Shown here: in pieces, positions 1 to 64,000 of the stretch
Position numbering within the stretch: the first letter of the stretch is position 1
Layout: every line of letters begins with the position of its first letter
DNA from: Chloroflexota bacterium
GTDB taxonomy: Bacteria; Chloroflexota; Limnocylindria; Limnocylindrales; CSP1-4
NCBI GenBank assembly: GCA_045804645.1
Contig: JBJMMR010000073.1
Span: 1,146-65,145 of the forward strand
Direction of reading: 5' to 3'
Length of the DNA: 64,000 bases
The notes under the pieces: generated by a model
Database searches by the model: none
What the model was told of the DNA's origin: nothing
What the model saw: only the letters and a program-made list of their open reading frames with translations
Position numbers and translations under genes: made by a program

Positions 1-1
1 C

Positions 2-265
2 GGGACGCCGTTGTTCCAGTTCGGACCGATCGGCTACACCCTGCTGACCGATGCGGCTGCCGCACCGAGCCCGTCGGCGAGCGAGGCGACAGCGCCATCC
101 GCGGGCTCGTCGGCAACGGCCGCCCCGGGCGACACCGGCTCGCCGACCAGCGGGACCGGCGCGAACACGGGCTTGCTCCTGGCCGTCGGGGCCGTCGTCC
201 TCGTCGCCGTGGTGGGGACACTCGCGGTCCGGAGGCGCGGCGCCAAGGCGACCGAAGAGGAGTGA
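2..265 (+). CDS. 3' fragment (5' end outside window) of a family-5 peptide/nickel ABC substrate-binding protein with low-complexity linker and C-terminal TM anchor
   Basis: Frame is open from the window edge. Tail GTPLFQFGPIGY...Pro/Ser/Thr/Ala-rich linker...LLLAVGAVVLVAVVGTLAVRRRG parallels the C-terminus of the complete SBP at 4554..6512. Stop TGA at 263-265. Confidence 0.5.
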   Translation, partial: GTPLFQFGPIGYTLLTDAAAAPSPSASEATAPSAGSSATAAPGDTGSPTSGTGANTGLLLAVGAVVLVAVVGTLAVRRRGAKATEEE

Positions 266-280
266 TCGAAGGGCACCGGC

Positions 281-312
281 GAGGCACGCCCGGCTCGCTC
301 GGGCCGTGCCTC
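281..312 (+). terminator. GC-rich intercistronic hairpin between the SBP gene and the permease genes (attenuator/partial terminator candidate)
   Basis: GAGGCACG CCCG / CGGG(C)CGTGCCTC gives 8+4 bp with one bulge and a 7-nt loop, 16 nt after the stop codon. No T-tract. Confidence 0.35.
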
Positions 313-342
313 CGCCGCCTGCCCGTCGACTGACCCGCGACC

Positions 343-1317
343 GTGGCGACCCGGTTCATCGTCCGCCGCCTCGGCCAGGCGGCGCTGACGATCGTCATGA
401 TCGTCCTTGTCAACTTCGTGCTGTTCCGAGCCATGCCGGGATCGCCGGACCGGATCCTGGCCCGCAACCCGAACGTTTCCCCCCAGGCGATCCAGCAGAT
501 CCGCGAGCGGTGGGGGATCGACAAGCCGTTGATCCCCGACCAGCTCGTCGCCTACATGGCGGCGACGCTCCAGGGCGATCTTGGCAACTCATTCGGCCAG
601 CGCGGTCGGCCCGTGACCGAGGTCGTCGGCAGCCACCTCGGCCCGACGCTCCTGTTGTTCGGCCTGGGCGAGGTGATCGCCATCGTCGTCGGTCTCGCCT
701 TGGGGGCATACGCGGGCTGGAGACGTGGAGGTGCTGTCGATCTCGTCGGGAACGGGATCTCGCTCATCCTCTATTCGATGCCGTACTTCCTGCTCGGGAT
801 GATCCTGCTGCTCATCTTCTCCGCAACCCTCCACTGGTTCCCGTCGTTCGGCATGACGACGCTCGGCGTCGCCCACGACTCGCCGCTCGAGTACCTCGCT
901 GACCTGTCCGCGCATCTGATCCTGCCCGTGGCGACCGTCGCGCTCGGGCTCATCGGTCAGTACTCGATCCTGATGCGCTCCTCGATCATCGAGACGATGT
1001 CTGACGAATACATCACGACGGCGCGGGCCAAGGGCATCACCGACAGCCGGATCCTGCGCGGCCACGCCCTCCCGAACGCGATGCTGCCGACCGTCTCGCT
1101 GATCGCGATCAACCTCGGGTATGTGGTCGCGGGCGCGATCACCGTGGAGGTCGTGTTCAACTGGCCGGGCCTCGGGACGTTGACGGTCGACGCGCTCAAG
1201 AGCCGCGACTACCCCGTGCTCCAGGGCATCTTCCTCGTGCTGAGCATCTCGGTCGTGTTCGCCAACCTCGGCGCGGACATGATCTATGGCCGCCTCGATC
1301 CGCGGGTGCGCGCGTGA
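343..1317 (+). CDS. ABC peptide/nickel transporter permease (DppB/OppB type)
   Basis: 324 aa, GTG start, multiple TM segments. Motif YITTARAKGITDSRILRGHALPNAMLP is typical of the DppB/OppB family. 4-nt overlap with the next gene. Confidence 0.9.
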   Translation: MATRFIVRRLGQAALTIVMIVLVNFVLFRAMPGSPDRILARNPNVSPQAIQQIRERWGIDKPLIPDQLVAYMAATLQGDLGNSFGQRGRPVTEVVGSHLGPTLLLFGLGEVIAIVVGLALGAYAGWRRGGAVDLVGNGISLILYSMPYFLLGMILLLIFSATLHWFPSFGMTTLGVAHDSPLEYLADLSAHLILPVATVALGLIGQYSILMRSSIIETMSDEYITTARAKGITDSRILRGHALPNAMLPTVSLIAINLGYVVAGAITVEVVFNWPGLGTLTVDALKSRDYPVLQGIFLVLSISVVFANLGADMIYGRLDPRVRA

Positions 1318-2252
1318 CGACGCCGGCCGCGACGATCGGCGTCGCGCCGCTCGCCCCACCCACTCGCGAGCAGGGGCTCCTCCGACGGCTCATCGCACGT
1401 CCGGACGGCCTCTTCGGGCTCATCATCCTGGTGATCTTCGTCGTGCTCGCGGCCGTGCCGGATCTCCTTGTCGGGCCGCTTCAAACGGCGACGACCGCGA
1501 CGGGCGGACGCCTGCAGCCGCCGTCGCTCGAATTCCCGCTGGGCACGGACGAGATCGGGCGCAGCATGCTGAACCTGACCGTCCACGGCACACGGATCTC
1601 GATGGTGATCGGGTTCCTGGCAACCGCGATCACGGTATTCATCGGTGGGCTGATCGGCATCGTCGGCGGGTTCGCGGGCGGCAAGCTCGACGCCGTCCTG
1701 ATGCGCATCACGGACTTCTTCCTCGTCCTGCCGACGTTCGTCCTGGCACTCATCCTCGCGCCGATCATCTCCGACGTCATCGGCACGGGCTCGACGATCC
1801 TCGGTATCCGCACGACGCTCGTCGTGATCGTCGTCGTGGTCGGCATCACGAGCTGGGCCTCGACGGCGCGCATCCTCCGCGCACAGGCGTTGTCGCTGAA
1901 GGAGCGCCCGTTCGTCGACCGAGCGCGGGTCATCGGCGCCGGCCGCCTGCACATCGTCCGCCGCCACATCCTTCCCAACGTCGTGAATCTGATCGTCGCG
2001 AACGCCGTGCTCGTGTTCGCGGGCGCCGTGCTCACGGAGACGACGCTGTCGTTCGTCGGGCTGGGCGATCCGTTCCAGCCGTCGTGGGGTCAGCTCCTCA
2101 ATGCGGCCGAGGAGGTCGGCGCGGCGAACCTCGGGGCGTGGTGGTACTTCGTCCCGCCGGGCGCATGCATCGTGCTCGTCGTATTTGCCTTCACGCTCCT
2201 CGGGACGGCCCTCGACGACCTGCTCAACCCGCGTCGGCGGTCACGGCGATGA
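1314..2252 (+). CDS. ABC peptide/nickel transporter permease (DppC/OppC type)
   Basis: 312 aa. Motif FVDRARVIGAGRLHIVRRHILPNVVNLIV is typical of DppC/OppC. ATGA overlap with the next gene. Confidence 0.9.
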   Translation: MTTPAATIGVAPLAPPTREQGLLRRLIARPDGLFGLIILVIFVVLAAVPDLLVGPLQTATTATGGRLQPPSLEFPLGTDEIGRSMLNLTVHGTRISMVIGFLATAITVFIGGLIGIVGGFAGGKLDAVLMRITDFFLVLPTFVLALILAPIISDVIGTGSTILGIRTTLVVIVVVVGITSWASTARILRAQALSLKERPFVDRARVIGAGRLHIVRRHILPNVVNLIVANAVLVFAGAVLTETTLSFVGLGDPFQPSWGQLLNAAEEVGAANLGAWWYFVPPGACIVLVVFAFTLLGTALDDLLNPRRRSRR

Positions 2253-3454
2253 GCCTCCCAGTCCCGCCATCAGCTCGCGACGGCATCACGCCGCCGGATG
2301 TCGAGACCGAGGAGCTCGACGAGCAAGAAACACTCGATGCGGTCGCCATGATCGATGAAGTCGCGCCGAGCGCCGGCATCACCACGGCCGGCCAGCGGCG
2401 CCAGCGCCCGCTGCCGAAGCTCGCCGATCCCGCAGCGCCGCTCCTCGTCGTCGAGGATCTCAAGACCTACTTCTCGACGGGGTCGGGTCCGGTCCGAGCG
2501 GTCGACGGCGTGTCGTTCAAGCTGGAGCACGGCGAGGCGTTGGGCATCGCCGGCGAATCGGGCTGCGGCAAGACGACGACGGCGCTGTCGCTCGTCCGGA
2601 TCCTGCCCGCGAACGCGAAGATCATGTCCGGGAGCATCTCGCTCATGGGCATCGACCTGGTGCCGAAGTCGGACAATGCGCTCCGTCGGTACCGCTGGCG
2701 CGAGATCAGCATCGTCTTCCAGGGTGCGATGAACGCGCTCAACCCCGTTCGTCGTATCCGCGACCAGATCGCGGAGCCGATCGAGGAGCGTCTCGGCGAG
2801 TCCCCGAAAGCCGCACGGAAGCGGGCTGGTGACCTGCTGGAGCTCGTCGGCATCCCACGCAAGCGTGGTGATGCGTATCCGCATCAGCTCTCGGGCGGGA
2901 TGCGGCAGCGCGCGATGATCGCCATGGCGCTCGCCTGCGATCCGGCGATCGTGATCGGCGACGAACCGACGACGGCGCTCGACGTGATGGTCCAGGCGCA
3001 GATCCTGCAGCTGCTCGAAGACCTCCGCCAGAAGCTCGGGCTGTCGCTGATCCTCATCACGCATGACCTGTCGGTCATCGCCGAGACGTGCGACCGCGTG
3101 ATGGTCATGTACGCCGGCCGGGTGGCCGAGGAGGGACCGGTAGAGGAGGTATTCCGCCGACCGCGTCATCCGTATACGCAGAAGCTGATGGCGGCGTTCC
3201 CGAACATCCACGCGGATCGCCGGACGCTCGACGTCATCCCGGGTGAACCGCCCGACCTGCGCCAACCACCACCCGGATGCCGGTTCGCACCGCGCTGTCC
3301 GTTCGCGATGCCGGTGTGCCGTGAGGTCGTCCCGCCCGAAACATCGTTCTCTGGCGTACGCGTCGCCTGCCATCTGTATCCCGTCGGGAGCGATGGCGTC
3401 CCGGTCACGGTGCCGCCCGCAACGGCCGACGAGATGCCGGCGGCGGCGAGATGA
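2249..3454 (+). CDS. ABC peptide transporter ATP-binding protein (DppD/OppD type)
   Basis: In-frame ATG at 2249 within tracked ORF 1286..3454, forming an ATGA overlap with the permease stop. Walker A GESGCGKT, signature LSGGMRQR, Walker B IVIGDEPT, C-terminal oligopeptide-type Cys motif CRFAPRCPFAMPVC. Confidence 0.85.
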   Translation: MSLPVPPSARDGITPPDVETEELDEQETLDAVAMIDEVAPSAGITTAGQRRQRPLPKLADPAAPLLVVEDLKTYFSTGSGPVRAVDGVSFKLEHGEALGIAGESGCGKTTTALSLVRILPANAKIMSGSISLMGIDLVPKSDNALRRYRWREISIVFQGAMNALNPVRRIRDQIAEPIEERLGESPKAARKRAGDLLELVGIPRKRGDAYPHQLSGGMRQRAMIAMALACDPAIVIGDEPTTALDVMVQAQILQLLEDLRQKLGLSLILITHDLSVIAETCDRVMVMYAGRVAEEGPVEEVFRRPRHPYTQKLMAAFPNIHADRRTLDVIPGEPPDLRQPPPGCRFAPRCPFAMPVCREVVPPETSFSGVRVACHLYPVGSDGVPVTVPPATADEMPAAAR

Positions 3455-4557
3455 CGGACGAACTCCACACGATGGAAGGCCTTCGTGCCGTCGATGCCGG
3501 CGCCGCCGACGACCTGCTGCGGCTCGAGGGCCTCCAGGTCCACTTCCCGATCGGTGGCGGGATGCTCGACACCCTGATGCGTCAGCCGACGGCCGTCGTG
3601 CGGGCCGTCGACGGCGTCGACCTCTCCCTGCGGCGGGGCGAGGTACTCGCGCTAGTCGGCGAGTCAGGGAGCGGCAAGACGACGATCGGCCGCGTGATCG
3701 TGAAGCTGACGCGGCCGACGGCCGGGACCGTGACGTTCGAGGGCCACGACGTCACGAAGGTCTGGTCGGGCTCGGAGCTGCGCGACTACCGCCGACGCGT
3801 GCAGGTCATCTTCCAGGATCCGTACGAGACGCTTGATCCCAAGCAGACCATCTACGACTTCGTTGCCGAGCCCTTGATCGTGAACGGGCTGGGCTCAGCC
3901 GCCGAGCGACGAGAGCGCGTGCTCGGCGCCCTCGACGCGGCTGGTCTCCGGCCTGCCGAGGACTATGCCGCCCGCTATCCCCACGAGCTCTCCGGTGGGC
4001 AGCGCCAACGCGTCGTCATCGCCGGAGCGCTCGTGATGGGCCCGCAGTTGATCGTTGCCGACGAACCCGTCTCGATGCTGGACGTCTCGATCCGCACCGA
4101 GCTCCTGCGGCTCATGTTGGCCCTCCGCTGGGAGCGCGGCCTGACCTATCTCTTCATCACCCATGACCTGTCGCTTGCCTGGGTGCTCGCCGACCGGATC
4201 GCGGTCATGTACCTCGGCCGGATCATGGAGATCGGGACCGCCGAGGAGGTGATCCGAACACCGCGCAACCCCTACACCGAAGCCCTCGTGTCGGTGTCGC
4301 CCTCGCCGGAGCCGATGTCGCGTGCCGGTCGGTCCGAGCGGACGATCCTCAAGGGCGAGACGCCGGACGCCGTCCGTATCCCGTCGGGCTGTCGGTTCCA
4401 TCCGCGCTGCCCGAAAGCCTTCGACCGCTGTCGCGTCGAATCCCCGCCGTTGTTCGATGTCGGAGGCGGACATCGGTCGGCGTGCTGGCTGGCCGAGCCC
4501 GGAGCCGAGGCGGGCGGTCGGGCCCTGCCGGTGGTGGACGCCGCCCGGGTCCCATGA
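3451..4557 (+). CDS. ABC peptide transporter ATP-binding protein (DppF/OppF type)
   Basis: 368 aa. Walker A GESGSGKT, LSGGQRQR, IVADEPVS, C-terminal CRFHPRCP motif. 4-nt overlaps on both sides. Confidence 0.9.
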   Translation: MTDELHTMEGLRAVDAGAADDLLRLEGLQVHFPIGGGMLDTLMRQPTAVVRAVDGVDLSLRRGEVLALVGESGSGKTTIGRVIVKLTRPTAGTVTFEGHDVTKVWSGSELRDYRRRVQVIFQDPYETLDPKQTIYDFVAEPLIVNGLGSAAERRERVLGALDAAGLRPAEDYAARYPHELSGGQRQRVVIAGALVMGPQLIVADEPVSMLDVSIRTELLRLMLALRWERGLTYLFITHDLSLAWVLADRIAVMYLGRIMEIGTAEEVIRTPRNPYTEALVSVSPSPEPMSRAGRSERTILKGETPDAVRIPSGCRFHPRCPKAFDRCRVESPPLFDVGGGHRSACWLAEPGAEAGGRALPVVDAARVP

Positions 4558-6512
4558 ACCGAGCTCTGCGCGGGGCGACCGCGGTCGCGGTCAGTGCGAT
4601 CCTCGCGGCCGCCGTCGGCGGGTCGCGACCCGTCGCCGGCGCGGACGACGAGCGGACGTTGCGGATCGGGACGACGCAGGAGTTCGACTCGATCAACCCC
4701 AACCTCGCATTGATCGCGTCGTCCGCCGAAGCATCGAACCTGGATTACGACGTCCTCGTCGGCGTCGATCCGAAGGGTGAGTACGTCCCGACAGGTTTCG
4801 CCGAAAGCTGGACGCGCGACGGGACGACGTGGACCTTCAAGATCCGCGACGGGATCCGGTGGTCGGATGGTGAGGCCGCGGACGCGAACGACGTCGCCTT
4901 CACGTACCGCTACCTGCTCGCGAGCCGCGACCCGAGGTACATCGGGCCATGGGCGCCGGCCGGCAACGACCTCGCGTTGGCGGGTGCGCTCCACGCGGAC
5001 GGGCGCGCGGACCACCCGCTATCGCTGTATGGCGACATGCTCGCGCGGGTGGCAGGTCTGCGGACGGTGCAGCTCGTCGATGCACACACGGTCACGATGA
5101 CCACCGCGAATCCGACGACGCTCTTGCTCGGTGCCCTCGTCCCGATCCTGCCCGAACACATCTGGTCGAGCGTCCCCTTCGCGGCCGCCGGCAGCGATTT
5201 CCAGCGGCAACCCCCGGTCGTCGGGTCGGGGCCATTCCAGGTCGTCGACTGGCAGCTCGGCGGTGCGGCGAGGTTCGCGCAGAACCCTTTCTACTGGGGA
5301 CGGCCCCCATACGTCGCTGAGGTCGACTTCCGCTTCTACCGCGATACGGATTCGCTCGCGGCGGCGCTCGAAGGCGGGGACATCGATTACGCCCGGGAGA
5401 TCGCCCCCGCAGATGTCGATCGCCTCGAGGCCGCCCCTGACGTGGACGTCGTCCAGGGCGCCGCATCCGGCTTCACGCATCTGGCCTTCAACACCTACGC
5501 GAAGCCGATCGACGGCGGCGGGGCGTCGACGCCGGCGGTGCGCGACCCCCGGTTCCGGGCGGCCCTCGACTACGCGCTCGATCGACCCGCGATCATCGGG
5601 GCAGCTGTCGACGGCTACGCGACGCCGGCGACGACGCTCATCCCGCCCGCGAGCGAGCCATTCCACAGCGACGCGGCGCACCCCCGAACGTTCGACGTCG
5701 CCGAAGCCGAGGAGCGGCTAACGGCTGCCGGCTATGTCGACTCCGACGAGGACGGCGTCCGTGAGGACGAGGATGGTCGGCCGATCGACCTGCGCCTGTA
5801 CTACCCGACATCGGACCCGAGATACCTCGCGGCGGCGCTCGCCATCGCCGAGCAGTGGGAACGCGTCGGCGTCGACGTCACCCCCAAGGGCCTCGAACCC
5901 GACGCGCTCGAGGAGCAGCTGTACACCCCAGAGGCGGGCGGTACGGCCGAATACGACGCAGTCCTCTGGAGCTGGTCGGGATCACCGGACCCCGACTTCC
6001 TGCTTTCGCTCCTCACGACCGCCCAGATCGGGAAGCTGAGCGACAGCAGCTACTCGAACCCGGCGTACGATCGGCTCTTCGAGGCGCAACGACATGCGCC
6101 GAGCGTCGAGGACCGCCAGGCGATCGTCCGCCAGATGCTCGGGTTGGTCTACGACGACGCCCCGTACCTGCTCCTGTTCTACGACGACGAGCTCGATGCG
6201 CATCGCACGGACCGGTTCAGCGGTTGGACATCAGCGCCGGGGGCATCGACGCCGCTGTTCACGACGGGCGTCGCTGGCTATCTGCGTCTTGCCGCACCTG
6301 CCCCCGTGCCGAGCGCGACGACACCTCCGCCGGCCCCCACGCCCGCGGAGACAGCGTCCCAGACGGAGAGCGGATCGCCCGCGGCGGCCGCGCCGTGGCT
6401 CACACGCACCGACGCGACGCTCGCGCTGGTCGGTTCGCTGCTATCCGTGATCGCGCTCATCCTGATCCTGATCGCATCCCGGGCGCGGTCTCCGAAGGGA
6501 CGCGCGCCCTAG
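4554..6512 (+). CDS. Family-5 peptide/nickel substrate-binding protein, Sec signal peptide plus C-terminal Pro-rich linker and TM anchor
   Basis: ATG at 4554 (ATGA overlap with the ATPase stop) inside tracked ORF 4482..6512. Signal-like MNRALRGATAVAVSAILAAAVGGSRPVAGA. SBP_bac_5-like body. C-terminal PAPVPSATTPPPAPTPAE linker then LALVGSLLSVIALILILIASRAR. Confidence 0.85.
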   Translation: MNRALRGATAVAVSAILAAAVGGSRPVAGADDERTLRIGTTQEFDSINPNLALIASSAEASNLDYDVLVGVDPKGEYVPTGFAESWTRDGTTWTFKIRDGIRWSDGEAADANDVAFTYRYLLASRDPRYIGPWAPAGNDLALAGALHADGRADHPLSLYGDMLARVAGLRTVQLVDAHTVTMTTANPTTLLLGALVPILPEHIWSSVPFAAAGSDFQRQPPVVGSGPFQVVDWQLGGAARFAQNPFYWGRPPYVAEVDFRFYRDTDSLAAALEGGDIDYAREIAPADVDRLEAAPDVDVVQGAASGFTHLAFNTYAKPIDGGGASTPAVRDPRFRAALDYALDRPAIIGAAVDGYATPATTLIPPASEPFHSDAAHPRTFDVAEAEERLTAAGYVDSDEDGVREDEDGRPIDLRLYYPTSDPRYLAAALAIAEQWERVGVDVTPKGLEPDALEEQLYTPEAGGTAEYDAVLWSWSGSPDPDFLLSLLTTAQIGKLSDSSYSNPAYDRLFEAQRHAPSVEDRQAIVRQMLGLVYDDAPYLLLFYDDELDAHRTDRFSGWTSAPGASTPLFTTGVAGYLRLAAPAPVPSATTPPPAPTPAETASQTESGSPAAAAPWLTRTDATLALVGSLLSVIALILILIASRARSPKGRAP

Positions 6513-6613
6513 GGGGCAACCTCCTCGCTGGCGTCACATCGAGGAGCGGGACCGGTGCCGACCCGGTGGACCGGCTCGGTCCAGTCGCGGATCGGTCCCG
6601 CCCGTACCATCCG

Positions 6614-7849
6614 GTGGTGCCCGAACCCCTGCCGCTCGGACGCAACCACGATTTCCGCGTCCTGCTCACGTCCCAGGGCGTGTCTGCGCTCGGCGACGCC
6701 GTGAGCTTCACCGCGCTCCCGTTGCTCGTGCTCGCGCTCACCGGCTCCGGGCTGTGGATGGGTGTCGTCGGTGCGTTGTCGAGCCTGCCGGATCTCTTCT
6801 TCGGGATGATCGCCGGCGCGCTCGCCGATCGAAGCGATCGCAAGCGGATGATGTTCCTGGCCGATCTCGGGCGGGCCATCCTCACGGCGCTCATCCCGAT
6901 CTCCGTGGTGCTCGGCGGGCCGACGCTGGCGGTCATCCTCCTCGTCACCGCGCCGATGAGCATCCTGCGATCGTTCTTCCTGGCCGGCTACACCGCCTCG
7001 GTGCCGATCCTCGTCGGACGGCCGCAACTCGCCAGGGCGAACTCGATCTTCGAGGCCGTCTACTCGTTCGGCTACATCATCGGGCCCGCGATCGCCGGCC
7101 TCCTCGCGGCGACCATCGGTGCCGGCCTGACGCTCGCCATCGATGCGGCGTCGTTCGCGGTCTCGAGCTTCGTGCTCGCGCTGATCCGCCGCGACCTGCG
7201 CGCACGGGCCGAGCGCTCGGAGGCGAGCCTCGTCGACGATATCCGGGAGGGGATCGTCTTCATCCTCCACCACCCCGTCCTCCGGCCGATGATCCTGTTC
7301 TGGGGCCTCGTCTCGATCACGCTCGCCCCCTTGGTCGCCGCGTTGACGGTGCACGTCACCCGCGACCTGGGGCAGAACGCGACGATCCTCGGACTCGTCC
7401 TGACCACCTACGGGATCGGCACGGTCATGGGCGCGTTGCTCACAGCGAGGACCGCGCGTCGGGCCGTGGCGCCGTTCCTGCTCGGCGGCACGCTCACGAC
7501 CGGCATCCTGCTCACGGTCGTCTCGCGCACGGACCAGATCCCGGTCCTTTTCGGCGCCGCCGCGATCGCCGGCGCCGCCCAGAGCGTCGTCCTCGTCACG
7601 TATCTGACCGCGCGGACCAACCTGAGCCCCGACCAGCTGCTCGGCCGCGTCGGCAGCACGGCACGGACGATCTCGCTCGGTCTCCAGCCCATCGGCATGC
7701 TGGTCGGCGGCGCCCTCATCGACCTCACGGACGGATCGACTACGCTGGCCGCCATGGGCCTGGTCCTCGTGATCCTTACCATCGGTTTCGCCCCGATCGG
7801 CGCCCTCAGGCGGGCGACGACGCTGCCGAGCGTGCCGGCTCCCCGTTAG
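6614..7849 (+). CDS. MFS transporter (EntS/efflux-like)
   Basis: C-terminal ~410 aa of tracked ORF 5855..7849. About 12 hydrophobic segments and an N-terminal RNHDFRVLLTSQGVSALGD motif. The start is ambiguous (GTG at 6566, 6614 or 6617). Upstream part of the tracked ORF is a shadow over the SBP gene. Confidence 0.75.
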   Translation: MVPEPLPLGRNHDFRVLLTSQGVSALGDAVSFTALPLLVLALTGSGLWMGVVGALSSLPDLFFGMIAGALADRSDRKRMMFLADLGRAILTALIPISVVLGGPTLAVILLVTAPMSILRSFFLAGYTASVPILVGRPQLARANSIFEAVYSFGYIIGPAIAGLLAATIGAGLTLAIDAASFAVSSFVLALIRRDLRARAERSEASLVDDIREGIVFILHHPVLRPMILFWGLVSITLAPLVAALTVHVTRDLGQNATILGLVLTTYGIGTVMGALLTARTARRAVAPFLLGGTLTTGILLTVVSRTDQIPVLFGAAAIAGAAQSVVLVTYLTARTNLSPDQLLGRVGSTARTISLGLQPIGMLVGGALIDLTDGSTTLAAMGLVLVILTIGFAPIGALRRATTLPSVPAPR

Positions 7850-7983
7850 GCGGCGATGTCGAGCGCCTCGGACACGTCGGGGACGACGTCCACCGTGACA
7901 CCGCAGCCGTCGCACCGGACGGCGTCGAGGACGCCCTCGACCTGCGCGTCACCTGAGCAGAACGGGCACTCGATGGTGGTCAT
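7846..7983 (-). CDS. 45-aa CxxC...CxxC zinc-ribbon-like small protein (not in the ORF track)
   Basis: Hand translation: MTTIECPFCSGDAQVEGVLDAVRCDGCGVTVDVVPDVSEALDIAA*. AAGGAG lies 8 nt upstream of the ATG (7992-7997). Sits 66 nt downstream of tag on the same strand. GC3-rich codons. Confidence 0.5.
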   Translation of the reverse strand: MTTIECPFCSGDAQVEGVLDAVRCDGCGVTVDVVPDVSEALDIAA

Positions 7984-8049
7984 CTGGTCGGCTCCTTGAC
8001 TCCGTCGCGCGGGTTCGATGCGCCGAAGTCTCAGATGCCCGAATGACAG

Positions 8050-8649
8050 CTAGCGTGTCACGCCTACGGCGCCGTACCGGAAACAGCCGGGCAGATGGTC
8101 GTCGACGAGGCCGACGCTCTGCATGAACGCATACATGATCGTCGACCCGACGAACCGGAAACCGCGGCGCTTGAGGTCCTTCGAAAACGCATCCGACACA
8201 GGGGTGCTCGCTGGGATGTCGTTGCCCGTCGAACCTGGCGCAAGCCGTTGCGGCGGCCCTGGCACGACCGACGCGAGATATGCATCGAACGATCCGAACT
8301 CCCGCGCCAGCTCCAGGACGCCGATCGCATTCGCGATCGTCGCTTCGATCTTGGCTCGGTTGCGCACGATCCCCGCGTCCGCCATCAGCCGCGCCCGATC
8401 GTCATCGTCGAACCGCGCCACGACCGCCGGCTCGAACCCGAGAAACGCCGCACGAAACGCGTCGCGCTTCTTGAGGATCGTCGACCATGACAGCCCGGCC
8501 TGGAACGACTCGAGCGCAAGGCGCTCGAACAGCTCGATGTCGTCGTGGACCGGCACACCCCATTCGCTGTCGTGGTAGGCGACCATCCGAGGATCCGGAC
8601 GAGCGTCGCTCGAGAGCGACCACCAGCAGCGGGTGAGTCCGTCGGTCAT
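8050..8649 (-). CDS. tag: DNA-3-methyladenine glycosylase I
   Basis: 199 aa. WGVPVHDDIELFERLALESFQAGLSWSTILKKRDAFRAAF and GIVRNRAKI are typical Tag motifs. Confidence 0.9.
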   Translation of the reverse strand: MTDGLTRCWWSLSSDARPDPRMVAYHDSEWGVPVHDDIELFERLALESFQAGLSWSTILKKRDAFRAAFLGFEPAVVARFDDDDRARLMADAGIVRNRAKIEATIANAIGVLELAREFGSFDAYLASVVPGPPQRLAPGSTGNDIPASTPVSDAFSKDLKRRGFRFVGSTIMYAFMQSVGLVDDHLPGCFRYGAVGVTR

Positions 8650-8674
8650 CGCCGAAGGCTACGCTACCGGCCTG

Positions 8675-9199
8675 ATGCCACTCCACTGCTACATCGGGCA
8701 CGGTGCCTCGGGCACCTCGGCGAGCATGAAGCCGTTCGTCGACGGCCTTCAGCGTCGCGGGCTCCAGGCGACGGCCATCGACCTCCCGAAGCGCAAGGCC
8801 GAGGAGGCGCTGCCGGCGTTCCATCGCGTCGTTCCCGACGACGCGACGACCGTCGTCGGCGGTCATTCGTACGGTGGCCGCGTGGCGAGCCTCGCAGCCG
8901 CCGAGCAGAACTCGCCCTACGCCGCCCTGATCCTCTTCTCGTTCCCGCTCCATCCGCCCGGTTCACCCGACCGGACGGCAGCACGCACCGCCCATTTCCC
9001 GGAGATCCGTTGTCCGGCCCTGTTCCTGTCCGGCGAGTCCGACCCGTTCGCCCGGGTCGACCTCCTGCGCGAAGCGGTCGGCCGGCTGGACGGCCCTGTC
9101 GAGCTTCACACCTACCCGAAGCTCGGCCACGGGCTGCTGCCCGTGCTCGACGACGCACTCGATCGGGTCGCCGCGTTCCTGTCAGCGATCCGCGCGTAG
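8675..9199 (+). CDS. Alpha/beta hydrolase family protein (KANL3/Tex30-like)
   Basis: In-frame ATG inside tracked ORF 8633..9199. IGHGASGTSASM near the N-terminus, GGHSYGGRVA nucleophile-elbow-like motif, C-terminal GHGL. The start could be GTG 8633. Confidence 0.7.
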   Translation: MPLHCYIGHGASGTSASMKPFVDGLQRRGLQATAIDLPKRKAEEALPAFHRVVPDDATTVVGGHSYGGRVASLAAAEQNSPYAALILFSFPLHPPGSPDRTAARTAHFPEIRCPALFLSGESDPFARVDLLREAVGRLDGPVELHTYPKLGHGLLPVLDDALDRVAAFLSAIRA

Positions 9200-9231
9200 C
9201 CCTCGCGGGGCCGCGGCGCCAGACGCCGTCG

Positions 9232-9612
9232 TCAGCGTGCGGCCATCACCTCGATCTCGACCGAATAGTCGGCCGCCAGCGCCGTGACGCCGACGGTCGC
9301 CCGGGTAGGTGCATCCTGCGGGAAGAACTCTCGGTAGACCTTGTTCATCGCGCCGAAGTCGCCGAAGTCGCGCAGGTACACCGTGCACTTGACGACGTCC
9401 GCGTAGGACAGACCCGCGGCCTCGAGCAGCCGGCCGACGTTCTCGAGCATCGCCCGGGTCTCGGGCTCGATCCCGCCCGGCACGACGCCGTGCGAGCCCG
9501 GGGCGTCACCGACCTGACCCGCGAGGAAGACGAAGCCGTTGGCTTCGACGACCTGCGAGAACGGATACGGTCCGGCCTCGATACCGGGAAGGTTCGGGAC
9601 GTGCTTGGGCAT
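9232..9612 (-). CDS. RidA/YjgF family reactive-intermediate deaminase
   Basis: 126 aa from the internal ATG of tracked ORF 9232..9996. PYPFSQVVEANGFVFLAGQVG...CTVYLRDFGDFGAMNKVYREFF...PTRATVGVTAL matches the family pattern. Confidence 0.85.
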   Translation of the reverse strand: MPKHVPNLPGIEAGPYPFSQVVEANGFVFLAGQVGDAPGSHGVVPGGIEPETRAMLENVGRLLEAAGLSYADVVKCTVYLRDFGDFGAMNKVYREFFPQDAPTRATVGVTALAADYSVEIEVMAAR

Positions 9613-9715
9613 CCGCGGGTCCTCCGTACGGGCGATCTCGAACCGAAGTCTGGAGCGGCGACCGCGTCTCGTCGCCAGTGCGCGCACGACGACACGCGCG
9701 GTAGGGTTCGCCTCG

Positions 9716-10624
9716 ATGGCCGTCATCGAGACGCGCGGGCTCACGAAGCAGTACGGCCGCCAGCTCGCGCCGGCGCTGGCGGACCTCGATCTGACCGTCG
9801 AGTCCGGCGAGATCTTCGGCTTCCTCGGCCCCAATGGCGCCGGCAAGTCGACCACCATCCGGCTGCTCCTCGGCTTCCTGCATCCGAGCGCCGGTGCGGC
9901 GAACGTGCTCGGGTACGACATCGGCCAGGGATCGGTCGAGATCCGGCGCCGGACGGGATATCTACCGGGCGGGATCGCGTTCTGGGACGGCCTCACCGGG
10001 GAGCGGCTCCTTGACGAGCTCGCGGCGATGTCCGGGCGCGCGCCGACCCGCCGCGCGGACCTGCTGGACCGCCTCGAGCTTCGCGATGCGATCCGACGCC
10101 CGGTCCGTGATTACTCGCGAGGCATGCGCCAGAAGCTCGGCATCATCCAGGCGCTCCAGCACGATCCGGAGCTCGCGATCCTCGACGAACCATCCGAAGG
10201 CCTCGATCCGCTGATGCAACGCGCCTTCTACGAGATCCTCGAGGAGCTGCGGGCGGCGGGTCGGACGATCTTCTTCTCGTCGCACGTGCTGTCCGAGGTG
10301 GAGCGGATCTGCGATCGCGTCGCGATCGTCCGGCGCGGCCGGCTCGTCGCGCTGGAGGACGTCGCGGCGCTGCTCGCGCGTCGGAAGCGGAACGTCGAGC
10401 TGCGTTTCGACGGCGACGCGCCGATGCTCGACTTCATCCCGGGTGTCAGCGACGTTCACGTCACGGGGAACCGCCTGACCTGCGGGCTCGAGGGTGACGT
10501 CGCACCGTTCCTCGCCGCCATCGCCTTTGCCAAGATCCACGACCTCACGATCGAGCCCGCGAGCCTCGAGGACGCGTTCCTCGAGTTCTACGCCGATGCC
10601 CGGGACGCAGCGGTGGCGGGATGA
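9716..10624 (+). CDS. ABC-2-type exporter ATP-binding protein
   Basis: ATG at 9716 in tracked ORF 9539..10624. MAVIETRGLTKQYG, Walker A GPNGAGKST, signature YSRGMRQK, Walker B LAILDEPSEGLD. Confidence 0.85.
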   Translation: MAVIETRGLTKQYGRQLAPALADLDLTVESGEIFGFLGPNGAGKSTTIRLLLGFLHPSAGAANVLGYDIGQGSVEIRRRTGYLPGGIAFWDGLTGERLLDELAAMSGRAPTRRADLLDRLELRDAIRRPVRDYSRGMRQKLGIIQALQHDPELAILDEPSEGLDPLMQRAFYEILEELRAAGRTIFFSSHVLSEVERICDRVAIVRRGRLVALEDVAALLARRKRNVELRFDGDAPMLDFIPGVSDVHVTGNRLTCGLEGDVAPFLAAIAFAKIHDLTIEPASLEDAFLEFYADARDAAVAG

Positions 10625-11424
10625 ACCGCGCCTACCTCGCCCACGTACTGCGCGCGAACCGCTTCCGTCTGCTGGTCGTCTCGCTCGGCCTGCTGATCTG
10701 GGGCGCGATCCTGCCGGTCATCTACGACGCCTTCGGCGAGCAGTTCCGCGACATCATGGACAGCGGGATCGTCCCGCCACAGTTCGCCCAGTTCGGTGGC
10801 GGCGACATCTTCTCCCTTTCGGGATCCGTGGCACTCGGGTTCATCCACCCGTTCGCGGTCGCGTTGAACATGGTCTTCGCGGTCGGGTTCGCCGGGGCCG
10901 CCATCGCCGGTGAGCGACAACGCGGCACGCTCGAGGTGTTGCTCGCGAGGCCGATCTCGCGACGTGTGCTGTATCTCACCGCTGCCTTCGCGACGGCCGT
11001 CTTCGTGTGCCTCACCGTCGCCGCGCAGACACTCGGGACGTTCGCCGGCGCGGCGGCCACGGACCGGTTGGACGAGCTCGGGCCGCGCAACCTCCCGCTT
11101 CTGTGGCTCAACGCCGCGCTGCTCTACGGCGCGTTCGCGGCGGTGGCTCTCGGCGCATCCGTCTCGTTCGACCGGCTCACGCCAGCGCTTGGTGTCGCGC
11201 TCGCGTTCGTCCTGGTGTCGTATTTCCTTGAAGCCGTCGGCTCGCTGTGGCCGGACGCGGCGTTCCTACAGGACTACTCGCTATTCCACTACCTCGACGC
11301 CCGACGCGCCCTGACGGGACTCCCCGACTCGCGCGACTTCGCGATCCTGGCGGCCGTCATCCTTGTCGGCCTCGGGTACGCGATCGTGGCCTTCCCGCGG
11401 AGGGACCTCGCCGCGCCCGCGTGA
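10621..11424 (+). CDS. ABC-2 family transporter permease
   Basis: 267 aa, about 6 TM segments, ATGA overlap with the upstream ATPase gene. Confidence 0.7.
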   Translation: MNRAYLAHVLRANRFRLLVVSLGLLIWGAILPVIYDAFGEQFRDIMDSGIVPPQFAQFGGGDIFSLSGSVALGFIHPFAVALNMVFAVGFAGAAIAGERQRGTLEVLLARPISRRVLYLTAAFATAVFVCLTVAAQTLGTFAGAAATDRLDELGPRNLPLLWLNAALLYGAFAAVALGASVSFDRLTPALGVALAFVLVSYFLEAVGSLWPDAAFLQDYSLFHYLDARRALTGLPDSRDFAILAAVILVGLGYAIVAFPRRDLAAPA

Positions 11425-11437
11425 GTCTCCGAGGACC

Positions 11438-12550
11438 TTACAGCCGACGCTCGGCCGCCTCGGTCGCTCGCTCGCACCACCACGTCAGGTCGTCGGCTGC
11501 GGATAGGCCCGACGGCAGTACGACGCCGGCATCGGCGTCGATCCCCTTGCGCCATCCTCGCAACAGCAACCCGACGACCCAGGTGAGATCGCGCTGCGCC
11601 TCCCAATCGCCGACGAGTGCCTCGAAGTCGCCGGCCTGGCCCTCGGTCCGCCAACGACCGCTGTCCCACGAGAGCGCTTCCCGATACCCCTCCACGATCT
11701 GCTCGGGTTCGAGCGGGAGTGCGCCGCTGTTCGAGACGAGGAACCAGCCGAGCTCCACCGCCACCGGTGCGACCAGGGTCATCTGCCAGTCGATGTACGA
11801 GACCTCCTCCTGCGGCAGCAGGGCGACATTGGCCAGCTTCAGGTCGCCGTGGAGGCCGAGCGCCGGCAATCGGCCAAGCGCTCCTACGACCGGCGACGGA
11901 TCCGCATCGAGCCGCCCGATCAAGTCACGGGCAGCCGCCGGCGCGTGCGCGTCGAACGACGCCCAGCCCTCGAGGAAGCGCTCGCCGACGGGGTTGCCCT
12001 CAGCGGCGTAGCGGGCGGCCGAGGTCGGCGACAGCAACGTGAGCCGCTCGGCCAGCGGACACCACGGTGGCGCCTCGTCGCCATCCCGCATCAACGCGGA
12101 TTCGAGCAGGCGGGTCCACGGCATCGCGTGGAGGCGAGCCATCGCCCGAACGACGCGGGCAAGGGTCCCGCGGTCGATCGCCGGATCGTGGCCCGGTCGC
12201 TCCCACGCGATGAGCTCGTCCGACAGATCGGGCATCAGGATGGCGACACCGTCTCCGTCCGCGGCAGCCCCGAGGTACGGCACCATCGAGCCTGGCATCG
12301 CCGAGACAGCCGCCCGGGACACCGCGGCCAGCCAGCCCTCGCGCAACCGGTCATCGCGGGTCGCCCTGGCGATCCAGTCGACCGCGAGCGATGTCCGTTT
12401 GAGCACGAATCTCCGGCCGTCGCTGTCGGCGACCGTCGTGAACGTCGCCCCCGACCAGCCATCCGTGGGGAACTCGTGCTCGGGCAACAGGTCCAGCCCG
12501 AACGGGTGCAGGAGGTCGGACAACGAGCGATCCTGCCAGCTGCCGTTCAT
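11438..12550 (-). CDS. Phosphotransferase (APH/choline-kinase-like) family protein
   Basis: 370 aa. Brenner-type catalytic motif LHGDLKLANVAL and downstream YIDWQ metal-binding motif. Confidence 0.75.
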   Translation of the reverse strand: MNGSWQDRSLSDLLHPFGLDLLPEHEFPTDGWSGATFTTVADSDGRRFVLKRTSLAVDWIARATRDDRLREGWLAAVSRAAVSAMPGSMVPYLGAAADGDGVAILMPDLSDELIAWERPGHDPAIDRGTLARVVRAMARLHAMPWTRLLESALMRDGDEAPPWCPLAERLTLLSPTSAARYAAEGNPVGERFLEGWASFDAHAPAAARDLIGRLDADPSPVVGALGRLPALGLHGDLKLANVALLPQEEVSYIDWQMTLVAPVAVELGWFLVSNSGALPLEPEQIVEGYREALSWDSGRWRTEGQAGDFEALVGDWEAQRDLTWVVGLLLRGWRKGIDADAGVVLPSGLSAADDLTWWCERATEAAERRL

Positions 12551-12562
12551 CCGGCGCGCCGC

Positions 12563-12979
12563 TCAGCAGGGAGCGGGGATGTCGTCGGCGCCGTCCGGCC
12601 CGCCGTCGAGATACACGACGTGCGAGTCGGGGCAGTTTCGAGTCAGGACCACGACGAGCGGTTCCTCAGCGCTCGCGTTCTCCTCGACGTGGATCTCACC
12701 GGCTGGGATGTAGATGAAGTCGCCGGCGGACGCTGACATCGAATGCTCGAGCCCCGTCGGGCCCCACGTGTAGTGCGCCACTCCGGAGACGATGTAGATC
12801 GACGTCTCGCAGTCGCCGTGGTGGTGGATCCGCGTCCTGTCGCCGGGGGCCGTCGACACGATGGACGAATAGAGCCGCTCGGATCCGACCGTGGGGTGCG
12901 AGATCGCGATCGAGCGTTCCATGCCTGCGTGCTGGCCCACGGTCGTGACGCGGTCCGACGGTGAGATCCGGGTCGCCAT
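12563..12979 (-). CDS. Cupin domain protein
   Basis: Internal ATG of tracked ORF 12563..13087. Cupin motifs HHHGDCETSIYIVSG and GDFIYIPAGEIH. The start is ambiguous (12979 or 12922). No SD, so possibly leaderless. Confidence 0.65.
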   Translation of the reverse strand: MATRISPSDRVTTVGQHAGMERSIAISHPTVGSERLYSSIVSTAPGDRTRIHHHGDCETSIYIVSGVAHYTWGPTGLEHSMSASAGDFIYIPAGEIHVEENASAEEPLVVVLTRNCPDSHVVYLDGGPDGADDIPAPC

Positions 12980-13011
12980 CCGCGGATGATAGGTCGCTAC
13001 CATCGGTGTCG

Positions 13012-13959
13012 ATGGCGTCCCTGCCGCGCTTCCGGCTGATCGACGCGCCCTCGCCTCTCCAGCCGCTGCCGCGGTTCTGTGAGGCACTCGGTACCCGCAC
13101 GGAGATCTGGGTCAAGCGGGAGGACCTGCTGCCGCTGGCGTTCGGCGGGAACAAGCTCCGGAACCTCGAGTTCCTCGTCGGGGCGGCGCTCGCCGAGGGC
13201 GCCGACACGCTCATCACGAGTGGCCGTCGCTGGTCGAACCACGCGCGTCTCACGGCCGCCGCCGGGGCTCGAGCCGGGCTCGCGGTCCACCTCGTGCTCT
13301 CCGGACCACCGCTCGACCGGCCCGGCCCGGGAGTCCGGCTGGCGGAGGCGTTCGGCGCGACCGTCCACCAGCTTCCGACCGCCGACCGAGACCAGCGTGA
13401 GGCGAAAGTGGCGGAGGTGGCCGACGACGTCACAGCCCGCGGTGGGCGACCGTACGTGATCGGGGTCGGTGGGACTGGCGCCGTCGGCGCCTACGGCCAG
13501 CTGCTGGCCGGTCAGGAAGTCGTCGCACAAGCGGACGAGGTCGCGCTCGGCATCGATCGCATCGTTCTCGCGTCGGCGACCGGAGGGACCCAGGCGGGGC
13601 TCCTCGCCGGCGCTCGACCAGCGACCCGGGTGACCGGCATCGTCGTCGCCCGGACCGCCGATGAGCTGCGTCCGGTCATCGCGCGGACCGCGGCGGAGCT
13701 GGGTGTCGTCGTAGACCCGGCCGACATCGACCTCGATGAGCGGTTCATCGGTGCCGGGTATGGCCGCCCGACCGAGGCGGCCCAGGCGGCCGGCGATCTG
13801 CTGGCCCGGACCGAGGGGGTCCTCGTCGATCCGATCTACACCGCCAAGGCGCTTGCCGGCCTCGTCGCCGGGGTTCGCTCAGGCGCCTGGGATGAGGAGC
13901 GGATCGTGTTCTGGCACGCCGGTGGCCTCCCCGGGCTGTTCGAGCCGCTCGACGCCTAG
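13012..13959 (+). CDS. PLP-dependent D-cysteine desulfhydrase / ACC deaminase family protein
   Basis: ATG at 13012 in tracked ORF 12961..13959. FGGNKLRNLEFLVGAALAEGADTLITSG (PLP-lysine region) and WHAGGLPGLF. Confidence 0.85.
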   Translation: MASLPRFRLIDAPSPLQPLPRFCEALGTRTEIWVKREDLLPLAFGGNKLRNLEFLVGAALAEGADTLITSGRRWSNHARLTAAAGARAGLAVHLVLSGPPLDRPGPGVRLAEAFGATVHQLPTADRDQREAKVAEVADDVTARGGRPYVIGVGGTGAVGAYGQLLAGQEVVAQADEVALGIDRIVLASATGGTQAGLLAGARPATRVTGIVVARTADELRPVIARTAAELGVVVDPADIDLDERFIGAGYGRPTEAAQAAGDLLARTEGVLVDPIYTAKALAGLVAGVRSGAWDEERIVFWHAGGLPGLFEPLDA

Positions 13960-15152
13960 CCGACCGCCGACCGCCACGCGTCGCGGATCTTCATCCGCCC
14001 GCCGGTCTGCAGCACGGCACCGGCGTACACCCGTGCGCCGATCGTGAACAACACCCAGATCGCGGCCACGGTGATCGCGATCGCCACGACGATCTCGATC
14101 GGCGAGATGGCATCGAACGCCGCGCGCAGCGGGACCACGAACGGCGCGGACGCCGGGATGAACGTCGCCACGCGCGCGACGATCCCCGACGGATCATTGA
14201 TCACCGCGAAGATCGCCACGAAGTAGCTGATCATCGCGACCATCGTCACCGGCGTCGATGCGTTCGATGCCTCCTCGAGCCGCGATGCGAGCGCGCCGAG
14301 GAAGCCGAGCGCCGTCGAGTAGAGCGCGTACCCGAGGACGAACCAGATCGTCAGCATCAGGATCGCGCCGGGTGTCGTCTCGGGCAGCGTGAAGCGACGC
14401 GTGAGCGTCGCCGCGGCCATCGCGGCGACCACGAAGACGAGCAGCTGGACGAGGCCGAGGATGCCGATACCGAGGACCTTGCCCATCAGCAGGTCGCGGG
14501 GCCGGACCGTCGAGAGGACGACCTCGACGACCCGGCTCTGCTTCTCCTCGATCACACCCGTCAGCACCGTGAAGCCGAAGCTGAAGATGCCGATCAGGAT
14601 CAGCACGGCGCCGATGTTGGCGAAGAGGAAGCGGGCCTTGTCGGCCTCCGTCTGCGGGTCGAGCGACTGGACGGCCGGGACCTGCTGTGCGGCAGCGAGC
14701 GCGGTCTGGTCGACGTTGGCGTCGGCAAGCACCTGCTGGACGCGGAGGGCGACGACCGCGCCCGACGCGATCTGAGTTATCGCCTGGTCGGGTTCCTTGG
14801 CGAAATGGAGCGTTCCGGCGGAGGACAGGTCGGCGGGGACGGCGAGCACGGCATCGACATGGCCTTCATCGAGTGCCGCCTGTGCGGCTCCGGCATCGTC
14901 GAAGGGCACGACCGCGATCTTCTGGTCGACCCGGCCGGCCGTCGTGGTCAGCGCGGCGTCGAGGCCCGTCGGCGCGGGTTGGACGACACCGATCGATTTC
15001 GTGTCCTCGTCGCCGAACAGGAACGTCGGAACGACGAACGACCCGATGACCAGGAGCGTCGTGAACGCCACCGAGAAGAGGAAGCCCCGGCTTCGACCGC
15101 GTTCGAGGATCTCGCGCTTGGCGACGAGCCACACGCTTCGCCAGCGGCTCAT
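13956..15152 (-). CDS. ABC-2 transporter permease (NatB-like)
   Basis: ATG at 15152 (MSRWRSVWLVAKREILERGRSRGF) forms an ATGA overlap with the ATPase stop. Large extracytoplasmic loop then 5 C-terminal TM segments. Upstream part of tracked ORF 13956..15749 is a shadow. Confidence 0.8.
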   Translation of the reverse strand: MSRWRSVWLVAKREILERGRSRGFLFSVAFTTLLVIGSFVVPTFLFGDEDTKSIGVVQPAPTGLDAALTTTAGRVDQKIAVVPFDDAGAAQAALDEGHVDAVLAVPADLSSAGTLHFAKEPDQAITQIASGAVVALRVQQVLADANVDQTALAAAQQVPAVQSLDPQTEADKARFLFANIGAVLILIGIFSFGFTVLTGVIEEKQSRVVEVVLSTVRPRDLLMGKVLGIGILGLVQLLVFVVAAMAAATLTRRFTLPETTPGAILMLTIWFVLGYALYSTALGFLGALASRLEEASNASTPVTMVAMISYFVAIFAVINDPSGIVARVATFIPASAPFVVPLRAAFDAISPIEIVVAIAITVAAIWVLFTIGARVYAGAVLQTGGRMKIRDAWRSAVG

Positions 15153-16084
15153 GACCGCACCTCCGAGACCGGCGCAGCGCCGTCCCCGCTCGGGACCGGT
15201 GTCACCGCCTCCATGAACAACTCCGACAGCTTCGGCGGCTGGTACGCGAAGGTGCGTACCTCGCCGGCAGCTCGCGCGCGCTGTAACAGCGCGTCGAGAT
15301 CGACCTGGTCGCTCACGAGCAGCTTGACCCGATCGCGGTCGCGCTCGAGCACCGTCAACGAACCATCCCCGTCGAGCCAGGACCCGTCCGACCCAAGGAC
15401 CTCGACCTCGAGATGACGACGACCGGACCGCGCCTTCAGCTCGTCGATGGCGCCGGCGGCCACGACCCGGCCGCGAGCGATGATCACGACGTCCTCGCAG
15501 ACGTCCTCGACCAGGTCGAGCTGGTGGCTCGAGAAGACGACGCCGACGCCACTCCGCGCGCGGTCCTGGAGGACCTCCGTCATCGTCGCGATCCCGAGCG
15601 GGTCGAGCCCCGAGAATGGCTCGTCGAGCACGAGCAACTCGGGTTCGTGCGCGAGAGCCACCGTCAGCTGGACACGCTGCTGGTTGCCGTGCGAGAGCTC
15701 CTCGAGCTTCGACTTCGCGCGATCGGCGAGCCCCATCCGATCCAGCCAACGGCGCCCGGCGTCGTCGGCAGCGCGTGGGGCGAGCCCGTGCTGCTGGGCG
15801 AAGTACGACACTTGCTCGAGCACCCGCATCCGCGGATATAGGCCGCGCTGCTCCGGCATATAGCCGAACCGCAGCCGCGTCTCCCGGTCGACGGGGCGGC
15901 CCTTCCAGCGGACCTCGCCGCGATCCGCCTCGACGAGACCGAAGATGCAGCGCATCGTCGTGGTCTTGCCGGCGCCGTTCGGGCCGAGGAAGCCCACGAT
16001 CCGCCCTGGTCGAGCGGTGAAGGTCGCACCGTCGAGCGCCACGACCGCTCCGTATCGTTTCGCGAGGTCATCGATCTCGAGCAT
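15149..16084 (-). CDS. ABC transporter ATP-binding protein (NatA-like)
   Basis: 311 aa. Walker A GPNGAGKTT, signature LSHGNQQR, Walker B LLVLDEPFSGLD. Confidence 0.9.
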   Translation of the reverse strand: MLEIDDLAKRYGAVVALDGATFTARPGRIVGFLGPNGAGKTTTMRCIFGLVEADRGEVRWKGRPVDRETRLRFGYMPEQRGLYPRMRVLEQVSYFAQQHGLAPRAADDAGRRWLDRMGLADRAKSKLEELSHGNQQRVQLTVALAHEPELLVLDEPFSGLDPLGIATMTEVLQDRARSGVGVVFSSHQLDLVEDVCEDVVIIARGRVVAAGAIDELKARSGRRHLEVEVLGSDGSWLDGDGSLTVLERDRDRVKLLVSDQVDLDALLQRARAAGEVRTFAYQPPKLSELFMEAVTPVPSGDGAAPVSEVRS

Positions 16085-16140
16085 CCGGACCCCCGTGGTG
16101 GTCAGCCTGAACGGTACCTGACGGTGTCGCCCCCACGTGG

Positions 16141-16171
16141 AACGACCCCAGGCAGCGGGCCCGGGGTCGTT
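16141..16171 (-). terminator. Stem-loop downstream of the cupredoxin gene
   Basis: AACGACCCC...GGGGTCGTT, a 9-bp perfect stem 20 nt after the stop. The same stem sequence occurs in the hairpin at 32008..32035. Confidence 0.5.
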
Positions 16172-16190
16172 GATCGACGGCGAACCTCGA

Positions 16191-16592
16191 CTACTGGACG
16201 GTCAACGTCCCGGTCATGTTCGGATGCACCTCGCACCAGAACTGGTACGTGCCGGCTGGAAGTGCATTCACGTTATAGGTCGTCTTGGTCTGGGTGACGA
16301 TCTCGCCCTTGAAGACCTGCGCGCCCGACGCGTCCTTGATGGCGATGTTGTGGGGCGCGGCGTCCTGATTGTCGAACGTGATCGCGGTCGCGGTGTCGGC
16401 AGGGATCGTGAGCGTCGTCGGGTCGAACGCGATGTCCTTCGCGACGACGGTGGTGCCACCGGCGGCCGGGGCGGACGCGTCGGTGCTGGCTGCGGCGGAC
16501 GGCGCCGGTGTGCTGCTCGAACCTCCGGAGGAGCAGGCAACGGTCATGGCCGCGAGCCCCGCAAGGGCCACAGCCTGGAGCATTCGCTTCAT
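16191..16592 (-). CDS. Cupredoxin (plastocyanin/amicyanin-like blue copper) lipoprotein
   Basis: 133 aa. Lipobox MTVAC. Candidate type-1 Cu ligands: His in APHNIAI and C-x2-H-x2-M in WCEVHPNM. Confidence 0.8.
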   Translation of the reverse strand: MKRMLQAVALAGLAAMTVACSSGGSSSTPAPSAAASTDASAPAAGGTTVVAKDIAFDPTTLTIPADTATAITFDNQDAAPHNIAIKDASGAQVFKGEIVTQTKTTYNVNALPAGTYQFWCEVHPNMTGTLTVQ

Positions 16593-16691
16593 CGGTCGAT
16601 CTCCTTTGGCGCGAGGAACGAGCCGCGCCTGACGACGCGGCTCGTTCGATCGGTCGGGTGGATGTTCGCGCTAACCCTAGCGCGCAACCCT

Positions 16692-17120
16692 TCAGGCGTT
16701 GGCGCCGGCGGTCCCGCGAGCCCTGGCGACGAAGGTGCCCAGGTTGGCGAGCTCGGCCTTGACGACGTTCACGGGATTGCCGTCGTGGCGCGCGAAGTCG
16801 ATGACCAGCAGCGCGATGAGCGTGACCTCGATGCCCTTCGCGATGTAGGCGAGCTGGAAATACGGGCCCTGGAGCGCCCAGGCGATGATCGTCGTCGCGG
16901 CATAGCCCATCAGGCCGAGCCGGATGAACCAGCGGAAACGAACGGCCAGCGCGAGCGGGACGGCCATCGCGGCGGCGGCGGTGAAGTAGCCGAGCGCGTT
17001 GAGGGTGAAGAGCAGACCACCCAGCTTCAGGTGGATGTAGCCGGTGGCAAGAGCCAGGCCGACGATCGCGGCGCGGATCACGACGTCGGAAATGCGGAGC
17101 GGGGTTCGAGTGGCGAACAT
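16692..17120 (-). CDS. Four-TM membrane protein of unknown function
   Basis: 142 aa from the internal ATG of tracked ORF 16692..17468 (MFATRTPLRISDVVIRAAIVGLALATGYIHLKLGG...). Four hydrophobic helices. Lies directly upstream of the cupredoxin gene on the same strand. Confidence 0.6.
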   Translation of the reverse strand: MFATRTPLRISDVVIRAAIVGLALATGYIHLKLGGLLFTLNALGYFTAAAAMAVPLALAVRFRWFIRLGLMGYAATTIIAWALQGPYFQLAYIAKGIEVTLIALLVIDFARHDGNPVNVVKAELANLGTFVARARGTAGANA

Positions 17121-17353
17121 CTCAGCGGGACCTCGTCTGTGTGGTTGTTGCCGGATCGGTCCGGTCGGTGACGGGAGGCATCGTCTGCTGGCGCACCCCC
17201 GCGCAGCGCCCGGCAAGCGACGCCGAAACGGACGGACGCTCGGCCCCCCACAGAGCCGCCCCGCGACGACCCGGTCCTCGGCCGGATGACGTAGGCGCCA
17301 TCGCCGAACGGCGATGCTCGCCGTTCGAAACCCGGGCGTATCCTCAACCCCCG

Positions 17354-20300
17354 ATGACCACGACCCGATCCCGTCGCTCGCGCACGCCCCCGTCCACCGA
17401 CTCGTCCGACCTGTCGGTCGAGTCCGCCACGTCCGATCGGAGCACGTCCGCACCGAACTCGTCCGCAACGTCCGGATCGACGACGCGTGCCGCTCGCGCG
17501 GCCAAGACGTCGGGCGACGGTGGGCGCAAGCGCCCCGCCAGCCGGAAGAAGGACCCCGACGGCGGCGACGGCGCGCTCCACGCCCTGCTGACGGCCGCCG
17601 TCGAAGAGACCGCGCGCCTCCTCCACGCCGACGGCGCGATGGTCTACCTGATGGATCCTGCCTCGGGGAACCTCCGCTTCGCGCACGACGCCGGCATCAA
17701 GCGTGCGCGCACACGCGAGTGGATCCGCGGGCTTGAGCTTGCGCCGGGCGTCGGCATGTTCGGGCTCGCTGTCGCGAAACGAACGACGGTCATCACGTCG
17801 GACTACGTGAACGACGCACAGTTCCGTCATTCCCGCGGCGCCGATCGTGTGGTCGACGACCTCGGCATCACCTCCATGGTCGTCTCGCCACTTCTCGCCG
17901 GGGACGAGGTATTCGGGGGTCTCGGCGCCTTCTCCAGGCACAAGGACGCCTTCGATCCCGCGCAGATCGCACTCGTGCGCGCGCTCGCCGAACACGCCGC
18001 CAGTGCCATGGCCAATGCCCGCCTGATCGAGGAGCTCGATCGTTCCCGGCAGGCGCTCGACCGGTCCCGGAGCGATCTCGCCCGCCGTGCCGACGCCGAG
18101 CAGGCGCTCCGCGAGATCGCCGCCCGGATCACCGCCCTACGCGATCCCGGGGAGATCCTCCAAGAAGTGGTCGAGCTCGCGAGTCGACTCGTCGGCGGGG
18201 AGGGCGCGATCCTCGACCTGCTCGACCCCGACTCGGGAAACCTGCGCTGGGCGTACGACGATGGGCTCGGCCGGCGGTTCACCGACGAAGAACGGGCGAT
18301 GCTCTGGATCTCGGTGGGGGAGGGCGCGACCGGCGTCGCCGTCGCCGAGGACCGCGCGGTCGTGGCCGGGGACGATCTCGCCTCGCTGTTCCCGCCGGGA
18401 CCGGAGAACACCAGCTTCTACGAGCGCACCGGCTTCCGCTCGATGATCGCTGCGCCGATCACGGGCGAACGTGGACCGCTTGGCGTCATCGAGGTCTATT
18501 CGGTCCGTCCGGATTCGTTCAGCGATGACGACGTCGCGCTGATCCGTGCGCTTGCAAGCCAGGCGGCCATCGCCATCACGAACGCGCGACTGATCACCGA
18601 GCTTGCCGAGTCGCGCGAGGCCCTCGAGCGCACCGCCGAGGCCGAACGGACGCTGCGCGAGATCGCTGCGTCGGTCAACGCGTTGCGCGACCAGGACGAG
18701 CTCCTCCAGGCGATCGTCGATGCGGCGACGCGGCTGCTTCGGTCGACCGGCGCGATGATCGACCTGTTCGATCCCGGCGATGTCTCGTTCGGCGGGTACC
18801 GTCACACGGATACCCGGCTCGCGTATGACGCCGCATTCCTGGAGGAGGTCGACGTCGAGCCGGACGCCGGCGTCTCCGGCCTGACGCTCAGGACCGGCAA
18901 GGTCGAGTGGAGCGGTGACTACATGAACGACGCGCGCTTCCGGCACACGCCGGAGCGCGACCGGTTCGTCACCGAGACCGGTATCCGCTCGGTCATCTCG
19001 GCGCCCCTCCTGCGCCGGGGCGAGGTCATCGGCTCCGTGACCGTCTACGCCGATCGTCAGGACGCGTACGACGAGCAGGACGCCGCCGTGCTCGCGGGCC
19101 TCGCCGACCAGGCCGCCGTCGCGATCGCGAACGTCAGTCTCATCCGCGAGCTCGAAGCGTCGCGCGAAGAGACGTCCCGGCGAGCCGACGCGGAGCGGAC
19201 CCTGCGCGAGATCGCCGTCCGTGTCTCATCGATCCTCGACCCCACCGAGGTCCTGGACCGCATCGTCGTCGAGGCGGCCCGGCTCCTCGGGTCGGACGGT
19301 TCACGCATCGACCTCTGGGACGACGAGACCGAGTCCCTTCTGTGGGCGTACTCGGCGGGCGACGCGATGCGCGACGTGCCCGACTGGGGGCGGACCGGCG
19401 GCATCAAGCCGGGCCACGCCGTGGCCGGTCTGGCGTTCCTTGACCAGCGCGCGTACATGACGGCCGATTACCTCGCCGACTCGCGATTCGTGACGACACC
19501 TGGCATCAAGCGCTTCATCACAGCAGCCGGGATCCGGGCTGTCATCGCGGTGCCGCTGACCGGCGAGGACAAGCGGCCGCTGGGCGTCCTGTCGGTCGTG
19601 TCGCGCCAACCCGGGGCGTACACCGAGAGCGACGTCGAGACGCTCTCGGCCCTCGCCACCCATGCCTCGATCGCCATCGTCAATGCGAACCTGATGGAGG
19701 CGCTCGCTCGATCCCAGGCGGACGTCGAGCGGCGTGCCGACGCAGAACGGACGCTGCGCGAGATCGCGGCACGGGTCACGGCGCTGCACGAGCCGGAGGA
19801 GGTCCTCCAAGCGATCATCGACGAGGCGCGGCGGCTCCTGCGCGCGGACGGCGCGGTGATCGACCAGTACGACGACGATCGGGACACGCTCGTCTGGGCA
19901 TATGACGCTGGACTGCCGACCGCACAGCGCGAAGCGCTCAAGCTCAATAGCCTCCGCGTGGGCCAAGGCGTCGCCGGCAAGGCCGTCGCCGAGGGGCGGG
20001 TCATCCACGTCGAGGACTACCGGACGGCCGACTTCGAACACGACGTCCTGACGGATTCGCTTGCCGAGCTCGCGAACGTGCGCGGCCTCGTCGCGGCACC
20101 GATCATCGGCGAGGCCGGCCCGCTCGGCGCCATCGAGGTGATGAGCCACGAGCCGAACGCCTTCGATGACATCGATATCGCCGTGCTCGGCGGTCTCGCC
20201 GAACAAGCCGCGATCGCGATCACGAATGCACGCCTGATCGACGAGCTCGAGCGATCGAAACGCGCGCTCGCCCGCCGCGCGGAGACCGAGCGGTCGCTCC

Positions 20301-23020
20301 GTGACATCACGGCGCGCATCGCCGCGCTCACCGATCGGGACGAGTTGTTCGAGCGGGTCGTCGAGGAAGCCCGGCGGTTGCTCGACACCGACGGTGCGCA
20401 CCTCACGCGCATGGCGCCGGACGGCGGCTACCTGATCCCGGTCGTGGTCGCGGGCGGTGCCGACGAGGCGACGCGGACGTGGCTGATGGGGATGCGCTTT
20501 CCGCTGGGCGGCGGCATCAACGGTCTCGCCGCCGAGCTCGGCGTGCCGGTCTGGACGTCCGACTACATGTCGGACGAGCGGATCCCGCACGAGTCCGACG
20601 ACGATGCGGCGGCGAGTCGGATGCAGCTCGTCGGCATGGCCGCGGCGCCACTGCGCGCTCCGGGCGGCGAGGTGATCGGGACGCTCGCGGTCTCGACGTC
20701 AGCACCCCGCACCTTCGCTGCCGCCGATCTCGACCTCCTCCAGGGCCTCGCCGACCAGGCCGCCATCGCGCTGACGAACTCGAACCTGATCGCCCGCGTC
20801 ACCCGTGAGGAGGCCCGCTTCCGCGGTCTCGTCCAGACCACGCCGGATGTGATCTGGCGCGCGGACGCGGACGGCATCTTCACGTTCATGGCCGACGCCG
20901 CCGAAGCACTATTCGGCTGGCCGATCGACCAGATCGTGGGGCAGCACTTCGCCTTCCTCACCCACCCCGATTCCATGCCGCTCGCGCGGGAGCGCTACGG
21001 GGCCGTCGGCCGCGATCCGGACCTGATCGACCGGGTGCCGCTCACGCTGGTCCGCCGCGACGGGACGTCCTTCGCCGCCGAGGTGACGACGGCGGGAGTC
21101 TTCGAAGATGGTGTGTGGGTCGGCGCGCAGGGCACCGTCCGGGACGTCTCCGAGCGGGCACGTCTCGAGCGTGAGCTCCGCGAATCGGAGGAGCGCTATC
21201 GCTTCCTCGTCCAGAACGCGCCGGACGTGATCTGGTCGATCGACGGCGAGGCGCGCCTGACGTTCCTGTCCGATGCGATCGAGCGCCTGACCGGGATCCG
21301 CCCAGACGAGCTGCTCGGACGTCACTTCGGCGCACTCGTCCACGAGACGTCGCGCGACGTGGCCGAAAGCGACTGGACCGGGCAGATGGAGCAGGGCTCG
21401 CAGGAGGTGCGCGGCCGGCTGAACCTGCGCCACCGTGACGGAAGCCCCGTGGCCGCCGAATTCATCGCGATCGCCACGCTCGACGAGAACGGCAAGTTTG
21501 CCGGCGCGAACGGATCCGTGCGCGACATGCGCGACCGCGATCGCCTCGAGCGCGACCTACGGGCGTCCGAGGATCGGTACCGGACGCTGGCATCATCGTC
21601 GCCGGACATGGTCTTCGCCACCGATGCCGAAGGCCGGTACACCTTCCTCTCGGACCGGGCGAAGACGATGCTCGGCTGGGATCTCGAGGCGAGCCTCGGC
21701 CGACCGTTCTTCGACAAGGTCGCACCGGGCTGGGAAGGTGCCGCCGCGGCGAGCTACCAGGCCGTGCTCGATGACCCCGCGACCGTCCATTCGGTCCGCA
21801 TCGACTTCCTCGACGGGGATGGGACGCCGCGTCCGCTCGAGATCAACGTGCTCGCGAAGGTCGAGGACGGGGTCCTCGTCGGGATCAACGGCGTCGCCCG
21901 TGACATCTCTGAGCGCCTGCGGCTGGAACGCGAGCTGAGCCAGTCCGAGGAGCGGTTCCGGTTCCTCGTGCAGAAATCGCCCGACATCGTCTTCTCGACG
22001 GATGCCGAGGGCCGGTTCACCTTCCTCTCCGAGGCGATCGAGCGCGTGACCGGTTACCGCGCGGACGATGTGCTCGGACAACATTTCTCGGTGCTGGTCG
22101 ACCAGTCGAGCGGCCCGATCGCAGGCGATCGGTGGGCCGAGCTCGTCGCCGACCCGAGCCGTGAGCAGCAAGCGGCCCTCGTCCTCGTCGGGCCCGACGA
22201 CCGCCGTGTACCGGTCGACGTCCGTGCGATCGGCATCGTCGACCACGAGGGGAACTTCGCCGGGATCCAGGGCGCGACCCGCGACGTGAGCGACCAGGTG
22301 CGGCTCGAGAACGAGCTCCGGCGTCATGCCGGTGAGCTCGCCGCTGGCGAGGAGCGGGCACACCTGGCGCGTGAGCTCCACGACTCGGTCACCCAGGCCC
22401 TGTTCTCGATGACGCTCGTCTCGCGCTCGGTCGAGATGTTGCTCGAGAAGGATCCGGCTGCCGCGCGCGATCAGCTGGCCCAGCTGCGCGATCTCCAGCG
22501 CGAGGCCCTGGCGGAGATGCGCGCGCTGATCTTCGAGCTGCGGCCCGGCAACCTCGAGCAGGACGGACTCGTCCGCGCCCTGAAGACGCACGCCAGCGCG
22601 CTCCAGGGCCGGCTCGGGCTGCCGATCCTGGTCGAGACCGACCTCGCTGACCGGCTCCCGCTCCCGGCCGAGGAGGTCCTGTATCGGATCGCGCAGGAGG
22701 CGCTCCACAACGTCGTGAAGCACGCAGCGGCGCATCGGGTGAGGGTCGACGTCCGGCGCGATGGCTCCGTCGTGAAGCTGCGCGTCGAGGATGACGGCAA
22801 GGGGTTCGACCCGGAGCGGGTGCCGGACGGCCACCTCGGTCTTGCCGGGATGCGCGCCCGCGCCGAGCGCATCGGAGCGGAGTTCTCCTGTACGAGCGCC
22901 GAGGGTCAGGGGACCACGGTCGAAGTCCAGATGGGGTCGGACGCCCTCGCGGCGCTCGAGACGGCTCCCGGGATCCGAACCGGAGCGGCTCCGGAGGTCG
23001 CGTCGATCCGCGACGGATGA
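17354..23020 (+). CDS. Soluble multi-sensor histidine kinase: 6x GAF, 4x PAS, HisKA_3, HATPase_c (NarL-partner type)
   Basis: ATG at 17354 in tracked ORF 17141..23020 gives 1888 aa. Ser/Thr/Arg-rich N-terminus, no TM segment. Six GAF-like modules are each followed by a linker LIxELxxSR..RRADAERTLREIA. Four PAS modules start E(E/D)R(F/Y)R.LV...PD. H-box ARELHDSVTQALFSM. ATPase motifs EALHNVVKHA, VEDDGKGF, GHLGLAGMRARAE. Confidence 0.85.
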   Translation: MTTTRSRRSRTPPSTDSSDLSVESATSDRSTSAPNSSATSGSTTRAARAAKTSGDGGRKRPASRKKDPDGGDGALHALLTAAVEETARLLHADGAMVYLMDPASGNLRFAHDAGIKRARTREWIRGLELAPGVGMFGLAVAKRTTVITSDYVNDAQFRHSRGADRVVDDLGITSMVVSPLLAGDEVFGGLGAFSRHKDAFDPAQIALVRALAEHAASAMANARLIEELDRSRQALDRSRSDLARRADAEQALREIAARITALRDPGEILQEVVELASRLVGGEGAILDLLDPDSGNLRWAYDDGLGRRFTDEERAMLWISVGEGATGVAVAEDRAVVAGDDLASLFPPGPENTSFYERTGFRSMIAAPITGERGPLGVIEVYSVRPDSFSDDDVALIRALASQAAIAITNARLITELAESREALERTAEAERTLREIAASVNALRDQDELLQAIVDAATRLLRSTGAMIDLFDPGDVSFGGYRHTDTRLAYDAAFLEEVDVEPDAGVSGLTLRTGKVEWSGDYMNDARFRHTPERDRFVTETGIRSVISAPLLRRGEVIGSVTVYADRQDAYDEQDAAVLAGLADQAAVAIANVSLIRELEASREETSRRADAERTLREIAVRVSSILDPTEVLDRIVVEAARLLGSDGSRIDLWDDETESLLWAYSAGDAMRDVPDWGRTGGIKPGHAVAGLAFLDQRAYMTADYLADSRFVTTPGIKRFITAAGIRAVIAVPLTGEDKRPLGVLSVVSRQPGAYTESDVETLSALATHASIAIVNANLMEALARSQADVERRADAERTLREIAARVTALHEPEEVLQAIIDEARRLLRADGAVIDQYDDDRDTLVWAYDAGLPTAQREALKLNSLRVGQGVAGKAVAEGRVIHVEDYRTADFEHDVLTDSLAELANVRGLVAAPIIGEAGPLGAIEVMSHEPNAFDDIDIAVLGGLAEQAAIAITNARLIDELERSKRALARRAETERSLRDITARIAALTDRDELFERVVEEARRLLDTDGAHLTRMAPDGGYLIPVVVAGGADEATRTWLMGMRFPLGGGINGLAAELGVPVWTSDYMSDERIPHESDDDAAASRMQLVGMAAAPLRAPGGEVIGTLAVSTSAPRTFAAADLDLLQGLADQAAIALTNSNLIARVTREEARFRGLVQTTPDVIWRADADGIFTFMADAAEALFGWPIDQIVGQHFAFLTHPDSMPLARERYGAVGRDPDLIDRVPLTLVRRDGTSFAAEVTTAGVFEDGVWVGAQGTVRDVSERARLERELRESEERYRFLVQNAPDVIWSIDGEARLTFLSDAIERLTGIRPDELLGRHFGALVHETSRDVAESDWTGQMEQGSQEVRGRLNLRHRDGSPVAAEFIAIATLDENGKFAGANGSVRDMRDRDRLERDLRASEDRYRTLASSSPDMVFATDAEGRYTFLSDRAKTMLGWDLEASLGRPFFDKVAPGWEGAAAASYQAVLDDPATVHSVRIDFLDGDGTPRPLEINVLAKVEDGVLVGINGVARDISERLRLERELSQSEERFRFLVQKSPDIVFSTDAEGRFTFLSEAIERVTGYRADDVLGQHFSVLVDQSSGPIAGDRWAELVADPSREQQAALVLVGPDDRRVPVDVRAIGIVDHEGNFAGIQGATRDVSDQVRLENELRRHAGELAAGEERAHLARELHDSVTQALFSMTLVSRSVEMLLEKDPAAARDQLAQLRDLQREALAEMRALIFELRPGNLEQDGLVRALKTHASALQGRLGLPILVETDLADRLPLPAEEVLYRIAQEALHNVVKHAAAHRVRVDVRRDGSVVKLRVEDDGKGFDPERVPDGHLGLAGMRARAERIGAEFSCTSAEGQGTTVEVQMGSDALAALETAPGIRTGAAPEVASIRDG
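17537..20806 (+). repeat. Intragenic tandem array of six GAF+linker modules (period 543-552 nt)
   Basis: The linker-encoding motif (RRADAE...LREIA) starts at 18083, 18629, 19178, 19730 and 20273. Confidence 0.8.
20807..22327 (+). repeat. Intragenic tandem array of four PAS modules (period 378-381 nt)
   Basis: E-E/D-R-F/Y-R module starts at 20807, 21188, 21569 and 21947. Each module ends with V/ARD(V/I/M)S/RER..LE.EL. Confidence 0.8.
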
Positions 23021-23105
23021 CGTAGACGGCGACAGTCATCCAGCCGAGTCGTGTTCCCGGCGAGCGTCCCTGTTCGGCGGCAAGCCTTCGCCCCACCATG
23101 GTGAC

Positions 23106-23513
23106 ATGTCTCAGTCCGGCCCCCGCGTTGATGGCCCGCTCCGAGTCCTGGTCGTCGATGCGGATGATCGGGTCCGGGAAAGCCTCACCGGTCTCCTCTC
23201 GATCAGCGGCCAATGCATGGTCGTCGCGAGCGCCGGTCAGGTCGGTGAGGCCCTCGATCTGGCGCTGGACCATCGCCCCGATGTCGTCGTCGTGGATCCG
23301 CGGCTGCCCGAGGTCGATGGGGGGATCGCCTTGATCACGCGTCTGCGTGCCCAGCTCCCGGGCGTCCGGATCCTGGCCATGAGCTGGTCCGATTCGCTCG
23401 AGTCCGCAGCGCTCGCAAGTGGCGCCGACGGCTTCGTCCGCAAGACCTTCCGACCGACCGAGCTGACCGCGGCGATCGTCGCGGCGGGACGAGGCGTGAA
23501 GCCCGCCGCCTAG
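23106..23513 (+). CDS. Stand-alone receiver-domain response regulator (CheY-like)
   Basis: 135 aa from the ATG in tracked ORF 22791..23513. LRVLVVDADD, VVVVDPRLPEVDG (phospho-acceptor Asp region), FVRK. No output domain. Confidence 0.75.
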   Translation: MSQSGPRVDGPLRVLVVDADDRVRESLTGLLSISGQCMVVASAGQVGEALDLALDHRPDVVVVDPRLPEVDGGIALITRLRAQLPGVRILAMSWSDSLESAALASGADGFVRKTFRPTELTAAIVAAGRGVKPAA

Positions 23514-23612
23514 ACGCAGCGCAGACGCCGTCCTTTGTTAGACTCGACCTCGCTCGCCGCTCGTCTCGCGACCCGAGCCCCCGCCGACGCCGTCACCGCG
23601 CCAGGAGCCAAC

Positions 23613-24278
23613 GTGTCCGATCCCGAGCCCATCCGCGTCCTCATCGTGGACGACCACTCGGTCGTACGCATGGGGCTCAAGATGTTCTTCGACCACCAGC
23701 CCGACATCGAGGTCGTTGGCGAGGCCGCCGACGGTTCCGAGGGTGTGGCCATGGCGCGCCGTCTTGAGCCCGACGTCGTGCTGATGGACCTGCTGATGCC
23801 GAATATGGATGGGGTGACCGCCATCGGTCGCATCAAGGCTGAGCGCCCCGAGACCGAGATCGTGACGATGACCTCGTTCATCGAAGAGGAGAAGGTCACA
23901 TCGGCGCTCGAGGCAGGTGCCTCGGGGTATGTGCTCAAGGACGCGGAAGCCGAAGAGGTCGCCGCCGCTGTTCGCTCGGCGTACGCGGGCGAGGTGCATC
24001 TCGACCCCGCCGTCGCGCGGCTGCTCGCACAGCGGATGCGCGCCAAGAAGTCGCCCGACGAGGAGCTCGCCGAGCCCCTGACGGACCGAGAGAAGGACGT
24101 GCTGCGTCTGCTCGGGCAGGGGATGAGCAACAAGGAGATCGGGGCCGAGCTGTTCATCACCGAACGGACGGCTCGGACGTACGTGTCGAACATCCTGGGC
24201 AAGCTCGGACTGGCGTCTCGGACCCAGGCCGCGCTCTACGCGGTCGAGCACAAGCTGGTCGACGGCCCCAAGGGGTAG
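23613..24278 (+). CDS. NarL/FixJ-family response regulator (REC + LuxR HTH)
   Basis: GTG at 23613 preceded by AGGAG (23603-23607) inside tracked ORF 23535..24278. IRVLIVDDHSVVR, VVLMDLLMPNMDG, LTDREKDVLRLLGQGMSNKEIGAELFITERTARTYVSNILGKLG. Confidence 0.9.
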   Translation: MSDPEPIRVLIVDDHSVVRMGLKMFFDHQPDIEVVGEAADGSEGVAMARRLEPDVVLMDLLMPNMDGVTAIGRIKAERPETEIVTMTSFIEEEKVTSALEAGASGYVLKDAEAEEVAAAVRSAYAGEVHLDPAVARLLAQRMRAKKSPDEELAEPLTDREKDVLRLLGQGMSNKEIGAELFITERTARTYVSNILGKLGLASRTQAALYAVEHKLVDGPKG

Positions 24279-24402
24279 CTCGCAGGCGGCGGTTCGCCGC
24301 GACGGCGCCGCCCCAAGGGGTACCTCGCAGGCGGCGGTTCGCCGCGACGGCGCGGGCCCAAGGGGTAGCTCGCAGGCGGCGGTTCGCCGAGCCGGCGCGG
24401 CC
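24268..24402. repeat. 3 x 45-bp tandem repeat starting inside the last 11 nt of the response-regulator gene
   Basis: Units start at 24268, 24313 and 24358 (CCAAGGGGTA(G/C)CTCGCAGGCGGCGGTTCGCCG...). Each unit has a GCGGCG-GTT-CGCCGC mini-hairpin. Unit 1 carries the TAG stop, and unit 2 has TAC at the same place. Confidence 0.85.
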
Positions 24403-24414
24403 CCCGAGCGCCGC

Positions 24415-24507
24415 CGGGCCCCGTGCGCCGCGCCTGCCGGGCCCCGTGCGCCGCGCCTGCCGGGCCCGGAGCGCCGCCCCTGCCCAGGCCGCGCCTGCCA
24501 GGCCCGC
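24415..24507. repeat. 23-bp tandem repeat (CGGGCCCCGTGCGCCGCGCCTGC), 2 exact-like units then degenerate units
   Basis: Unit starts at 24415, 24438 and 24461. Tracked GTG codons at 24423 and 24446 are exactly 23 nt apart. Confidence 0.75.
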
Positions 24508-24594
24508 ATTTCCGCCATTTGCCCCACCACACGAGCCTTCGTCAGTGGTCGCGACGGCGTCCGTGCACGAAACCTCGCGCGATACGAGGCAACT

Positions 24595-24666
24595 GCTCAT
24601 CTCATGTCACGTATGGCAGGGATCAGCTGACGAGTGCTCGCCTGGTGAGCGTCTGACAGAATCTCC
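24595..24666 (+). repeat. 72-nt dispersed repeat, copy R1 (two ~40-nt sub-units), homologous to 42786..42857
   Basis: Hand alignment gives about 52/72 identical positions, including the 12-mer GCTCGCCTGGTG and GATC.G.TGACGA. Confidence 0.7.
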
Positions 24667-24789
24667 CCCTTGGCTCGCGCCGGCGGCCATCGACGACGGA
24701 GCCCGCGGGCGCCCATCGCCCATCGCGGGCGCGCCTGCGCCCCTCGCCGCCCGGCTCCGCCGCCCGGCTCCGCCGCCCCGCCGCGCCCG

Positions 24790-26022
24790 TTACTCGACCT
24801 TGACCACCCGGTACGTCGCCCGCCCTCGTGGCGTCTCCACCGCGACCTCGTCCCCGGCGCGCGCGCCGACCAACGCCTGACCGACGGGTGACACGATCGA
24901 CAACCGTCCGGCGGCGGGCTTCGCCTCAGCCGATCCCACGAGCATGTAGACCGACTCGAACCCGTCGACCTCCACGGTCAGGGTCGAGCCGATGTTCGCG
25001 CCCTCACCAGCCGCGGGCGCCTCGGTGATCACCGCGCTCCGGAGTCGCGCTTCGAGCGCCTGGATCCGTCCCTCGAGGAACGACTGCTCCTCGCGCGCCG
25101 CGTGGTACTCGGCGTTCTCCTTGAGGTCGCCATGCTCCTTGGCGGTGCGTATCCGGGCGACCACCTCGGGCCGCTTGACCTCGGTCAACTCGCGGAGCTC
25201 GGCCCGCATCCGCTCCGCGCCCTCGGCGGTCAACGTGACCGACGCAGCCGCTGCCGCTCGCGATGTCATCGGCCGTGGCCGCGGTGCTGGGGCGGGCTGG
25301 GCGCGCACCCGCTTCGGCGGCGGTTCACCCCTGGCCCCTTCCGCGTCGCCATCGGGCACGACGACGACATGCGTCGGGGGAGCGGCGACCTTCTCCTCCG
25401 CCAGCAGCGATCCGGCGATGCCTGTCGCCTTTCGCTCGCCGGTCGGCCGGCGCAGGTTCGCCCAGGGCAGCACGACCGCCGTGTCCGGGAGCGCCGCCAG
25501 CTCCGATGCGGGCACCGCCGCGTCGAACGCCGTCAGCAGCGCATCCTCGTACTCCTCGACCGCGTCGGTCGCTGCCCACCAAACGCGCATGGATGTCCGC
25601 GGGTCGAGCGTCGCGAGCCAGTGGCCGCCAGCGTGCGGCCGTCGATCGCCGAGCGGTGTGCGCTGCATGGCGGCGACCCGCCCGCTGATCGAGGTTGACG
25701 ATGCGCCGACATATAGGACGGTCTGAGACGGCAGCCAGAACGCGCCGAGCCTGGTCGCGAGCGCCTTCGACGTCGGTCGCTCGCCATCGACGGTCAAGGA
25801 CGGCACTCGCTCGATCCATTTGCCGAGCCGCGTCAGCTCGACGGGCGCGCGCGCCGCCGGAGCCGTCGATTCGATGAGGAACACGCCGCCGCCCCGCGCC
25901 GGGACCGGTCGGCCCGGCCAGCCCCAGACAGCCGGACCGTCGGCGAGCAGCCCGACCTCGCGCAGCAACTCGGCGGCATTCACGACGTGGACCGCCACGA
26001 TCGGCGAGGGCGGAACGAGCAT
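24790..26022 (-). CDS. greA: GreA-type transcript cleavage factor fused to a ~250-aa N-terminal extension with a GIY-YIG-like motif set
   Basis: One uninterrupted frame (tracked 24790..26127). The C-terminal 159 aa (24790..25269) form a complete GreA (LTAEGAERMRAEL..., KEHGDLKENAEYHAAREEQSFLEGRI, SIVSPVGQALVGARAGDEV). The N-terminal part has GAFWLPSQTVLYVGASSTSISGRV...H...EEYEDALL. Start assigned to ATG 26022, but 26127 is possible. Confidence 0.6.
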   Translation of the reverse strand: MLVPPSPIVAVHVVNAAELLREVGLLADGPAVWGWPGRPVPARGGGVFLIESTAPAARAPVELTRLGKWIERVPSLTVDGERPTSKALATRLGAFWLPSQTVLYVGASSTSISGRVAAMQRTPLGDRRPHAGGHWLATLDPRTSMRVWWAATDAVEEYEDALLTAFDAAVPASELAALPDTAVVLPWANLRRPTGERKATGIAGSLLAEEKVAAPPTHVVVVPDGDAEGARGEPPPKRVRAQPAPAPRPRPMTSRAAAAASVTLTAEGAERMRAELRELTEVKRPEVVARIRTAKEHGDLKENAEYHAAREEQSFLEGRIQALEARLRSAVITEAPAAGEGANIGSTLTVEVDGFESVYMLVGSAEAKPAAGRLSIVSPVGQALVGARAGDEVAVETPRGRATYRVVKVE

Positions 26023-26108
26023 CGGGGCGACCGGGGTCGCGCCGGAAGATGATGAGATGGCACCCCGGGATGGTAGCCGTGGCGTCGCCGCGTTATCGTC
26101 CCGCCTGC

Positions 26109-27494
26109 ATGGCCGCACCCAGGCCACGCCGGGCCGCGGTCTGGCGAGGCTTTCTGATCGTCCCGATCGCGCTGCTCATAACGGTCGTATCGGTCGGATT
26201 CCAGGCGACGGCCGCCGCGACGCCGACCCCCGGGGTCGCCCCGACCCCGACTGCCACGCCGAGCGAGCCTGCCGGTGTCGACCCACTCCCGTCTGTCGCA
26301 CCGACCCCCGACGCGAGCCCGACACCGACTCTCGCACCCGGCCCCGGGCCGCAAGCCGGCGAGCCGCCGGTGGTCCGGCCCCCGGTCTCGATCACGCGGC
26401 CACGCCTCGCGCCACAGACGCGACTCGCTCTCCAGGCTCGGCTCGATCGACTGCGCCAGCGGTACGGCATCCCGGGCATCTCCGTCGCGATCGTCCTGCC
26501 CGACGGCGCGGTGTGGTCGGGCGTGAGCGGGATGGCCGACATCCACACCAAGGCACCCGTCAGACGTGAGACATCGTTCGCCATCGCAAGCGTCAGCAAG
26601 ACGTTCACCGCGGCGCTGATCCTCGCGCTCGCCGAGGACGGCATCGTCGACCTCGACGCGCCCGTCCGGCAGTACCTCCCGACCGTGAAGAAGATCTCGG
26701 TCAAGGTGAAGGTCCGCCAGTTGCTCGACCATACGAGCGGGCTTCGCGACTTCTTCTTCCACCCCTCGATCGACCACCAACTGCTGTCGCGTCCCGACCG
26801 TCGCTGGGACGGCACGCTCTCGCTCAAGTACCTCGGCAAGCCGTACTCGGCGCCAGGCAAGAGCTGGCACTACTCGAATACGAACTACCTCCTGCTCGGC
26901 ATGATCGCGGAGGCCGCCGCGAAGAGGCCGCTGGCCGACCAGGTCCGCGACCGCTTCCTCGAACCACTCGGGCTCGACGACACGTGGTACCAGCCCGAGG
27001 ACCCCGCGCCGACCGACGTCGCGCACGGTTACCGATTCACCTCGACCTCGACGGCCGCGCCGGCGATCGACCTGACCGACGGCACGCCACTCGTCCCGTT
27101 CACCTCGGTCGTCACGGCCGCCGGTGGCGCCGGCGGGTTCGCCTCGACCGCGCGAGATCTGGCGCATTGGGCACAGGCCCTGTACAGCGGCCACGTCCTT
27201 CGACCTGAATATCTCGCCGCGATGGTCGATCCGAGCACGACGGCGGCGCTGAAGTCATCGATCCCGTACGGCTACGGCACGCAGGTGGTCGAGATCGACG
27301 GCCGCCGGACGCTCGGCCACTCTGGTCGCCTTCTCGGCTTCCGGTCGGCCATACGGTATCTCCCGGACCAGGGCGTCTCCATCGCCATCGTGACGAACCA
27401 GAGCCGAACCGATCCCGGCCCGATCCTCCGGTCGCTGCTGCGCCTCGCGCTGACGCCCGTCGACCGAACGTGCGTCTGCCGAGTCCGTCGCTGA
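26109..27494 (+). CDS. Serine hydrolase, beta-lactamase class C / DD-peptidase family, N-terminal TM anchor and Pro/Thr-rich linker
   Basis: ATG at 26109 in tracked ORF 26049..27494. S-x-x-K motif IASVSKTF, YSNTNY (Y-x-N), HSG near the C-terminus. Confidence 0.8.
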   Translation: MAAPRPRRAAVWRGFLIVPIALLITVVSVGFQATAAATPTPGVAPTPTATPSEPAGVDPLPSVAPTPDASPTPTLAPGPGPQAGEPPVVRPPVSITRPRLAPQTRLALQARLDRLRQRYGIPGISVAIVLPDGAVWSGVSGMADIHTKAPVRRETSFAIASVSKTFTAALILALAEDGIVDLDAPVRQYLPTVKKISVKVKVRQLLDHTSGLRDFFFHPSIDHQLLSRPDRRWDGTLSLKYLGKPYSAPGKSWHYSNTNYLLLGMIAEAAAKRPLADQVRDRFLEPLGLDDTWYQPEDPAPTDVAHGYRFTSTSTAAPAIDLTDGTPLVPFTSVVTAAGGAGGFASTARDLAHWAQALYSGHVLRPEYLAAMVDPSTTAALKSSIPYGYGTQVVEIDGRRTLGHSGRLLGFRSAIRYLPDQGVSIAIVTNQSRTDPGPILRSLLRLALTPVDRTCVCRVRR

Positions 27495-27605
27495 GTCCAT
27501 GTCCGGGCGGTGGCCGGACCACCGGCGTCGGGTGTGAGTACGGATAGGTCACTTGTCGCGCGCGCGTGTCAGCGGCAGGGTGGGCGGCACACTCGCGGGG
27601 GCAGC

Positions 27606-28127
27606 ATGCCGATACGTGTCGACGCCTACATGGCCGGCGGGATAGCGCGAGGCATCCTGGTGCGGGCGGGCTCGCTCCGCGAAGTCCTCGAGCAGGACCG
27701 CGTCCTCACCTTGGAGCGCGTGCAGTGGCAACCTCTTGGTGGCCGCTCGGGACCGAGCTCCGGCGTATCGATCCCGATCGATGACGTCCTCGTCGCCGTC
27801 GGCGACGACGATCCCGGCACGCCGATCCACGCGAGCTGGCACCGGATCCGTCTGGAGCTCGGTGCGTACCTCGTCGAGGGGGAGATGCCGACCTTCCCGG
27901 GCTTCGACCCGGGGCGTGCCCTGACCCGCCCGAGCGGCGATTTCGTCCTGCTACGCGACGTTCGGGTCGGGCCGAGGGCATCGGTGGTATCCGCTGCGCT
28001 CGCTGGCCCGCACGCGCTCGTGAACCGCTACGCCGTCGAGAGCGTCGCGTGCGACCTGATGCTCGGTTTCTTCTTCCCGGGCGCCGAGATGATCCACGCC
28101 GATGTCGCCGAGGCGGGCGCCTCGTAG
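27606..28127 (+). CDS. Hypothetical protein (173 aa)
   Basis: ATG at 27606 preceded by a GGGGG run, inside tracked ORF 27510..28127. Coding-like composition. No family recognised. Confidence 0.5.
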   Translation: MPIRVDAYMAGGIARGILVRAGSLREVLEQDRVLTLERVQWQPLGGRSGPSSGVSIPIDDVLVAVGDDDPGTPIHASWHRIRLELGAYLVEGEMPTFPGFDPGRALTRPSGDFVLLRDVRVGPRASVVSAALAGPHALVNRYAVESVACDLMLGFFFPGAEMIHADVAEAGAS

Positions 28128-28174
28128 GGGAGCCGGCGATCGCGGCTCCTCACCGCGGGGGCGTGACGTCCCGG

Positions 28175-29482
28175 TTAGCGCCCTGGTCGGCGGCCGCGTC
28201 CACCGGATCGACCGGGGCCACCACCGGAGCCCACCCCGGCTCCCGAACGTGAGCGAACCGGCTTCCGCCGCGCGTGGTGCTCGCGGGTCACGTGCGCGTG
28301 CCCGTTGCGCATCCCCACCGGACGCGGCTCGACCGAGCGGTCGGGGACGAACCCCTCCTCGACGGTCCACGGGATCGCCTGCTTCAGCATCCGCTGGACG
28401 CCGCGCAACAGGTCGACCTCGTCGATACACACGAGGCTGATCGCCTCGCCGGTCGCCCCGGCTCGGCCGGTCCGCCCGATCCGGTGGATGTAGTCCTGCG
28501 GGTTCCACGGCAGCTCGAAGTTGACGACGACCGGCAGGTCCTCGATATCGAGGCCGCGCGCCGCGACGTCGGTCGCGACGAGGACTCGGATCTCACCGGT
28601 CTTGAACCCCTCGAGCGCCCGCGTCCGCTCTGGCTGCGACCGGTCGCTGTGGATGGCGACCGCATCGAGGCCCTCGCGGTCGAGCCGCGACGCGAGGCGC
28701 GAGGCCGCCAGTTTGGTGCGCGTGAAGACGAGGACCTGGCGCAGGTCGTCGGCGCGGATCAGGTGAGCCAGCAGCTCCTCCTTGCGATCGCGGTCGACGG
28801 GATAGACGAGCTGGTTGACCGCCTCGGCGGCGGTGTTCCGGGGCGCTACCTCGACGGTCGCCGGATCGCGCAGGATCGTGCCGGAGAGGCGCCGGATGTC
28901 GTCGGAGAACGTCGCCGAGAACATCAGGTTCTGACGGCGCTTCGGGAGCAGGTCGATGATCCTCTGGATATCGGGCAGGAAGCCCATGTCGAGCATCCGA
29001 TCCGCCTCATCGAGGACGAGCACCTCGACCTGCCCGAGGTTCGCCACGCGCTGACCGACGAGGTCGAGGAGGCGACCCGGTGTCGCGGTCAGGATCTCGA
29101 CGCCGGCGCGGAGTGCCTTGATCTGCGGCTCCATCGGCACGCCGCCGTACACGACGGCCGAGCGAAGCGGCACCGTGCGCCCATAGGTCTGCACGCTCGC
29201 GTCGACCTGCATGGCGAGCTCCCGGGTCGGAACGAGGATCAGCGCGCGGACGGGGTGGCGGGCCGGCGAGAACGAGTCGTTCGCGAGCGCGCGCAGCCGG
29301 TCGAGGATGGGCAGGGTAAAGGCCGCGGTCTTGCCGGTGCCCGTCTGGGCGGCGGCGAGGACGTCGCGGCCCTCGAGCACGAACGGGATGGCGGCTGCCT
29401 GGACGGGTGTCGGCTCGGTGTAGCCCTCGTCGGCAACGGTCTGCAGCAGATCGGCCGTCAGGCCGAGCGATTCGAAGGTCAA
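28175..29482 (-). CDS. DEAD-box ATP-dependent RNA helicase (RhlE-like) with Arg/Gly-rich C-terminal tail
   Basis: TTG start at 29482, 6 nt after AGGAG, in-frame in tracked ORF 28175..29839. Q-motif TPVQ, AQTGTGKT, VLDEADRM (DEAD), SAT, HRIGRTGRAG. Tail SGAGVGSGGGPGRSGGRGRRPGR. Confidence 0.9.
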   Translation of the reverse strand: MTFESLGLTADLLQTVADEGYTEPTPVQAAAIPFVLEGRDVLAAAQTGTGKTAAFTLPILDRLRALANDSFSPARHPVRALILVPTRELAMQVDASVQTYGRTVPLRSAVVYGGVPMEPQIKALRAGVEILTATPGRLLDLVGQRVANLGQVEVLVLDEADRMLDMGFLPDIQRIIDLLPKRRQNLMFSATFSDDIRRLSGTILRDPATVEVAPRNTAAEAVNQLVYPVDRDRKEELLAHLIRADDLRQVLVFTRTKLAASRLASRLDREGLDAVAIHSDRSQPERTRALEGFKTGEIRVLVATDVAARGLDIEDLPVVVNFELPWNPQDYIHRIGRTGRAGATGEAISLVCIDEVDLLRGVQRMLKQAIPWTVEEGFVPDRSVEPRPVGMRNGHAHVTREHHARRKPVRSRSGAGVGSGGGPGRSGGRGRRPGR

Positions 29483-29862
29483 GAGTTGCTCCTGGGATGC
29501 GATCCTTGCCGTCGGCTGGCGGGATCCGCGGGAGCGCGACGGCGGCGCCGGTCGCACGACATCGATCGCTGCGGCGAGGCGGCCTGCGCGAGCATAGCCG
29601 AAAACGGCCCTTGCCCTCGGCCTCGCGGGAAGCCACCAGCGCCAGCGGCGCGGCCGACATGGTGCACGGTGGCACCGAAAACATCCCACGACGCGCCCTG
29701 TGACGGGTCGGATGGGACTTCTGGCTAGAGACGGCCCCCACGATGGGTGCGATACTTCGACCGCGGACCCACCCCACGGAGTCCCGATAGACAGGCCCAA
29801 CAGAAGACTCGCCGCCCCCACGGCAGGACTTCCTGTCATCCCGTCGAGTCCGTACTCGACAC

Positions 29863-29996
29863 GTCACGTGCGCCCCCCCACGCATGTGGCACCCTCCTCG
29901 AGCTGCGCTCACCGCGGCTTCGATTGTCGTCGGCCCTTTGCGCCTTGCTCTGCCGTCGGGCGGCACCCCCACCGTCATCGCGTCCCCCACGCGATG
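29863..29996 (+). promoter_or_regulatory. Three hairpins with C-rich loops (candidate 6C-like RNA or 5'-leader structure; strand uncertain)
   Basis: H4 29863-29890: 8-10 bp stem, loop CCCCCCCA. H5 29959-29976: GGCGG/CCGTC stem, loop CACCCCCA. H6 29976-29996: CATCGCGT/ACGCGATG stem, loop CCCCC. Six CCCC(C)AC motifs lie between 29735 and 29990. Confidence 0.3.
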
Positions 29997-30020
29997 TTCC
30001 GGCAGAGAGGAGGCAAGGAT

Positions 30021-30869
30021 TTGCCGGTTTGGCCCAGCGGCGCCCAGCGGGCGTCCCTCCGCGGACCACATCGCGTGGTCTTCACCGCACTCATGGCCTT
30101 TGCGGTCATCGGTCTTGTCGGGCTTGGGAGCCCACAGGCGACGCGGGCAGCCTCGATCAAGGTCGTGGTCGTCGTCGGGCCAGCGGGTTCGAGTACGTCG
30201 AACTACCGCACCAACGCCCACACCTACGCGAGTCTCGCGCGCTCATACGGCGCATCGGTGACCGAGATCTACAGCCCCTATGCCACCTGGACGAGGGTCA
30301 AGCGCGCGGCGCAGGGCGCGAACCTCCTGATCTACCTCGGCCACGGCAACGGCTACCCGAGTCCGTACGGCGTCTTCCAGCGCTACACGAAGGACGGGAT
30401 GGGCCTCAACGCCACGTCGGGCAATGGCAACTACAACGTCAAGTATTGGGGCGAGTACTACGTCGACCGCGACATCCAGATGGCCAGGAACGCGGTCGTG
30501 CTCCTGAACCGCCTCTGCTACGCGTCCGGCAACTCCGAGTGGGGCTCCGCGAACCCGACCAAGGCGACGGCCATCCGCCGCGCCGACAACTACGGTGCGG
30601 GCTTCCTACGGACCGGCGCGAAGGCGGTCTTCGCCGAGGCGATCAACAGCATCTCGCCGCACATCCGGTCGCTGTTCACGACGAACCGGACCATGGACTC
30701 GATCTTCATGTCGGCGCCCAGCGCGAGCGGTGCACGCGACTTCTTGCTCAGCTCGACCCGGACCTATTGGGCGCGAGCTCACATGGACCCGCCGCAGGCC
30801 GGGAAGTACTGGCGCTCGGTGGTCGGCAGCCTGAGCCTGACCGCGAGTCAGTGGCGGGCCGGCGGCTGA
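30021..30869 (+). CDS. Secreted protein of unknown function with a caspase-fold-like His-Gly / Cys motif pair
   Basis: In-frame TTG at 30021, 7 nt after GGAGG. Signal peptide HRVVFTALMAFAVIGLVGLGSPQATRAAS. Beta-strand IKVVVVVG, LLIYLGHGNG and VVLLNRLCYASGNS. Confidence 0.65.
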   Translation: MPVWPSGAQRASLRGPHRVVFTALMAFAVIGLVGLGSPQATRAASIKVVVVVGPAGSSTSNYRTNAHTYASLARSYGASVTEIYSPYATWTRVKRAAQGANLLIYLGHGNGYPSPYGVFQRYTKDGMGLNATSGNGNYNVKYWGEYYVDRDIQMARNAVVLLNRLCYASGNSEWGSANPTKATAIRRADNYGAGFLRTGAKAVFAEAINSISPHIRSLFTTNRTMDSIFMSAPSASGARDFLLSSTRTYWARAHMDPPQAGKYWRSVVGSLSLTASQWRAGG

Positions 30870-30892
30870 CGCGGACTCGCTAGCGCGACGAA

Positions 30893-30918
30893 GAGACCCG
30901 GCTCCGATGCCGGGTCTC
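30893..30918 (+). terminator. Perfect 10-bp stem-loop after the secreted-protein gene
   Basis: GAGACCCGGC tccgat GCCGGGTCTC, 24 nt after the stop. No T-tract, which is common in high-GC genomes. Confidence 0.6.
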
Positions 30919-31081
30919 CCGCTATCCGGATCCCGACCGCGTTCGCGGTCATCCCGCAGGCGAGACGCCCGCCGCCTCCAGACACGCGGAGGCCCCGGCA
31001 CGACGTGGGGGGTACGTCGCGCGGGGCCGGGGGTCGGACGGCCCGTGGCCGCCCAGAGGTAGTGCGTCGGATCCGGAGGGG

Positions 31082-31198
31082 CTAGAGCGTCGCGGCGTGG
31101 GCCACGATCCCGAGGCTCGCGAGGATCAGCATCAGCAGGATGAGGATCGAGGGCAGGAGTCCATAGACGTCTGCCTGGACCATCGGCGTCGAAGGCAT
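31082..31198 (-). CDS. 38-aa hydrophobic micropeptide
   Basis: MPSTPMVQADVYGLLPSILILLMLILASLGIVAHAATL*. AAGGAG lies 6 nt upstream of the ATG. It is an internal start of tracked ORF 31082..31345. Confidence 0.4.
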   Translation of the reverse strand: MPSTPMVQADVYGLLPSILILLMLILASLGIVAHAATL

Positions 31199-31394
31199 CT
31201 CGGTCTCCTTTCCTTCGCCCGACCGGTCTGATCGGGTCGTCCATAGGTTCCGTCCATTCCCGCCACGCGCCAGCGGACATCCGTTCCGAACCCGCATGGA
31301 CAAATGACGCGCATGCGAGTGGGCGAAGGGCCGGTTGCCAGGCACCCGTTTGACGCGGCGCGGCCCAGCGCCACAGCGCGACTACCATGCACGC

Positions 31395-31964
31395 ATGCCG
31401 ACCACGATCGACCGCTTGCCGTTCACCGGCGATGACGCAGCGGACCGCCTCCTCGTCGAGGAACCCCTGGCACTGCTCATCGGTTTCGCGCTGGACCAGC
31501 AGGTCACGGTCCAGAAGGCCTTCAGCGGACCTGCCGAGCTGAAGCGCCGGCTCGGTCACCTCGACGCCGCGAGGATCGGGGCGACCGATCCCGCGACCCT
31601 CGACGCGGCCTTCCGCGAGCGACCGGCGCTCCACCGCTTCCCGGGCTCGATGGCGGGGAAGGTCCAGCAGCTCTGCGAGGCGATCGCGCGCGACTACGCC
31701 AACGACGCGAGCCGGATCTGGACCGAGGCGGCGGATGGTCCCGATCTCGAGCGTCGACTCCTGGCACTGCCGGGCATCGGCGAGATGAAGGCGAAGAGCA
31801 TCATCGCGATCCTCGGGAAGCGCCTTGCGGTCGACCTGCCGGAGATGGACAAGGTGATGCCGAAGCACCCGACGCTCGGCGACGTCGACTCGGCGGACGC
31901 CCTCGCTGCGTACCAGGCTGGAAAGCGGGCGAAGAAGGCTGCGCTCAGGGCCGAGAAGGGCTAG
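31395..31964 (+). CDS. HhH-GPD superfamily base-excision repair protein
   Basis: 189 aa from the ATG in tracked ORF 31335..31964. Helix-hairpin-helix LLALPGIGEMKAKSIIAILG. Overall Endo III-like pattern. Confidence 0.75.
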   Translation: MPTTIDRLPFTGDDAADRLLVEEPLALLIGFALDQQVTVQKAFSGPAELKRRLGHLDAARIGATDPATLDAAFRERPALHRFPGSMAGKVQQLCEAIARDYANDASRIWTEAADGPDLERRLLALPGIGEMKAKSIIAILGKRLAVDLPEMDKVMPKHPTLGDVDSADALAAYQAGKRAKKAALRAEKG

Positions 31965-32007
31965 ACGCGGTCCTCTCGCGGCGGGTCGGGATCACCGGGA
32001 GACACGA

Positions 32008-32035
32008 AACGACCCCGGTGGGAGCCGGGGTCGTT
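32008..32035. terminator. Bidirectional terminator hairpin between convergent genes
   Basis: AACGACCCCGG tgggag CCGGGGTCGTT, an 11-bp perfect stem. It lies between the HhH-GPD stop (31964) and the micropeptide stop (32056). Confidence 0.65.
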
Positions 32036-32055
32036 CGCCTGCGCTTGAGTCGTCG

Positions 32056-32196
32056 TCAGCCGACCAGCCAGGGCCGGTGGTCGCGTTCGCTGATGCCGGG
32101 CCGTGAGTCGACGCCAAAGCGGATCGACGCGATCGCGAGCAAGACGAACGGGACGATGACGATGATTGCCGTTCCAGCGGCCATCCAAGCGTCCAT
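32056..32196 (-). CDS. 46-aa single-TM micropeptide with GVDSRxGI motif (paralogue of 59482..59610)
   Basis: MDAWMAAGTAIIVIVPFVLLAIASIRFGVDSRPGISERDHRPWLVG*. AAAGGATGGGA lies upstream of the ATG. Divergent from the MocR gene. An alternative start at 32220 would add 8 aa. Confidence 0.55.
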   Translation of the reverse strand: MDAWMAAGTAIIVIVPFVLLAIASIRFGVDSRPGISERDHRPWLVG

Positions 32197-32249
32197 GTCA
32201 TCCCATCCTTTCAGGTCCATTTGACCGTTCGTTCGTGTGCCACCTTGAC

Positions 32250-32322
32250 AGTGGACTGGTCGAGGCCCATATTGGCAGCGATGACGGAGATGCCAAATAG
32301 CCATTCAGACCAAAGTGGACTG
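32250..32322. promoter_or_regulatory. Two direct copies of AGTGGACTG in the MocR/micropeptide divergent region (candidate MocR operator)
   Basis: AGTGGACTG at 32250-32258 and 32314-32322, 64 bp apart, within the 138-bp AT-richer intergenic region. Confidence 0.3.
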
Positions 32323-32334
32323 AAAAGGCAATCG

Positions 32335-33831
32335 ATGGTCACCGCGTCTGCCCTGGTCGAGCTGATGGGTCCGTGGGCCACGGGCGCCGACCCGCTCAAC
32401 GAACAGCTCGCCGATGCGCTCACACGGGCGATCGACGTGGGCCTGCTGCCACCGGGCACGCGGCTTCCCGCCGAGCGGGAGCTGGCGAAGGAGCTGGCAC
32501 TCAGTCGAACCACCATCGTCGCGGCCTACGACCGCCTCCGTCTCGCGGGTCTTGCCCGGAGTCGGCAGGGCAGTGGGACGCGGGTCGCTGCGCGTCGCCC
32601 GGGACTCTTCGATCTCGCTCCGACGCCGGCGGGCGAGACCGACATCGAACTCCCGGTCCGCGTCCGCGAAGGTGTCGGCTGGGCGAGTGGGGCCGTCCCG
32701 ACCGACGATCCCGACGCGATCCAGCTCACGATCGGCGCGCTGCCCGCGGGTCCCGCGGTCGGTGCATCCATCGAGACGGCGCTGCGTGAAGACGTGCCGG
32801 CGCTGCTCGGCGAGATGGGCTACGACCCATTCGGCTGGCCGCGTCTGCGCGTTGCGATCGCGGACCACCTCGCCCGCCTCGGTGTCCCCTCCGATCCCGA
32901 TCAGATCCTCGTCACGAACGGTGCCCAGCAAGCGGTCCACCTCGTCGCGGCGCATATCGGTGGGCCTGGCAGCGCCGTCGTGGTCGAGAACCCGAGCTAC
33001 ATCGGTGCCATCGACGCGTTCCGGACGACCGGCAACCGCCTGATGCCGATGCCTGTCGACGAGGACGGACCGCGGGTCGAAGTCGCTGGGCTGCTGGCGG
33101 CGAACGCGCCGGTGCGGCTCGCGTATGTCGTCCCGACGTATCACAACCCGACCGGCGCGACGATGCCCGAGAGGCGCCGGCGAGAGCTCGCGCGCGCCGC
33201 GGCCGAGTTCGACTTCTACGTCGTCGAGGACCTGACACCCGACACGAGCCTCGGGCTCGACGTCCCGCCACCGATCGCCGCCTTCGACCAGGGTGAGCGC
33301 GTCATCACGCTCGGCTCGCTGAGCAAGATCGGCTGGGGCGGCCTCCGCATCGGTTGGATCCGCGCGCCTCGCGCCGATGTCGATCGCCTCGTCGCCGGCA
33401 AGATCGTCGCCGACCACGCGACGAGCCTGATCACGCAGGCGATCGCGGCTCGTGTCCTGGAGCGCGTCGACGAGGTCGTGGCGTTCAGTCGAGAAGCCGC
33501 CGCGATGCGGCGAACGATCATCACGGACGCCCTCGCGGCAAAGCTGCCGGACTGGGACTGGGTCGCGCCCGAGGGCGGGCTGTCGATCTGGGTCCGGCTC
33601 CCCGACACGGATGCCGTCCAGTTCAGCCGGCTCGCTGCGCGCCACGGCGTGATCGTCCGTCCCGGCCCGCTCGCCTCTCCAGACGGCGGGTTCCGCGACC
33701 ACATCCGTATCGCCTACGGAGCGGATCCGGAACGGCTCGTCGAAGGCGTGGATCGCCTCGCCGCGGCGTGGACGGAGTACGCTCCACAGCCCCGTCGGTT
33801 CCCGCGGACCTCGCTGGCGGTCAGCGTCTAA
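32335..33831 (+). CDS. MocR/GabR-type regulator (GntR wHTH fused to PLP-dependent aminotransferase-like domain)
   Basis: ATG at 32335 (AAAGG upstream) in tracked ORF 32221..33831. HTH LPAERELAKELALSRTTIVAAYDRLRLAGL. AAT-like domain with PLP-lysine motif GSLSKIGWGGLRIGW. Confidence 0.85.
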   Translation: MVTASALVELMGPWATGADPLNEQLADALTRAIDVGLLPPGTRLPAERELAKELALSRTTIVAAYDRLRLAGLARSRQGSGTRVAARRPGLFDLAPTPAGETDIELPVRVREGVGWASGAVPTDDPDAIQLTIGALPAGPAVGASIETALREDVPALLGEMGYDPFGWPRLRVAIADHLARLGVPSDPDQILVTNGAQQAVHLVAAHIGGPGSAVVVENPSYIGAIDAFRTTGNRLMPMPVDEDGPRVEVAGLLAANAPVRLAYVVPTYHNPTGATMPERRRRELARAAAEFDFYVVEDLTPDTSLGLDVPPPIAAFDQGERVITLGSLSKIGWGGLRIGWIRAPRADVDRLVAGKIVADHATSLITQAIAARVLERVDEVVAFSREAAAMRRTIITDALAAKLPDWDWVAPEGGLSIWVRLPDTDAVQFSRLAARHGVIVRPGPLASPDGGFRDHIRIAYGADPERLVEGVDRLAAAWTEYAPQPRRFPRTSLAVSV

Positions 33832-33945
33832 GCGTTTTCTCGGGCCCTGTCGGCTGCGGGGCGTGACGTAGCGTCGCGTCGGCGCCCCACGATGGGGGAT
33901 CCGGAAGGTGGCGTCCGTCCACTCGGACTAGACTGGTCGTTCCCC

Positions 33946-34566
33946 ATGTCGGAGCTGCCAGACGACACGCCGCCCCCTGCACGTCGCCGCACGTCCCGTG
34001 CTGGGCGTCGCCAGCGGTTCGTGCTACCCGACGACCAGCATGACGACCGCGTCGGTGACGTCATCGAGGCATTCCTCGATGGGCCCCCGTCCAAGACCCG
34101 ACGACGGGTCCGCCAGGCGACGCGACCAGCCAGGCTTCGACCGACGCGGCTCCGACCGGTCCCGCTCGATACCCGTCCCGACTGGGACGTCGCTCTCCGC
34201 CACGAAGACGCGAGGATGGCCCGCTACGGTCGACCGGCGAGCGTCGTCGTGATCCGACTTCGGCTCACGCCACCGGGGAGCGCCGACCGGATCGCCGCAC
34301 GCGTCGGGGAGATCGTGCGGTTCCATGCCCGTGAGACGGATCGCGTCACCCGCGCTGCCGCGGATCGGTTCCATGTCCTGCTGCCCGAGACGGAGGAGGC
34401 CGAGGCCGAGACGCTGATCGAGCGGGTCCGCACCGCGTGCGCCGACCAGGTCGCAGGTCGGTTGGGAGCGGATCTTCGTGTGGTCGGTGCGGCCGCGAGC
34501 CCGGCTCGCGGCGAGACCCTGCACGACGCCTTGGTGTCCGCTCAGGTCGCCGTGGGGGCAGCCTAA
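33946..34566 (+). CDS. Protein with basic disordered N-terminus and a degenerate GGDEF-like domain (AADRF in place of GGDEF)
   Basis: ATG at 33946 in tracked ORF 33892..34566. RYGRPASVVVIRLRL...HARETDRVTRAAADRFHVLLPETEEAEAETLIERVR follows the GGDEF-domain pattern but lacks the catalytic motifs. Confidence 0.45.
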   Translation: MSELPDDTPPPARRRTSRAGRRQRFVLPDDQHDDRVGDVIEAFLDGPPSKTRRRVRQATRPARLRPTRLRPVPLDTRPDWDVALRHEDARMARYGRPASVVVIRLRLTPPGSADRIAARVGEIVRFHARETDRVTRAAADRFHVLLPETEEAEAETLIERVRTACADQVAGRLGADLRVVGAAASPARGETLHDALVSAQVAVGAA

Positions 34567-34579
34567 GCTCGCCGCGAGC

Positions 34580-34969
34580 TCATCGCACCAGCGTGTCGAA
34601 GAGGCGGTCCAGTTCCGCGCCCGGGTCATCGGTGAGGCCGGTGTGGACCTCCGATGGCTGGATGATGGTGCTCGCTGGAGAGACGAGCCAGTGGAACCGC
34701 TCCGGGCTCGACAGGCGCGCGATCGGTCCCCCGCTCGCGTCGCCGGCGGCGACGCGATCGATGGCCTCGAGATGCCGGCCGATCGATCGCACGTCGGCAT
34801 CCGGGGCGATAGCCATAAGGCGAGGTTCGTCGAGCGATGTCCGCGCACCGACGAAATCCCGCGATCGGCACAGGAGCACGACGCCGACATTGACCGCCTC
34901 GCCCCGCTCGACGTGGGGGACGACGCGGATGATCGCGTATTGATAGGGGCTACGCGGCGCGTCGGGCAC
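34580..34969 (-). CDS. DUF3037 domain protein
   Basis: 129 aa, GTG start. YQYAIIRVVPHVERGEAVNVGVVLLCRS...ERFHWL matches my recollection of the DUF3037 pattern. Overlaps the upstream kinase gene by 20 nt. Confidence 0.7.
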   Translation of the reverse strand: MPDAPRSPYQYAIIRVVPHVERGEAVNVGVVLLCRSRDFVGARTSLDEPRLMAIAPDADVRSIGRHLEAIDRVAAGDASGGPIARLSSPERFHWLVSPASTIIQPSEVHTGLTDDPGAELDRLFDTLVR

Positions 34970-35735
34970 GGTCGGCCTCCTCGACGAACCCGTTGCGCGC
35001 CGCGAGTCGGCGCTGGAGGTAGCGGACGTAGCCGCGACGCTGACCTTCGGCGTCGCCCGTCATCGGGTCGTCGGGCAGCCACGCGTCCGGGATGGCGTTG
35101 ACGAGTTCTTCGAATAGCGTCCCACCGAGACGGGGCGAGAGGCGTTCGTCGGCCGCGGCGACCTCCCCGGCGAACGGCAGCAGGACGTGATCGCGGATGC
35201 GCTCGAAGACACCCTCCGCATGCGCATCGGGATCGCGCCACGTGTGATGCACATACAGGGCCGCCCCGTGGTCGATCAACCAGGTACGGCCATGCCACAC
35301 CAGGAGGTTCGGGTTGACCGCCGTCCGGTCGGGGTTCGTGACGAAGGCATCGAGCCACACGACGTCGGCAGCCTCACCGGCGTCGACGGCGGGATCGGCC
35401 CCGGGGTTGAACATCAAGGCGCCGGGGAGGAAGTCCAGGCCGAGGTTGAGGCCGCCGCTGCGATGGACGAGGTCCTGGAGCTCCTCGTCGGGCTCGGCGT
35501 CGCCGAGGCCCGGGTCGACGTCGATGAAGACGAGCTCCGGCACGGTCAGCCCGACCGCGCGAGCGATCTCGCCGGCGAGCCACTCCGCGACGAGGGCTCG
35601 CGGACCCTGGCCGGCGCCGCGGAACTTGACGACGTACAGCCCGTCGTCGTCGGCCTCGACGAGGCCGGGAAGGGATCCGCCCTCGCGCAGCGGGGTCACA
35701 TAGCGGGTCGCGGTGACGTGGCGCGGTTCCGGCAT
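34950..35735 (-). CDS. HipA-like / PI3-4-kinase-fold Ser/Thr kinase (short form, C-terminal kinase core only)
   Basis: ATG at 35735 in tracked ORF 34950..35825. Gly-rich loop VVKFRGAGQGPRA, catalytic-loop-like DAFVTNPDRTAVNPNLLV, metal-binding-like WLIDHGAAL. Confidence 0.7.
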   Translation of the reverse strand: MPEPRHVTATRYVTPLREGGSLPGLVEADDDGLYVVKFRGAGQGPRALVAEWLAGEIARAVGLTVPELVFIDVDPGLGDAEPDEELQDLVHRSGGLNLGLDFLPGALMFNPGADPAVDAGEAADVVWLDAFVTNPDRTAVNPNLLVWHGRTWLIDHGAALYVHHTWRDPDAHAEGVFERIRDHVLLPFAGEVAAADERLSPRLGGTLFEELVNAIPDAWLPDDPMTGDAEGQRRGYVRYLQRRLAARNGFVEEADRARRAA

Positions 35736-35764
35736 CGGGCCGGAGTCTACCTGTGGGGTCGCGC

Positions 35765-36265
35765 TCAGATCCGGGTCGAACCGAGCCAGCCGATGAATGC
35801 GCCCATCGCCGTCGCCACGAGCCACACGATCCCGACGATGAGCAGCGCCAGCCCGATGAACAGTGCCTGTTCACCGCGCGTGGATGCCGTCGGGTCGAGC
35901 GCGTGCCGCCGGAACAGCGCGAGGTTCTTCGAGTTCGAACGGAAGGCGATGTCGAACAAGTCGCCGATGATCGGGATCATCCCGATCCCGAGGTCGACGG
36001 CCAGGTTGAGGACCATCCGTCCGAGCACCACACGCGGCACGCCGAAGCGTGACGCCTCGAGGATCAGCCAGCCGCCCACGAGCGCCGCCACGGCGTCGCC
36101 CGCGAACGGGATCAAGCCGATCACGGGGTCAAGCCCGATCTTCGTCGACGTGCCCGGGATCGTGACCAGGTCGTCCAGCAGCGTCGTGACCCTGCCGATC
36201 CGGCGCTCGGCCGAAGCGAACCGCTCCGGTCGGGAGGGGCCGACGACATCACCCTGTAGTGCCAT
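35765..36265 (-). CDS. DUF4112 domain membrane protein
   Basis: IPGTSTKIGLDPVIGLIPFAGDAVAALVGGWLILEASRFGVPRVVLGRMVLNLAVDLGIGMIPIIGDLFDIAFRSNSKN is the typical DUF4112 pattern. Start is 36265 or 36292. Confidence 0.75.
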   Translation of the reverse strand: MALQGDVVGPSRPERFASAERRIGRVTTLLDDLVTIPGTSTKIGLDPVIGLIPFAGDAVAALVGGWLILEASRFGVPRVVLGRMVLNLAVDLGIGMIPIIGDLFDIAFRSNSKNLALFRRHALDPTASTRGEQALFIGLALLIVGIVWLVATAMGAFIGWLGSTRI

Positions 36266-36276
36266 GGCCGCCGAGT

Positions 36277-36292
36277 ATGGACAAATGTCCAT
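36277..36292. promoter_or_regulatory. Perfect 16-bp palindrome ATGGACAAATGTCCAT at the 5' end of the DUF4112 gene
   Basis: ATGGACA-AA-TGTCCAT. It is AT-richer than its surroundings and lies 12 nt upstream of the ATG at 36265. Confidence 0.3.
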
Positions 36293-36706
36293 GCAGCTTC
36301 ATGTCGGATGGCAGGTGGCGCCTTGCAGCGGCGCGCCTACGGTGTCCTCAGCACGAGACGGACCGCCGGACATCAAGACCATAGACCGGCGGCGCGTCGA
36401 TCCTCCGGCGGGATGCCGGGCGACGACGGAGCCGGCAACAGTTGCCGAACGGCGGTCCGCCGAAGCGCTATCCAACTGAAGAACAACCGAATAGCGCACG
36501 GACGACTGCATAGGCGATCCACAACCGAATATCGAACTGTTTCGCCGCACTGGCCGCTCGCGCGTGGGGACGACGAGCGGCCTCGCGGTGTCTCGGGGTC
36601 CTTCGCTGAGCGTCGCGGGCGCGGCGCGAGCGCCCGTGGGGCGGCGGCCCCGTGGCGAGCGTCGACAGCCGGGTGCCGCGCGCGCGTCGACCGCCGGGGG
36701 CGCCGT

Positions 36707-36880
36707 AGTTTGATGCATACCGATCGACGTGCCGGGTCGCTTCTCCTGGTGATGCACCTCGGCTGCATATCTCGCAGGAAACGTATTGCCCCGGGCCGGC
36801 GAAGGCCGTCTCTATATGCCGCTCATGTGCATCACGGAGCAACCCCTCCCACCCCAGCCAGCTTTGTGCATCACCGTCGG
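36707..36880 (+). repeat. ~175-nt dispersed structured element, copy A (GTGATGCA/TGCATCAC motif family)
   Basis: Hand alignment to 48245..48425 in the same orientation. Shared blocks: GATGCATA(C/T)C, GGTGATGCA.CTCGGC.GCAT, ATTGCCCCG.GGCCG, GTGCATCACGG.GCA.CCC, CTCCC.ACCCAG. Confidence 0.65.
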
Positions 36881-36963
36881 CGATCGAGACGCCTGGCGAG
36901 ACGCGCCACCGAGACGGGCGATCGAGACGCCCGACGAGACGTGCGACGACACGCGACCCAAAC

Positions 36964-37176
36964 ATGACGGCTTTCGGCAGGTACACGCCCGACACTGTTG
37001 CCATGTTCAACATCGAACTGGCACGGATCATCCAAGCGGAGCGAGAACAAGAGATCCAGGACGCGCTGCGACGGCGTCGGCTTCTGGACGGGAGCGACAC
37101 GAAGGGTGCACGCGACGAGCGCTCGGCGGCGGCGCCGCGTCTTCAGCGGCGCGCGTCTGGCGTGACGTCGCGGTAG
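36964..37176 (+). CDS. Possible small coiled-coil protein (70 aa, or 57 aa from ATG 37003)
   Basis: MFNIELARIIQAEREQEIQDALRRRRLL... looks helical, but there is no SD and it overlaps the 3' end of the convergent WYL gene by 34 nt. Confidence 0.25.
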   Translation: MTAFGRYTPDTVAMFNIELARIIQAEREQEIQDALRRRRLLDGSDTKGARDERSAAAPRLQRRASGVTSR

Positions 37177-38129
37177 CGGTCGGCGATCCGGTTCGCGAGC
37201 ATGACGACGCGATCGCGGATCTCCGGGGGCTCGAGCACTTCGAGATCGTGACCACAGGCGAGTAGCAGCCCAGGCACTTCTTCGGGGAAACCCAATCGGA
37301 GACGGAGCCGGATGGTGCCCGGCCGGCCCGGTTCCTCGATCCGCTCGGCAGCCGCGACGGTCCCGGTGCCGAAGACCTGGTTGAGCCGCCAGCCCTGGTC
37401 CTCGCGGATGCGGACCTCGACGAGGCTGCTCGGCTGTTCGCGCTCGTAGGCGGCGGTCGACTCGATCCAGAAGGACGCAAGATCGAAGTCGTCGGGTCGA
37501 TCGACGACCTCCTCGAGCAGGGTCGCGCTCACGACCCGTGACGCGCGATACGTACGGACCTGTCCGTCGACGGTCGCCACGACGTACCAGACCCCGCCCT
37601 TGAGCACGAGCCCAAGCGGACCGAGCGTCCTCACCACGACGTCATCGCCTCGGTCGTACTCGACGGCGACCGTGCGGCCCTCCCAGACAGCCGTCGACAG
37701 CGTCGCGAGATGGGGCACCTCCTCGTTCGCCTTGAACCATCCCGCAGCATCGAGGTGGAACCGCTGGACCAGCCGTGACGCGCGGGACCGAAGCTCCGGT
37801 GGGAGAGCGGCCATCACCTTGAGCTGCGCAGCGGCCACGACCGTGCCGAGTCCCAGTTGCGCGGCTGGCCCCGGCAGCCCGGACAGGAACAGCGCCTCGG
37901 CCTCGTCCGCGGTCATCCCGGTGAGGCGCGTCCGATAGCCGTCGACGAGGCGGATCCCGCCGAGCGGACCGCGCTCAGCGAAGATGGGCACGCCCGCGGC
38001 GCTCAGCTCCTCGACGTCCCGGTGGATGGTCCGGACCGAGACCTCGAGCTCGTCGGCGAGCTGCGCGGCGGTCATGCCACCCCGACTCTGGAGCAGCAGC
38101 AGGAGGTTCACGAGCCGGCTCGCGCGCAT
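37143..38129 (-). CDS. HTH-WYL-WCX transcriptional regulator (YafY/PafBC-like)
   Basis: ATG at 38129 in tracked ORF 37143..38195. MRASRLVNLLLLLQSRGGMTAAQLADELEVSVRTIHRDVEELSAAGVPI. WYL region VWYVVATVDGQVRTYRASRV. Confidence 0.85.
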   Translation of the reverse strand: MRASRLVNLLLLLQSRGGMTAAQLADELEVSVRTIHRDVEELSAAGVPIFAERGPLGGIRLVDGYRTRLTGMTADEAEALFLSGLPGPAAQLGLGTVVAAAQLKVMAALPPELRSRASRLVQRFHLDAAGWFKANEEVPHLATLSTAVWEGRTVAVEYDRGDDVVVRTLGPLGLVLKGGVWYVVATVDGQVRTYRASRVVSATLLEEVVDRPDDFDLASFWIESTAAYEREQPSSLVEVRIREDQGWRLNQVFGTGTVAAAERIEEPGRPGTIRLRLRLGFPEEVPGLLLACGHDLEVLEPPEIRDRVVMLANRIADRYRDVTPDARR

Positions 38130-38207
38130 CGACTCAGGATACGCACGATGTCGACAGTTTCTGTCAGATATGACGACGCTCGACCCGATGGCCACGCGCT
38201 CCAGCGC

Positions 38208-39077
38208 CTAGGGCTGTGGCCGCCCCTCGGTCCCGCCTTCGCGCAGGAAGCGCTCGATCTCGCCGATCAGGTCGTCGCCCGATGGCAAGCGCTGCTCATC
38301 GACCATGGCCTCCAGGCGTTCGACGTACGACCGCGTCGTCTCCTCGAGCGCGGTCGCGGTGTCGAGCCGCGTCCTGAGCTGACGCGCCTCCTCGGCGAGG
38401 TCGCCCGTCGGCAACGAGAGACCCAGATGTCGACCCAGCGCCTCGACGAGCGCTACCGACGCCGCGGGATACGGCCCGGAGACGTAGTGCGGGACCTGCG
38501 CGAAGTAGCCGACTGCCGGGATGCCGCCCTCGGCCATCGCCATCTCGAGGACGCTGATCGCCGCGGCCGGCACGCGCAACAAGCCGGCCGGACCCGGCTG
38601 GATGTCGCCGCGTAGGCGTCCTTCCTCTGACGTCGTCCCGAGGATCGGCACGTCACGGGTATGCGGTACCGCGGCGGGGATCGCACCGAGACTGACCCAC
38701 TCGACGACGCCGAGCCGTCGCGCGAGGTCGAGCATGTCGTCCGCGAATGCATGCCAGCGATCATCCGGCTCGGGCCCCGCGAGGACGAGGAGATCGCGCT
38801 CGCCGAACCGGACGCGCCGGACGACGAGCTCGGGCCAGGTCAGCTCCGCAAGCCGCCCGTCGACGATCTGGAGGGTTGGGCGACGCGCGCGATAGTCGAA
38901 CAGAGCATCGGGGTCGAACGTCGCGACGTCGACGGCGTCGTCGAGCAACTGTTCCAGTGCCGACGTCGCCGCGCTACCGGCATCGACCCAGCCGTCGAAC
39001 GCGGCGATCAGCACGGGAGCGATCAAGTCGCCGGGGTCGCCCGGACTCCCGGGTCCGGCCAGCGAATAGAGGCTCAT
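38208..39077 (-). CDS. PAC2 (proteasome assembly chaperone 2-like) family protein
   Basis: 289 aa. PVLIAAFDGWVDAGSAAT...LVLAGPEPDDRWHAF...VSLGAIPAAVPHTR is typical of actinobacterial PAC2-family proteins. Confidence 0.75.
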   Translation of the reverse strand: MSLYSLAGPGSPGDPGDLIAPVLIAAFDGWVDAGSAATSALEQLLDDAVDVATFDPDALFDYRARRPTLQIVDGRLAELTWPELVVRRVRFGERDLLVLAGPEPDDRWHAFADDMLDLARRLGVVEWVSLGAIPAAVPHTRDVPILGTTSEEGRLRGDIQPGPAGLLRVPAAAISVLEMAMAEGGIPAVGYFAQVPHYVSGPYPAASVALVEALGRHLGLSLPTGDLAEEARQLRTRLDTATALEETTRSYVERLEAMVDEQRLPSGDDLIGEIERFLREGGTEGRPQP

Positions 39078-39245
39078 CCCGGCAGTCTACGCGGCGTACG
39101 ACGACTTTCCCGTACACGAGACGGCAACGGTTTAGGTTTCCGAACGAAGCCTGAATCGTATGGTGGTTGTATCGTCTCGCCCGACTTTGGCAGATTCGTC
39201 GGCGCTGTCAGCCGACCATGTCTCGACATTCGTAGGAGGGACACC

Positions 39246-40421
39246 TTGCAGAGCAGGGTCGCGCGGCGCGCCCCAGTAGCCGCCGCGCTCGTCATCTCGG
39301 CACTCGTGCTGCCGATCTTCGTGCCGAGCGTCGGTGCCGCGAACGGGCTCGAGGTCACGACCCCGTACCCGGCCGTCGCTGTCGCACCGGGCAACAAGGT
39401 CAGTTTCGATCTTGCGGTCTCGTCGACACGCGCGGCTGACGTCGCGCTTTCGCTCAACGGCGTCCCGAGCGGCTGGACCGCCAACCTCACCGGCGGCGGC
39501 AACGTCGTCGATGGCGTTTCCGTCTCGCCCACCAAGGCCGGCACGGTCCGACTCGACGTCACCGTCCCCGCCGACGCCACCAACAGCTCCTCCACGATCC
39601 GCGTCACGGCGCGGGGCGGCGGGGCTGAGGACATCCTGCCGATCTCGATCCGAGTGAACGCAGAGGCGGCAGGCAACATGACGCTGACGACGAACACGCC
39701 CGAACTCACCGGCGCCTCGGACAAGACGTTCAAGTTCGATCTGCAGCTCAAGAACGACACCGCCCAGGACGTGACGGTCTCCGCGAGCGCCACGGGCCCC
39801 AGCGATTGGGACATCACGACGACGCTGACGGGCGCCACGGATGCCGCGTCGACCATCGTCAAGGCGGGGGCCACGCAGAGCATCAGCGTCTCCGCGAAGC
39901 CAGCTGAGAATGCGCCGGCGCAGCAGTACCCGATCAAGGTCACGGCGACCGCCGGTGACCGCACGATCGACGCCGATCTGTCGATCGCCATCACCGGCTC
40001 CTACGGCATGAAGCTATCGACGCCGGGCGACGTCCTGTCGACGCGAGGCTCCGCCGGCTCGCCAACGACCCAGACCTTCGAGATCACGAACAACGGCACC
40101 GCGCCGATCACGGCCGTCAAGCTCGACGGCACGCCGCCGAGCGGCTGGACGGTGACCGTCGACCCGAAGGACGGCCTGCAGTCGATCGACCCGGGCCAGG
40201 TCGGCCGGATCAACGCGACGATCACCCCGTCGGGTGACGCCGTCGCAGGCGACTACGTGATCACCTTCAAGGCGAGTTCGACCGAGAACGCGACCGGTTC
40301 CAGCGCCGACATCCGGTTCACCGTCGAGACGTCTCCGGTCTGGGCGTTCGTCGGCGTGGCCCTCATCGCGCTGATCCTCGGTGGGCTGTTCTACGTCTTC
40401 CGGACCTACGGTCGGCGATGA
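39246..40421 (+). CDS. Secreted NEW3/COG1470-like repeat protein with C-terminal TM anchor (ABC-exporter-associated)
   Basis: TTG at 39246 after AGGAGGGA, in tracked ORF 38661..40421. Signal peptide. Repeated Ig-like segments (SGWTANLTGG, SDWDITTTLTG, SGWTVTVDPK). C-terminal VWAFVGVALIALILGGLFYVF. Confidence 0.7.
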   Translation: MQSRVARRAPVAAALVISALVLPIFVPSVGAANGLEVTTPYPAVAVAPGNKVSFDLAVSSTRAADVALSLNGVPSGWTANLTGGGNVVDGVSVSPTKAGTVRLDVTVPADATNSSSTIRVTARGGGAEDILPISIRVNAEAAGNMTLTTNTPELTGASDKTFKFDLQLKNDTAQDVTVSASATGPSDWDITTTLTGATDAASTIVKAGATQSISVSAKPAENAPAQQYPIKVTATAGDRTIDADLSIAITGSYGMKLSTPGDVLSTRGSAGSPTTQTFEITNNGTAPITAVKLDGTPPSGWTVTVDPKDGLQSIDPGQVGRINATITPSGDAVAGDYVITFKASSTENATGSSADIRFTVETSPVWAFVGVALIALILGGLFYVFRTYGRR

Positions 40422-41536
40422 GCGCGAGTCCGGGAAGGATCGCGTCGAAGAAGCGCCGCGGCCGGGCCGACTCCGCTGAGCGGCCCTCCTCCGCGGGTAC
40501 CGGCCCGGCCGCGAGCGGCGCCCCGGTCCTCATCAAGACGCGAGGCCTGACGAAGGAGTACGAGGATCTCGTCGCGGTCGATCATCTCGATCTGGACGTC
40601 CGCGCCGGCGAGATCTTCGGTTTGCTCGGCCAGAACGGCGCGGGCAAGACGACCACGATCCTGATGCTGCTCGGCCTTACCGAGCCGACCGAGGGCGCCG
40701 CGCGCGTCGTCGGGCTCGATCCGTCACGCGGGCCGCTCGAGGTGAAGCGGCGGGTCGGGTACCTGCCCGACGCGGTCGGCTTTTACGGCGAGATGACCGG
40801 CCGCGAGAACCTGCGATACACGGCGCGCCTCAACCGGCTCGACAAGTCGCTCATGGACGAGACGATCGACTCTGTGCTCGAGCAGGTGGGCCTCACCGAT
40901 CGAGCGGACGACCGGGTCGAGACGTACTCGCGCGGCATGATCCAGCGCCTCGGCATCGCCGACGCGCTGATCAAGGATCCGGATGTGCTCATCCTCGATG
41001 AGCCGACGACGGCGATCGACCCCCTCGGCGTCAGTGAGATCCTGGAACTGCTGCGCGGCCTGGTCGAGGAGCGCGGCATGGCGATCCTGCTCTCGAGCCA
41101 CCTGCTCAACCAGGTCCAGTCGGTCTGCGACCGGATCGGCATCTTCTCCGCCGGCCGACTGATCGGGCAGGGGACGATGACGCAGCTTGCCGAGCGATTC
41201 GGCGAGGGAAAGCAGGTCCTCGAAGTCGGCCTCGACCTGCATAGCGATGCCGAGAAGGCAAGCGCGCGGTCGGTCCTCGGCGCGGTCGCCGGCGTGACCT
41301 CGATCTCCGACGGTGCCCGTCCCGGCGATCCGTGGCATCTTGAGGTCGAGCCTGGTGCGGATCCCGCTGCCGTTCGTTCCGCCGTGCTGGCCGCCGTCGC
41401 GCTGGAGCATCTGCCGTTGACGTCGATCCGCGCCGTCGTACCGTCGCTCGAAGACATCTATCGCCGCGCCGTGGCTCGACCCGGGGGCTCACGGGTGGAG
41501 CGCGGTCGCGCGACGGCTGGGGAGGTTCCGGCATGA
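40418..41536 (+). CDS. ABC-2-type exporter ATP-binding protein
   Basis: 372 aa, ATGA overlap upstream. Walker A GQNGAGKTT, signature YSRGMIQR, Walker B VLILDEPTTAIDP. Confidence 0.85.
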   Translation: MSASPGRIASKKRRGRADSAERPSSAGTGPAASGAPVLIKTRGLTKEYEDLVAVDHLDLDVRAGEIFGLLGQNGAGKTTTILMLLGLTEPTEGAARVVGLDPSRGPLEVKRRVGYLPDAVGFYGEMTGRENLRYTARLNRLDKSLMDETIDSVLEQVGLTDRADDRVETYSRGMIQRLGIADALIKDPDVLILDEPTTAIDPLGVSEILELLRGLVEERGMAILLSSHLLNQVQSVCDRIGIFSAGRLIGQGTMTQLAERFGEGKQVLEVGLDLHSDAEKASARSVLGAVAGVTSISDGARPGDPWHLEVEPGADPAAVRSAVLAAVALEHLPLTSIRAVVPSLEDIYRRAVARPGGSRVERGRATAGEVPA

Positions 41537-42585
41537 CATCGACGACCTCTGCGGTCGAACCGGCGGTCCGCAAGCCCGCCGAGGAAGCCACGACGCCGTC
41601 GAGGGCGCGCTCCATCCCGCGCGCCGGATGGCTGGTCATCGCATCGAAGGAGTTCGGCGACCACATCCTGTCGTCGCGGTTTCTCGTCCTCGCGATCATC
41701 ATGGCCGTAGCAGCGGCGGTGCCGCTTTACTTCATCAGCGGCCAGATCCGCGATGCGCCCTCGGGTGCCACCGGCTTCCCCGCGCTCTTCATCGCGCTGT
41801 TCTGGTTGACGCCGACCGTCAACGACCAGATCTCGCTGCCGTCCGTCGTCGGGTTCCTGGCGCTCGTCGGGCCACTTCTCGGGCTCGCGTTCTCGTTCGA
41901 CGCGATCAACGGCGAGCGGGCGAACGGCACGTTGCCCCGCCTCCTGTCGCAGCCGATCCATCGCGACGACGTGATCAACGGCAAGTTCGCCGCGGGCCTG
42001 GCGGTGATCGCGATGGTGGTCATCGTGATGATCCTCGGCGTGACGTCGTTCGCGTTGATCCGCCTGGGCGTCGTCCCCGAGGCGGTCGAGCTGCTGCGGA
42101 TCGTGTTGTGGATCCTCGTGACGCTCGTGTACATCGCCCTGTGGCTCGCGTTCGGCCTGCTGTTGTCGGTCGGCATCCGCCGCGCCGCGACGTCGGCACT
42201 CGTCGGCTTCGGCACGTGGCTCCTGCTGTCGTTCTTCGGCGGGCTGATCGTCTCGTTGATCAACGGCATCGTCGCGCCGCTCACGACGACGTCGGGCGAG
42301 GATGTCCTCAAGAACATCGGGCTGCGCGAGATGCTCCAGCGGCTCCTGCCCGACACGTTGTATCGAGAGGCGTCGCTCACGCTGCTGAACCCGCAGGTGA
42401 CGTCCGTGTCGACACCGGCGACGCTCGGCCAGTACGCGCAGGCGCAGCAGCGCATCCCGTCGCTGTTCTCGCTCGACCAGAGCTTCATCCTGATCTGGCC
42501 GCAGGTGGTCGGCCTCGTCGCGTTGACCGTGGCGTGCTTCGCGCTTGCCTACGTGCTGTTCATGCGCCAGGAGGTGCGGGCGTAG
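41533..42585 (+). CDS. ABC-2 family transporter permease
   Basis: 350 aa, about 6 TM segments, ATGA overlap with the ATPase gene. Confidence 0.75.
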   Translation: MTSTTSAVEPAVRKPAEEATTPSRARSIPRAGWLVIASKEFGDHILSSRFLVLAIIMAVAAAVPLYFISGQIRDAPSGATGFPALFIALFWLTPTVNDQISLPSVVGFLALVGPLLGLAFSFDAINGERANGTLPRLLSQPIHRDDVINGKFAAGLAVIAMVVIVMILGVTSFALIRLGVVPEAVELLRIVLWILVTLVYIALWLAFGLLLSVGIRRAATSALVGFGTWLLLSFFGGLIVSLINGIVAPLTTTSGEDVLKNIGLREMLQRLLPDTLYREASLTLLNPQVTSVSTPATLGQYAQAQQRIPSLFSLDQSFILIWPQVVGLVALTVACFALAYVLFMRQEVRA

Positions 42586-42608
42586 GGTCCGTCGCGAGCG
42601 GCTGTCCG

Positions 42609-42674
42609 GGCTCGTTCCGCGCACTCGTTCCGTGAGAGCCGTTCCGCGGAGCCGTTCCGCGGAGCCGTTCGTGA
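42609..42674. repeat. Five tandem ~13-nt units ((G/C)(A/C/G)(G/C)(C/T)CGTTCCG(C/T)G)
   Basis: GAGCCGTTCCGCG at 42636 and 42649, GAGCCGTTCGTGA at 42662, and degenerate units at 42609 and 42622. Confidence 0.75.
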
Positions 42675-42785
42675 GAGGCGTCCCACGTCAGACGGGCGCC
42701 GTCCTGCCAGATGCTCATCAGGCGAGCATTGGTCAGGACGGCCCACATCGGTCGAGCACGGCGGAGCCGTCAGATCGTGTCGTGC

Positions 42786-42857
42786 GCTCGTTTCGAGTGA
42801 CATCTGTCAGCGATCCGGTGACGAACGCTCGCCTGGTGGACATCTGGCCGAAAGTCC
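42786..42857 (+). repeat. 72-nt dispersed repeat, copy R2 (homologous to 24595..24666), followed by a third partial ~40-nt unit to about 42890
   Basis: Sub-units start with GCTCG at 42786, 42827 and 42864. Unit 1 contains the palindrome TGACA-TC-TGTCA. Confidence 0.7.
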
Positions 42858-42919
42858 GTCAAACGCTCGTGTGCAAGACCGCGTGACGACCTTCCGCGCG
42901 GATGACAACCAGTCGCGCC

Positions 42920-43513
42920 CTATCGCAACGTGCCCGCGGCCAACCCGAGCTCCCGTTCCGCGGCGGCCGTCGACCAGGCGACCACGTCGGCGCGCGTGAC
43001 GGTCGTACCATGAGCGACGACCTGCAACGCCAGCCCGTCGAGCAGCGAGAGGATCCGCCACGCAGCGGCGGCCGGGTCGGCGCACCGGAATGACCCGTCG
43101 GCGACACCCGAGCCGATCGTCCGCTCGAGCAGACCCTGCCACTCCAGGTTGAGCCGTCGGGACGTGGCCTGGACGGCGGGACGGCGAGCTGCCTCGGCCC
43201 AGGCATCGAGCCAGAGTTGGAACGCCCAGTCCTTGTCGGCCGGCGTGTAGGTGCGGAAGAAGATGCGCAGTGCCTCGATCGGCGTCGCGGCTTCGGCGAT
43301 CAGGCGCGCCGACACCTCCAGGTCTTGCCGCGCCACGACCTCGAACGCCGAAGCGAGGACGTCGTCCATCGACTCGAAGTAGTGATGGATGAGGCCTGAC
43401 GATGTCCCCATCTCGGCCGCCACGTCGCGAACCGTCGTCGACGCCAGTCCCTTCCGTCGGGCGACCTCGACGGTCGCCGCGACGATCGCCGCCCGGCGGC
43501 CGGCGGGGGACAT
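42920..43513 (-). CDS. TetR/AcrR family transcriptional regulator
   Basis: ATG at 43513 (or GTG 43540) in tracked ORF 42920..43684. HTH RKGLASTTVRDVAAEMGTSSGLIHHYF. Confidence 0.85.
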   Translation of the reverse strand: MSPAGRRAAIVAATVEVARRKGLASTTVRDVAAEMGTSSGLIHHYFESMDDVLASAFEVVARQDLEVSARLIAEAATPIEALRIFFRTYTPADKDWAFQLWLDAWAEAARRPAVQATSRRLNLEWQGLLERTIGSGVADGSFRCADPAAAAWRILSLLDGLALQVVAHGTTVTRADVVAWSTAAAERELGLAAGTLR

Positions 43514-43550
43514 CCGCTTCGGGCCAGCAGGTGCCGTCACGCCCGCAGCG

Positions 43551-43576
43551 TAGGACGATATTGCGCAAACGTCCAA
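43551..43576. promoter_or_regulatory. Candidate TetR operator (imperfect palindrome) in the divergent promoter region
   Basis: TAGGACGATATTGCGCAAACGTCCAA has GGACG/CGTCC arms around an AT-richer core. It lies between the tetR start and the GcvT-like gene start (43641). Confidence 0.3.
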
Positions 43577-43640
43577 CAGCGGGTAACGTCGTCCGCGTCG
43601 AGAGGGACCACGAAGACGGACGACGTAGAGGGACACGCCT

Positions 43641-44840
43641 TTGATCCGGACGACCCCGTTCCACGAGCGGACGAGCGCCCTCAACGAAACGCAGCTCTGG
43701 AGCCATTGGAGCGGCCACCTCGCTGCCGACCGCTACCAGATGTCGGACAAGTTCGAGTACTTCGCGGTCCGCAACGCGGCCGGGATCTTCGACACGAGCC
43801 CGCTGTTCAAGTACCGGATCACCGGCAAGGACGCGGAGGCGTTCCTCTCGGGGGTCCTCGCCCGGGACATCCGGTCCTGCGAGCCCGGCAACGCCCAGTA
43901 CACCTGCTGGCTCGATGACCGCGGGTTCGTGATCGAGGACGGCGTGATCCTGCGGCCCGGCAAGAACGAGTTCCTGCTGACATCCGCCGAGCCCAACTAC
44001 GCCTACTTCGCGGACCGCATCGGCCGCTTCGACGTCACGATCGAGGACGTGAGCAACGAGATCGGGACGCTCGCCTTCCAGGGCCCCCGAAGCCGCAACC
44101 TTCTGAAGCAGCTCGTGCCGCAGATGGAGCGCATCCCGTACTTCGGCGTCGCCAGGGGCGAGATCGGCGGGGCGGGCGTCACGGTCAGTCGGACCGGCTA
44201 CAGCGGCGACCTCGGCTACGAGATCTGGATCGACACGCCCGATGCCCTGCACGTCTGGGACACGCTCTGGGATTCGATCGACGGACAAGGCGTCCTGCCC
44301 TTCGGGCTCGCGGCGCTCTACATGCTCCGGATCGAGGCCGGTCTGTTGCTACTCGAGGCCGACTTCGATTCGAGCCGATACGCGTGGAACGACGCGCATC
44401 GGTCGACGCCGATCGAGCTCGGCTGGGCGTGGATGTTCCGCGATCTCAAGACCGACGACCGCGCGTTCATCGGCCGCAAGGCGCTCGAGAAGGAGATCGC
44501 CGACAAGACCTCGCGCTGGGCGATGCGCGGCCTGGTCGTCGATTGGCGGGACTACGATCGCGTCTACAACGACGCGGGACTGATCCCACCGAAGGACCAT
44601 GCACCCGTCGTCGAGGACTGGATGCTCTACGACGACGACTACGAACGGGTGGGCTACGCGACGAGCTTCATGTACTCGCCCATGCTCCAGCGCCACATCG
44701 CCATCGCCCGCGTCCGCCCCGACTTCGCCACGTTCGGGACGAAGGTCAACCTGGAGTTCACCGTCGACCACCACTACGAGCAGGTCGCCGCGCACGTCGC
44801 TCGGTTGCCGCTCTACAACCCGGAGCGAAAGACGGCCTGA
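43641..44840 (+). CDS. Aminomethyltransferase (GcvT-like, folate-binding) family protein
   Basis: 399 aa, TTG start. TPFHERT...FAVRNAAGIFDTSPLFKYRITGKDAEAFL...GYSGDLGYEIW matches the GcvT family pattern. Confidence 0.85.
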   Translation: MIRTTPFHERTSALNETQLWSHWSGHLAADRYQMSDKFEYFAVRNAAGIFDTSPLFKYRITGKDAEAFLSGVLARDIRSCEPGNAQYTCWLDDRGFVIEDGVILRPGKNEFLLTSAEPNYAYFADRIGRFDVTIEDVSNEIGTLAFQGPRSRNLLKQLVPQMERIPYFGVARGEIGGAGVTVSRTGYSGDLGYEIWIDTPDALHVWDTLWDSIDGQGVLPFGLAALYMLRIEAGLLLLEADFDSSRYAWNDAHRSTPIELGWAWMFRDLKTDDRAFIGRKALEKEIADKTSRWAMRGLVVDWRDYDRVYNDAGLIPPKDHAPVVEDWMLYDDDYERVGYATSFMYSPMLQRHIAIARVRPDFATFGTKVNLEFTVDHHYEQVAAHVARLPLYNPERKTA

Positions 44841-44841
44841 C

Positions 44842-46557
44842 ATGACGATGACCGCGCCAAAGCCGACCAAGTCCAACAAGCCCGGGAAGAACGGGAACGG
44901 CAGCAAGTCGACCAAGTCGACCAGGGCCACGAGCCGGGCCGATCGCACCTACGACGCGATCGTCGTCGGTGGCGGCCACAACGGTCTCGTCAACGGCGCC
45001 TACCTCGCCAAGGCGGGACTCAAGGTGCTCGTCCTCGAGCGCCGGCACCTCGTCGGCGGCGCGGCCATCACCGAGGAGCTCCGGCCGGGCTTCTGGTTCA
45101 CGACGTTCTCATACGCGCTGAGCCTGCTGCGGCCCGAGATCATCCACGACCTCGAACTCGTGAAACACGGCTTCATGCCGCTGCTGATGTCGAACACCTT
45201 CGCGCCTGGTCTCGACGGCGAGTACCTGATGTTCACCCAGGACCACGGGCAGAACCAGCAGGAGATCGCGCGGCACTCCAAGCACGATGCCGACGCCTAT
45301 GACCAGTACAGCCACGACATGGAGATGGTCTGCCAGGCCATCAAGCCGTTGCTCGATATGGTCCCGCCCGACATCTTCAGCGATGACCCCGAGGAGATGA
45401 TCGCTCTTGCGAACGTCGGCTCGCGCTTCAAGAAGATGGACAAGCGGGTCCTGCACAACGCTGTTCGACTCCTGACCGGCAGCGCCGCGGACTTCCTCGA
45501 TGACTACTTCGACTCCGAGCTGCTCAAGGGTTACCTCGCCTCGTCGAGCATCATCGGGACGAAGGTCGGCCCGCGCTCGCAGGGGTCGGGGCTCGTGCTG
45601 CTTTACCACTCGATCGGTGAGCACGACGGCGAGTTCGGCGCGTGGGCGTTCCACAAGAAGGGCAACGGTGGGTTCACCCAGGTACTGGCACGGGCCGCCG
45701 AGTCGTTCGGGGCGGAGATCCGCCTCGAGTCGCCGGTCGACTCGGTCATCACCAGGGACGGCCGCGCGACCGGGGTCGCGCTACAGGACGGGACCGAGTA
45801 CTACGCCGATACCGTCGTCAGCGCGCTCGACCCGCGGCGGACCTTCCTCGAGCTCGTCAACCCGCGCGAGCTGCCCGACGACCTGGTCGAGAACATCGAG
45901 CGCTTCCGGTTCCAGGGCACGAGCTCGAAGGTGAACTTCGCGCTCGATGGCCTGCCCACGTTCGGCGACCTCGACGGGAGCCAATTCCGTGGCTTCACCA
46001 ACATCGGCCCCTCGATGGACTACCTCGAGCGCGCCTTCGATGACGCGAAGTACGGCTGGTACTCGCACGACCCATACATCGATTGCGCCATCCAATCGAC
46101 CATCGACGCCGACATGGCGCCTCCGGGCAAGCACGTCCTCTCGTGCTTCATCCAGTACACGCCCTACAAGCTCCGCGAGAGCGACTGGGACTCGGAGAAG
46201 GAGAACCTGGGCGACACCGTGCAACGGACGCTCGAGCGGTTCTTCCCGGGCTTCGGTGACCTCGTGCTGCAGCGGGAGGTCCGGACGCCGCTCGACATCG
46301 AGCGGACGGTCGGGCTCTCGGAAGGGAACATCTTCGCGGGCGAGTTCTTCGCGCCGCAGATGTTCTTCTTCCGGCCCGCGCCGGGCTGGTCGCAGTACCG
46401 GACGCCGATCGACGGCTACTACCAGTGCGGCTCGGGGACGCATCCGGGCGGCTGCGTCATGGGTGCGCCCGGCAAGCTCGCCGCGGGTCAGATCCTCAAG
46501 GATCGCGCGAAGGTCAGCGCAGCGTCGGGGAAGACGAGGGTCGCCGCGCGGGCATAG
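44842..46557 (+). CDS. FAD-dependent oxidoreductase, phytoene desaturase (CrtI-like) family
   Basis: ATG at 44842 in tracked ORF 44599..46557. Dinucleotide fold YDAIVVGGGHNGLVNGAYLAKAGLKVLVLERRHLVGGAA. Confidence 0.85.
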   Translation: MTMTAPKPTKSNKPGKNGNGSKSTKSTRATSRADRTYDAIVVGGGHNGLVNGAYLAKAGLKVLVLERRHLVGGAAITEELRPGFWFTTFSYALSLLRPEIIHDLELVKHGFMPLLMSNTFAPGLDGEYLMFTQDHGQNQQEIARHSKHDADAYDQYSHDMEMVCQAIKPLLDMVPPDIFSDDPEEMIALANVGSRFKKMDKRVLHNAVRLLTGSAADFLDDYFDSELLKGYLASSSIIGTKVGPRSQGSGLVLLYHSIGEHDGEFGAWAFHKKGNGGFTQVLARAAESFGAEIRLESPVDSVITRDGRATGVALQDGTEYYADTVVSALDPRRTFLELVNPRELPDDLVENIERFRFQGTSSKVNFALDGLPTFGDLDGSQFRGFTNIGPSMDYLERAFDDAKYGWYSHDPYIDCAIQSTIDADMAPPGKHVLSCFIQYTPYKLRESDWDSEKENLGDTVQRTLERFFPGFGDLVLQREVRTPLDIERTVGLSEGNIFAGEFFAPQMFFFRPAPGWSQYRTPIDGYYQCGSGTHPGGCVMGAPGKLAAGQILKDRAKVSAASGKTRVAARA

Positions 46558-46650
46558 TCAACGCCCGCCCACCGGGCGCGCACGACATCGAGAATCGCGG
46601 AAGCGACGGCTCGCGCCGCCGCTTCCGTCCCCCCAGAACCCCGGATGGCG

Positions 46651-47214
46651 TTATCCCTTGATCGGCTCGCCGTCGCTGCCGACCACGTACCACTTGGACC
46701 CGACCCCCTGGCCGTTGGTCTGACCCGCAGCCGAGTCCTTAGCGAAGTAGTACAGCGGGTAGTCGCCGTAGACCACCTGCTGCGTCCCATCCGCCCGTGT
46801 CTCGAGCTTGACCTTCGACTGATCGAGGCCGTCGCCGACCGTCACGTCCGACGCGGAGCTCGCCGTCAGCGCCGGCCAGTTCGCAGCGCACTGATCGTTG
46901 CACGTCGGGGCGGCTTGTCCATCGTCCGGTGTGAACATGTAGAGGGTCTTGCCTGTCCCGTCGGCGATGAACGTGCCGAGGGCCCCTGTCGCCAAGGTGA
47001 GCTTGATCGCGCCGCCCGCGGCCGTGGAAGCGGAAGCCGATGCCGCCTCCGACGCCGAGGCCGACGGGGCTGCCTCGGACGCAGAAGCCGAGGGTGCGGC
47101 GGCCGACGGGGCCGTCGTGGCGCTGCCGCCACCGCTGCTTGAACACGCCGCCACGATCGCCGTCATGGCGAAGGCAGCGAGCAGCAGCTTCGATCGTCGA
47201 GTGTCAGGTGTCAT
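46651..47214 (-). CDS. Lipoprotein with two COG4315 / Lipoprotein_15-like repeats
   Basis: ATG at 47214 in tracked ORF 46651..48081. Lipobox AIVAAC. Ala/Ser-rich linker with APSASASEA duplication. GKTLYMFTPD...CNDQCAANWP and YPLYYFAKD repeats. Confidence 0.75.
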   Translation of the reverse strand: MTPDTRRSKLLLAAFAMTAIVAACSSSGGGSATTAPSAAAPSASASEAAPSASASEAASASASTAAGGAIKLTLATGALGTFIADGTGKTLYMFTPDDGQAAPTCNDQCAANWPALTASSASDVTVGDGLDQSKVKLETRADGTQQVVYGDYPLYYFAKDSAAGQTNGQGVGSKWYVVGSDGEPIKG

Positions 47215-47310
47215 CGCGTCGTCTCCGTAAGCTGACGTGGGTCCAGCGACCGATACGTCAGGTACGACCTGGTCGGTTTCGCGCGACGTCCGGGACGCTA
47301 CCCTCGGTAC

Positions 47311-48219
47311 ATGCCGCCGACCGGCGCGACGCGTCCTCGCCTCGCCCCGCCACCGCCGCCGCCCAGCGGGGTGCTGTTCTTCATCCATGGCGCCAACGAG
47401 ACGTCCGAGGGCCTGGCACGGAACGTGGCCCGGATCGAGGACCAGGTGCGGCGCCGCGGCTGGGATGTCCGGGTCGTCGCACCCGAATGGCGGCGACGAT
47501 CCGGCCTGCGACTGGGCAACTGGCGCAAGGCGCTCTATCGCGGCGCGCGGCCTGCGGCGATCTCGTTGGCGAACGTCCCCCGGGGCGTGGGTCGGACCGC
47601 GGTCCTCAGGCTCGTCACGAACTACTTCGAAGGGCGGCGGGAGATGCTGCTCGATACCGTCGGCGCCCAGATGCTGGCGGACGTGATCGGTTACCACGAA
47701 CATCGCGACTCGATCCAGGACGTGTTGCGAGGCGAGTTCGCGAAAGCCGCGAAGGCGGCCCGTGGCCGAACGATCGTCCCAGTCGGGCTCTCGCTTGGCG
47801 GCGTCGCACTCGTCGATCTCGTCGCGTCCTGGCCCGAAGCCCCGGTCGAGACATGTGTGACGGTGGGCTCCCAGGCGCCCCTGCTCTACACGTTCGACGC
47901 GATCCCGTCGCTGCCGTACGACGAGGCCGACCCGCCGCGTCTCCCCGTCCCGTGGTTGAACGTCTATGACAGCCGTGACTTCCTGTCGTTCGTCGCGGAA
48001 CCGTTGTTCCGGCGGACCGATGGTCTCGCGACCGTCGTCGACCTCCGGGTCCACTCGGGCAAGGACTTCCCCCGCTCGCATTCGGCCTACTGGGAGTTGT
48101 CGGCGGTGTGGGAAGGCATCGCGACCGCGTTCATGTGGCGCCGGACGGATCGACTGACGGTCCGGGAGGCGCGCGAGCTCGGCTTCGAGGCCCGGAAGGC
48201 GCCGGCTCCGCGGTCCTGA
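47311..48219 (+). CDS. Putative alpha/beta hydrolase-fold protein
   Basis: 302 aa. VLFFIHGANE, a nucleophile-elbow-like GLSLGG, and a late HSAYW. Family not recognised further. Confidence 0.55.
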   Translation: MPPTGATRPRLAPPPPPPSGVLFFIHGANETSEGLARNVARIEDQVRRRGWDVRVVAPEWRRRSGLRLGNWRKALYRGARPAAISLANVPRGVGRTAVLRLVTNYFEGRREMLLDTVGAQMLADVIGYHEHRDSIQDVLRGEFAKAAKAARGRTIVPVGLSLGGVALVDLVASWPEAPVETCVTVGSQAPLLYTFDAIPSLPYDEADPPRLPVPWLNVYDSRDFLSFVAEPLFRRTDGLATVVDLRVHSGKDFPRSHSAYWELSAVWEGIATAFMWRRTDRLTVREARELGFEARKAPAPRS

Positions 48220-48244
48220 GGTTGCGGCCGTGGCGGACGCCGTG

Positions 48245-48425
48245 TGTTGTGATGCATATCTGGCGTCGTCCAGCCAGATGTTCCTCGGTGATGCAGCTCG
48301 GCGGCATCACAGGGCGCTTTCCGATTGCCCCGCGGGCCGCTGCCGATCGCGCTCCCGTCCGACTTATGCAGGGGACGTGCATCACGGGGCACCCCGTCGT
48401 CCTCCCGACCCAGGTATGCATCGCC
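48245..48425 (+). repeat. ~175-nt dispersed structured element, copy B, with inverted 15-nt ends
   Basis: Ends GTGATGCATATCTGG (48249-48263) and CCAGGTATGCATCGC (48410-48424) are 13/15 reverse-complementary. Internal hairpin GTGATGC-N9-GCATCAC (48288-48310). GTGCATCACGG at 48377. Confidence 0.65.
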
Positions 48426-48473
48426 CGAACTCGGGCCGGACGGCTGCGGGCTGGACGGCTGCGAAGGCGTGCT

Positions 48474-48489
48474 TAGAACGACCGTTCTA
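48474..48489. promoter_or_regulatory. LexA SOS-box-like perfect palindrome TAGAAC-GACC-GTTCTA
   Basis: Has the GAAC-N4-GTTC core of the Gram-positive/actinobacterial SOS box. Lies 13 nt upstream of the radical SAM gene ATG. Confidence 0.5.
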
Positions 48490-48502
48490 TACTTCCCAGA
48501 CC

Positions 48503-49468
48503 ATGCGGCCGATCTATCGCGACGAACCCTGCCGCACTGCGCTCAACCGCGTCCGGGGCATGGGCTTCAAGTGGTCGCTGAACCCGTACATGGGTTGCGT
48601 CCACCAGTGCACGTTCTGCTTCGTGCGCGCCTTCGAGAAGATGGCCGACCGGCCCTCGGATTCCCGCTACGGCACCTCGATCCGGGTCAAGACGAACATC
48701 GTCGAGGTCCTCCGCAAGGAGCTCGCCCGCAAGTCCTGGAAGGGGGAGCAGGTCGTCGTCGGCACGGCGACCGACCCGTACCAACCCGCCGAAGGGCACT
48801 TTCGCCTCACCCGCGGCTCCCTCGAAGCGCTCGGCGAAGCCCGGACGCCGATCGGCCTCATCACCAGGGGCCCGATGATCGTGCGTGACGTCGACGTCCT
48901 CGCGTATGCCTCGGAGCGAGCGAAGGTCGGCGTGACGTTCTCCATCCCGACGCTCGACCAGGAGATCTGGCGGAAGACGGAGCCCGGAACGGCATCGCCG
49001 CGTCAGCGCCTCCGCGCGATCCGCACGTTGATCGACGCTGGGATCGACACGTCGGTCGGCATGGCTCCGATCCTCCCTGGCCTTTCGGACGATCCGGAGA
49101 AGATGGCCGAGGTCATCAAGGCAGCGCGCGATGCCGGCGCGACCGCGGTCTGGACGAACGTGCTCTACCTCAAGCCCGGGACGCGTGAGCACTTCCTCGA
49201 GAACCTTGCGCGAGACTGGCCCGAGCTCCTGCCCTCGTACGAGCGGCTCTACGAGGGTCGCGCGTACGTCGCGAAGGAGGTCGTCGACCCCGTCAAGCGG
49301 CAGGTCCGCGAGCTGGCCAAGCAGCATGGGATCGCCGATCGACGACCACGCCGCGCGGGGGCCTCGACGCAGAGCGACGGGGCGCCTGACGACCGCGAGG
49401 ATCGCCCGCCAGCACCGCTGGTGCCTCCGGGCGCCGAGCAGCTGTCGCTCGCGTCGGCGCTTCGCTAA
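48503..49468 (+). CDS. Radical SAM protein (Rv2578c / SplB-like DNA-repair-associated family)
   Basis: ATG at 48503 in tracked ORF 48230..49468. C-x3-C-x2-C cluster motif GCVHQCTFCF. 321 aa. Confidence 0.85.
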   Translation: MRPIYRDEPCRTALNRVRGMGFKWSLNPYMGCVHQCTFCFVRAFEKMADRPSDSRYGTSIRVKTNIVEVLRKELARKSWKGEQVVVGTATDPYQPAEGHFRLTRGSLEALGEARTPIGLITRGPMIVRDVDVLAYASERAKVGVTFSIPTLDQEIWRKTEPGTASPRQRLRAIRTLIDAGIDTSVGMAPILPGLSDDPEKMAEVIKAARDAGATAVWTNVLYLKPGTREHFLENLARDWPELLPSYERLYEGRAYVAKEVVDPVKRQVRELAKQHGIADRRPRRAGASTQSDGAPDDREDRPPAPLVPPGAEQLSLASALR

Positions 49469-49875
49469 CCCTCGGTGTCGCCCGGCTCAGGCCATCGTGG
49501 CTGTCGTGGCGCGGATCGCGGAAGCGCATCCCAGTCCGACCGGAGCGGCGAGAAGATGTCGACCACCGTCGCCCCGTCCGGGCCGGCGACGCCATCGTGC
49601 AGCAGGTTCGACGTGATCCGCCACGTCCCACCGGGACCAAGCGTGCGGCGCTCGCCATCGATCGTGAATGTGATCGACCCCCTGATGCACAACCCGAGCT
49701 GCTCCTGCACATGACGGTGCTCGGGCACGATCGCGTTCGGGGCGAGCTCCACGAGGGCGAGGCTCGCGTTGTTGCCGGCGATGACGCGCGCCTGGACGGT
49801 CTCTCCCCAGACGTCGAGCGCTGGTACGTCGGTGATGTCGCGCAGGTTCGAGTCGGCGGTGGACCGGGTCGTCAT
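49465..49875 (-). CDS. Cupin domain protein
   Basis: 136 aa. VPEHRHVQEQLGLCIRGS and GGTWRITSNLLHDG cupin motifs. Confidence 0.75.
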   Translation of the reverse strand: MTTRSTADSNLRDITDVPALDVWGETVQARVIAGNNASLALVELAPNAIVPEHRHVQEQLGLCIRGSITFTIDGERRTLGPGGTWRITSNLLHDGVAGPDGATVVDIFSPLRSDWDALPRSAPRQPRWPEPGDTEG

Positions 49876-49907
49876 GACGAGAGCCTAACGCCGGTACGCT
49901 GCGTGCC

Positions 49908-51143
49908 GTGAAGATCTCGCGCGAGACGGCCCGCCGGTTCATCCTCGGGCGGCAGGGCCTGTGGCCCGGCCGACGCTGGCGCGGCGTCCAGGGGACCGAG
50001 CGCGCGATGCGGTCGATGGAGCATCTCCAGCTCGACCCGCTTGCGATCATGGCGCGGGCGCAGGACCTGATGCTCCACAGTCGAGTGATCGACTACCAGC
50101 TTGACGATTGGGCGCGGCTGACCTACGAGCGGCGCAAGTTCTTCGACTGGGGCGGCTGGCTCGCGGTCCGGCCGATGGACGAGTTGCCGTACTGGCGGAA
50201 CCTGATGCGACGCGAACGTGAGATGGGTCACTGGCGCGAGGTCGAGCACGAGCATCACGAGACGATCGTCGAGATGCGGCGCGTCCTCCGGGAGCGAGGC
50301 ACGGTCGCGAACCGCGACTTCACGATGGCGACCCGGAAGCGCACCGACTCCTACCGCGGCCGGAAGGACAGTGCGGTCGCGCTCTACTACCTGTGGCGGA
50401 TCGGCGATGCCATGGTCCATCACCGCGAACGGTTCGAACGTGTCTACGCGCCGACCGAGGACGTCGCTCCGCGGCACCTCCTCGAGGAGGCATCCGACGG
50501 GGAGACGGACGACTTCATGCGCCGCAAGCACGTCGCGTTCGAGGGGATCTCCCCGCTCACCGGCACGTACGCGCTGTACCACAAGGGAGAGCGGCAGGCC
50601 GTCGTCGCGTGGCGCGAACAGACGGTCCGCGACGGCGTCCTTATCGAGGTCGAGGTGGACGGGTGGCGCGGGATCCGCTGGGCGCTCGCAGAGGACGCAG
50701 ATGACATCGCGACCGTCGAGCGCGGACGGGTCCCCCGGGCGTGGCGACCGCAGGGAACGACGACGATCGACGAGGCGACCTTCCTCGCGCCACTCGATCC
50801 CGTCAGTGCTCGCAAGCGAGCGGCGTCACTGTTCGACTTTGACTACATCTGGGAGGTCTACACGCCCGCCCCGAAGCGCAAGTTCGGTTACTACGCGCTT
50901 CCGGTCCTGTGGGGAGACCGCCTTGTGGCCAGGTTCGACGGTCGGCTCGACCGATCGACGTCGACGTTCGCGATCCTCGGCCTGTGGCTGGAGGACGACG
51001 CACTCGCCGCCGACGGCGCCTTCGCGGAGGCGTTCGCCTGTGGCGTCGAGCGGATGAGCCGCTTCCTGGGTGCGGAGCGTCTCGACGTCTCGGGTGTGCC
51101 GCAGCGACGCATCCGCGATCGTTTGACCGCCTCGACTCCCTGA
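49908..51143 (+). CDS. Winged-helix DUF1006 protein (AlkZ/YcaQ-like interstrand-crosslink DNA glycosylase family)
   Basis: 411 aa, GTG start. ISRETARRFILGRQGLW...LQLDPLAIMARAQDLMLHSRV...FGYYALPVLWGDRLVARFD is typical of the family. Confidence 0.75.
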   Translation: MKISRETARRFILGRQGLWPGRRWRGVQGTERAMRSMEHLQLDPLAIMARAQDLMLHSRVIDYQLDDWARLTYERRKFFDWGGWLAVRPMDELPYWRNLMRREREMGHWREVEHEHHETIVEMRRVLRERGTVANRDFTMATRKRTDSYRGRKDSAVALYYLWRIGDAMVHHRERFERVYAPTEDVAPRHLLEEASDGETDDFMRRKHVAFEGISPLTGTYALYHKGERQAVVAWREQTVRDGVLIEVEVDGWRGIRWALAEDADDIATVERGRVPRAWRPQGTTTIDEATFLAPLDPVSARKRAASLFDFDYIWEVYTPAPKRKFGYYALPVLWGDRLVARFDGRLDRSTSTFAILGLWLEDDALAADGAFAEAFACGVERMSRFLGAERLDVSGVPQRRIRDRLTASTP

Positions 51144-51255
51144 CTCCCATCGGGCGGCCACCGCGGACCCATCCGCGCCATTCGGGAACCTTTTGCGACG
51201 GCGGTGACCCATCGTTGGGTGAAGGCACCAGGATGTGCCGAAACCCGGAGGGGCG

Positions 51256-51810
51256 ATGGATCGAGAGCTGGTCCGATCGGCGATGGCCGGCGACCGCGAG
51301 GCGTTCGACGCGTTGGCGTCTGCCTCGATCGGCCGGCTGTACGCCGTCGCATCGCTCATCCTCCGCGACCCGGACCGAGCTGCGGACGCGACCCAGGAGG
51401 CGCTCGTCACCGCCTGGCGCGACCTATCGGCGATCCGCGATCCCGACCGCTTCGAGGCATGGCTTCATCGGGTCCTCGTCCGGTGCTGCTACCGGGAGGC
51501 CGGCCGCGAGCGTCGCCGGCGGCTTGTCGAGATCCACGCCGTCGTCGATGAACGCGGCGGCCCCGACGCGCTCCCGGGGCTGATCGACCGCGATCAGCTC
51601 GATCGCGCGTTCCGGCGCCTGGACATCGACGAGCGCACCGTGATCGTGCTGCATCACATCGAGGGCTTCCTGTTGACCGAGATCGCCGATGTCCTCGGCA
51701 TCCCCGTCGGTACCGTCAAATCCCGGCTGCACCGCGGGAAGCGGACGATGCGCGCTGCGCTCGACGCCGATGCGCGAGTCGTACCTATCGAGCGAGGTCG
51801 TACGGCATGA
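51256..51810 (+). CDS. ECF-type RNA polymerase sigma factor
   Basis: ATG at 51256 after GGAGGGG. Region 2 DATQEALVTAWRDL...FEAWLHRVL. Region 4 EIADVLGIPVGTVKSRLHRGKR. Confidence 0.85.
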   Translation: MDRELVRSAMAGDREAFDALASASIGRLYAVASLILRDPDRAADATQEALVTAWRDLSAIRDPDRFEAWLHRVLVRCCYREAGRERRRRLVEIHAVVDERGGPDALPGLIDRDQLDRAFRRLDIDERTVIVLHHIEGFLLTEIADVLGIPVGTVKSRLHRGKRTMRAALDADARVVPIERGRTA

Positions 51811-53057
51811 GTACGGTAAGCGACTTCGACGGCCGCCTCGAGACCTGGCTAGCGGATGTGCGGCCGACGTCGCCGCCGCCGGGGCTCCTCGACTCGGCGC
51901 TCGAGCGCGTGGCGGAGACGCCGCGCCGACGGGGCTGGCTGATCACGGACCGCTGGATGTGGGGCCCAAGGGCGCGGCGAGCCGTGGCCGGTGGTCGTTT
52001 TGTCCTGGTCGCGGCGGCGCTCCTGCTGCTCGTGCTCGCGTTCGTCGCGGCGGCGATCCTGATCGGGTCGCCGCGTCCGGCTCCGCCGTTCGGGCTGACG
52101 ACGCCCGGATTCATCACAGCAGATGCGGCGGACGGGATCATCGTCGCGCGGATCGACGGTTCGCAGCGGCACATCCTCGTGCCGAAGGACGGCGAGTCGG
52201 TCAGTCCGATCTGGTCCCGTGACGGCCTCCATCTGGCCTTCTGGCATCGCCCAGCCCACGGCCGGCCGTGGGAGCTCACGGTGGTCGACCAGTACGGCGG
52301 CGGGCACCGCGTCATCGCTGACGACATCACGCTCCGTGAGCGCGAGGAGCAATTCTCACAGCCGAGTGCCATCAGCTGGTCGCCCGACAGCAAGCGGATG
52401 ACCTACGCCGCCGATACGCCGGCCGGGTCCGCGATCTTCGTCGCGGAGCTCGACGGTGGCGCCGTTCGTATCACCGATCCGCGCCTCAAGTCGATCGACC
52501 CGGTCTGGTCACCCGATGGGAACACGATCGCCTTCGTCAGCGAGCGATCGAGGACACTGCAAACGGTCGCTCCTGACGGCACGCACGAGCGCGAGCTGAC
52601 AGCCCTCAAGGACATCGTGCTCTGGCCGGATTGGTCTCCCGACGGCTCGTTGATCGCCGTCAGCTCGGCCGCTCGTCAGCAGCTCGACATCTTCACCGTG
52701 TCCGCCGACGGCTCGACGGTGACCGACGTCTCGCACGACCCGAGCGATGAGTTCTCGCCGAGCTGGTCACCCGACGGCGACCGCCTGGCCTGGGCGCGCG
52801 CACCTGCCGACGAGTCCGCTCGCGCGTACGTGGTCGTGGGGAGCCGGGACGGGACCCGCGTGGTCGAGTTGCGGACCCCAGCCGACCTTGCACCTCCCGT
52901 CTGGTCGCCAGACGGGACGCGTCTCTACAGCTACGTGATGGATAACGACGGGTCGTTCTCGCAGGTCCTGGTGCTGGATCCGGAGGGCAAGGCGCCGCCG
53001 GTTCGGATCCCTTCCCCAGGGAGTATCGGGAACGGGAGCTGGCAAAGGCTGCCCTGA
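51807..53057 (+). CDS. Putative anti-sigma factor: short cytoplasmic N-terminus, one TM, extracytoplasmic TolB-like PD40 beta-propeller
   Basis: ATGA overlap with the sigma gene. TM FVLVAAALLLLVLAFVAAAILIG. Five or more WSPDG repeats (ISWSPDS, PVWSPDGN, PDWSPDGS, PSWSPDGD, PVWSPDGT). Confidence 0.7.
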   Translation: MSTVSDFDGRLETWLADVRPTSPPPGLLDSALERVAETPRRRGWLITDRWMWGPRARRAVAGGRFVLVAAALLLLVLAFVAAAILIGSPRPAPPFGLTTPGFITADAADGIIVARIDGSQRHILVPKDGESVSPIWSRDGLHLAFWHRPAHGRPWELTVVDQYGGGHRVIADDITLREREEQFSQPSAISWSPDSKRMTYAADTPAGSAIFVAELDGGAVRITDPRLKSIDPVWSPDGNTIAFVSERSRTLQTVAPDGTHERELTALKDIVLWPDWSPDGSLIAVSSAARQQLDIFTVSADGSTVTDVSHDPSDEFSPSWSPDGDRLAWARAPADESARAYVVVGSRDGTRVVELRTPADLAPPVWSPDGTRLYSYVMDNDGSFSQVLVLDPEGKAPPVRIPSPGSIGNGSWQRLP

Positions 53058-53099
53058 CCAGGACGAGGGCGCGAATCGGGTTGCAAGGAGGGTTCTGAG

Positions 53100-54062
53100 A
53101 TGCGTATGCGTTCGATGGCTGTGGTGGCCGCGCTGGCGGCCCTGCTGGCGCTGCCTGCCGCCACGTCGGCGACGATGCCCAGCGAGAACGGCCGGATCGT
53201 GTTTTCTGCAGAGACCCCTACCGGCGTCCAGATGTTCACGGTCCGCCCGAGCGGCAGTGGCCTTCGGCAGATCACCCGCCTCGCCGGCGATGCGCTCAAC
53301 CCCGACTGGTCTCCGGACGGTCGCCGGATCGTATTCGCGATCGGGACGGAAACCTCGGCACGGATCGCCATCGTGCGTCCGGACGGGACACACCTCACGA
53401 TCCTGCCGCAACCGGCCGGGGTGTTCGATGACCAGCCGTCGTATTCGCCGAACGGGCGCTGGGTCTACTTCGAGCGATACACGGAAGCGACCAACGATGA
53501 CGCCATCTGGCGCATGAAGACCGACGGGTCGCGCCAGCAGCGTGTGCTCGGCCCGTTCCCGCACGGCTTCGTGACGGATCCGAACGTGTCGCCCGACGGT
53601 CAGCGGCTCAGCTTCCAGGGTTGGGACGGTTCGCTGGTCGGCCCGCTTCCGAACGAGGAGCCGGCACGCGGCCTGTTCACGGCCTGGACGGACGGTAGCC
53701 ACATCAAGCAGATCCGTCCGTACAGCGCCGACGAGACCGTCAAGGCCGACTGGGCGCCGAGTGGCCTTCGGATCGCCGTGACCGAGAACGCCAACCACTT
53801 CGATCCGGCGGATTCGGCCAACATGGTCACGATGCGTGCCGACGGGACGCATCGCCGCCATCTGACGCACTTCCACGACGGCGAAACCAACGCATACCTG
53901 GGGTCGTATTCGCCAGACGGCCGATGGCTGGTCTTCCGGCTTGAGAAGGACGGCCTGTTCGGGCTCTATCGGATCCGGCCTGATGGAACCGGGACTCGCG
54001 TGATCCTGCCGCTCTCAGATCTCCGACCGCGGTACATCGACTGGGGTCCGGACGCGGACTGA
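53100..54062 (+). CDS. Secreted TolB-like PD40 beta-propeller protein
   Basis: 320 aa. Signal peptide MRMRSMAVVAALAALLALPAATSA. Repeats PDWSPDGR, PSYSPNGR, PNVSPDGQ, ADWAPSGL, GSYSPDGR. Confidence 0.75.
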   Translation: MRMRSMAVVAALAALLALPAATSATMPSENGRIVFSAETPTGVQMFTVRPSGSGLRQITRLAGDALNPDWSPDGRRIVFAIGTETSARIAIVRPDGTHLTILPQPAGVFDDQPSYSPNGRWVYFERYTEATNDDAIWRMKTDGSRQQRVLGPFPHGFVTDPNVSPDGQRLSFQGWDGSLVGPLPNEEPARGLFTAWTDGSHIKQIRPYSADETVKADWAPSGLRIAVTENANHFDPADSANMVTMRADGTHRRHLTHFHDGETNAYLGSYSPDGRWLVFRLEKDGLFGLYRIRPDGTGTRVILPLSDLRPRYIDWGPDAD

Positions 54063-55370
54063 GGCCATCTCCGCCGACGCGAGCCGCGCCGCCCGAGCCT
54101 CCAGGTACCGCCGCTCAGGAAGGCTCGTCGTCTGCTGCGCAGCCAGGCGATAGGCGGCCCGGGCGGCCGCCTCGTCGCCGGCCATCTCGAGCATGTGGCC
54201 GCGTACCGCGGTGAGTCGATGGTGCCTCGAGATCCGCTCGTCGGTCTCGAGCTCATCGAGCATGGCGAGGCCGGCATCGGGGCCGTCGACCATCGCGACG
54301 GCGACAGCGTGGTTGAGGGTCACCATCGGGTTCGGGGCGATGCGCTCGAGGAGCCGGTACAGCTCGACGATCTCGCGCCAGTCGGTGTCCTCGGCCTTGG
54401 TGGCCTCGTCGTGGACGGCAGCGATCGCCGCCTGGAGTTGGTACGGCCCGATCCGGCCATGAGGGAGCGCGGCCGAGATGATCTCGACGCCCTGCTCGAT
54501 CGCCGTGGCGTTCCAGCGTGAGCGGTCCTGCTCCGCGAGTGGGATGAGGTCCCCGTGTGCGTCGCTGCGGGCCGGCCGACGGGCATCCGTCAAGAGCATC
54601 AGGGCCAGGAGGCCCGCGACCTCGGTTTCGTCGGGGAGTCGCCGATGGACCTCCCGGGTGATCCGGATCGCCTCCGCGGCGAGCTCGGGTCGCAGCAGAT
54701 CGTCGCCGGACGAGGCCGTGTAGCCCTCGTTGAACATGAGGTACAGGACGTGCAGGACGACCGCGAGCCTGCCGGGCACATCGGACACTGGCGGCATCTC
54801 GAAGCGTCCTCCGGCCGCCGCGATCGTCGCCTTGGCGCGGCTGATCCGCTGCGCCATCGTCGCCTCGGGGACGAGGAAGGCGGCTGCGATCTGCGCGGTG
54901 GTGAGGCCACCGACCGCGCGCAGCGTCAGGGCGAGTTGCGACGCTGGCGACAGGGCCGGGTGGCAGCACAGGAAGAGCAGCGTGAGCGAGTCGTCCTCCT
55001 GCGGTCCCGTGTCCGCGACGTCCGGCGCCGGCATCAGCCACGCCTCGGGCGGCAGCAGCGCGGCAGCGGCGGACTCGCGTCGCTGTCGGGCGACGTCCGC
55101 GCGGAGCTGGTCGGTCAGCCGTCGCTGAGCGACGGTGATGAGCCAACCACGTGGATTGCCCGGGATGCCGTCGTCGGGCCACTGCTGGGCGGCGGTCAGA
55201 AGCGCCTCCTGGACCGCGTCCTCCGCTGCGTCGAACCGGCTGTTCCTGCGAGCCAGCGCGGCGAGGACCTGCGGCGCGAGCTCGCGCAGCAGGTCCTCGA
55301 TGTCGCTCGGGGTCGCCGCTAGCCTGGGGCGGCTGCCGGCTTGAGCTGATGTCGAGTCGCGCGCCGTCAC
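54015..55370 (-). CDS. ECF sigma factor with long C-terminal extension (the type usually paired with YCII/DGPF proteins)
   Basis: 451 aa, GTG start, GTGA overlap with the upstream YCII gene. AEDAVQEALLTAAQQWPDDGIPGNPRGWLITVAQRRLTDQLR. HTH GGLTTAQIAAAFLVPEATMAQRISRAK. Confidence 0.8.
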   Translation of the reverse strand: MTARDSTSAQAGSRPRLAATPSDIEDLLRELAPQVLAALARRNSRFDAAEDAVQEALLTAAQQWPDDGIPGNPRGWLITVAQRRLTDQLRADVARQRRESAAAALLPPEAWLMPAPDVADTGPQEDDSLTLLFLCCHPALSPASQLALTLRAVGGLTTAQIAAAFLVPEATMAQRISRAKATIAAAGGRFEMPPVSDVPGRLAVVLHVLYLMFNEGYTASSGDDLLRPELAAEAIRITREVHRRLPDETEVAGLLALMLLTDARRPARSDAHGDLIPLAEQDRSRWNATAIEQGVEIISAALPHGRIGPYQLQAAIAAVHDEATKAEDTDWREIVELYRLLERIAPNPMVTLNHAVAVAMVDGPDAGLAMLDELETDERISRHHRLTAVRGHMLEMAGDEAAARAAYRLAAQQTTSLPERRYLEARAARLASAEMASVRVRTPVDVPRSEI

Positions 55371-55717
55371 ATCTCCGTCCCGGCCTCCTCCATGATCGGG
55401 CGGATCTCGACGACCCCGTACTCGGACAGCGGCCCGGCGATCTCCTTGGCGCGGTCGAGGCTGTCGACGTCGATCAGGAAGAGACCCGCGAGCTGCTCCT
55501 TGACCTCGCCGAAGGGGCCGTCGGTGACCGCCGGCACGCCATTGCTGAACTGGATGAAGGTCCGCTCGTTCCCGAGGCCCTCGACGCGGATCAGTTCACC
55601 GGTCGCCTTTGTCTCGTTGATGACCGTGTAGTGATTGCCGAGGACGCGGTTCGCCTCGGACTCCGGGAGCGTCTCCCAGAACTTCATGTCCGAGTGGATG
55701 AGGATCATGTACTTCAC
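55367..55717 (-). CDS. YCII-related (DGPF) domain protein
   Basis: GTG at 55717 after AGGAGA in tracked ORF 55367..55894. KYMILIHSD...VTDGPFGEVKEQLAGLFLIDVDSLDRAKEIA. Confidence 0.8.
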   Translation of the reverse strand: MKYMILIHSDMKFWETLPESEANRVLGNHYTVINETKATGELIRVEGLGNERTFIQFSNGVPAVTDGPFGEVKEQLAGLFLIDVDSLDRAKEIAGPLSEYGVVEIRPIMEEAGTEM

Positions 55718-56121
55718 GCTGGTCTCCTGTTCTGTGCGGGCCTCGATGGGGGCCGTCACAGGAAGGTCGAAGCTGGGATCGCCGTCTCGACATCGTGCCA
55801 CGCGTTGCGTGGGTTGCGCGCCGAACTGCCACCCGACGGTCGAACCCCCGTGTTCGAACGGACCGCTGGACCGACGGTCGTGCGTCGCTTCCAACTCCGA
55901 GAGTTCGGGAGGACTGCCGAGCCGACCAGTACCACGCAGGTCGGCGGTTCATCTGTCGCTTCGAACGCCCACGTCCGATGTCGGAAAAGTCGGACCGAGA
56001 TCGCTTCCGATCCATGTCGAGAAGCGACGCGCGGCTTCGACTACCTGATGACAACGCCGCGCCGACTGACCGCAGATCGATGAACCCTCAGAATCACGGC
56101 ACTCGACCAAGGAGGACCTCG

Positions 56122-56916
56122 ATGTCCAGCACGACACTGCAGTACGCGACGTCCAGGGATGGCACGACCATCGCCTTCGACCGTCTCGGGACCGGTCCCG
56201 CTGTCGTTCTCGTCAGCGGTGGTTCGGTCGACCGATCCTCCAATGCCGGCCTCGCCGACGTGCTCGCGAACGATCACACGGTCTTCAACTACGACCGTCG
56301 CGGGCGGGGACCGTCGGGCGATACGCAGCCGTACGCCGTCCAACGCGAGATCGAGGACATCGACGCCGTGATCGATGCGGCCGGCGGGAAAGCACACCTG
56401 TACGGGTCGTCATCCGGTGCCGCCCTCGCCCTGCTCGCCGCTGCGGCCGGATCGCCTGTCGACAAGCTGGCGCTGTGGGAGCCGCCGTACATCGTCGATG
56501 GAAGCCGGCCGAAGCCCGAGCCGAATACGGCCCAGATCTATCGCGACCTCGTCGCCCAGGATCGTCGCGGCGACGCGGTCGAATACTTCATGGCCAAGGT
56601 CGTGGGCATGCCGGACGAATTCGTCGCCTCGGCGCGGTCCCAGCCATGGTGGCGATGGACCGAGTCGCTCGCGCACACGCTCGCGTACGACGCCGAGATC
56701 ATGGGCGACTACTCGCTTCCCGTCGACAGGATCCGGTCGGTCGCCGTCCCGACGCTGATCCTCGTCGGTGCCGCGAGCTTCGGGTTCATGGGTCCGACCG
56801 CGGAGGCCATCGCCGACGTGGTGCCGAACGCGCAGGTCAAGGCCCTCGAGGGACAGGAGCACAACGTCGATCCGACAGTTCTCGGGCCAGCGTTGACCGA
56901 GTTCTTCGGTCGCTGA
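56122..56916 (+). CDS. Alpha/beta hydrolase
   Basis: ATG at 56122 after AAGGAGG in tracked ORF 55795..56916. Nucleophile elbow YGSSSGAA. 264 aa. Confidence 0.85.
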   Translation: MSSTTLQYATSRDGTTIAFDRLGTGPAVVLVSGGSVDRSSNAGLADVLANDHTVFNYDRRGRGPSGDTQPYAVQREIEDIDAVIDAAGGKAHLYGSSSGAALALLAAAAGSPVDKLALWEPPYIVDGSRPKPEPNTAQIYRDLVAQDRRGDAVEYFMAKVVGMPDEFVASARSQPWWRWTESLAHTLAYDAEIMGDYSLPVDRIRSVAVPTLILVGAASFGFMGPTAEAIADVVPNAQVKALEGQEHNVDPTVLGPALTEFFGR

Positions 56917-56928
56917 AGGGTCCGCGAG

Positions 56929-57327
56929 ATGGCCGACAAGTCGGTCGCCGACAAGCTGCTGATCAAGCCGGGCTCGACGCTTTGGGTGTCCGATGCGACG
57001 CGAGGGGACCTGCTCGGGCCGTTGCCCGACGGCGTCGCGCCGACGAGCGATCCGGCGAAGGCATCGACGTCGATCGTCATCGCTGATGACGCCGACTCCG
57101 TCCGACGGCGGTTCGCCACCGATGGCAGGGCGCTCCTCGGGTCGGGGAACCTGTGGGTCCTCTACCGCAAGGGGAACAAGGCCGACATCAACCGCGATTC
57201 GCTCTGGCCGATCCTCGCCGATTTCGGGTTCCGCCCGATCAGCCAGGTCTCAGTCGATGAGACGTGGTCGGCGCTCCGGTTCCGGGCCCTGAAGCCCGGG
57301 GAGCCACCGTTCAGCGGCGGCCGCTGA
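56929..57327 (+). CDS. Hypothetical protein (DUF3052-like by recollection)
   Basis: 132 aa, coding-like composition. WVLYRKGNKADINRDSLW resembles that family. Assignment not verified. Confidence 0.5.
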   Translation: MADKSVADKLLIKPGSTLWVSDATRGDLLGPLPDGVAPTSDPAKASTSIVIADDADSVRRRFATDGRALLGSGNLWVLYRKGNKADINRDSLWPILADFGFRPISQVSVDETWSALRFRALKPGEPPFSGGR

Positions 57328-57462
57328 GCCCGGGGCAGCTAGTCCCCGACACGTCGCTCGCCGATCCTCGCGCCCCGGGTGGCACTCACCGCCCGGGGCG
57401 CATCCGCGCCGCGCGCCACGCGGCGCCCGTATGCTCGACGCCGATCGGCCGAGGAGGGACCC

Positions 57463-57990
57463 TTGAGCTTCACGATCGAAGCTGTACTCGAAGCGGACGT
57501 CGACCCCGCCGCGGTCTTTGCCTTGTACATGGATCCGTCGACGTGGAGTCGGTGGGGCCACAACGCCACGTGGGCGCGGGCGGAGGGGTCGCTCGTGGAG
57601 GGCGGGATCGTCGACGTCCGAGCGAGTTACGGCACGGTCTATCACTGTCGGATCCGGCGGCTCGACCCCGGGCATGCGCTGGAACTCGTCGTCAAGCCCG
57701 CGCTGCTGACGATCATCAACATCTACGAGGTCTCGCCGACCCCGGCCGGGTCGCGCATCCGGCACGCCTTCGAGGTTTCTGGTCCGATCGCGGGGATCGT
57801 TCGGCCTGCGCTCGCTGGCATGTACACGCGACAGCTCGAAGGAGAGGTCGCGGCCGTCGCTCGGATCGCCGGCGACCCGGACGCCGACGACGGCAGGCGT
57901 GGCCCGGCGACTCCGGTATCGGCGCCGGAACGCGCTTGGCACCGGTTGGGCCGCTGGCGTCGCGGCGGCGCGGAAGAACAGGCCGACTGA
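57463..57990 (+). CDS. SRPBCC (START/polyketide-cyclase-like) family protein
   Basis: In-frame TTG at 57463 after GGAGGGA in tracked ORF 57379..57990. SFTIEAVLEADVDPAAVFALYMDPSTWSRW. Confidence 0.6.
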   Translation: MSFTIEAVLEADVDPAAVFALYMDPSTWSRWGHNATWARAEGSLVEGGIVDVRASYGTVYHCRIRRLDPGHALELVVKPALLTIINIYEVSPTPAGSRIRHAFEVSGPIAGIVRPALAGMYTRQLEGEVAAVARIAGDPDADDGRRGPATPVSAPERAWHRLGRWRRGGAEEQAD

Positions 57991-57992
57991 CC

Positions 57993-59399
57993 CTACATCG
58001 CCGCCGCGACCGCCGCTGCGAGAAGGCGCACGCCCTCTTCGATCTGCGCCACCGATACCTGGCCGTACCCCAGGATGAGCCCACCCGCGGCCCGTTCCGG
58101 ATCCTGGTAGGTGTGGCGCAGCCCGGTCACCTTGACGCCTGACGCCAGCGCCCGCTCGATGACGGCCCCCTCGTCGACGCCGCGCGGCAGGAGCGCGAGG
58201 ACATGGAGCCCCGCCGACGCACCGGTCGTCCGTACGGCGGGGAGGTCCCGCGCGAGCGCGTCGAGCATCGCGTCGCGGCGTTCGCGGTAGATCGGCCGCA
58301 TCCGGCGAAGGTGACGGTCGAACTCGCCGCGCGAGAGGAAGTCGGCGAACGCCAGTTGATCCAGGCTCGCCGATCCTCGGTCGTTCGCCTCCTTCAAAGC
58401 CGCGAGCGGATCGACCAGCCCGTGTGGTACCACCATCCAGCCGAGCCGCAGTCCCGGCGCGAGCGTCTTGCTCGCGGAGCCGGCATAGATGACGCGTTCG
58501 GGTGCGAGACCATGGATCGCGCCGATCGGCTCGCGGTCGTAGCGGTACTCGGCGTCGTAGTCGTCCTCCAGGATCAGCCTGTGGCGCTCGTCGGCCCAGG
58601 CAAGGAGCTCGGCGCGACGATCCGGCGCCATGACCGCTCCTGTCGGGTAGTGGTGAGCGGGGGTGAGGAATACGGCATCGGCGTCGGACGCGTGGAGCGC
58701 CTCGACCGAGATCCCGCCGTCGTCGACGGGGAGTGGCACGACTTCGAGCCCGTGGCGGAGCACGGCCTCGCGACCGTCAGCGTCGCCAGGGTCCTCGACG
58801 GCGATCCGCCGGCCGCCGCGCGCCTTGACGAGCTCGGCGACGAGGTCGATCGCCTGGGCGAACCCGTTGCAGACGATGATGTCGTCCGCTTCGGCGGCGG
58901 TGCCACGAACCCGGTTGAGATACCCCGCGAGTGCCTCTCGTAGCTCAGGAGCACCACGCCGGTCCAGATAGGTCAGGCGCTCGCTCGGCGCCTCGATAAG
59001 CACCCGCCTCAGGGATCGCAGCCAGATCTGCCGCGGGAACAACGTGACGTCCGGGCGCCCATAGGCGAAATCGATGCGAACTGCCGGTGAAGCGGCGGCG
59101 TGTGCGCCGCTGCGGGTCGCAGCTGCTGCACGTGTCGCGACCCTCGTCGCTCCACCCGGCACGCTCGTGAGATAGCCCTCGGCGACGAGTTGCTCGTACG
59201 CCTCGACGACGACGCCGCGCGACAGGTCCAGTTGATCCGCCAGGACGCGCGTCGATGGCAACGCGGTCTCCGGTTGCAGCCGGCCGGCTCGGATCGCCCC
59301 TCGCAGCTCCTGTTCGAGCTGGCGATGCAGGGGAAGCGGGTCGGCCTTTCGCACCTCGAGGAGGAGCTCGATCGGGAATCTGGTCCTCGTTCTAACCAT
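57993..59399 (-). CDS. MocR/GabR-type regulator (GntR wHTH + aminotransferase-like domain), second copy
   Basis: 468 aa. HTH LPSTRVLADQLDLSRGVVVEAYEQLVAEGY. PLP-lysine motif GSASKTLAPGLRLGW. Confidence 0.85.
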   Translation of the reverse strand: MVRTRTRFPIELLLEVRKADPLPLHRQLEQELRGAIRAGRLQPETALPSTRVLADQLDLSRGVVVEAYEQLVAEGYLTSVPGGATRVATRAAAATRSGAHAAASPAVRIDFAYGRPDVTLFPRQIWLRSLRRVLIEAPSERLTYLDRRGAPELREALAGYLNRVRGTAAEADDIIVCNGFAQAIDLVAELVKARGGRRIAVEDPGDADGREAVLRHGLEVVPLPVDDGGISVEALHASDADAVFLTPAHHYPTGAVMAPDRRAELLAWADERHRLILEDDYDAEYRYDREPIGAIHGLAPERVIYAGSASKTLAPGLRLGWMVVPHGLVDPLAALKEANDRGSASLDQLAFADFLSRGEFDRHLRRMRPIYRERRDAMLDALARDLPAVRTTGASAGLHVLALLPRGVDEGAVIERALASGVKVTGLRHTYQDPERAAGGLILGYGQVSVAQIEEGVRLLAAAVAAAM

Positions 59400-59481
59400 C
59401 GATGTGGACCTTAGCAGACGACCAGTTATACGTCACCATCGTGTCAACGAACTCAGTCCGAGGCAGATGAAGGAGATCGAG

Positions 59482-59610
59482 ATGGAGCTGCTGATGTTCA
59501 TCGTGACGGTGCTGGCGATCCTCGCCCTGGTGGATGCCGGGGCGGTCCGCAAGGGTGTCGACTCGCGCGACGGTATCGGCGACGACTGGGCACGACGGAC
59601 CTTCGCGTGA
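59482..59610 (+). CDS. 42-aa single-TM micropeptide with GVDSRxGI motif (paralogue of 32056..32196)
   Basis: MELLMFIVTVLAILALVDAGAVRKGVDSRDGIGDDWARRTFA*. GAAGGAG lies 6 nt upstream of the ATG. It is an internal start of tracked ORF 59404..59610, 82 bp from and divergent to MocR copy 2. Confidence 0.55.
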   Translation: MELLMFIVTVLAILALVDAGAVRKGVDSRDGIGDDWARRTFA

Positions 59611-59740
59611 CGGACGCCGTAGACGCCCTTCCGCGGCCGGACCTCCCTTCGGACGACGGGCCGACGGATATGCCCGGATGTCGATTGATGCTGCCGTAAC
59701 GCGCCGGCGCCTAGGATCGAGGGTCACGAGGAGGTGCCGG

Positions 59741-60139
59741 ATGCTTGCCACTGACAAGGCCTATTCGAGCTTCGCCGCCAAGAACGTCGCCGCTGAGAAG
59801 CGGTTCTACTCAGAGACGCTCGGTCTCCAGGTGAACGAGCTGTACGGCGGCCAGCTCCTCGAGTTGAGGCTCGGCGCGAACAAGCGCGTCCTGATCTATC
59901 AGAAGGACGATTTCACGCCAGCGACGTACACCGTGCTCAACTTCCCGGTCCCAGACGTCGACGCGACCGTGGACGAGCTGGTCCGACGAGGGGTCGAGAT
60001 GGCGCGCTTCGACGGCTTCGATCAGGACGAGAAGGGCATCGCGCGACCTGGCCCGAACGGCGGGCCGACCCTCGCCTGGTTCCGCGATCCGGACGGCAAC
60101 ATCCTGGCCGTCCACAGCGACGAGCCTCCTCCCGACTGA
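59741..60139 (+). CDS. VOC (glyoxalase/bleomycin-resistance/dioxygenase) family protein
   Basis: ATG at 59741 after GAGGAGG in tracked ORF 59534..60139. FYSETLGL...AWFRDPDGNILAV. Confidence 0.8.
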   Translation: MLATDKAYSSFAAKNVAAEKRFYSETLGLQVNELYGGQLLELRLGANKRVLIYQKDDFTPATYTVLNFPVPDVDATVDELVRRGVEMARFDGFDQDEKGIARPGPNGGPTLAWFRDPDGNILAVHSDEPPPD

Positions 60140-60220
60140 CCCGCTTTCTCGGTGTGTACCGGTGCGGATGACGGTCGTGATCCGCGTCTTGAAGTGGTCG
60201 CCGACGGCTAGGCTTCGACG

Positions 60221-60733
60221 ATGTCCTACCCACCTCCGGCTTCGCCCTCCGCCTATCCGCCCGCCAAGTACGGCGGCGATCCGGGGCTCGTGAACGCTCG
60301 GCTCCGGCGAGCTGGTGCGCCCGAAGTCGAGAACAGGAACGGCGTGACCGCCGAGTACCTGGCGACCGGTGCCTCGACCAACGGGCAGTTCGGGCTGTAC
60401 CGCTGGAACATGTCACACGTTCGAAGCGGCCCGGATCCGCACTTCCACCGGTCGATCTCGGAGTCGTTCTTCGTGATCTCCGGGTCGATCAAGCTGTACG
60501 ACGGTCGCGACTGGATCGACGCCGCTCCCGGGGACTTCGTGTTCGTGCCCGAAGGTGGCATCCACGGCTTCCGCAACGAGTCCGGTGAAGAGGCGTCGAT
60601 GCTGATCCTGTTCGCTCCGGGCGCTCCCCGCGAGGACTACTTCGAGACCTTGGCTCGCGTATCGATGGGGGAGTCGATGACCGACGAAGAGCGGACCGCC
60701 TTCATGCTCCGCCACGACACGTTCTGGGTCTGA
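60221..60733 (+). CDS. Cupin domain protein
   Basis: 170 aa. PHFHRSISESFFVISG and GDFVFVPEGGIHGF cupin motifs. Confidence 0.75.
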   Translation: MSYPPPASPSAYPPAKYGGDPGLVNARLRRAGAPEVENRNGVTAEYLATGASTNGQFGLYRWNMSHVRSGPDPHFHRSISESFFVISGSIKLYDGRDWIDAAPGDFVFVPEGGIHGFRNESGEEASMLILFAPGAPREDYFETLARVSMGESMTDEERTAFMLRHDTFWV

Positions 60734-60735
60734 CG

Positions 60736-61107
60736 GTGGGATCGATCGTCCCGTTCGAGGAGCTCGACCCGAGCGAGCACTCGCACGAATTCGTCGGCGC
60801 GGACCACGGTGCCGTGCCGTTCAGCCTGATCCTCGTCCACTCGCAGCCGGGGGTCGGGCCGAAGGTCCACCGCCACCCGTATCCCGAGGTGTTCATCGTC
60901 GAGTCGGGACAGGCGACGTTCCAGATCGGCGATCAGTCGATCACCGTCGGGAGCGGGAACGTCGTCGTCAGTCCGGCCGGCGAGGCGCACGGCTTCGTGA
61001 ACAGCGGCGACGGGGAGCTGCACTTGACCGCGATCCACGGTGCCGGGCGGTTCTCCACGGAGTGGCTCGCCGGCGACGATCCGACCTGGGCGTCGAAGCG
61101 CCGCTAG
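60736..61107 (+). CDS. Cupin domain protein
   Basis: 123 aa, GTG start 2 nt after the upstream stop. KVHRHPYPEVFIVESG and GNVVVSPAGEAHGF. Confidence 0.7.
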   Translation: MGSIVPFEELDPSEHSHEFVGADHGAVPFSLILVHSQPGVGPKVHRHPYPEVFIVESGQATFQIGDQSITVGSGNVVVSPAGEAHGFVNSGDGELHLTAIHGAGRFSTEWLAGDDPTWASKRR

Positions 61108-61197
61108 CTCGTCCATCCCCAGCTGCGCCCGAGCGGCGCCATCGCACGCGAAACAGGTCACTTGCGGACGGCAAGCGACCGGCGTATGTTGTTGCAC

Positions 61198-61614
61198 ATG
61201 CAACCAACGACTGATGCGCGCTCAGCGCGCGACACCGCCGAGACGGACGCCCTCCGTCGCTTCCTCTCGCGTGGCGGCTTGATCGATATCTCCACGACGG
61301 GCCGGCGGACGGGCGAGCCCCGCCGAATCGAGATCGTCTTCCACAACATCGACGGCCGTCTGATCATCACGGGCCAGCCGCGGCGCCAGAAGCGAGCCTG
61401 GATCCTCAACCTCGAGGCGGACGCCCGGATGACGTTCCACATCAAGGGCGCGCTGACGGCGGACCTTCCCGCCACGGCGCGGATCATCACCGACCCGACC
61501 GAGCGTCGCGCGACCGCTGCGTGGGTCGTCAAGAACGCCTGGCATAACCAGGACGTCGATGCGATGACGGCCTATTCGCCGATGATCGAGGTCACGCTCG
61601 ACGCGCCTGTCTGA
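61198..61614 (+). CDS. Deazaflavin (F420)-dependent nitroreductase-like (DDN/DUF385) family protein
   Basis: ATG at 61198 in tracked ORF 61162..61614. STTGRRTGEPRRIEIVF...WILNLEADARMTF resembles the DDN family core. Confidence 0.65.
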   Translation: MQPTTDARSARDTAETDALRRFLSRGGLIDISTTGRRTGEPRRIEIVFHNIDGRLIITGQPRRQKRAWILNLEADARMTFHIKGALTADLPATARIITDPTERRATAAWVVKNAWHNQDVDAMTAYSPMIEVTLDAPV

Positions 61615-61776
61615 CGTCGCCGATACGCAACGCTAGGCTGGGCGTCCCCTCGACCGAGCGACGCCCGATGGCAGGTAGGGCTTCTTCCTAAGGGCCGTTG
61701 TTTTGCGGCCCGGGTAGGATGGGCGGTCCGAGTCGATGACGATGGGCCGAGCTAGCCAGCGATCCCAGGCCGCCCG

Positions 61777-63600
61777 ATGACCGGCGAAGCACGTTTCTGC
61801 CCCCAGTGCGGAACACGGCGCGTCGGCTTCTTCCGATTCTGCCCGAAGGACGGCTTCGACTACGACGAGCTGCTGGCGCCGGAGCAGCGCCGGCCGGCGG
61901 ACCCGAAGGCGTCCGCCCCGACGAAGTCGTCGGTCGTGAGCGCGACCGACCTGCGACAGGCCGCGATCACGCCGGCCCCGGCGGCGCGGCCTGCGGCGCC
62001 CGTACCGGTCGCGCCCGGGGGACCTGGCCCCGCGGCCGATGCGCCACCGCCACCGGCTACGGCTCCGAGGCGCGCGAGTGCGCCCGCCGCCGCGGCAGCC
62101 GCCGTCGCGACGGCCGCTCCACCCTCCGTTCGGCCGTCACCAGGGCCGGCCGCTCCATCGCCCACCGCACCACCGTCCGCGGCGCGGCCGCCGCAGCCCG
62201 CGCCCGCCCGTCCGACGAAGGTCGTTCCGGCCGCCGCCGTCGCTGCCGCCGCTCGGCTATCTGCTCCGCCGGCCGCGTCTCCGTCGACGACAGCAGCGCC
62301 TGCTGCGTCTCCATCCGCCGCCTCCGTACCCGGGGCCGCGCCCAAGGCTCCTCGCGCTGCTCCGGGCGCACGTCCTGTCACGTCGCCTCCCGCGCCGGCG
62401 GCACGTCCTCCCACGCCGCGTCCCGCCCAGGCGCCCCCCAGCCCGGCGCGTCCGACGCCGCCGGTGGCGGCCCCGGCTGCCGCCTCGGCCGCACCACCGA
62501 TCCCGGCCTCCTGGCCGCCGCCCGGCGCCCTGCCTGCCGACGAGCTCGAGCGCCGCACCTCGCCCTACGTACCGACGCCACAGCCCGCAGCGGGGAGTGT
62601 GGCGGGAGCGCATCTTGCGCCAGGGACCACGGCCCCTGCGGCGCAGGCGGTCACGACCCCGGCGCCGACAGAACAGGTCCGACCCCGGCGCGTCCTGTCG
62701 CGTCGTCCCGAGCTGACGCTGACCCGGATCGCGATCATCCTTCTGGCGGCACTGCTCGGCTTCAGTGCCCTGTCGAACATGGCTCGCTCGAACTCGAGCG
62801 CGTCGCAGCCGCCGACCCCGGCGAGCGGGGTCGATGCCTCACCGCTCACCGGCGAGGCGCCCGGCGCGAGCGCGGCCGTCTCGCCAAGCATCGTCACGGC
62901 CCCCGCGTTCCAGCCGTCCGCAACGACCCAGTTCGCTACGGTCACCAGCATCACCGACGGCGACACGATCAAGGTCGAGATCGACGGCACCGAGTTCCCC
63001 GTGCGATACATCGGAATGGATACCCCGGAGCCGGATGCGACCGACCCCGCCATCAAGCGCCTCGCTGACGCTGCGACGGCCGCCAACTCGGGACTCGTCG
63101 AGGGCAAGGAGGTGTACCTCGAGCGGGAGGTCTCAGATACCGATCGATTCGGGCGGTTACTGCGTGACGTGTGGCTCATCTCTGACGGCGGAAGCTATGT
63201 CCTCGTCAACCTTGAGCTCGTGCGGCTCGGATACGCGCAGATCTCGACGTTCCCGCCGGACGTCCGCTATGTCCGCGAGCTGACCGAGGCCCAACAGAAG
63301 GCGCAGGCCGATGGCGTCGGCATCTGGGGGATCGGCAAGGGGATCGCGCCAGGATCACCGGCCGCCGCCGGTGCGTCCGCGGCCGTCGCGCCAGGGGCAG
63401 GAGCCAGCCCGCAGGGCGTGGTCAGCGCAGGCGGCGCCGGGAAGTGCCACCCGTCGTACGATCCGTGCCTGCCGATCGTCGACGACCTCGATTGCGCTCA
63501 GGTCCGCGCCATGGGCAAGGCACCCGTGAAGGTGAAGGGGCCCGACGACTACATGCTCGACGCCGAGGAGGACGGTCTCGGCTGCGAAAGCAACGAATAG
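61777..63600 (+). CDS. Membrane-anchored thermonuclease: N-terminal zinc ribbon, ~270-aa Pro/Ala-rich region, TM, SNase domain, C-terminal Excalibur Ca-binding motif
   Basis: 607 aa. FCPQCG...FCPKDG; LTRIAIILLAALLGFSAL; SNase motifs GDTIKVEIDG..VRYIGMDTPE..RFGRLLRDVW..GVGIWG; C-terminal DAEEDGLGCE. Confidence 0.8.
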   Translation: MTGEARFCPQCGTRRVGFFRFCPKDGFDYDELLAPEQRRPADPKASAPTKSSVVSATDLRQAAITPAPAARPAAPVPVAPGGPGPAADAPPPPATAPRRASAPAAAAAAVATAAPPSVRPSPGPAAPSPTAPPSAARPPQPAPARPTKVVPAAAVAAAARLSAPPAASPSTTAAPAASPSAASVPGAAPKAPRAAPGARPVTSPPAPAARPPTPRPAQAPPSPARPTPPVAAPAAASAAPPIPASWPPPGALPADELERRTSPYVPTPQPAAGSVAGAHLAPGTTAPAAQAVTTPAPTEQVRPRRVLSRRPELTLTRIAIILLAALLGFSALSNMARSNSSASQPPTPASGVDASPLTGEAPGASAAVSPSIVTAPAFQPSATTQFATVTSITDGDTIKVEIDGTEFPVRYIGMDTPEPDATDPAIKRLADAATAANSGLVEGKEVYLEREVSDTDRFGRLLRDVWLISDGGSYVLVNLELVRLGYAQISTFPPDVRYVRELTEAQQKAQADGVGIWGIGKGIAPGSPAAAGASAAVAPGAGASPQGVVSAGGAGKCHPSYDPCLPIVDDLDCAQVRAMGKAPVKVKGPDDYMLDAEEDGLGCESNE

Positions 63601-63640
63601 CCGCGTGGCGACGCGCCGGCGCGAGGTGTCGGTAAACGAA

Positions 63641-63668
63641 GACGGGCGCCGCTCGCGCGGCGCCCGTC
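63641..63668. terminator. Bidirectional terminator hairpin between convergent genes
   Basis: GACGGGCGCCGC tcgc GCGGCGCCCGTC, a 12-bp perfect stem. Confidence 0.6.
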
Positions 63669-63687
63669 GATCTATCGCCCGACGACG

Positions 63688-64000
63688 TCAGTCGACGCGC
63701 TCGAAGAGGTGGTCGGCGACGTAGGCAGCCGTCCGGCGACCCAGTTGCGCGCCCTGTACGTCCGGGGTCCGGGTATGGAACCCGAGGTAGATGCGCGCGG
63801 TGATGGTGTCGCTGACGATGCTGCTGAGCCGGCTGTACGTACGGCTCGTCGTCGTCACGGGGCTCGTCAGGGTGATCCGGACCGCGTTCGTCCCGAAGAA
63901 CTCACGCGCGGCCTGGGTCGTGGCCCCCACGAAGCAGTTGTAACCCGACGGATGATCGGGATACGGCGGCGTCGGCAGCAGCGGCAGCCAGTCGCTCTGC
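63688..64000 (-). CDS. 3' part of a PAP2 / vanadium-haloperoxidase-like protein (5' end outside window)
   Basis: The frame stays open to the window edge beyond the tracked 63688..63930. ...PYPDHPSGYNCF...ARIYLGFHTRTPDVQG resembles the PSGH and (R)xxGxH motifs of the PAP2 superfamily. Confidence 0.5.
   Translation of the reverse strand, partial: QSDWLPLLPTPPYPDHPSGYNCFVGATTQAAREFFGTNAVRITLTSPVTTTSRTYSRLSSIVSDTITARIYLGFHTRTPDVQGAQLGRRTAAYVADHLFERVD

Follow-up and report, generated by a model that had tools for sequence, protein, structure and literature searches.

Gre factors are usually viewed as minimal two-domain proteins that contact only the secondary channel of RNA polymerase. The window (the whole 64,000-nucleotide stretch of Chloroflexota DNA analysed here) contains a greA gene extended by a long N-terminal region, which raises the questions of whether both parts belong to one protein, where the added region came from and what it may do at the polymerase. 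Databases name such proteins plainly 'GreA', and no searchable paper on a combination of GreA with a degenerate GIY-YIG domain was found in the literature.

Reading frame and GreA module

ORF analysis of the minus strand revealed a single stop-free frame of 410 aa from 26022 to 24790, in which an N-terminal domain of about 200 aa is followed by a disordered linker and then by a complete GreA.

24790..26022, minus strand: whole gene, 410 aa plus stop, the form on record in the protein collection (P0002)
25405..25983, minus strand: N-terminal domain, residues ~14-206, predicted to be of a divergent GIY-YIG type (AF2 model, pLDDT 94.7; HHalign)
25318..25356, minus strand: motif P-D-G-D-A-E-G-A-R-G-E-P-P, residues 223-235, inside the disordered region (alignments)
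25237..25317, minus strand: variable basic Pro/Ala-rich linker (pLDDT <50)
25027..25236, minus strand: GreA N-terminal coiled coil (PF03449; Pfam)
24793..24996, minus strand: GreA C-terminal globular domain (PF01272; Pfam, NCBIfam, Foldseek)

The stop lies at 24792-24790 and the frame is open from GTG 26127, which would yield 445 aa, with ATG 26022 yielding the 410-aa form; a further GTG, at 25983, occupies the position matching the start of the relatives (M/V-NAAELL). The gene is monocistronic, and its neighbours, a serine hydrolase and a two-component regulator, belong to a flanking region that is conserved among relatives.

The original prediction had described GreA and a long non-GreA N-terminal region in one stop-free frame. 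All the sequence strings that it quoted were found, and the two parts proved to be a conserved single polypeptide whose architecture is shared by more than 1,500 database proteins. As to the possibility that orthologous loci hold two separate genes, the architecture is uninterrupted in more than 130 diverse sequences. An assembly artefact is excluded as the origin of the fusion. That the single frame reflects an assembly or annotation artefact, or that a separate 159-aa GreA is made from ATG 25269, which does lie in frame where the GreA part begins, is barely credible in view of the uninterrupted architecture across independent assemblies, the lack of conservation of the internal Met (T, V, A or a gap in relatives), the absence of a GGAGG-like sequence upstream of it, as the prediction had correctly noted, the outcome of a promoter and terminator scan (zero sites, including no promoter-like site upstream of this ATG) and the separate canonical greA present elsewhere in most relatives.

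The GreA part scores above the Pfam gathering scores, with 95.3 bits against 24.5 for GreA_GreB_N (PF03449; profile positions 2-71 of 71 covered) and 68 bits against 26.9 for the C-terminal GreA_GreB domain (PF01272). It passes the curated NCBIfam cut-offs of TIGR01462 (151.6 against 139) and NF001263 (148.6 against 145), and scores under those of the other NCBIfam GreA equivalogs. Foldseek of the full-length model returned GreA structures only, at TM 0.83-0.87. Compared with canonical GreA from E. coli (PDB 1GRJ), the C-terminal 150 residues align over the full length with 40% identity (Foldseek TM 0.87) and share the tip GDLKENAEY with both of its acidic residues, whereas the fusion adds about 260 N-terminal residues comprising a folded domain and a tether. 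No variation occurs among 39 relatives at these tip residues, Asp299 (25128-25126) and Glu302 (25119-25117), which correspond to D41 and E44 of the E. coli protein. Because the tip Asp and Glu are invariant and the scores exceed curated cut-offs, the C-terminal 150 residues are predicted to be a complete transcript-cleavage factor that is probably active.

The statement in the original prediction that canonical GreA has no extra domain is incomplete, since two NCBIfam models already describe Gre factors with large N-terminal regions: NF004969 ('transcript cleavage factor/unknown domain fusion protein', 718 positions) and NF011309 (906 positions), whose members presumably belong to Chlamydiae and Spirochaetes. 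In both, the GreA module is likewise C-terminal, and the present protein matches only that part (568-703 and 752-901, respectively). These proteins are much larger and, because nothing in their N-terminal part matches, their N-terminal regions are considered unrelated to the one described here.

The N-terminal domain and its relatives

In the AF2 model, the N-terminal domain has strands at residues 28-33, 46-52, 102-108 and 145-151 and helices at 63-72, 85-93, 112-121, 134-138, 155-169 and 172-177. It also carries an insertion, whose last part is an invariant F-W-L-P.

25735..25866, minus strand: family-specific two-helix insertion of ~45 residues (53-96), separating the GIY strand from the YIG strand (alignments, model)

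The AF2 model of this region is confident (pLDDT 94.7), the region matches 814 cluster representatives at E<=1e-3 and dozens of its residues are invariant among 39 close homologues. Judged by these sequence comparisons, the N-terminal region is strongly conserved and not a chance open frame.

Searches of Pfam, NCBIfam, PHROGs, PADLOC and PDB sequences with this region returned nothing that reached threshold. HHalign of the family against a UvrC GIY-YIG profile, built from 20 sequences, gave a probability of 92.8% (E 4e-7, 52 columns) on the uncut alignment and 95.6-96.3% once the 45-residue insertion had been cut out, a removal made post hoc. The controls reached 3.8-16% (reversed), at most 1.1% (shuffled) and 0.1% (unrelated). 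Since small URI-type GIY-YIG proteins gave only 3%, it is the UvrC-type profile in particular to which the domain is linked. Sub-threshold matches of the homologues were to PF01541, PF20815, PF19239 and PF10544 in Pfam (best E 0.003), to NCBIfam uvrC and to a PHROG endonuclease, and the sole match to the N-terminal domain in an hmmsearch of the family profile against PDB sequences was UvrC (1yd6, E 0.53). All of these weak matches, from four independent libraries, thus name the GIY-YIG clan, UvrC or 'endonuclease'.

Compared with the GIY-YIG domain of UvrC and Cho (PF01541; PDB 1YD6), the N-terminal domain shares PGV[YF], the YVG...R helix, beta-3 and the Glu helix. It differs in having a 45-residue beta-hairpin insertion and an extra N-terminal strand and helix, and in lacking the GIY Tyr, the Arg+4 Tyr and any UvrB-binding, Endo-V or HhH region. 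The order of its secondary structure elements is compatible with the GIY-YIG fold. Foldseek of the domain model against PDB and the viral BFVD gave nothing significant; the top match in PDB was R.Eco29kI (PDB 3MX4; E 0.39, probability 0.23, TM 0.26, non-significant), a GIY-YIG restriction endonuclease that similarly combines the core with extra N-terminal elements.

These comparisons support a relationship of the N-terminal domain to GIY-YIG nucleases. A new fold joined to GreA, resembling GIY-YIG proteins only in the short YVG...R stretch, would fit the non-significant Foldseek results obtained even with a model of pLDDT 94.7, the absence of a curated model at threshold and the post hoc step behind the highest HHalign values. 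We consider it improbable, because the uncut alignment reaches 92.8% over 52 columns where every control stays at or below 16%, greedy extension of that alignment pairs PGVF with PGVY and Glu159 with the catalytic Glu of UvrC, and the weak matches of four independent libraries agree on one superfamily. Also arguing against a new fold are stand-alone relatives that have the full Y-Y-R-Y-E-N signature and occur at sites typical of homing endonucleases.

These relatives are proteins of about 200 aa, homologous to the entire N-terminal domain including the insertion and the LP[FW]ANL tail, with 37-42% identity and E values down to 1e-27. The examples P0249, P0317, P0357 and P0363 are all annotated 'hypothetical protein'. 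Unlike the fusions, they keep the Y-Y-R-Y-[HW]-E-N signature with both tyrosines; none has GreA, and some carry other C-terminal domains. They are located in prophages, defence islands and plasmids, with settings such as between terL and the portal gene, beside type I R-M, HNH and HicAB genes, in a Prim-Pol element and on actinobacterial plasmids. The stand-alone proteins form a widespread GIY-YIG family that is defined by this analysis and covered by no curated model.

Active-site residues and possible roles

The candidate active-site elements of the protein, whose residues were counted in 135 fusions and 76 non-fusion relatives, are as follows.

25879..25890, minus strand: P-G-V-F, residues 45-48, aligning with UvrC P-G-V-Y, with Phe48 in place of the GIY tyrosine (HHalign, alignment)
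25666..25713, minus strand: Y104-V-G ... R115 ... M119, in which the tyrosine and glycine of YIG are kept, as is the Arg helix (HHalign, alignment)
25546..25557, minus strand: E156-E-Y-E159, in which Glu159 pairs with the Glu that binds metal in UvrC
25456..25458, minus strand: Asn189 in the L-P-W/F-A-N-L motif, a candidate for the GIY-YIG Asn, alignment uncertain

The original prediction was right in calling the region GIY-YIG-like as far as homology is concerned (HHalign 92.8-96.3%), and the suggested profile comparison did return the UvrC-type match; motif placement and active-site residues did not hold. The segment 'GAF' (93-95), proposed as the GIY element, was rejected: Gly93 is variable, the segment is not a predicted strand and HHalign prefers PGVF at 45-48. 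The actual element is followed by the insertion of about 45 residues before Y-V-G at 104-106.

In GIY-YIG enzymes, the roles proposed are general base for the GIY tyrosine and proton shuttle for the Tyr or His at Arg+4, and the YIG Tyr, the Arg and the Glu contact DNA phosphate and metal (PMC3045582). Position 48 is Phe in 124 of the 135 fusions and Tyr in 8, against Tyr in 55 of the 76 non-fusions. Position 119 (Arg+4), a Met in this protein, is Met, Leu, Ile or Gln in nearly all fusions and Tyr in none (0/135), with 34 Tyr and 11 Phe recorded among the 76 non-fusions; no fusion (0/135) has Tyr at both positions. Tyr104 was found in 124/135 fusions, Gly106 in 127/135 and Arg115, which pairs with the UvrC Arg, in 133/135. 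Glu159 is present in 127/135, in a column at least 90% conserved family-wide, and in the extended HHalign, of low column confidence here, its counterpart is the Glu in the 'ALLLE' helix of UvrC. Asn189, 30 residues past Glu159, occurs in 124/135 fusions and 64/76 non-fusions, and His134 is also well conserved (117/135 fusions). Several divergent fusions additionally lack Glu159 or Asn189.

The linker contains one conserved element, PDGDAEGARGEPP, which is short, acidic and strictly conserved, with a basic K/R patch after it. It is confined to fusions, occurs a single time in this genome and is separated from the GreA start by 22-59 residues in relatives. This motif is left unaccounted for by a pseudo-nuclease reading of the N-terminal domain, a point that counts against it.

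One possible role, which we regard as rather unlikely, is that of a protein-protein adaptor that does not bind nucleic acid. Contact with a partner, such as RNA polymerase or a repair protein, would then be made through the former active-site cleft or through the PDGDAEGARGEPP motif and would shift where or when the Gre paralogue acts. Strict conservation of the fusion-specific acidic motif and basic patch within an otherwise disordered linker would be explained in this way, as would the invariance of many surface Trp and Arg residues in spite of the loss of catalytic ones. Against it, the neighbourhood of this monocistronic gene suggests no partner, and the Arg, Tyr and Glu that are kept are the residues that make DNA-phosphate and metal contacts in GIY-YIG enzymes (PMC3045582).

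A still active nuclease or nickase, brought by GreA to stalled RNA polymerase, is also unlikely, if somewhat less so. Such an enzyme could incise damaged template in a transcription-coupled manner or cleave R-loop or conflict intermediates, with another residue, e.g. His134, replacing the lost tyrosine as base. It would agree with the retention of Tyr104, Gly106, Arg115, Glu159 and Asn189 in more than 90% of fusions and of His134 in 87%, with the UvrC 3'-incision domain as the nearest detectable profile and with an N-terminal domain about as conserved as the GreA part. However, the residues lost are precisely the proposed general base and proton shuttle (PMC3045582), and since both tyrosines, which stand-alone relatives possess, are missing together in the fusions, an active nuclease is not favoured. 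The further loss of Glu159 or Asn189 in several divergent fusions points the same way. Moreover, the family has Mfd and UvrC, this genome encoding its own UvrC, and there is therefore no repair gap to fill. Retention of Tyr104, Arg115, Glu159, Asn189 and His134 may nonetheless leave room for residual or altered catalysis.

On balance, we lean towards the reading that the N-terminal domain is a domesticated pseudo-nuclease and keeps a working GreA module attached to nucleic acid in the vicinity of RNA polymerase. The N-terminal 200 residues would be a GIY-YIG domain domesticated from the stand-alone mobile-element nucleases of about 200 aa. This domain would no longer cut; linked through a tether 60-90 residues long, it would instead bind nucleic acid or sense structure, and, with the GreA module docking in the secondary channel of RNA polymerase, it could hold or target that module on DNA near a paused or backtracked polymerase.

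Paralogy, distribution and significance

A database search with the N-terminal region retrieved 1,554 matches, nearly all of 390-440 aa and with both GreA Pfam domains, and the N-terminal domain was present in all 44 other genomes sampled from the same family. At least two GreA_N matches occur in 48 of 61 family genomes; in 11 others the single match is the short canonical gene, whose product in the family has 158 aa. Between two congeners, the N-terminal part is 60% identical and the GreA part of the fusion 63%, against 88% for canonical GreA, so that the fusion's GreA part evolves about three times faster (63% versus 88%, same two genomes); its identity to canonical GreA from congeners is only 46-49%. 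As most family genomes also have the canonical 158-aa greA, the fusion is a faster-evolving accessory paralogue. The N-terminal domain remains under constraint, its conservation being similar to that of the fusion's GreA part. All fusions fall in one clade with modest support (0.69), suggesting a single origin. The gene would encode an accessory paralogue of GreA that has been passed on by vertical inheritance in a single family of uncultured Limnocylindria-type Chloroflexota.

A canonical greA was not found in this genome's own assembly, which is 87% complete, so the fusion is possibly the only Gre factor here. The genes that flank greA in the congeners are likewise missing from this assembly, which is consistent with a gap and no proof of one. 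As a general statement, the fusion as sole GreA was rejected, canonical greA being present in most family genomes.

A resemblance to Mfd is one of concept only, both being RNA-polymerase binders that include a module with homology to a protein of nucleotide excision repair. The proteins themselves, their binding sites and their mechanisms are unrelated. Replacement of Mfd by the fusion was discarded, Mfd being present in this genome and in 26/26 family genomes sampled. As a doubtful extension, the Gre factor might use its domesticated GIY-YIG domain, of homing-endonuclease type, to recognise abnormal DNA or to nick it residually, and so couple this to the rescue of backtracked RNA polymerase; if true, it would represent an Mfd-independent route from transcription to DNA surveillance by way of the secondary channel. 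A link to repair would likewise be hypothetical.

A whole bacterial family retains a second Gre factor whose extra domain, of 200 residues, was recruited from nucleases of mobile elements. It is a clear example of how a nuclease can be domesticated onto the transcription machinery, with the catalytic tyrosines gone and the domain still constrained, and it offers a natural system for studying how added modules retarget secondary-channel factors. It also raises the question of whether DNA-structure sensing may be coupled to backtrack rescue in these bacteria.

Architecture, distribution and paralogue status of the GreA fusion

The fusion lies on the minus strand of the window; counted from GTG 26127, its frame stays open as far as the stop codon at 24792-24790. 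The form on record (P0002) is the 410-aa product from ATG 26022, whose residue numbering is used throughout, while alignment of relatives places their start at M/V-NAAELL, corresponding here to GTG 25983. Residues 263-410 match the Pfam GreA_GreB_N (95.3 bits) and GreA_GreB C-terminal (68 bits) domains, the NCBIfam cut-offs of TIGR01462 (151.6 vs 139) and NF001263 (148.6 vs 145) are exceeded, and the GreA module is complete, with an invariant Asp/Glu at the coiled-coil tip. The predicted joining of a non-GreA region and a complete GreA in one polypeptide is thus confirmed by Pfam, NCBIfam and the conserved architecture of homologues. Also as predicted, no SD-like sequence precedes the internal ATG at 25269. 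The Met it encodes is not conserved among relatives. Scanning revealed no promoter-like site in the fusion region and no terminator-like site in the intergenic region towards the LuxR-type regulator gene.

Other features of the surroundings are the following.

17141-23020 (+): very large sensor histidine kinase (frame of 1,959 aa); domains are six GAF, at least four PAS and HisKA_3/HATPase_c
22791-23513: response regulator, downstream of the kinase
23535-24278 (+): response regulator with LuxR/GerE HTH
24263-24504: GC-rich tandem arrays in the intergenic region separating the LuxR-type regulator (ending at 24278) from the fusion 3' end
24263-24404: 45-bp repeat unit, 3.2 copies, 91% matches
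24408-24484: 23-bp repeat unit, 3.4 copies
24704-24789: shorter repeats of 13-21 bp
28175-29839 (-): DEAD-box helicase, upstream and sharing the fusion's strand; no operon link, because two plus-strand genes intervene

The architecture is conserved. With the N-terminal region alone as query, a search at E<=1e-3 retrieved 1,554 proteins. Almost all measure 390-440 aa and carry both GreA Pfam domains; the few named matches belong to metagenome-assembled genomes of 'Candidatus Limnocylindrales' or Chloroflexota, under the plain label 'transcription elongation factor GreA'. The N-domain was detected in each of the 44 other family genomes sampled; beyond the family, one genome of another family has it, and about 105 further genomes of the class lack it. 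Its distribution in this sample is family-wide, not class-wide. The local gene order persists from genus to genus, with a divergent beta-lactamase-family serine hydrolase, the fusion and a convergent LuxR-type response regulator. In a FastTree phylogeny of 210 N-domains every fusion falls in one clade (support 0.69), together with 33 non-fusion tips, mostly truncated ORFs. Among congeners and neighbouring genera (loci L003-L018) the fusion protein is 52-75% identical, whereas its LuxR-type neighbour is 88-98% identical, indicating that the fusion evolves much faster. A literature search recovered no paper pairing GreA with GIY-YIG or Limnocylindria with GreA; the sole match for 'Gre factor' and 'GIY-YIG' concerned an unrelated subject.

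The fusion is a second GreA copy, a paralogue. Of the 61 family genomes, 48 have at least two GreA_N matches, a short-frame copy and a long-frame copy, and in 11 other, single-match genomes the match is the short canonical gene. Two congeners encode a ~158-aa canonical GreA (MNNKPTYLSK...) with 88% identity to each other, against 63% for the GreA part and 60% for the N part of their fusions; the fusions are 46-49% identical to the canonical protein. The window's own assembly, 87% complete at 3.05 Mb in 77 contigs, yielded no GreA besides the fusion. Since the genes flanking greA in the congeners are likewise absent from it, the canonical gene probably lies in the unassembled part, an assembly gap rather than a loss.

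Relationship of the N-terminal domain to GIY-YIG nucleases

Residues 1-260 gave nothing at threshold in Pfam, NCBIfam, PHROGs, PADLOC or PDB sequences. An AlphaFold2 model of the N-domain from a 42-sequence alignment is of high confidence (pLDDT 94.7, pTM 0.87), and residues ~188-260 are disordered in the full-length model.

Strands: residues 28-33, 46-52, 102-108, 145-151
Helices: residues 63-72, 85-93, 112-121, 134-138, 155-169, 172-177

Foldseek returned no significant match for this model; its best PDB match was the GIY-YIG restriction enzyme R.Eco29kI, but at non-significant values (E 0.39, TM 0.26). A 211-sequence N-domain alignment was also compared by HHalign with one of UvrC GIY-YIG domains drawn from 20 Chloroflexota genomes.

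HHalign probabilities for the N-domain and controls
N-domain vs UvrC GIY-YIG, uncut: 92.8%, E 4e-7; 52 columns covering the YVG strand, Arg helix and beta-3
N-domain vs UvrC GIY-YIG, residues 53-96 removed: 95.6-96.3%, E ~2e-9; PGV[YF] on UvrC PGVY
Reversed control: 3.8-16%
Column-shuffled controls: <=1.1%
Unrelated alignment: 0.1%

With greedy alignment the uncut profile bridged the insertion and matched Glu159 to the Glu in UvrC's 'ALLLE' helix. The two domains have in common the YVG strand, Arg helix, beta-3, PGV[YF] and Glu helix. Weak matches in several libraries agree with this: Pfam gave four GIY-YIG-clan families, NCBIfam the uvrC and DEDD-exonuclease (PRK07883) models, the PDB sequences UvrC 1yd6, and PHROGs an 'endonuclease'. 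The N-domain is accordingly classed, from profiles that are here more informative than Foldseek, as GIY-YIG-derived. The GIY-YIG relation proposed in the original prediction therefore holds, but not its motif placement: 'GAF' (93-95) is not the GIY element, because Gly93 varies and no strand is predicted there. The conserved motif is P-G-V-F (45-48), with Gly46 invariant in 211/211 N-domain sequences.

Catalytic residues, linker and mobile relatives

A residue census at positions 48/104/115/119/134/159/189 gave F-Y-R-[M/L/I/Q]-H-E-N in the fusions and Y-Y-R-Y-[H/W]-E-N in the stand-alone relatives. Position 48 is Phe in 124/135 fusions, position 119 is Tyr in none of the 135, and Glu159 or Asn189 is additionally lost in some divergent fusions. 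Work on Hpy188I-DNA structures proposes the GIY tyrosine as general base and the Arg+4 Tyr/His as proton shuttle, with a Glu holding the single metal ion (PMC3045582). By this alignment the fused domain lacks the two proposed water-activating residues and keeps those predicted to hold phosphate and metal. Its conservation is close to that of the GreA part (60% vs 63% between the two congeners). It is accordingly taken to be functional, and is probably not a conventional nuclease.

Between the folded N-domain and GreA lies a P-D-G-D-A-E-G-A-R-G-E-P-P motif, followed by a basic patch and a variable Pro/Ala/basic stretch, the distance from motif to GreA start being 22-59 residues. The DGDAEGAR core is present in 108/133 complete fusions; the motif occurs once in the window's genome and is missing from stand-alone relatives.

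A search of cluster representatives gave 814 matches at E<=1e-3, many of them stand-alone proteins of ~200 aa and some with other C-terminal regions. The stand-alone relatives are all annotated 'hypothetical protein' and have no Pfam domain. They come from metagenome-assembled genomes of Bacillota, Phycisphaerae and Deltaproteobacteria, and from actinobacterial plasmids. One adjoins HicAB, an HNH protein and a type I restriction-modification system, and another resides in an integrative element that also encodes Prim-Pol, a ParB-methyltransferase and a HARE-HTH protein. In an HK97-type prophage (L059 6001-6609; L060 1030-1638) the gene for a 202-aa homologue occupies the exact interval between those for the terminase large subunit and the portal, the classic site of free-standing homing endonucleases. 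From these contexts, the N-domain of the fusion looks like a domesticated mobile-element nuclease. In one sister-family genome (locus L049, G082:C5, 3111-12609) a 324-aa homologue with an intact Y-Y-R-Y signature and an unassigned, beta-rich C-terminal domain of ~100 aa lies in an island beside a helicase C-terminal protein, a NERD-domain protein and a vWA / PP2C-like / Ser-Thr kinase trio.

Predicted role of the accessory domain

The Gre C-terminal domain binds the secondary-channel rim of RNA polymerase, and the coiled-coil N-terminus is solvent-exposed at the channel entrance, so an N-terminal tether would be sterically compatible with Gre docking and could reach DNA nearby. The predicted pseudo-nuclease domain may bind DNA, or a DNA structure, close to the polymerase. 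Alternatively, it could retain residual nicking activity or have a protein-binding role. A stand-in for a missing repair factor is rejected, as the family has both Mfd and UvrC. The fusion is a Gre factor whose conserved accessory domain is novel; if that domain binds DNA, such binding would retain or target the Gre paralogue.

Follow-up and report, generated by a model that had tools for sequence, protein, structure and literature searches.

The window analyzed here, a stretch of 64 kb, is part of contig C73 of the MAG G000 (3.05 Mb, 69% G+C, 77 contigs, 87% complete), which represents Candidatus Limnocylindrales, uncultured soil Chloroflexota. An earlier note on this DNA had described two related elements in the same orientation, copy A (36707-36880) and copy B (48245-48425), both lying in non-coding regions. 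Alignment with MAFFT bears out the relationship and the shared orientation, with a mean column identity of 77% (gaps counted), and both copies are indeed intergenic. To the left of copy A a plus-strand ORF ends at 36479, and to its right lies a minus-strand WYL-regulator gene with its end at 37143; copy B is preceded by a plus-strand gene that stops at 48219 and followed by a radical-SAM gene that begins at 48503. The octamer GTGATGCA and its complement TGCATCAC together occur eight times in the window against 1.2 expected, a number reached in none of 100 shuffled sequences, and six of the eight occurrences fall inside copies A and B. The inverted motif pairs that the note had named are present as well, I1 and I7 in copy A and I1-I3 in copy B.

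Using genome-wide pattern and profile searches, we found that both copies are built from a basic unit of about 63 bp, in which a variable 29-nt spacer separates the outer motif (t)GATGCAYA from a 19-bp core palindrome, GATGCA-N7-TGCATC. Copy A, with refined limits of 36708-36876, is a composite of two convergent units with a 42-nt centre. Its left unit (36708-36771, plus strand), delimited by the profile match and the unit alignment, has the outer motif GATGCATA at 36712-36719 (plus strand), in columns that are invariant or near-invariant in the 23-unit alignment, and the core palindrome GATGCACCTCGGCTGCATA at 36751-36769, starting 39 bp past the outer motif. The right unit (36814-36876, minus strand), delimited by its profile match, has the core palindrome TATGCCGCTCATGTGCATC at 36815-36833 and the outer motif GATGCACA, which reads TGTGCATC on the plus strand, at 36865-36872. 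In contig coordinates, the two nhmmer matches are C73 37853-37916 on the plus strand (E 1.4e-11) and 38021-37959 on the minus strand (E 4.5e-9). The palindrome centres of copy A are 64 bp apart, corresponding to 6.0 turns of 10.65 bp, and orthologous composites are present in the relatives G053, also at 64 bp, and G064. Copy B, with refined limits of 48249-48427, likewise comprises two convergent units, here with a 52-nt centre. The left unit (48249-48310, plus strand) carries the outer motif GATGCATA at 48251-48258 and the core palindrome GATGCAGCTCGGCGGCATC at 48290-48308, and the right unit (48363-48427, minus strand) carries the core palindrome TATGCAGGGGACGTGCATC at 48365-48383 and the outer motif, TATGCATC on the plus strand, at 48415-48422. 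The corresponding nhmmer matches are C73 49394-49455 on the plus strand (E 1.6e-12) and 49572-49508 on the minus strand (E 2.1e-9), and the palindrome centres are 75 bp or 7.0 turns apart. On its right side copy A is abutted by a 31-nt direct repeat, GGCGATCGAGACGCC(T/C)G(G/A)CGAGACG..., which occurs in two copies 38 nt apart (36879-36947). Beyond this diverged part of the intergenic region, nucleotide conservation with G053 resumes at about 36960, at the start of a 70-aa ORF (36964-37176, plus strand) without a Pfam match, which is therefore perhaps a real small gene.

The genome-wide copy count that the note had proposed places copies A and B in a larger family. The G000 genome contains 23 units (nhmmer E 1e-8 to 1e-14), arranged as nine composites of two convergent units each, including copies A and B, and five solo units. 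The centres of the nine composites are 42-115 nt long, giving whole elements of about 169-245 bp with inverted units of about 63 bp. When loci from relatives were added, 38 of 39 neighboring unit pairs within 400 bp showed a plus unit followed by a minus unit and none were divergent, and the distance from outer motif to core, measured start to start, was 39 bp in 58 of 74 units. Most of the sequence blocks that the note had listed as shared by copies A and B proved to be unit motifs of this genome-wide family; the central block 'ATTGCCCCG.GGCCG' is limited to these two copies, and the centres of the nine G000 composites are otherwise unrelated. A common centre motif, or a derivation of the centres from the HTH gene described below, was rejected for this reason. 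Outside the units, the core palindrome pattern had six matches in the G000 genome and none in a reversed-sequence control. Weaker matches with 1-4 mismatches were set aside as coding sequence, since they translate into the form 'VMYLGRI', which we take to be an ABC-ATPase motif.

The note had also suggested that the 72-nt repeats at 24595-24666 and 42786-42857 belong to the same family. These repeats are 73% alike and share a core of about 30 nt (GACGARYGCTCGCCTGGTG...) with sites on contigs C38, C12, and C16. However, they lack GATGCA, and neither was matched by the unit profile at E<=100 with filters off. On sequence grounds, the 72-nt repeats form a small family of their own, with no relationship to the GATGCA units.

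A structured small RNA or a cis-regulatory leader, folding through the complementarity of GTGATGCA and TGCATCAC, had been one of the candidate identities of the element. A long imperfect hairpin can be drawn, which follows from the inverted arrangement of the two units. Nevertheless, a search of the whole 64-kb window against Rfam 15 at gathering thresholds yielded no matches, and RNAalifold on the 23 units returned only a 4-bp invariant helix, with no pair changed on both sides and no compensatory change. The folding energies of copies A and B were no better than those of shuffled sequence (z = -0.52 and -1.76, respectively), and within an element the left spacer is not complementary to the right one. 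The elements occur in every orientation relative to adjacent genes, and the 10.65-bp periodicity described below belongs to double-stranded DNA. We thus regard an RNA function as highly improbable.

To describe the conservation pattern of the units, we compared the units of G000 with their G053 orthologues in 17 pairs. Identity was 97.8% (306/313) at motif positions, in contrast to 51.2% (221/432) in the spacers; for orthologous units of G000 and G064 the values were 92.5% and 49.3%, respectively. The spacing of the two palindromes was assessed as the centre-to-centre distance in 38 composites from about ten species. The shorter distances were 41, 53, 53, 63, 64, 64, 66, 70, 74 (x3), 75 (x5), 85 (x3), and 86 (x2) bp, and the longer ones were 94 (x2), 95, 101, 105, 106, 113, 117, 118, 128 (x2), 135, 139, 212, 218, 223, and 225 bp. 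These distances cluster at integral multiples of a best period of 10.65 bp (Rayleigh R = 0.66), a value reached by none of 5000 sets jittered by +/-8 bp, for which the maximum was 0.56 when periods of 9-12.5 bp were scanned for each set. The phasing persists when orthologous duplicates or long distances are left out, and four of the 38 distances (70, 101, 113, and 135 bp) are clearly out of phase. At orthologous sites the length varies by species and the phase is kept, as at the C25 site (128 bp in G000, 105 bp in G053, and 86 bp in G064), the C11 site (117, 106, and 94 bp in the same three genomes), and the C6 site (139 bp in G000, 95 bp in G053, and 75 bp in G084). A period of 10.65 bp is a property of the DNA double helix and is as predicted by cooperative protein binding on one face.

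The genes flanking the elements encode GatB, a LacI-type regulator, a luciferase-like oxidoreductase, a glycerol kinase, a response regulator, a deacetylase, an EamA protein, a WYL regulator, and a radical SAM protein, and they run convergent, tandem, and divergent around the elements. An operator of a regulon was rejected on this basis: the neighbors are unrelated housekeeping genes and occur in all orientations, which does not describe a simple regulon. Known operator motifs (ArgR, Rex, and others), considered while an actinobacterial origin was assumed, were dropped once the lineage proved to be Candidatus Limnocylindrales.

The distribution of the units in related genomes was assessed with a sequence-only covariance model. 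Units are present in 30 of 81 genomes of the genus, with 1-30 units where present (30 in G053, 23 in G000, 18 in G075, 16-21 in G064, 11 in G042, and 10 in G045), and in one of 35 genera sampled across the class. The composites of the relatives have the same convergent layout as those of G000. For an orthology test, the joined flanks of 11 G000 elements were searched against five relatives, and the G064 units were mapped back onto G000. G053 carries units at nine of the 11 G000 sites searched, and G064 shares at least 11 G000 sites, counting the home locus and weak matches at C62 and C18c. The copies common to G000, G053, and G064 are orthologous and therefore predate the split of these three species. 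More distant species showed the corresponding sites without the element: at the C50 site, G084 and G052 gave single contiguous alignments across the joined flanks, as did G084 at the C11 site; and spacers of 9-50 bp are left at the C50 and C25 sites in G041, G014, G052, and G084. Such empty sites in outgroup species indicate that the elements were inserted. At the copy B site G041 has a 66-nt spacer, compared to 263 nt in G000, with a short remnant of the right unit only. No direct repeat was visible at the element ends as a target-site duplication, the exact boundaries being blurred by diverged intergenic sequence and the empty-site alignments being too diverged to fix them. A search for a transposase-bearing element with the same ends found none; the only longer form carries a gene for a 95-aa HTH protein, and G000 yielded nothing else. 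Outside the motifs, similarity among the copies of one genome is only about 50%, and almost all copies are orthologues shared by the three species, so that there is no sign of recent transposition.

The gene in question is a 93-95-aa ORF inside the longer composites of G053 and G087, in which Pfam detects HTH_3/HTH_31 only (26.2 and 36.8 bits for PF01381, HTH_3, against a cutoff of 23). Matches to it occur in 47 of the 81 genomes of the genus, mostly one per genome. An inward-facing unit pair brackets the gene in G053, G092, G052, G072, G087, G014, G063, and G045. In seven of these eight genomes the locus is flanked by both an amidohydrolase and a malate synthase gene; at the G087 locus only the amidohydrolase was matched. 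In G007, an orthologue at the same locus with 47% identity has several GATGCG-N7-TGCATC palindromes on both sides. An AlphaFold model, built from a shallow alignment of four sequences, predicts a five-helix XRE fold (pLDDT 77), for which the best Foldseek matches in the PDB are dimeric regulators, namely the R-M controller proteins C.BclI, C.AhdI, and C.Esp1396I, as well as HipB, ClgR, SinR, and 434 Cro. At the sequence level the PDB matches are weak, to 434-type repressors with E of about 0.004-0.06. Several such XRE regulators bind paired operators cooperatively. The home-locus core palindrome lies about 95 bp upstream of the HTH start codon, outside the likely promoter as judged by inspection, and hence simple autorepression is not evident. 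In G072 (L097 1501-2610) the HTH reading frame runs for 369 codons without the usual stop, and the downstream nhmmer match covers the outer part of the flanking unit only; a further altered form of the partner gene may be present here.

On contig C47 of G000, the order at the home locus is amidohydrolase, unit, beta-lactamase-family gene, unit, HTH remnant, a predicted DUF427-like gene, and malate synthase. The HTH gene is cut to its last ~35 codons, and about 520 bp are missing relative to G053, in which this stretch includes the second unit as well as the HTH motif and the promoter region. A tblastn search for an intact HTH gene elsewhere in the G000 assembly gave only an XRE paralogue on C27, 33-37% identical. 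The gene at the home locus is also wholly deleted in G064, truncated in G042, and frameshifted in G045, where an assembly error could be responsible, and in G075 a degenerate gene-less composite stands in its place, with a 49%-identical HTH gene and flanking units located elsewhere. The beta-lactamase-family gene at this locus (C47 10248-12178), which encodes a 517-aa protein (PF00144) whose C-terminal region is hydrophobic, lies between two units in direct orientation and is present in G000 and G064, and not in G053, which suggests a repeat-mediated gene insertion or rearrangement.

The explanation that we favor, and consider probable from the sequence comparisons, is that copies A and B function in double-stranded form, as 'double-operator' modules without a gene of their own, and are putatively bound by protein. 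A dimeric sequence-specific protein would occupy each palindrome, and the two bound dimers would touch across the centre by looping or wrapping of the DNA, a contact that would require both palindromes to face one side of the helix. The protein most likely to bind would be the ~95-aa Cro/CI-type (XRE, HTH_3) protein, as inferred from its position between units and its co-occurrence with them. On this reading, the common ancestor of the G000 species and two sister species gained the modules by insertion at about a dozen intergenic sites, and selection on the motifs and the helical phase has preserved them since. In G000, the ~520-bp deletion has taken the half of the protein with the HTH, its promoter, and one flanking unit, so that the modules would be either orphaned or served by an unassembled or different binder. 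Of the candidate identities put forward by the note, an array of half-sites for a DNA-binding protein is the one that gained support, from the motif-only selection, the fixed 39-bp spacing, the quantization in helical turns, and the bracketing of the XRE gene. Several points stand against this explanation: the link between the HTH protein and the sites is one of position and co-occurrence, several unit-rich genomes (G000, G064, G042, G045, and G075) have a damaged partner gene or none at the home locus although the sites are still conserved, the position of the core palindrome there does not suggest simple autorepression, and four of the palindrome distances are out of phase.

A partner gene in single copy, with the repeat on both sides of it and always at one locus, is also what would be expected of REPIN- or MITE-like non-autonomous mobile DNA. 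Here, the inverted doublet would be the replicating entity, the motifs would be recognition sites for a trans-acting enzyme, and the HTH gene between units would represent the home copy of the family, like a RAYT gene flanked by REPs. The inverted arrangement of all but one of the neighboring pairs (38 of 39), the gains at sites that are empty in outgroups, and the patchy copy number of 0-30 per genome in the genus are consistent with this, as are the G075 arrangement, with the HTH gene and units at another locus and a gene-less composite at the home locus, and the beta-lactamase-family gene between two direct units at the G000 home locus. However, the partner is a 95-aa HTH_3 protein without a recognizable catalytic domain, to which tblastn finds nothing else related, and neither a target-site duplication nor a sharp boundary is definable. 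Moreover, the copies are old, orthologous among three species, and show no sign of recent transposition, and the quantized turns and motif-only conservation point to selection on binding geometry, neither of which a transposition substrate would obviously need. We consider mobile DNA unlikely as the main account of the elements. The MITE-like identity raised in the note holds insofar as the elements are dispersed inverted doublets gained at new sites; neither a transposase partner nor a target-site duplication was seen, and the orthologues are conserved rather than decaying. A mobile origin is compatible with the double-operator explanation, and may explain the spread of the modules rather than their maintenance.

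Species-specific changes in the core palindrome also count in favor of the double-operator explanation. At the innermost position of the core half-site, 17 of 17 G000 and 25 of 25 G053 units have A, and 14 of 15 G064 and five of six G092 units have G. Its symmetric mate shifts from T toward C in the units with the G dialect, G042 units prefer G at the mate position, and the outer motif GATGCA is unchanged across the dialects. That many orthologous loci have changed in parallel, symmetrically, and at one specific position fits co-evolution with a putative dimeric reader; homogenization by very short tracts is an alternative, and the pattern does not fit neutral decay. Since the G064 dialect has shifted without an HTH gene in the assembly, a binder would still be present there. 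This leaves two options, an HTH gene in DNA that was not assembled (completeness of the MAGs is 68-87%, and 71% for G064) or a reading of the sites by another protein.

The latter case would apply if the sites were read throughout by a different DNA-binding protein, such as a nucleoid-associated or chromosome-organizing factor, with the XRE gene merely carrying sites in its flanks. The motifs and the phasing are kept in G000 and G064, both of which lack an intact HTH gene, and the dialect shift in G064 was concerted with no HTH gene found in its assembly, as would be expected under such a reader. On the other hand, this type of palindrome flanks the HTH gene on both sides across the genus, including the 47%-identical orthologue, and unit-poor genomes often have their units beside the HTH gene. 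In addition, the unit family tracks the sub-clade with close HTH orthologues, and MAG incompleteness can account for some of the missing genes. We consider a binder other than the HTH protein unlikely.

Among known systems, the closest analogue of the GATGCA modules is REPIN/RAYT, in which REP doublets are associated with REP-associated tyrosine transposases (Bertels & Rainey 2011, PMC3116915; 2011, PMC3337134). Both are short extragenic repeats scattered between genes, mostly as inverted doublets with a variable spacer (PMC3116915, PMC3337134). Each has one partner gene per genome, flanked by repeats at a fixed, vertically inherited locus, and the copy number varies widely among relatives. 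The partner differs, being a ~95-aa Cro/CI-type HTH protein here and a Y1/HUH (IS200/IS605-like) transposase in the case of RAYT. Unlike the hairpin-forming REP, the 63-bp unit described here has two parts, contains a 19-bp palindrome in double-stranded DNA, and gives no consensus hairpin beyond four invariant base pairs. Also unlike REPIN/RAYT, the doublet spacing is quantized in helical turns, and the copies are old and orthologous across species rather than recently amplified. The likeness to MITEs consists in small size, inverted ends, intergenic location, and presence or absence at orthologous sites between species. The differences are the lack of a visible target-site duplication and of a related transposase-bearing element in our searches, and the strong purifying selection on the internal motifs and length phase.

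With the XRE/Cro-CI systems (the R-M controller C proteins C.Esp1396I, C.AhdI, and C.BclI with their C-boxes; HipB operators; lambda/434 OR-OL) the likeness lies in the predicted fold of the partner, which matches these best, and in palindromic operators of ~17-19 bp that are paired near the regulator's own gene. Cooperativity in these operator systems depends on helical phase. In contrast to their few operators at the regulator's own locus, the operator pairs without a gene number in the dozens here and are spread over the chromosome; the sites flank the gene on both sides, outside the likely promoter, and no toxin or R-M gene adjoins it. Dispersed architectural sites are represented by matS/MatP and by the BIME/REP clusters, which bind IHF or gyrase. 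Like these, the GATGCA family comprises tens of palindromic putative protein sites chromosome-wide with no link to the function of their neighbors. It differs in its paired, phased, and bipartite architecture, in its restriction to one genus, and in having a candidate binder gene that is bracketed by sites and repeatedly lost. A full-text search of the literature turned up neither a description of the GATGCA repeat nor one of any repeats in Limnocylindria.

The usual interpretation of dispersed repeats in bacteria is either mobile DNA in decay or elements of the REPIN type, which are linked to a transposase. The GATGCA repeat has a REPIN-like population structure, yet its partner is a plain DNA-binding protein, the putative binder, and the repeat carries signatures of selection for protein-binding geometry in the motif-only conservation, the integral-turn spacing that survives indels, and the species dialects of the sites. 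Taken further than the double-operator explanation, and only tentatively, the family might represent a vertically inherited 'operator population', in which a Cro/CI-type protein and tens of phased pads would serve chromosome architecture, insulation, or silencing as a lineage-specific system, the species dialects would co-evolve with the binder, and the pads would outlive repeated losses of their partner. If true, the family would add to REPIN/RAYT a second kind of repeat-plus-partner association, one whose partner lacks a recognizable catalytic domain. Two questions are made testable by the family, namely the spread of binding-site modules without a recognizable transposase and the recruitment of small phage-type repressors as genome-wide architectural factors. 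In each genome of these abundant uncultured soil Chloroflexota, the family flags about 14 loci to which annotation pipelines would assign nothing.

Two regulatory features of the DNA-damage type were observed in the window, one next to each copy. The gene adjoining copy A (37143-38195, minus strand) encodes an HTH_11-WYL-WCX regulator of the PafBC/WYL type. Next to copy B and outside it, a LexA/SOS-box-like palindrome, TAGAACGACCGTTCTA (GAAC-N4-GTTC), is located at 48474-48489, 14 bp upstream of the radical-SAM gene. This palindrome is kept at the same place in relatives, as TCGAACGACCGTTCTA in G041 and as TCGAACATCTGTTCTA in both G042 and G046.
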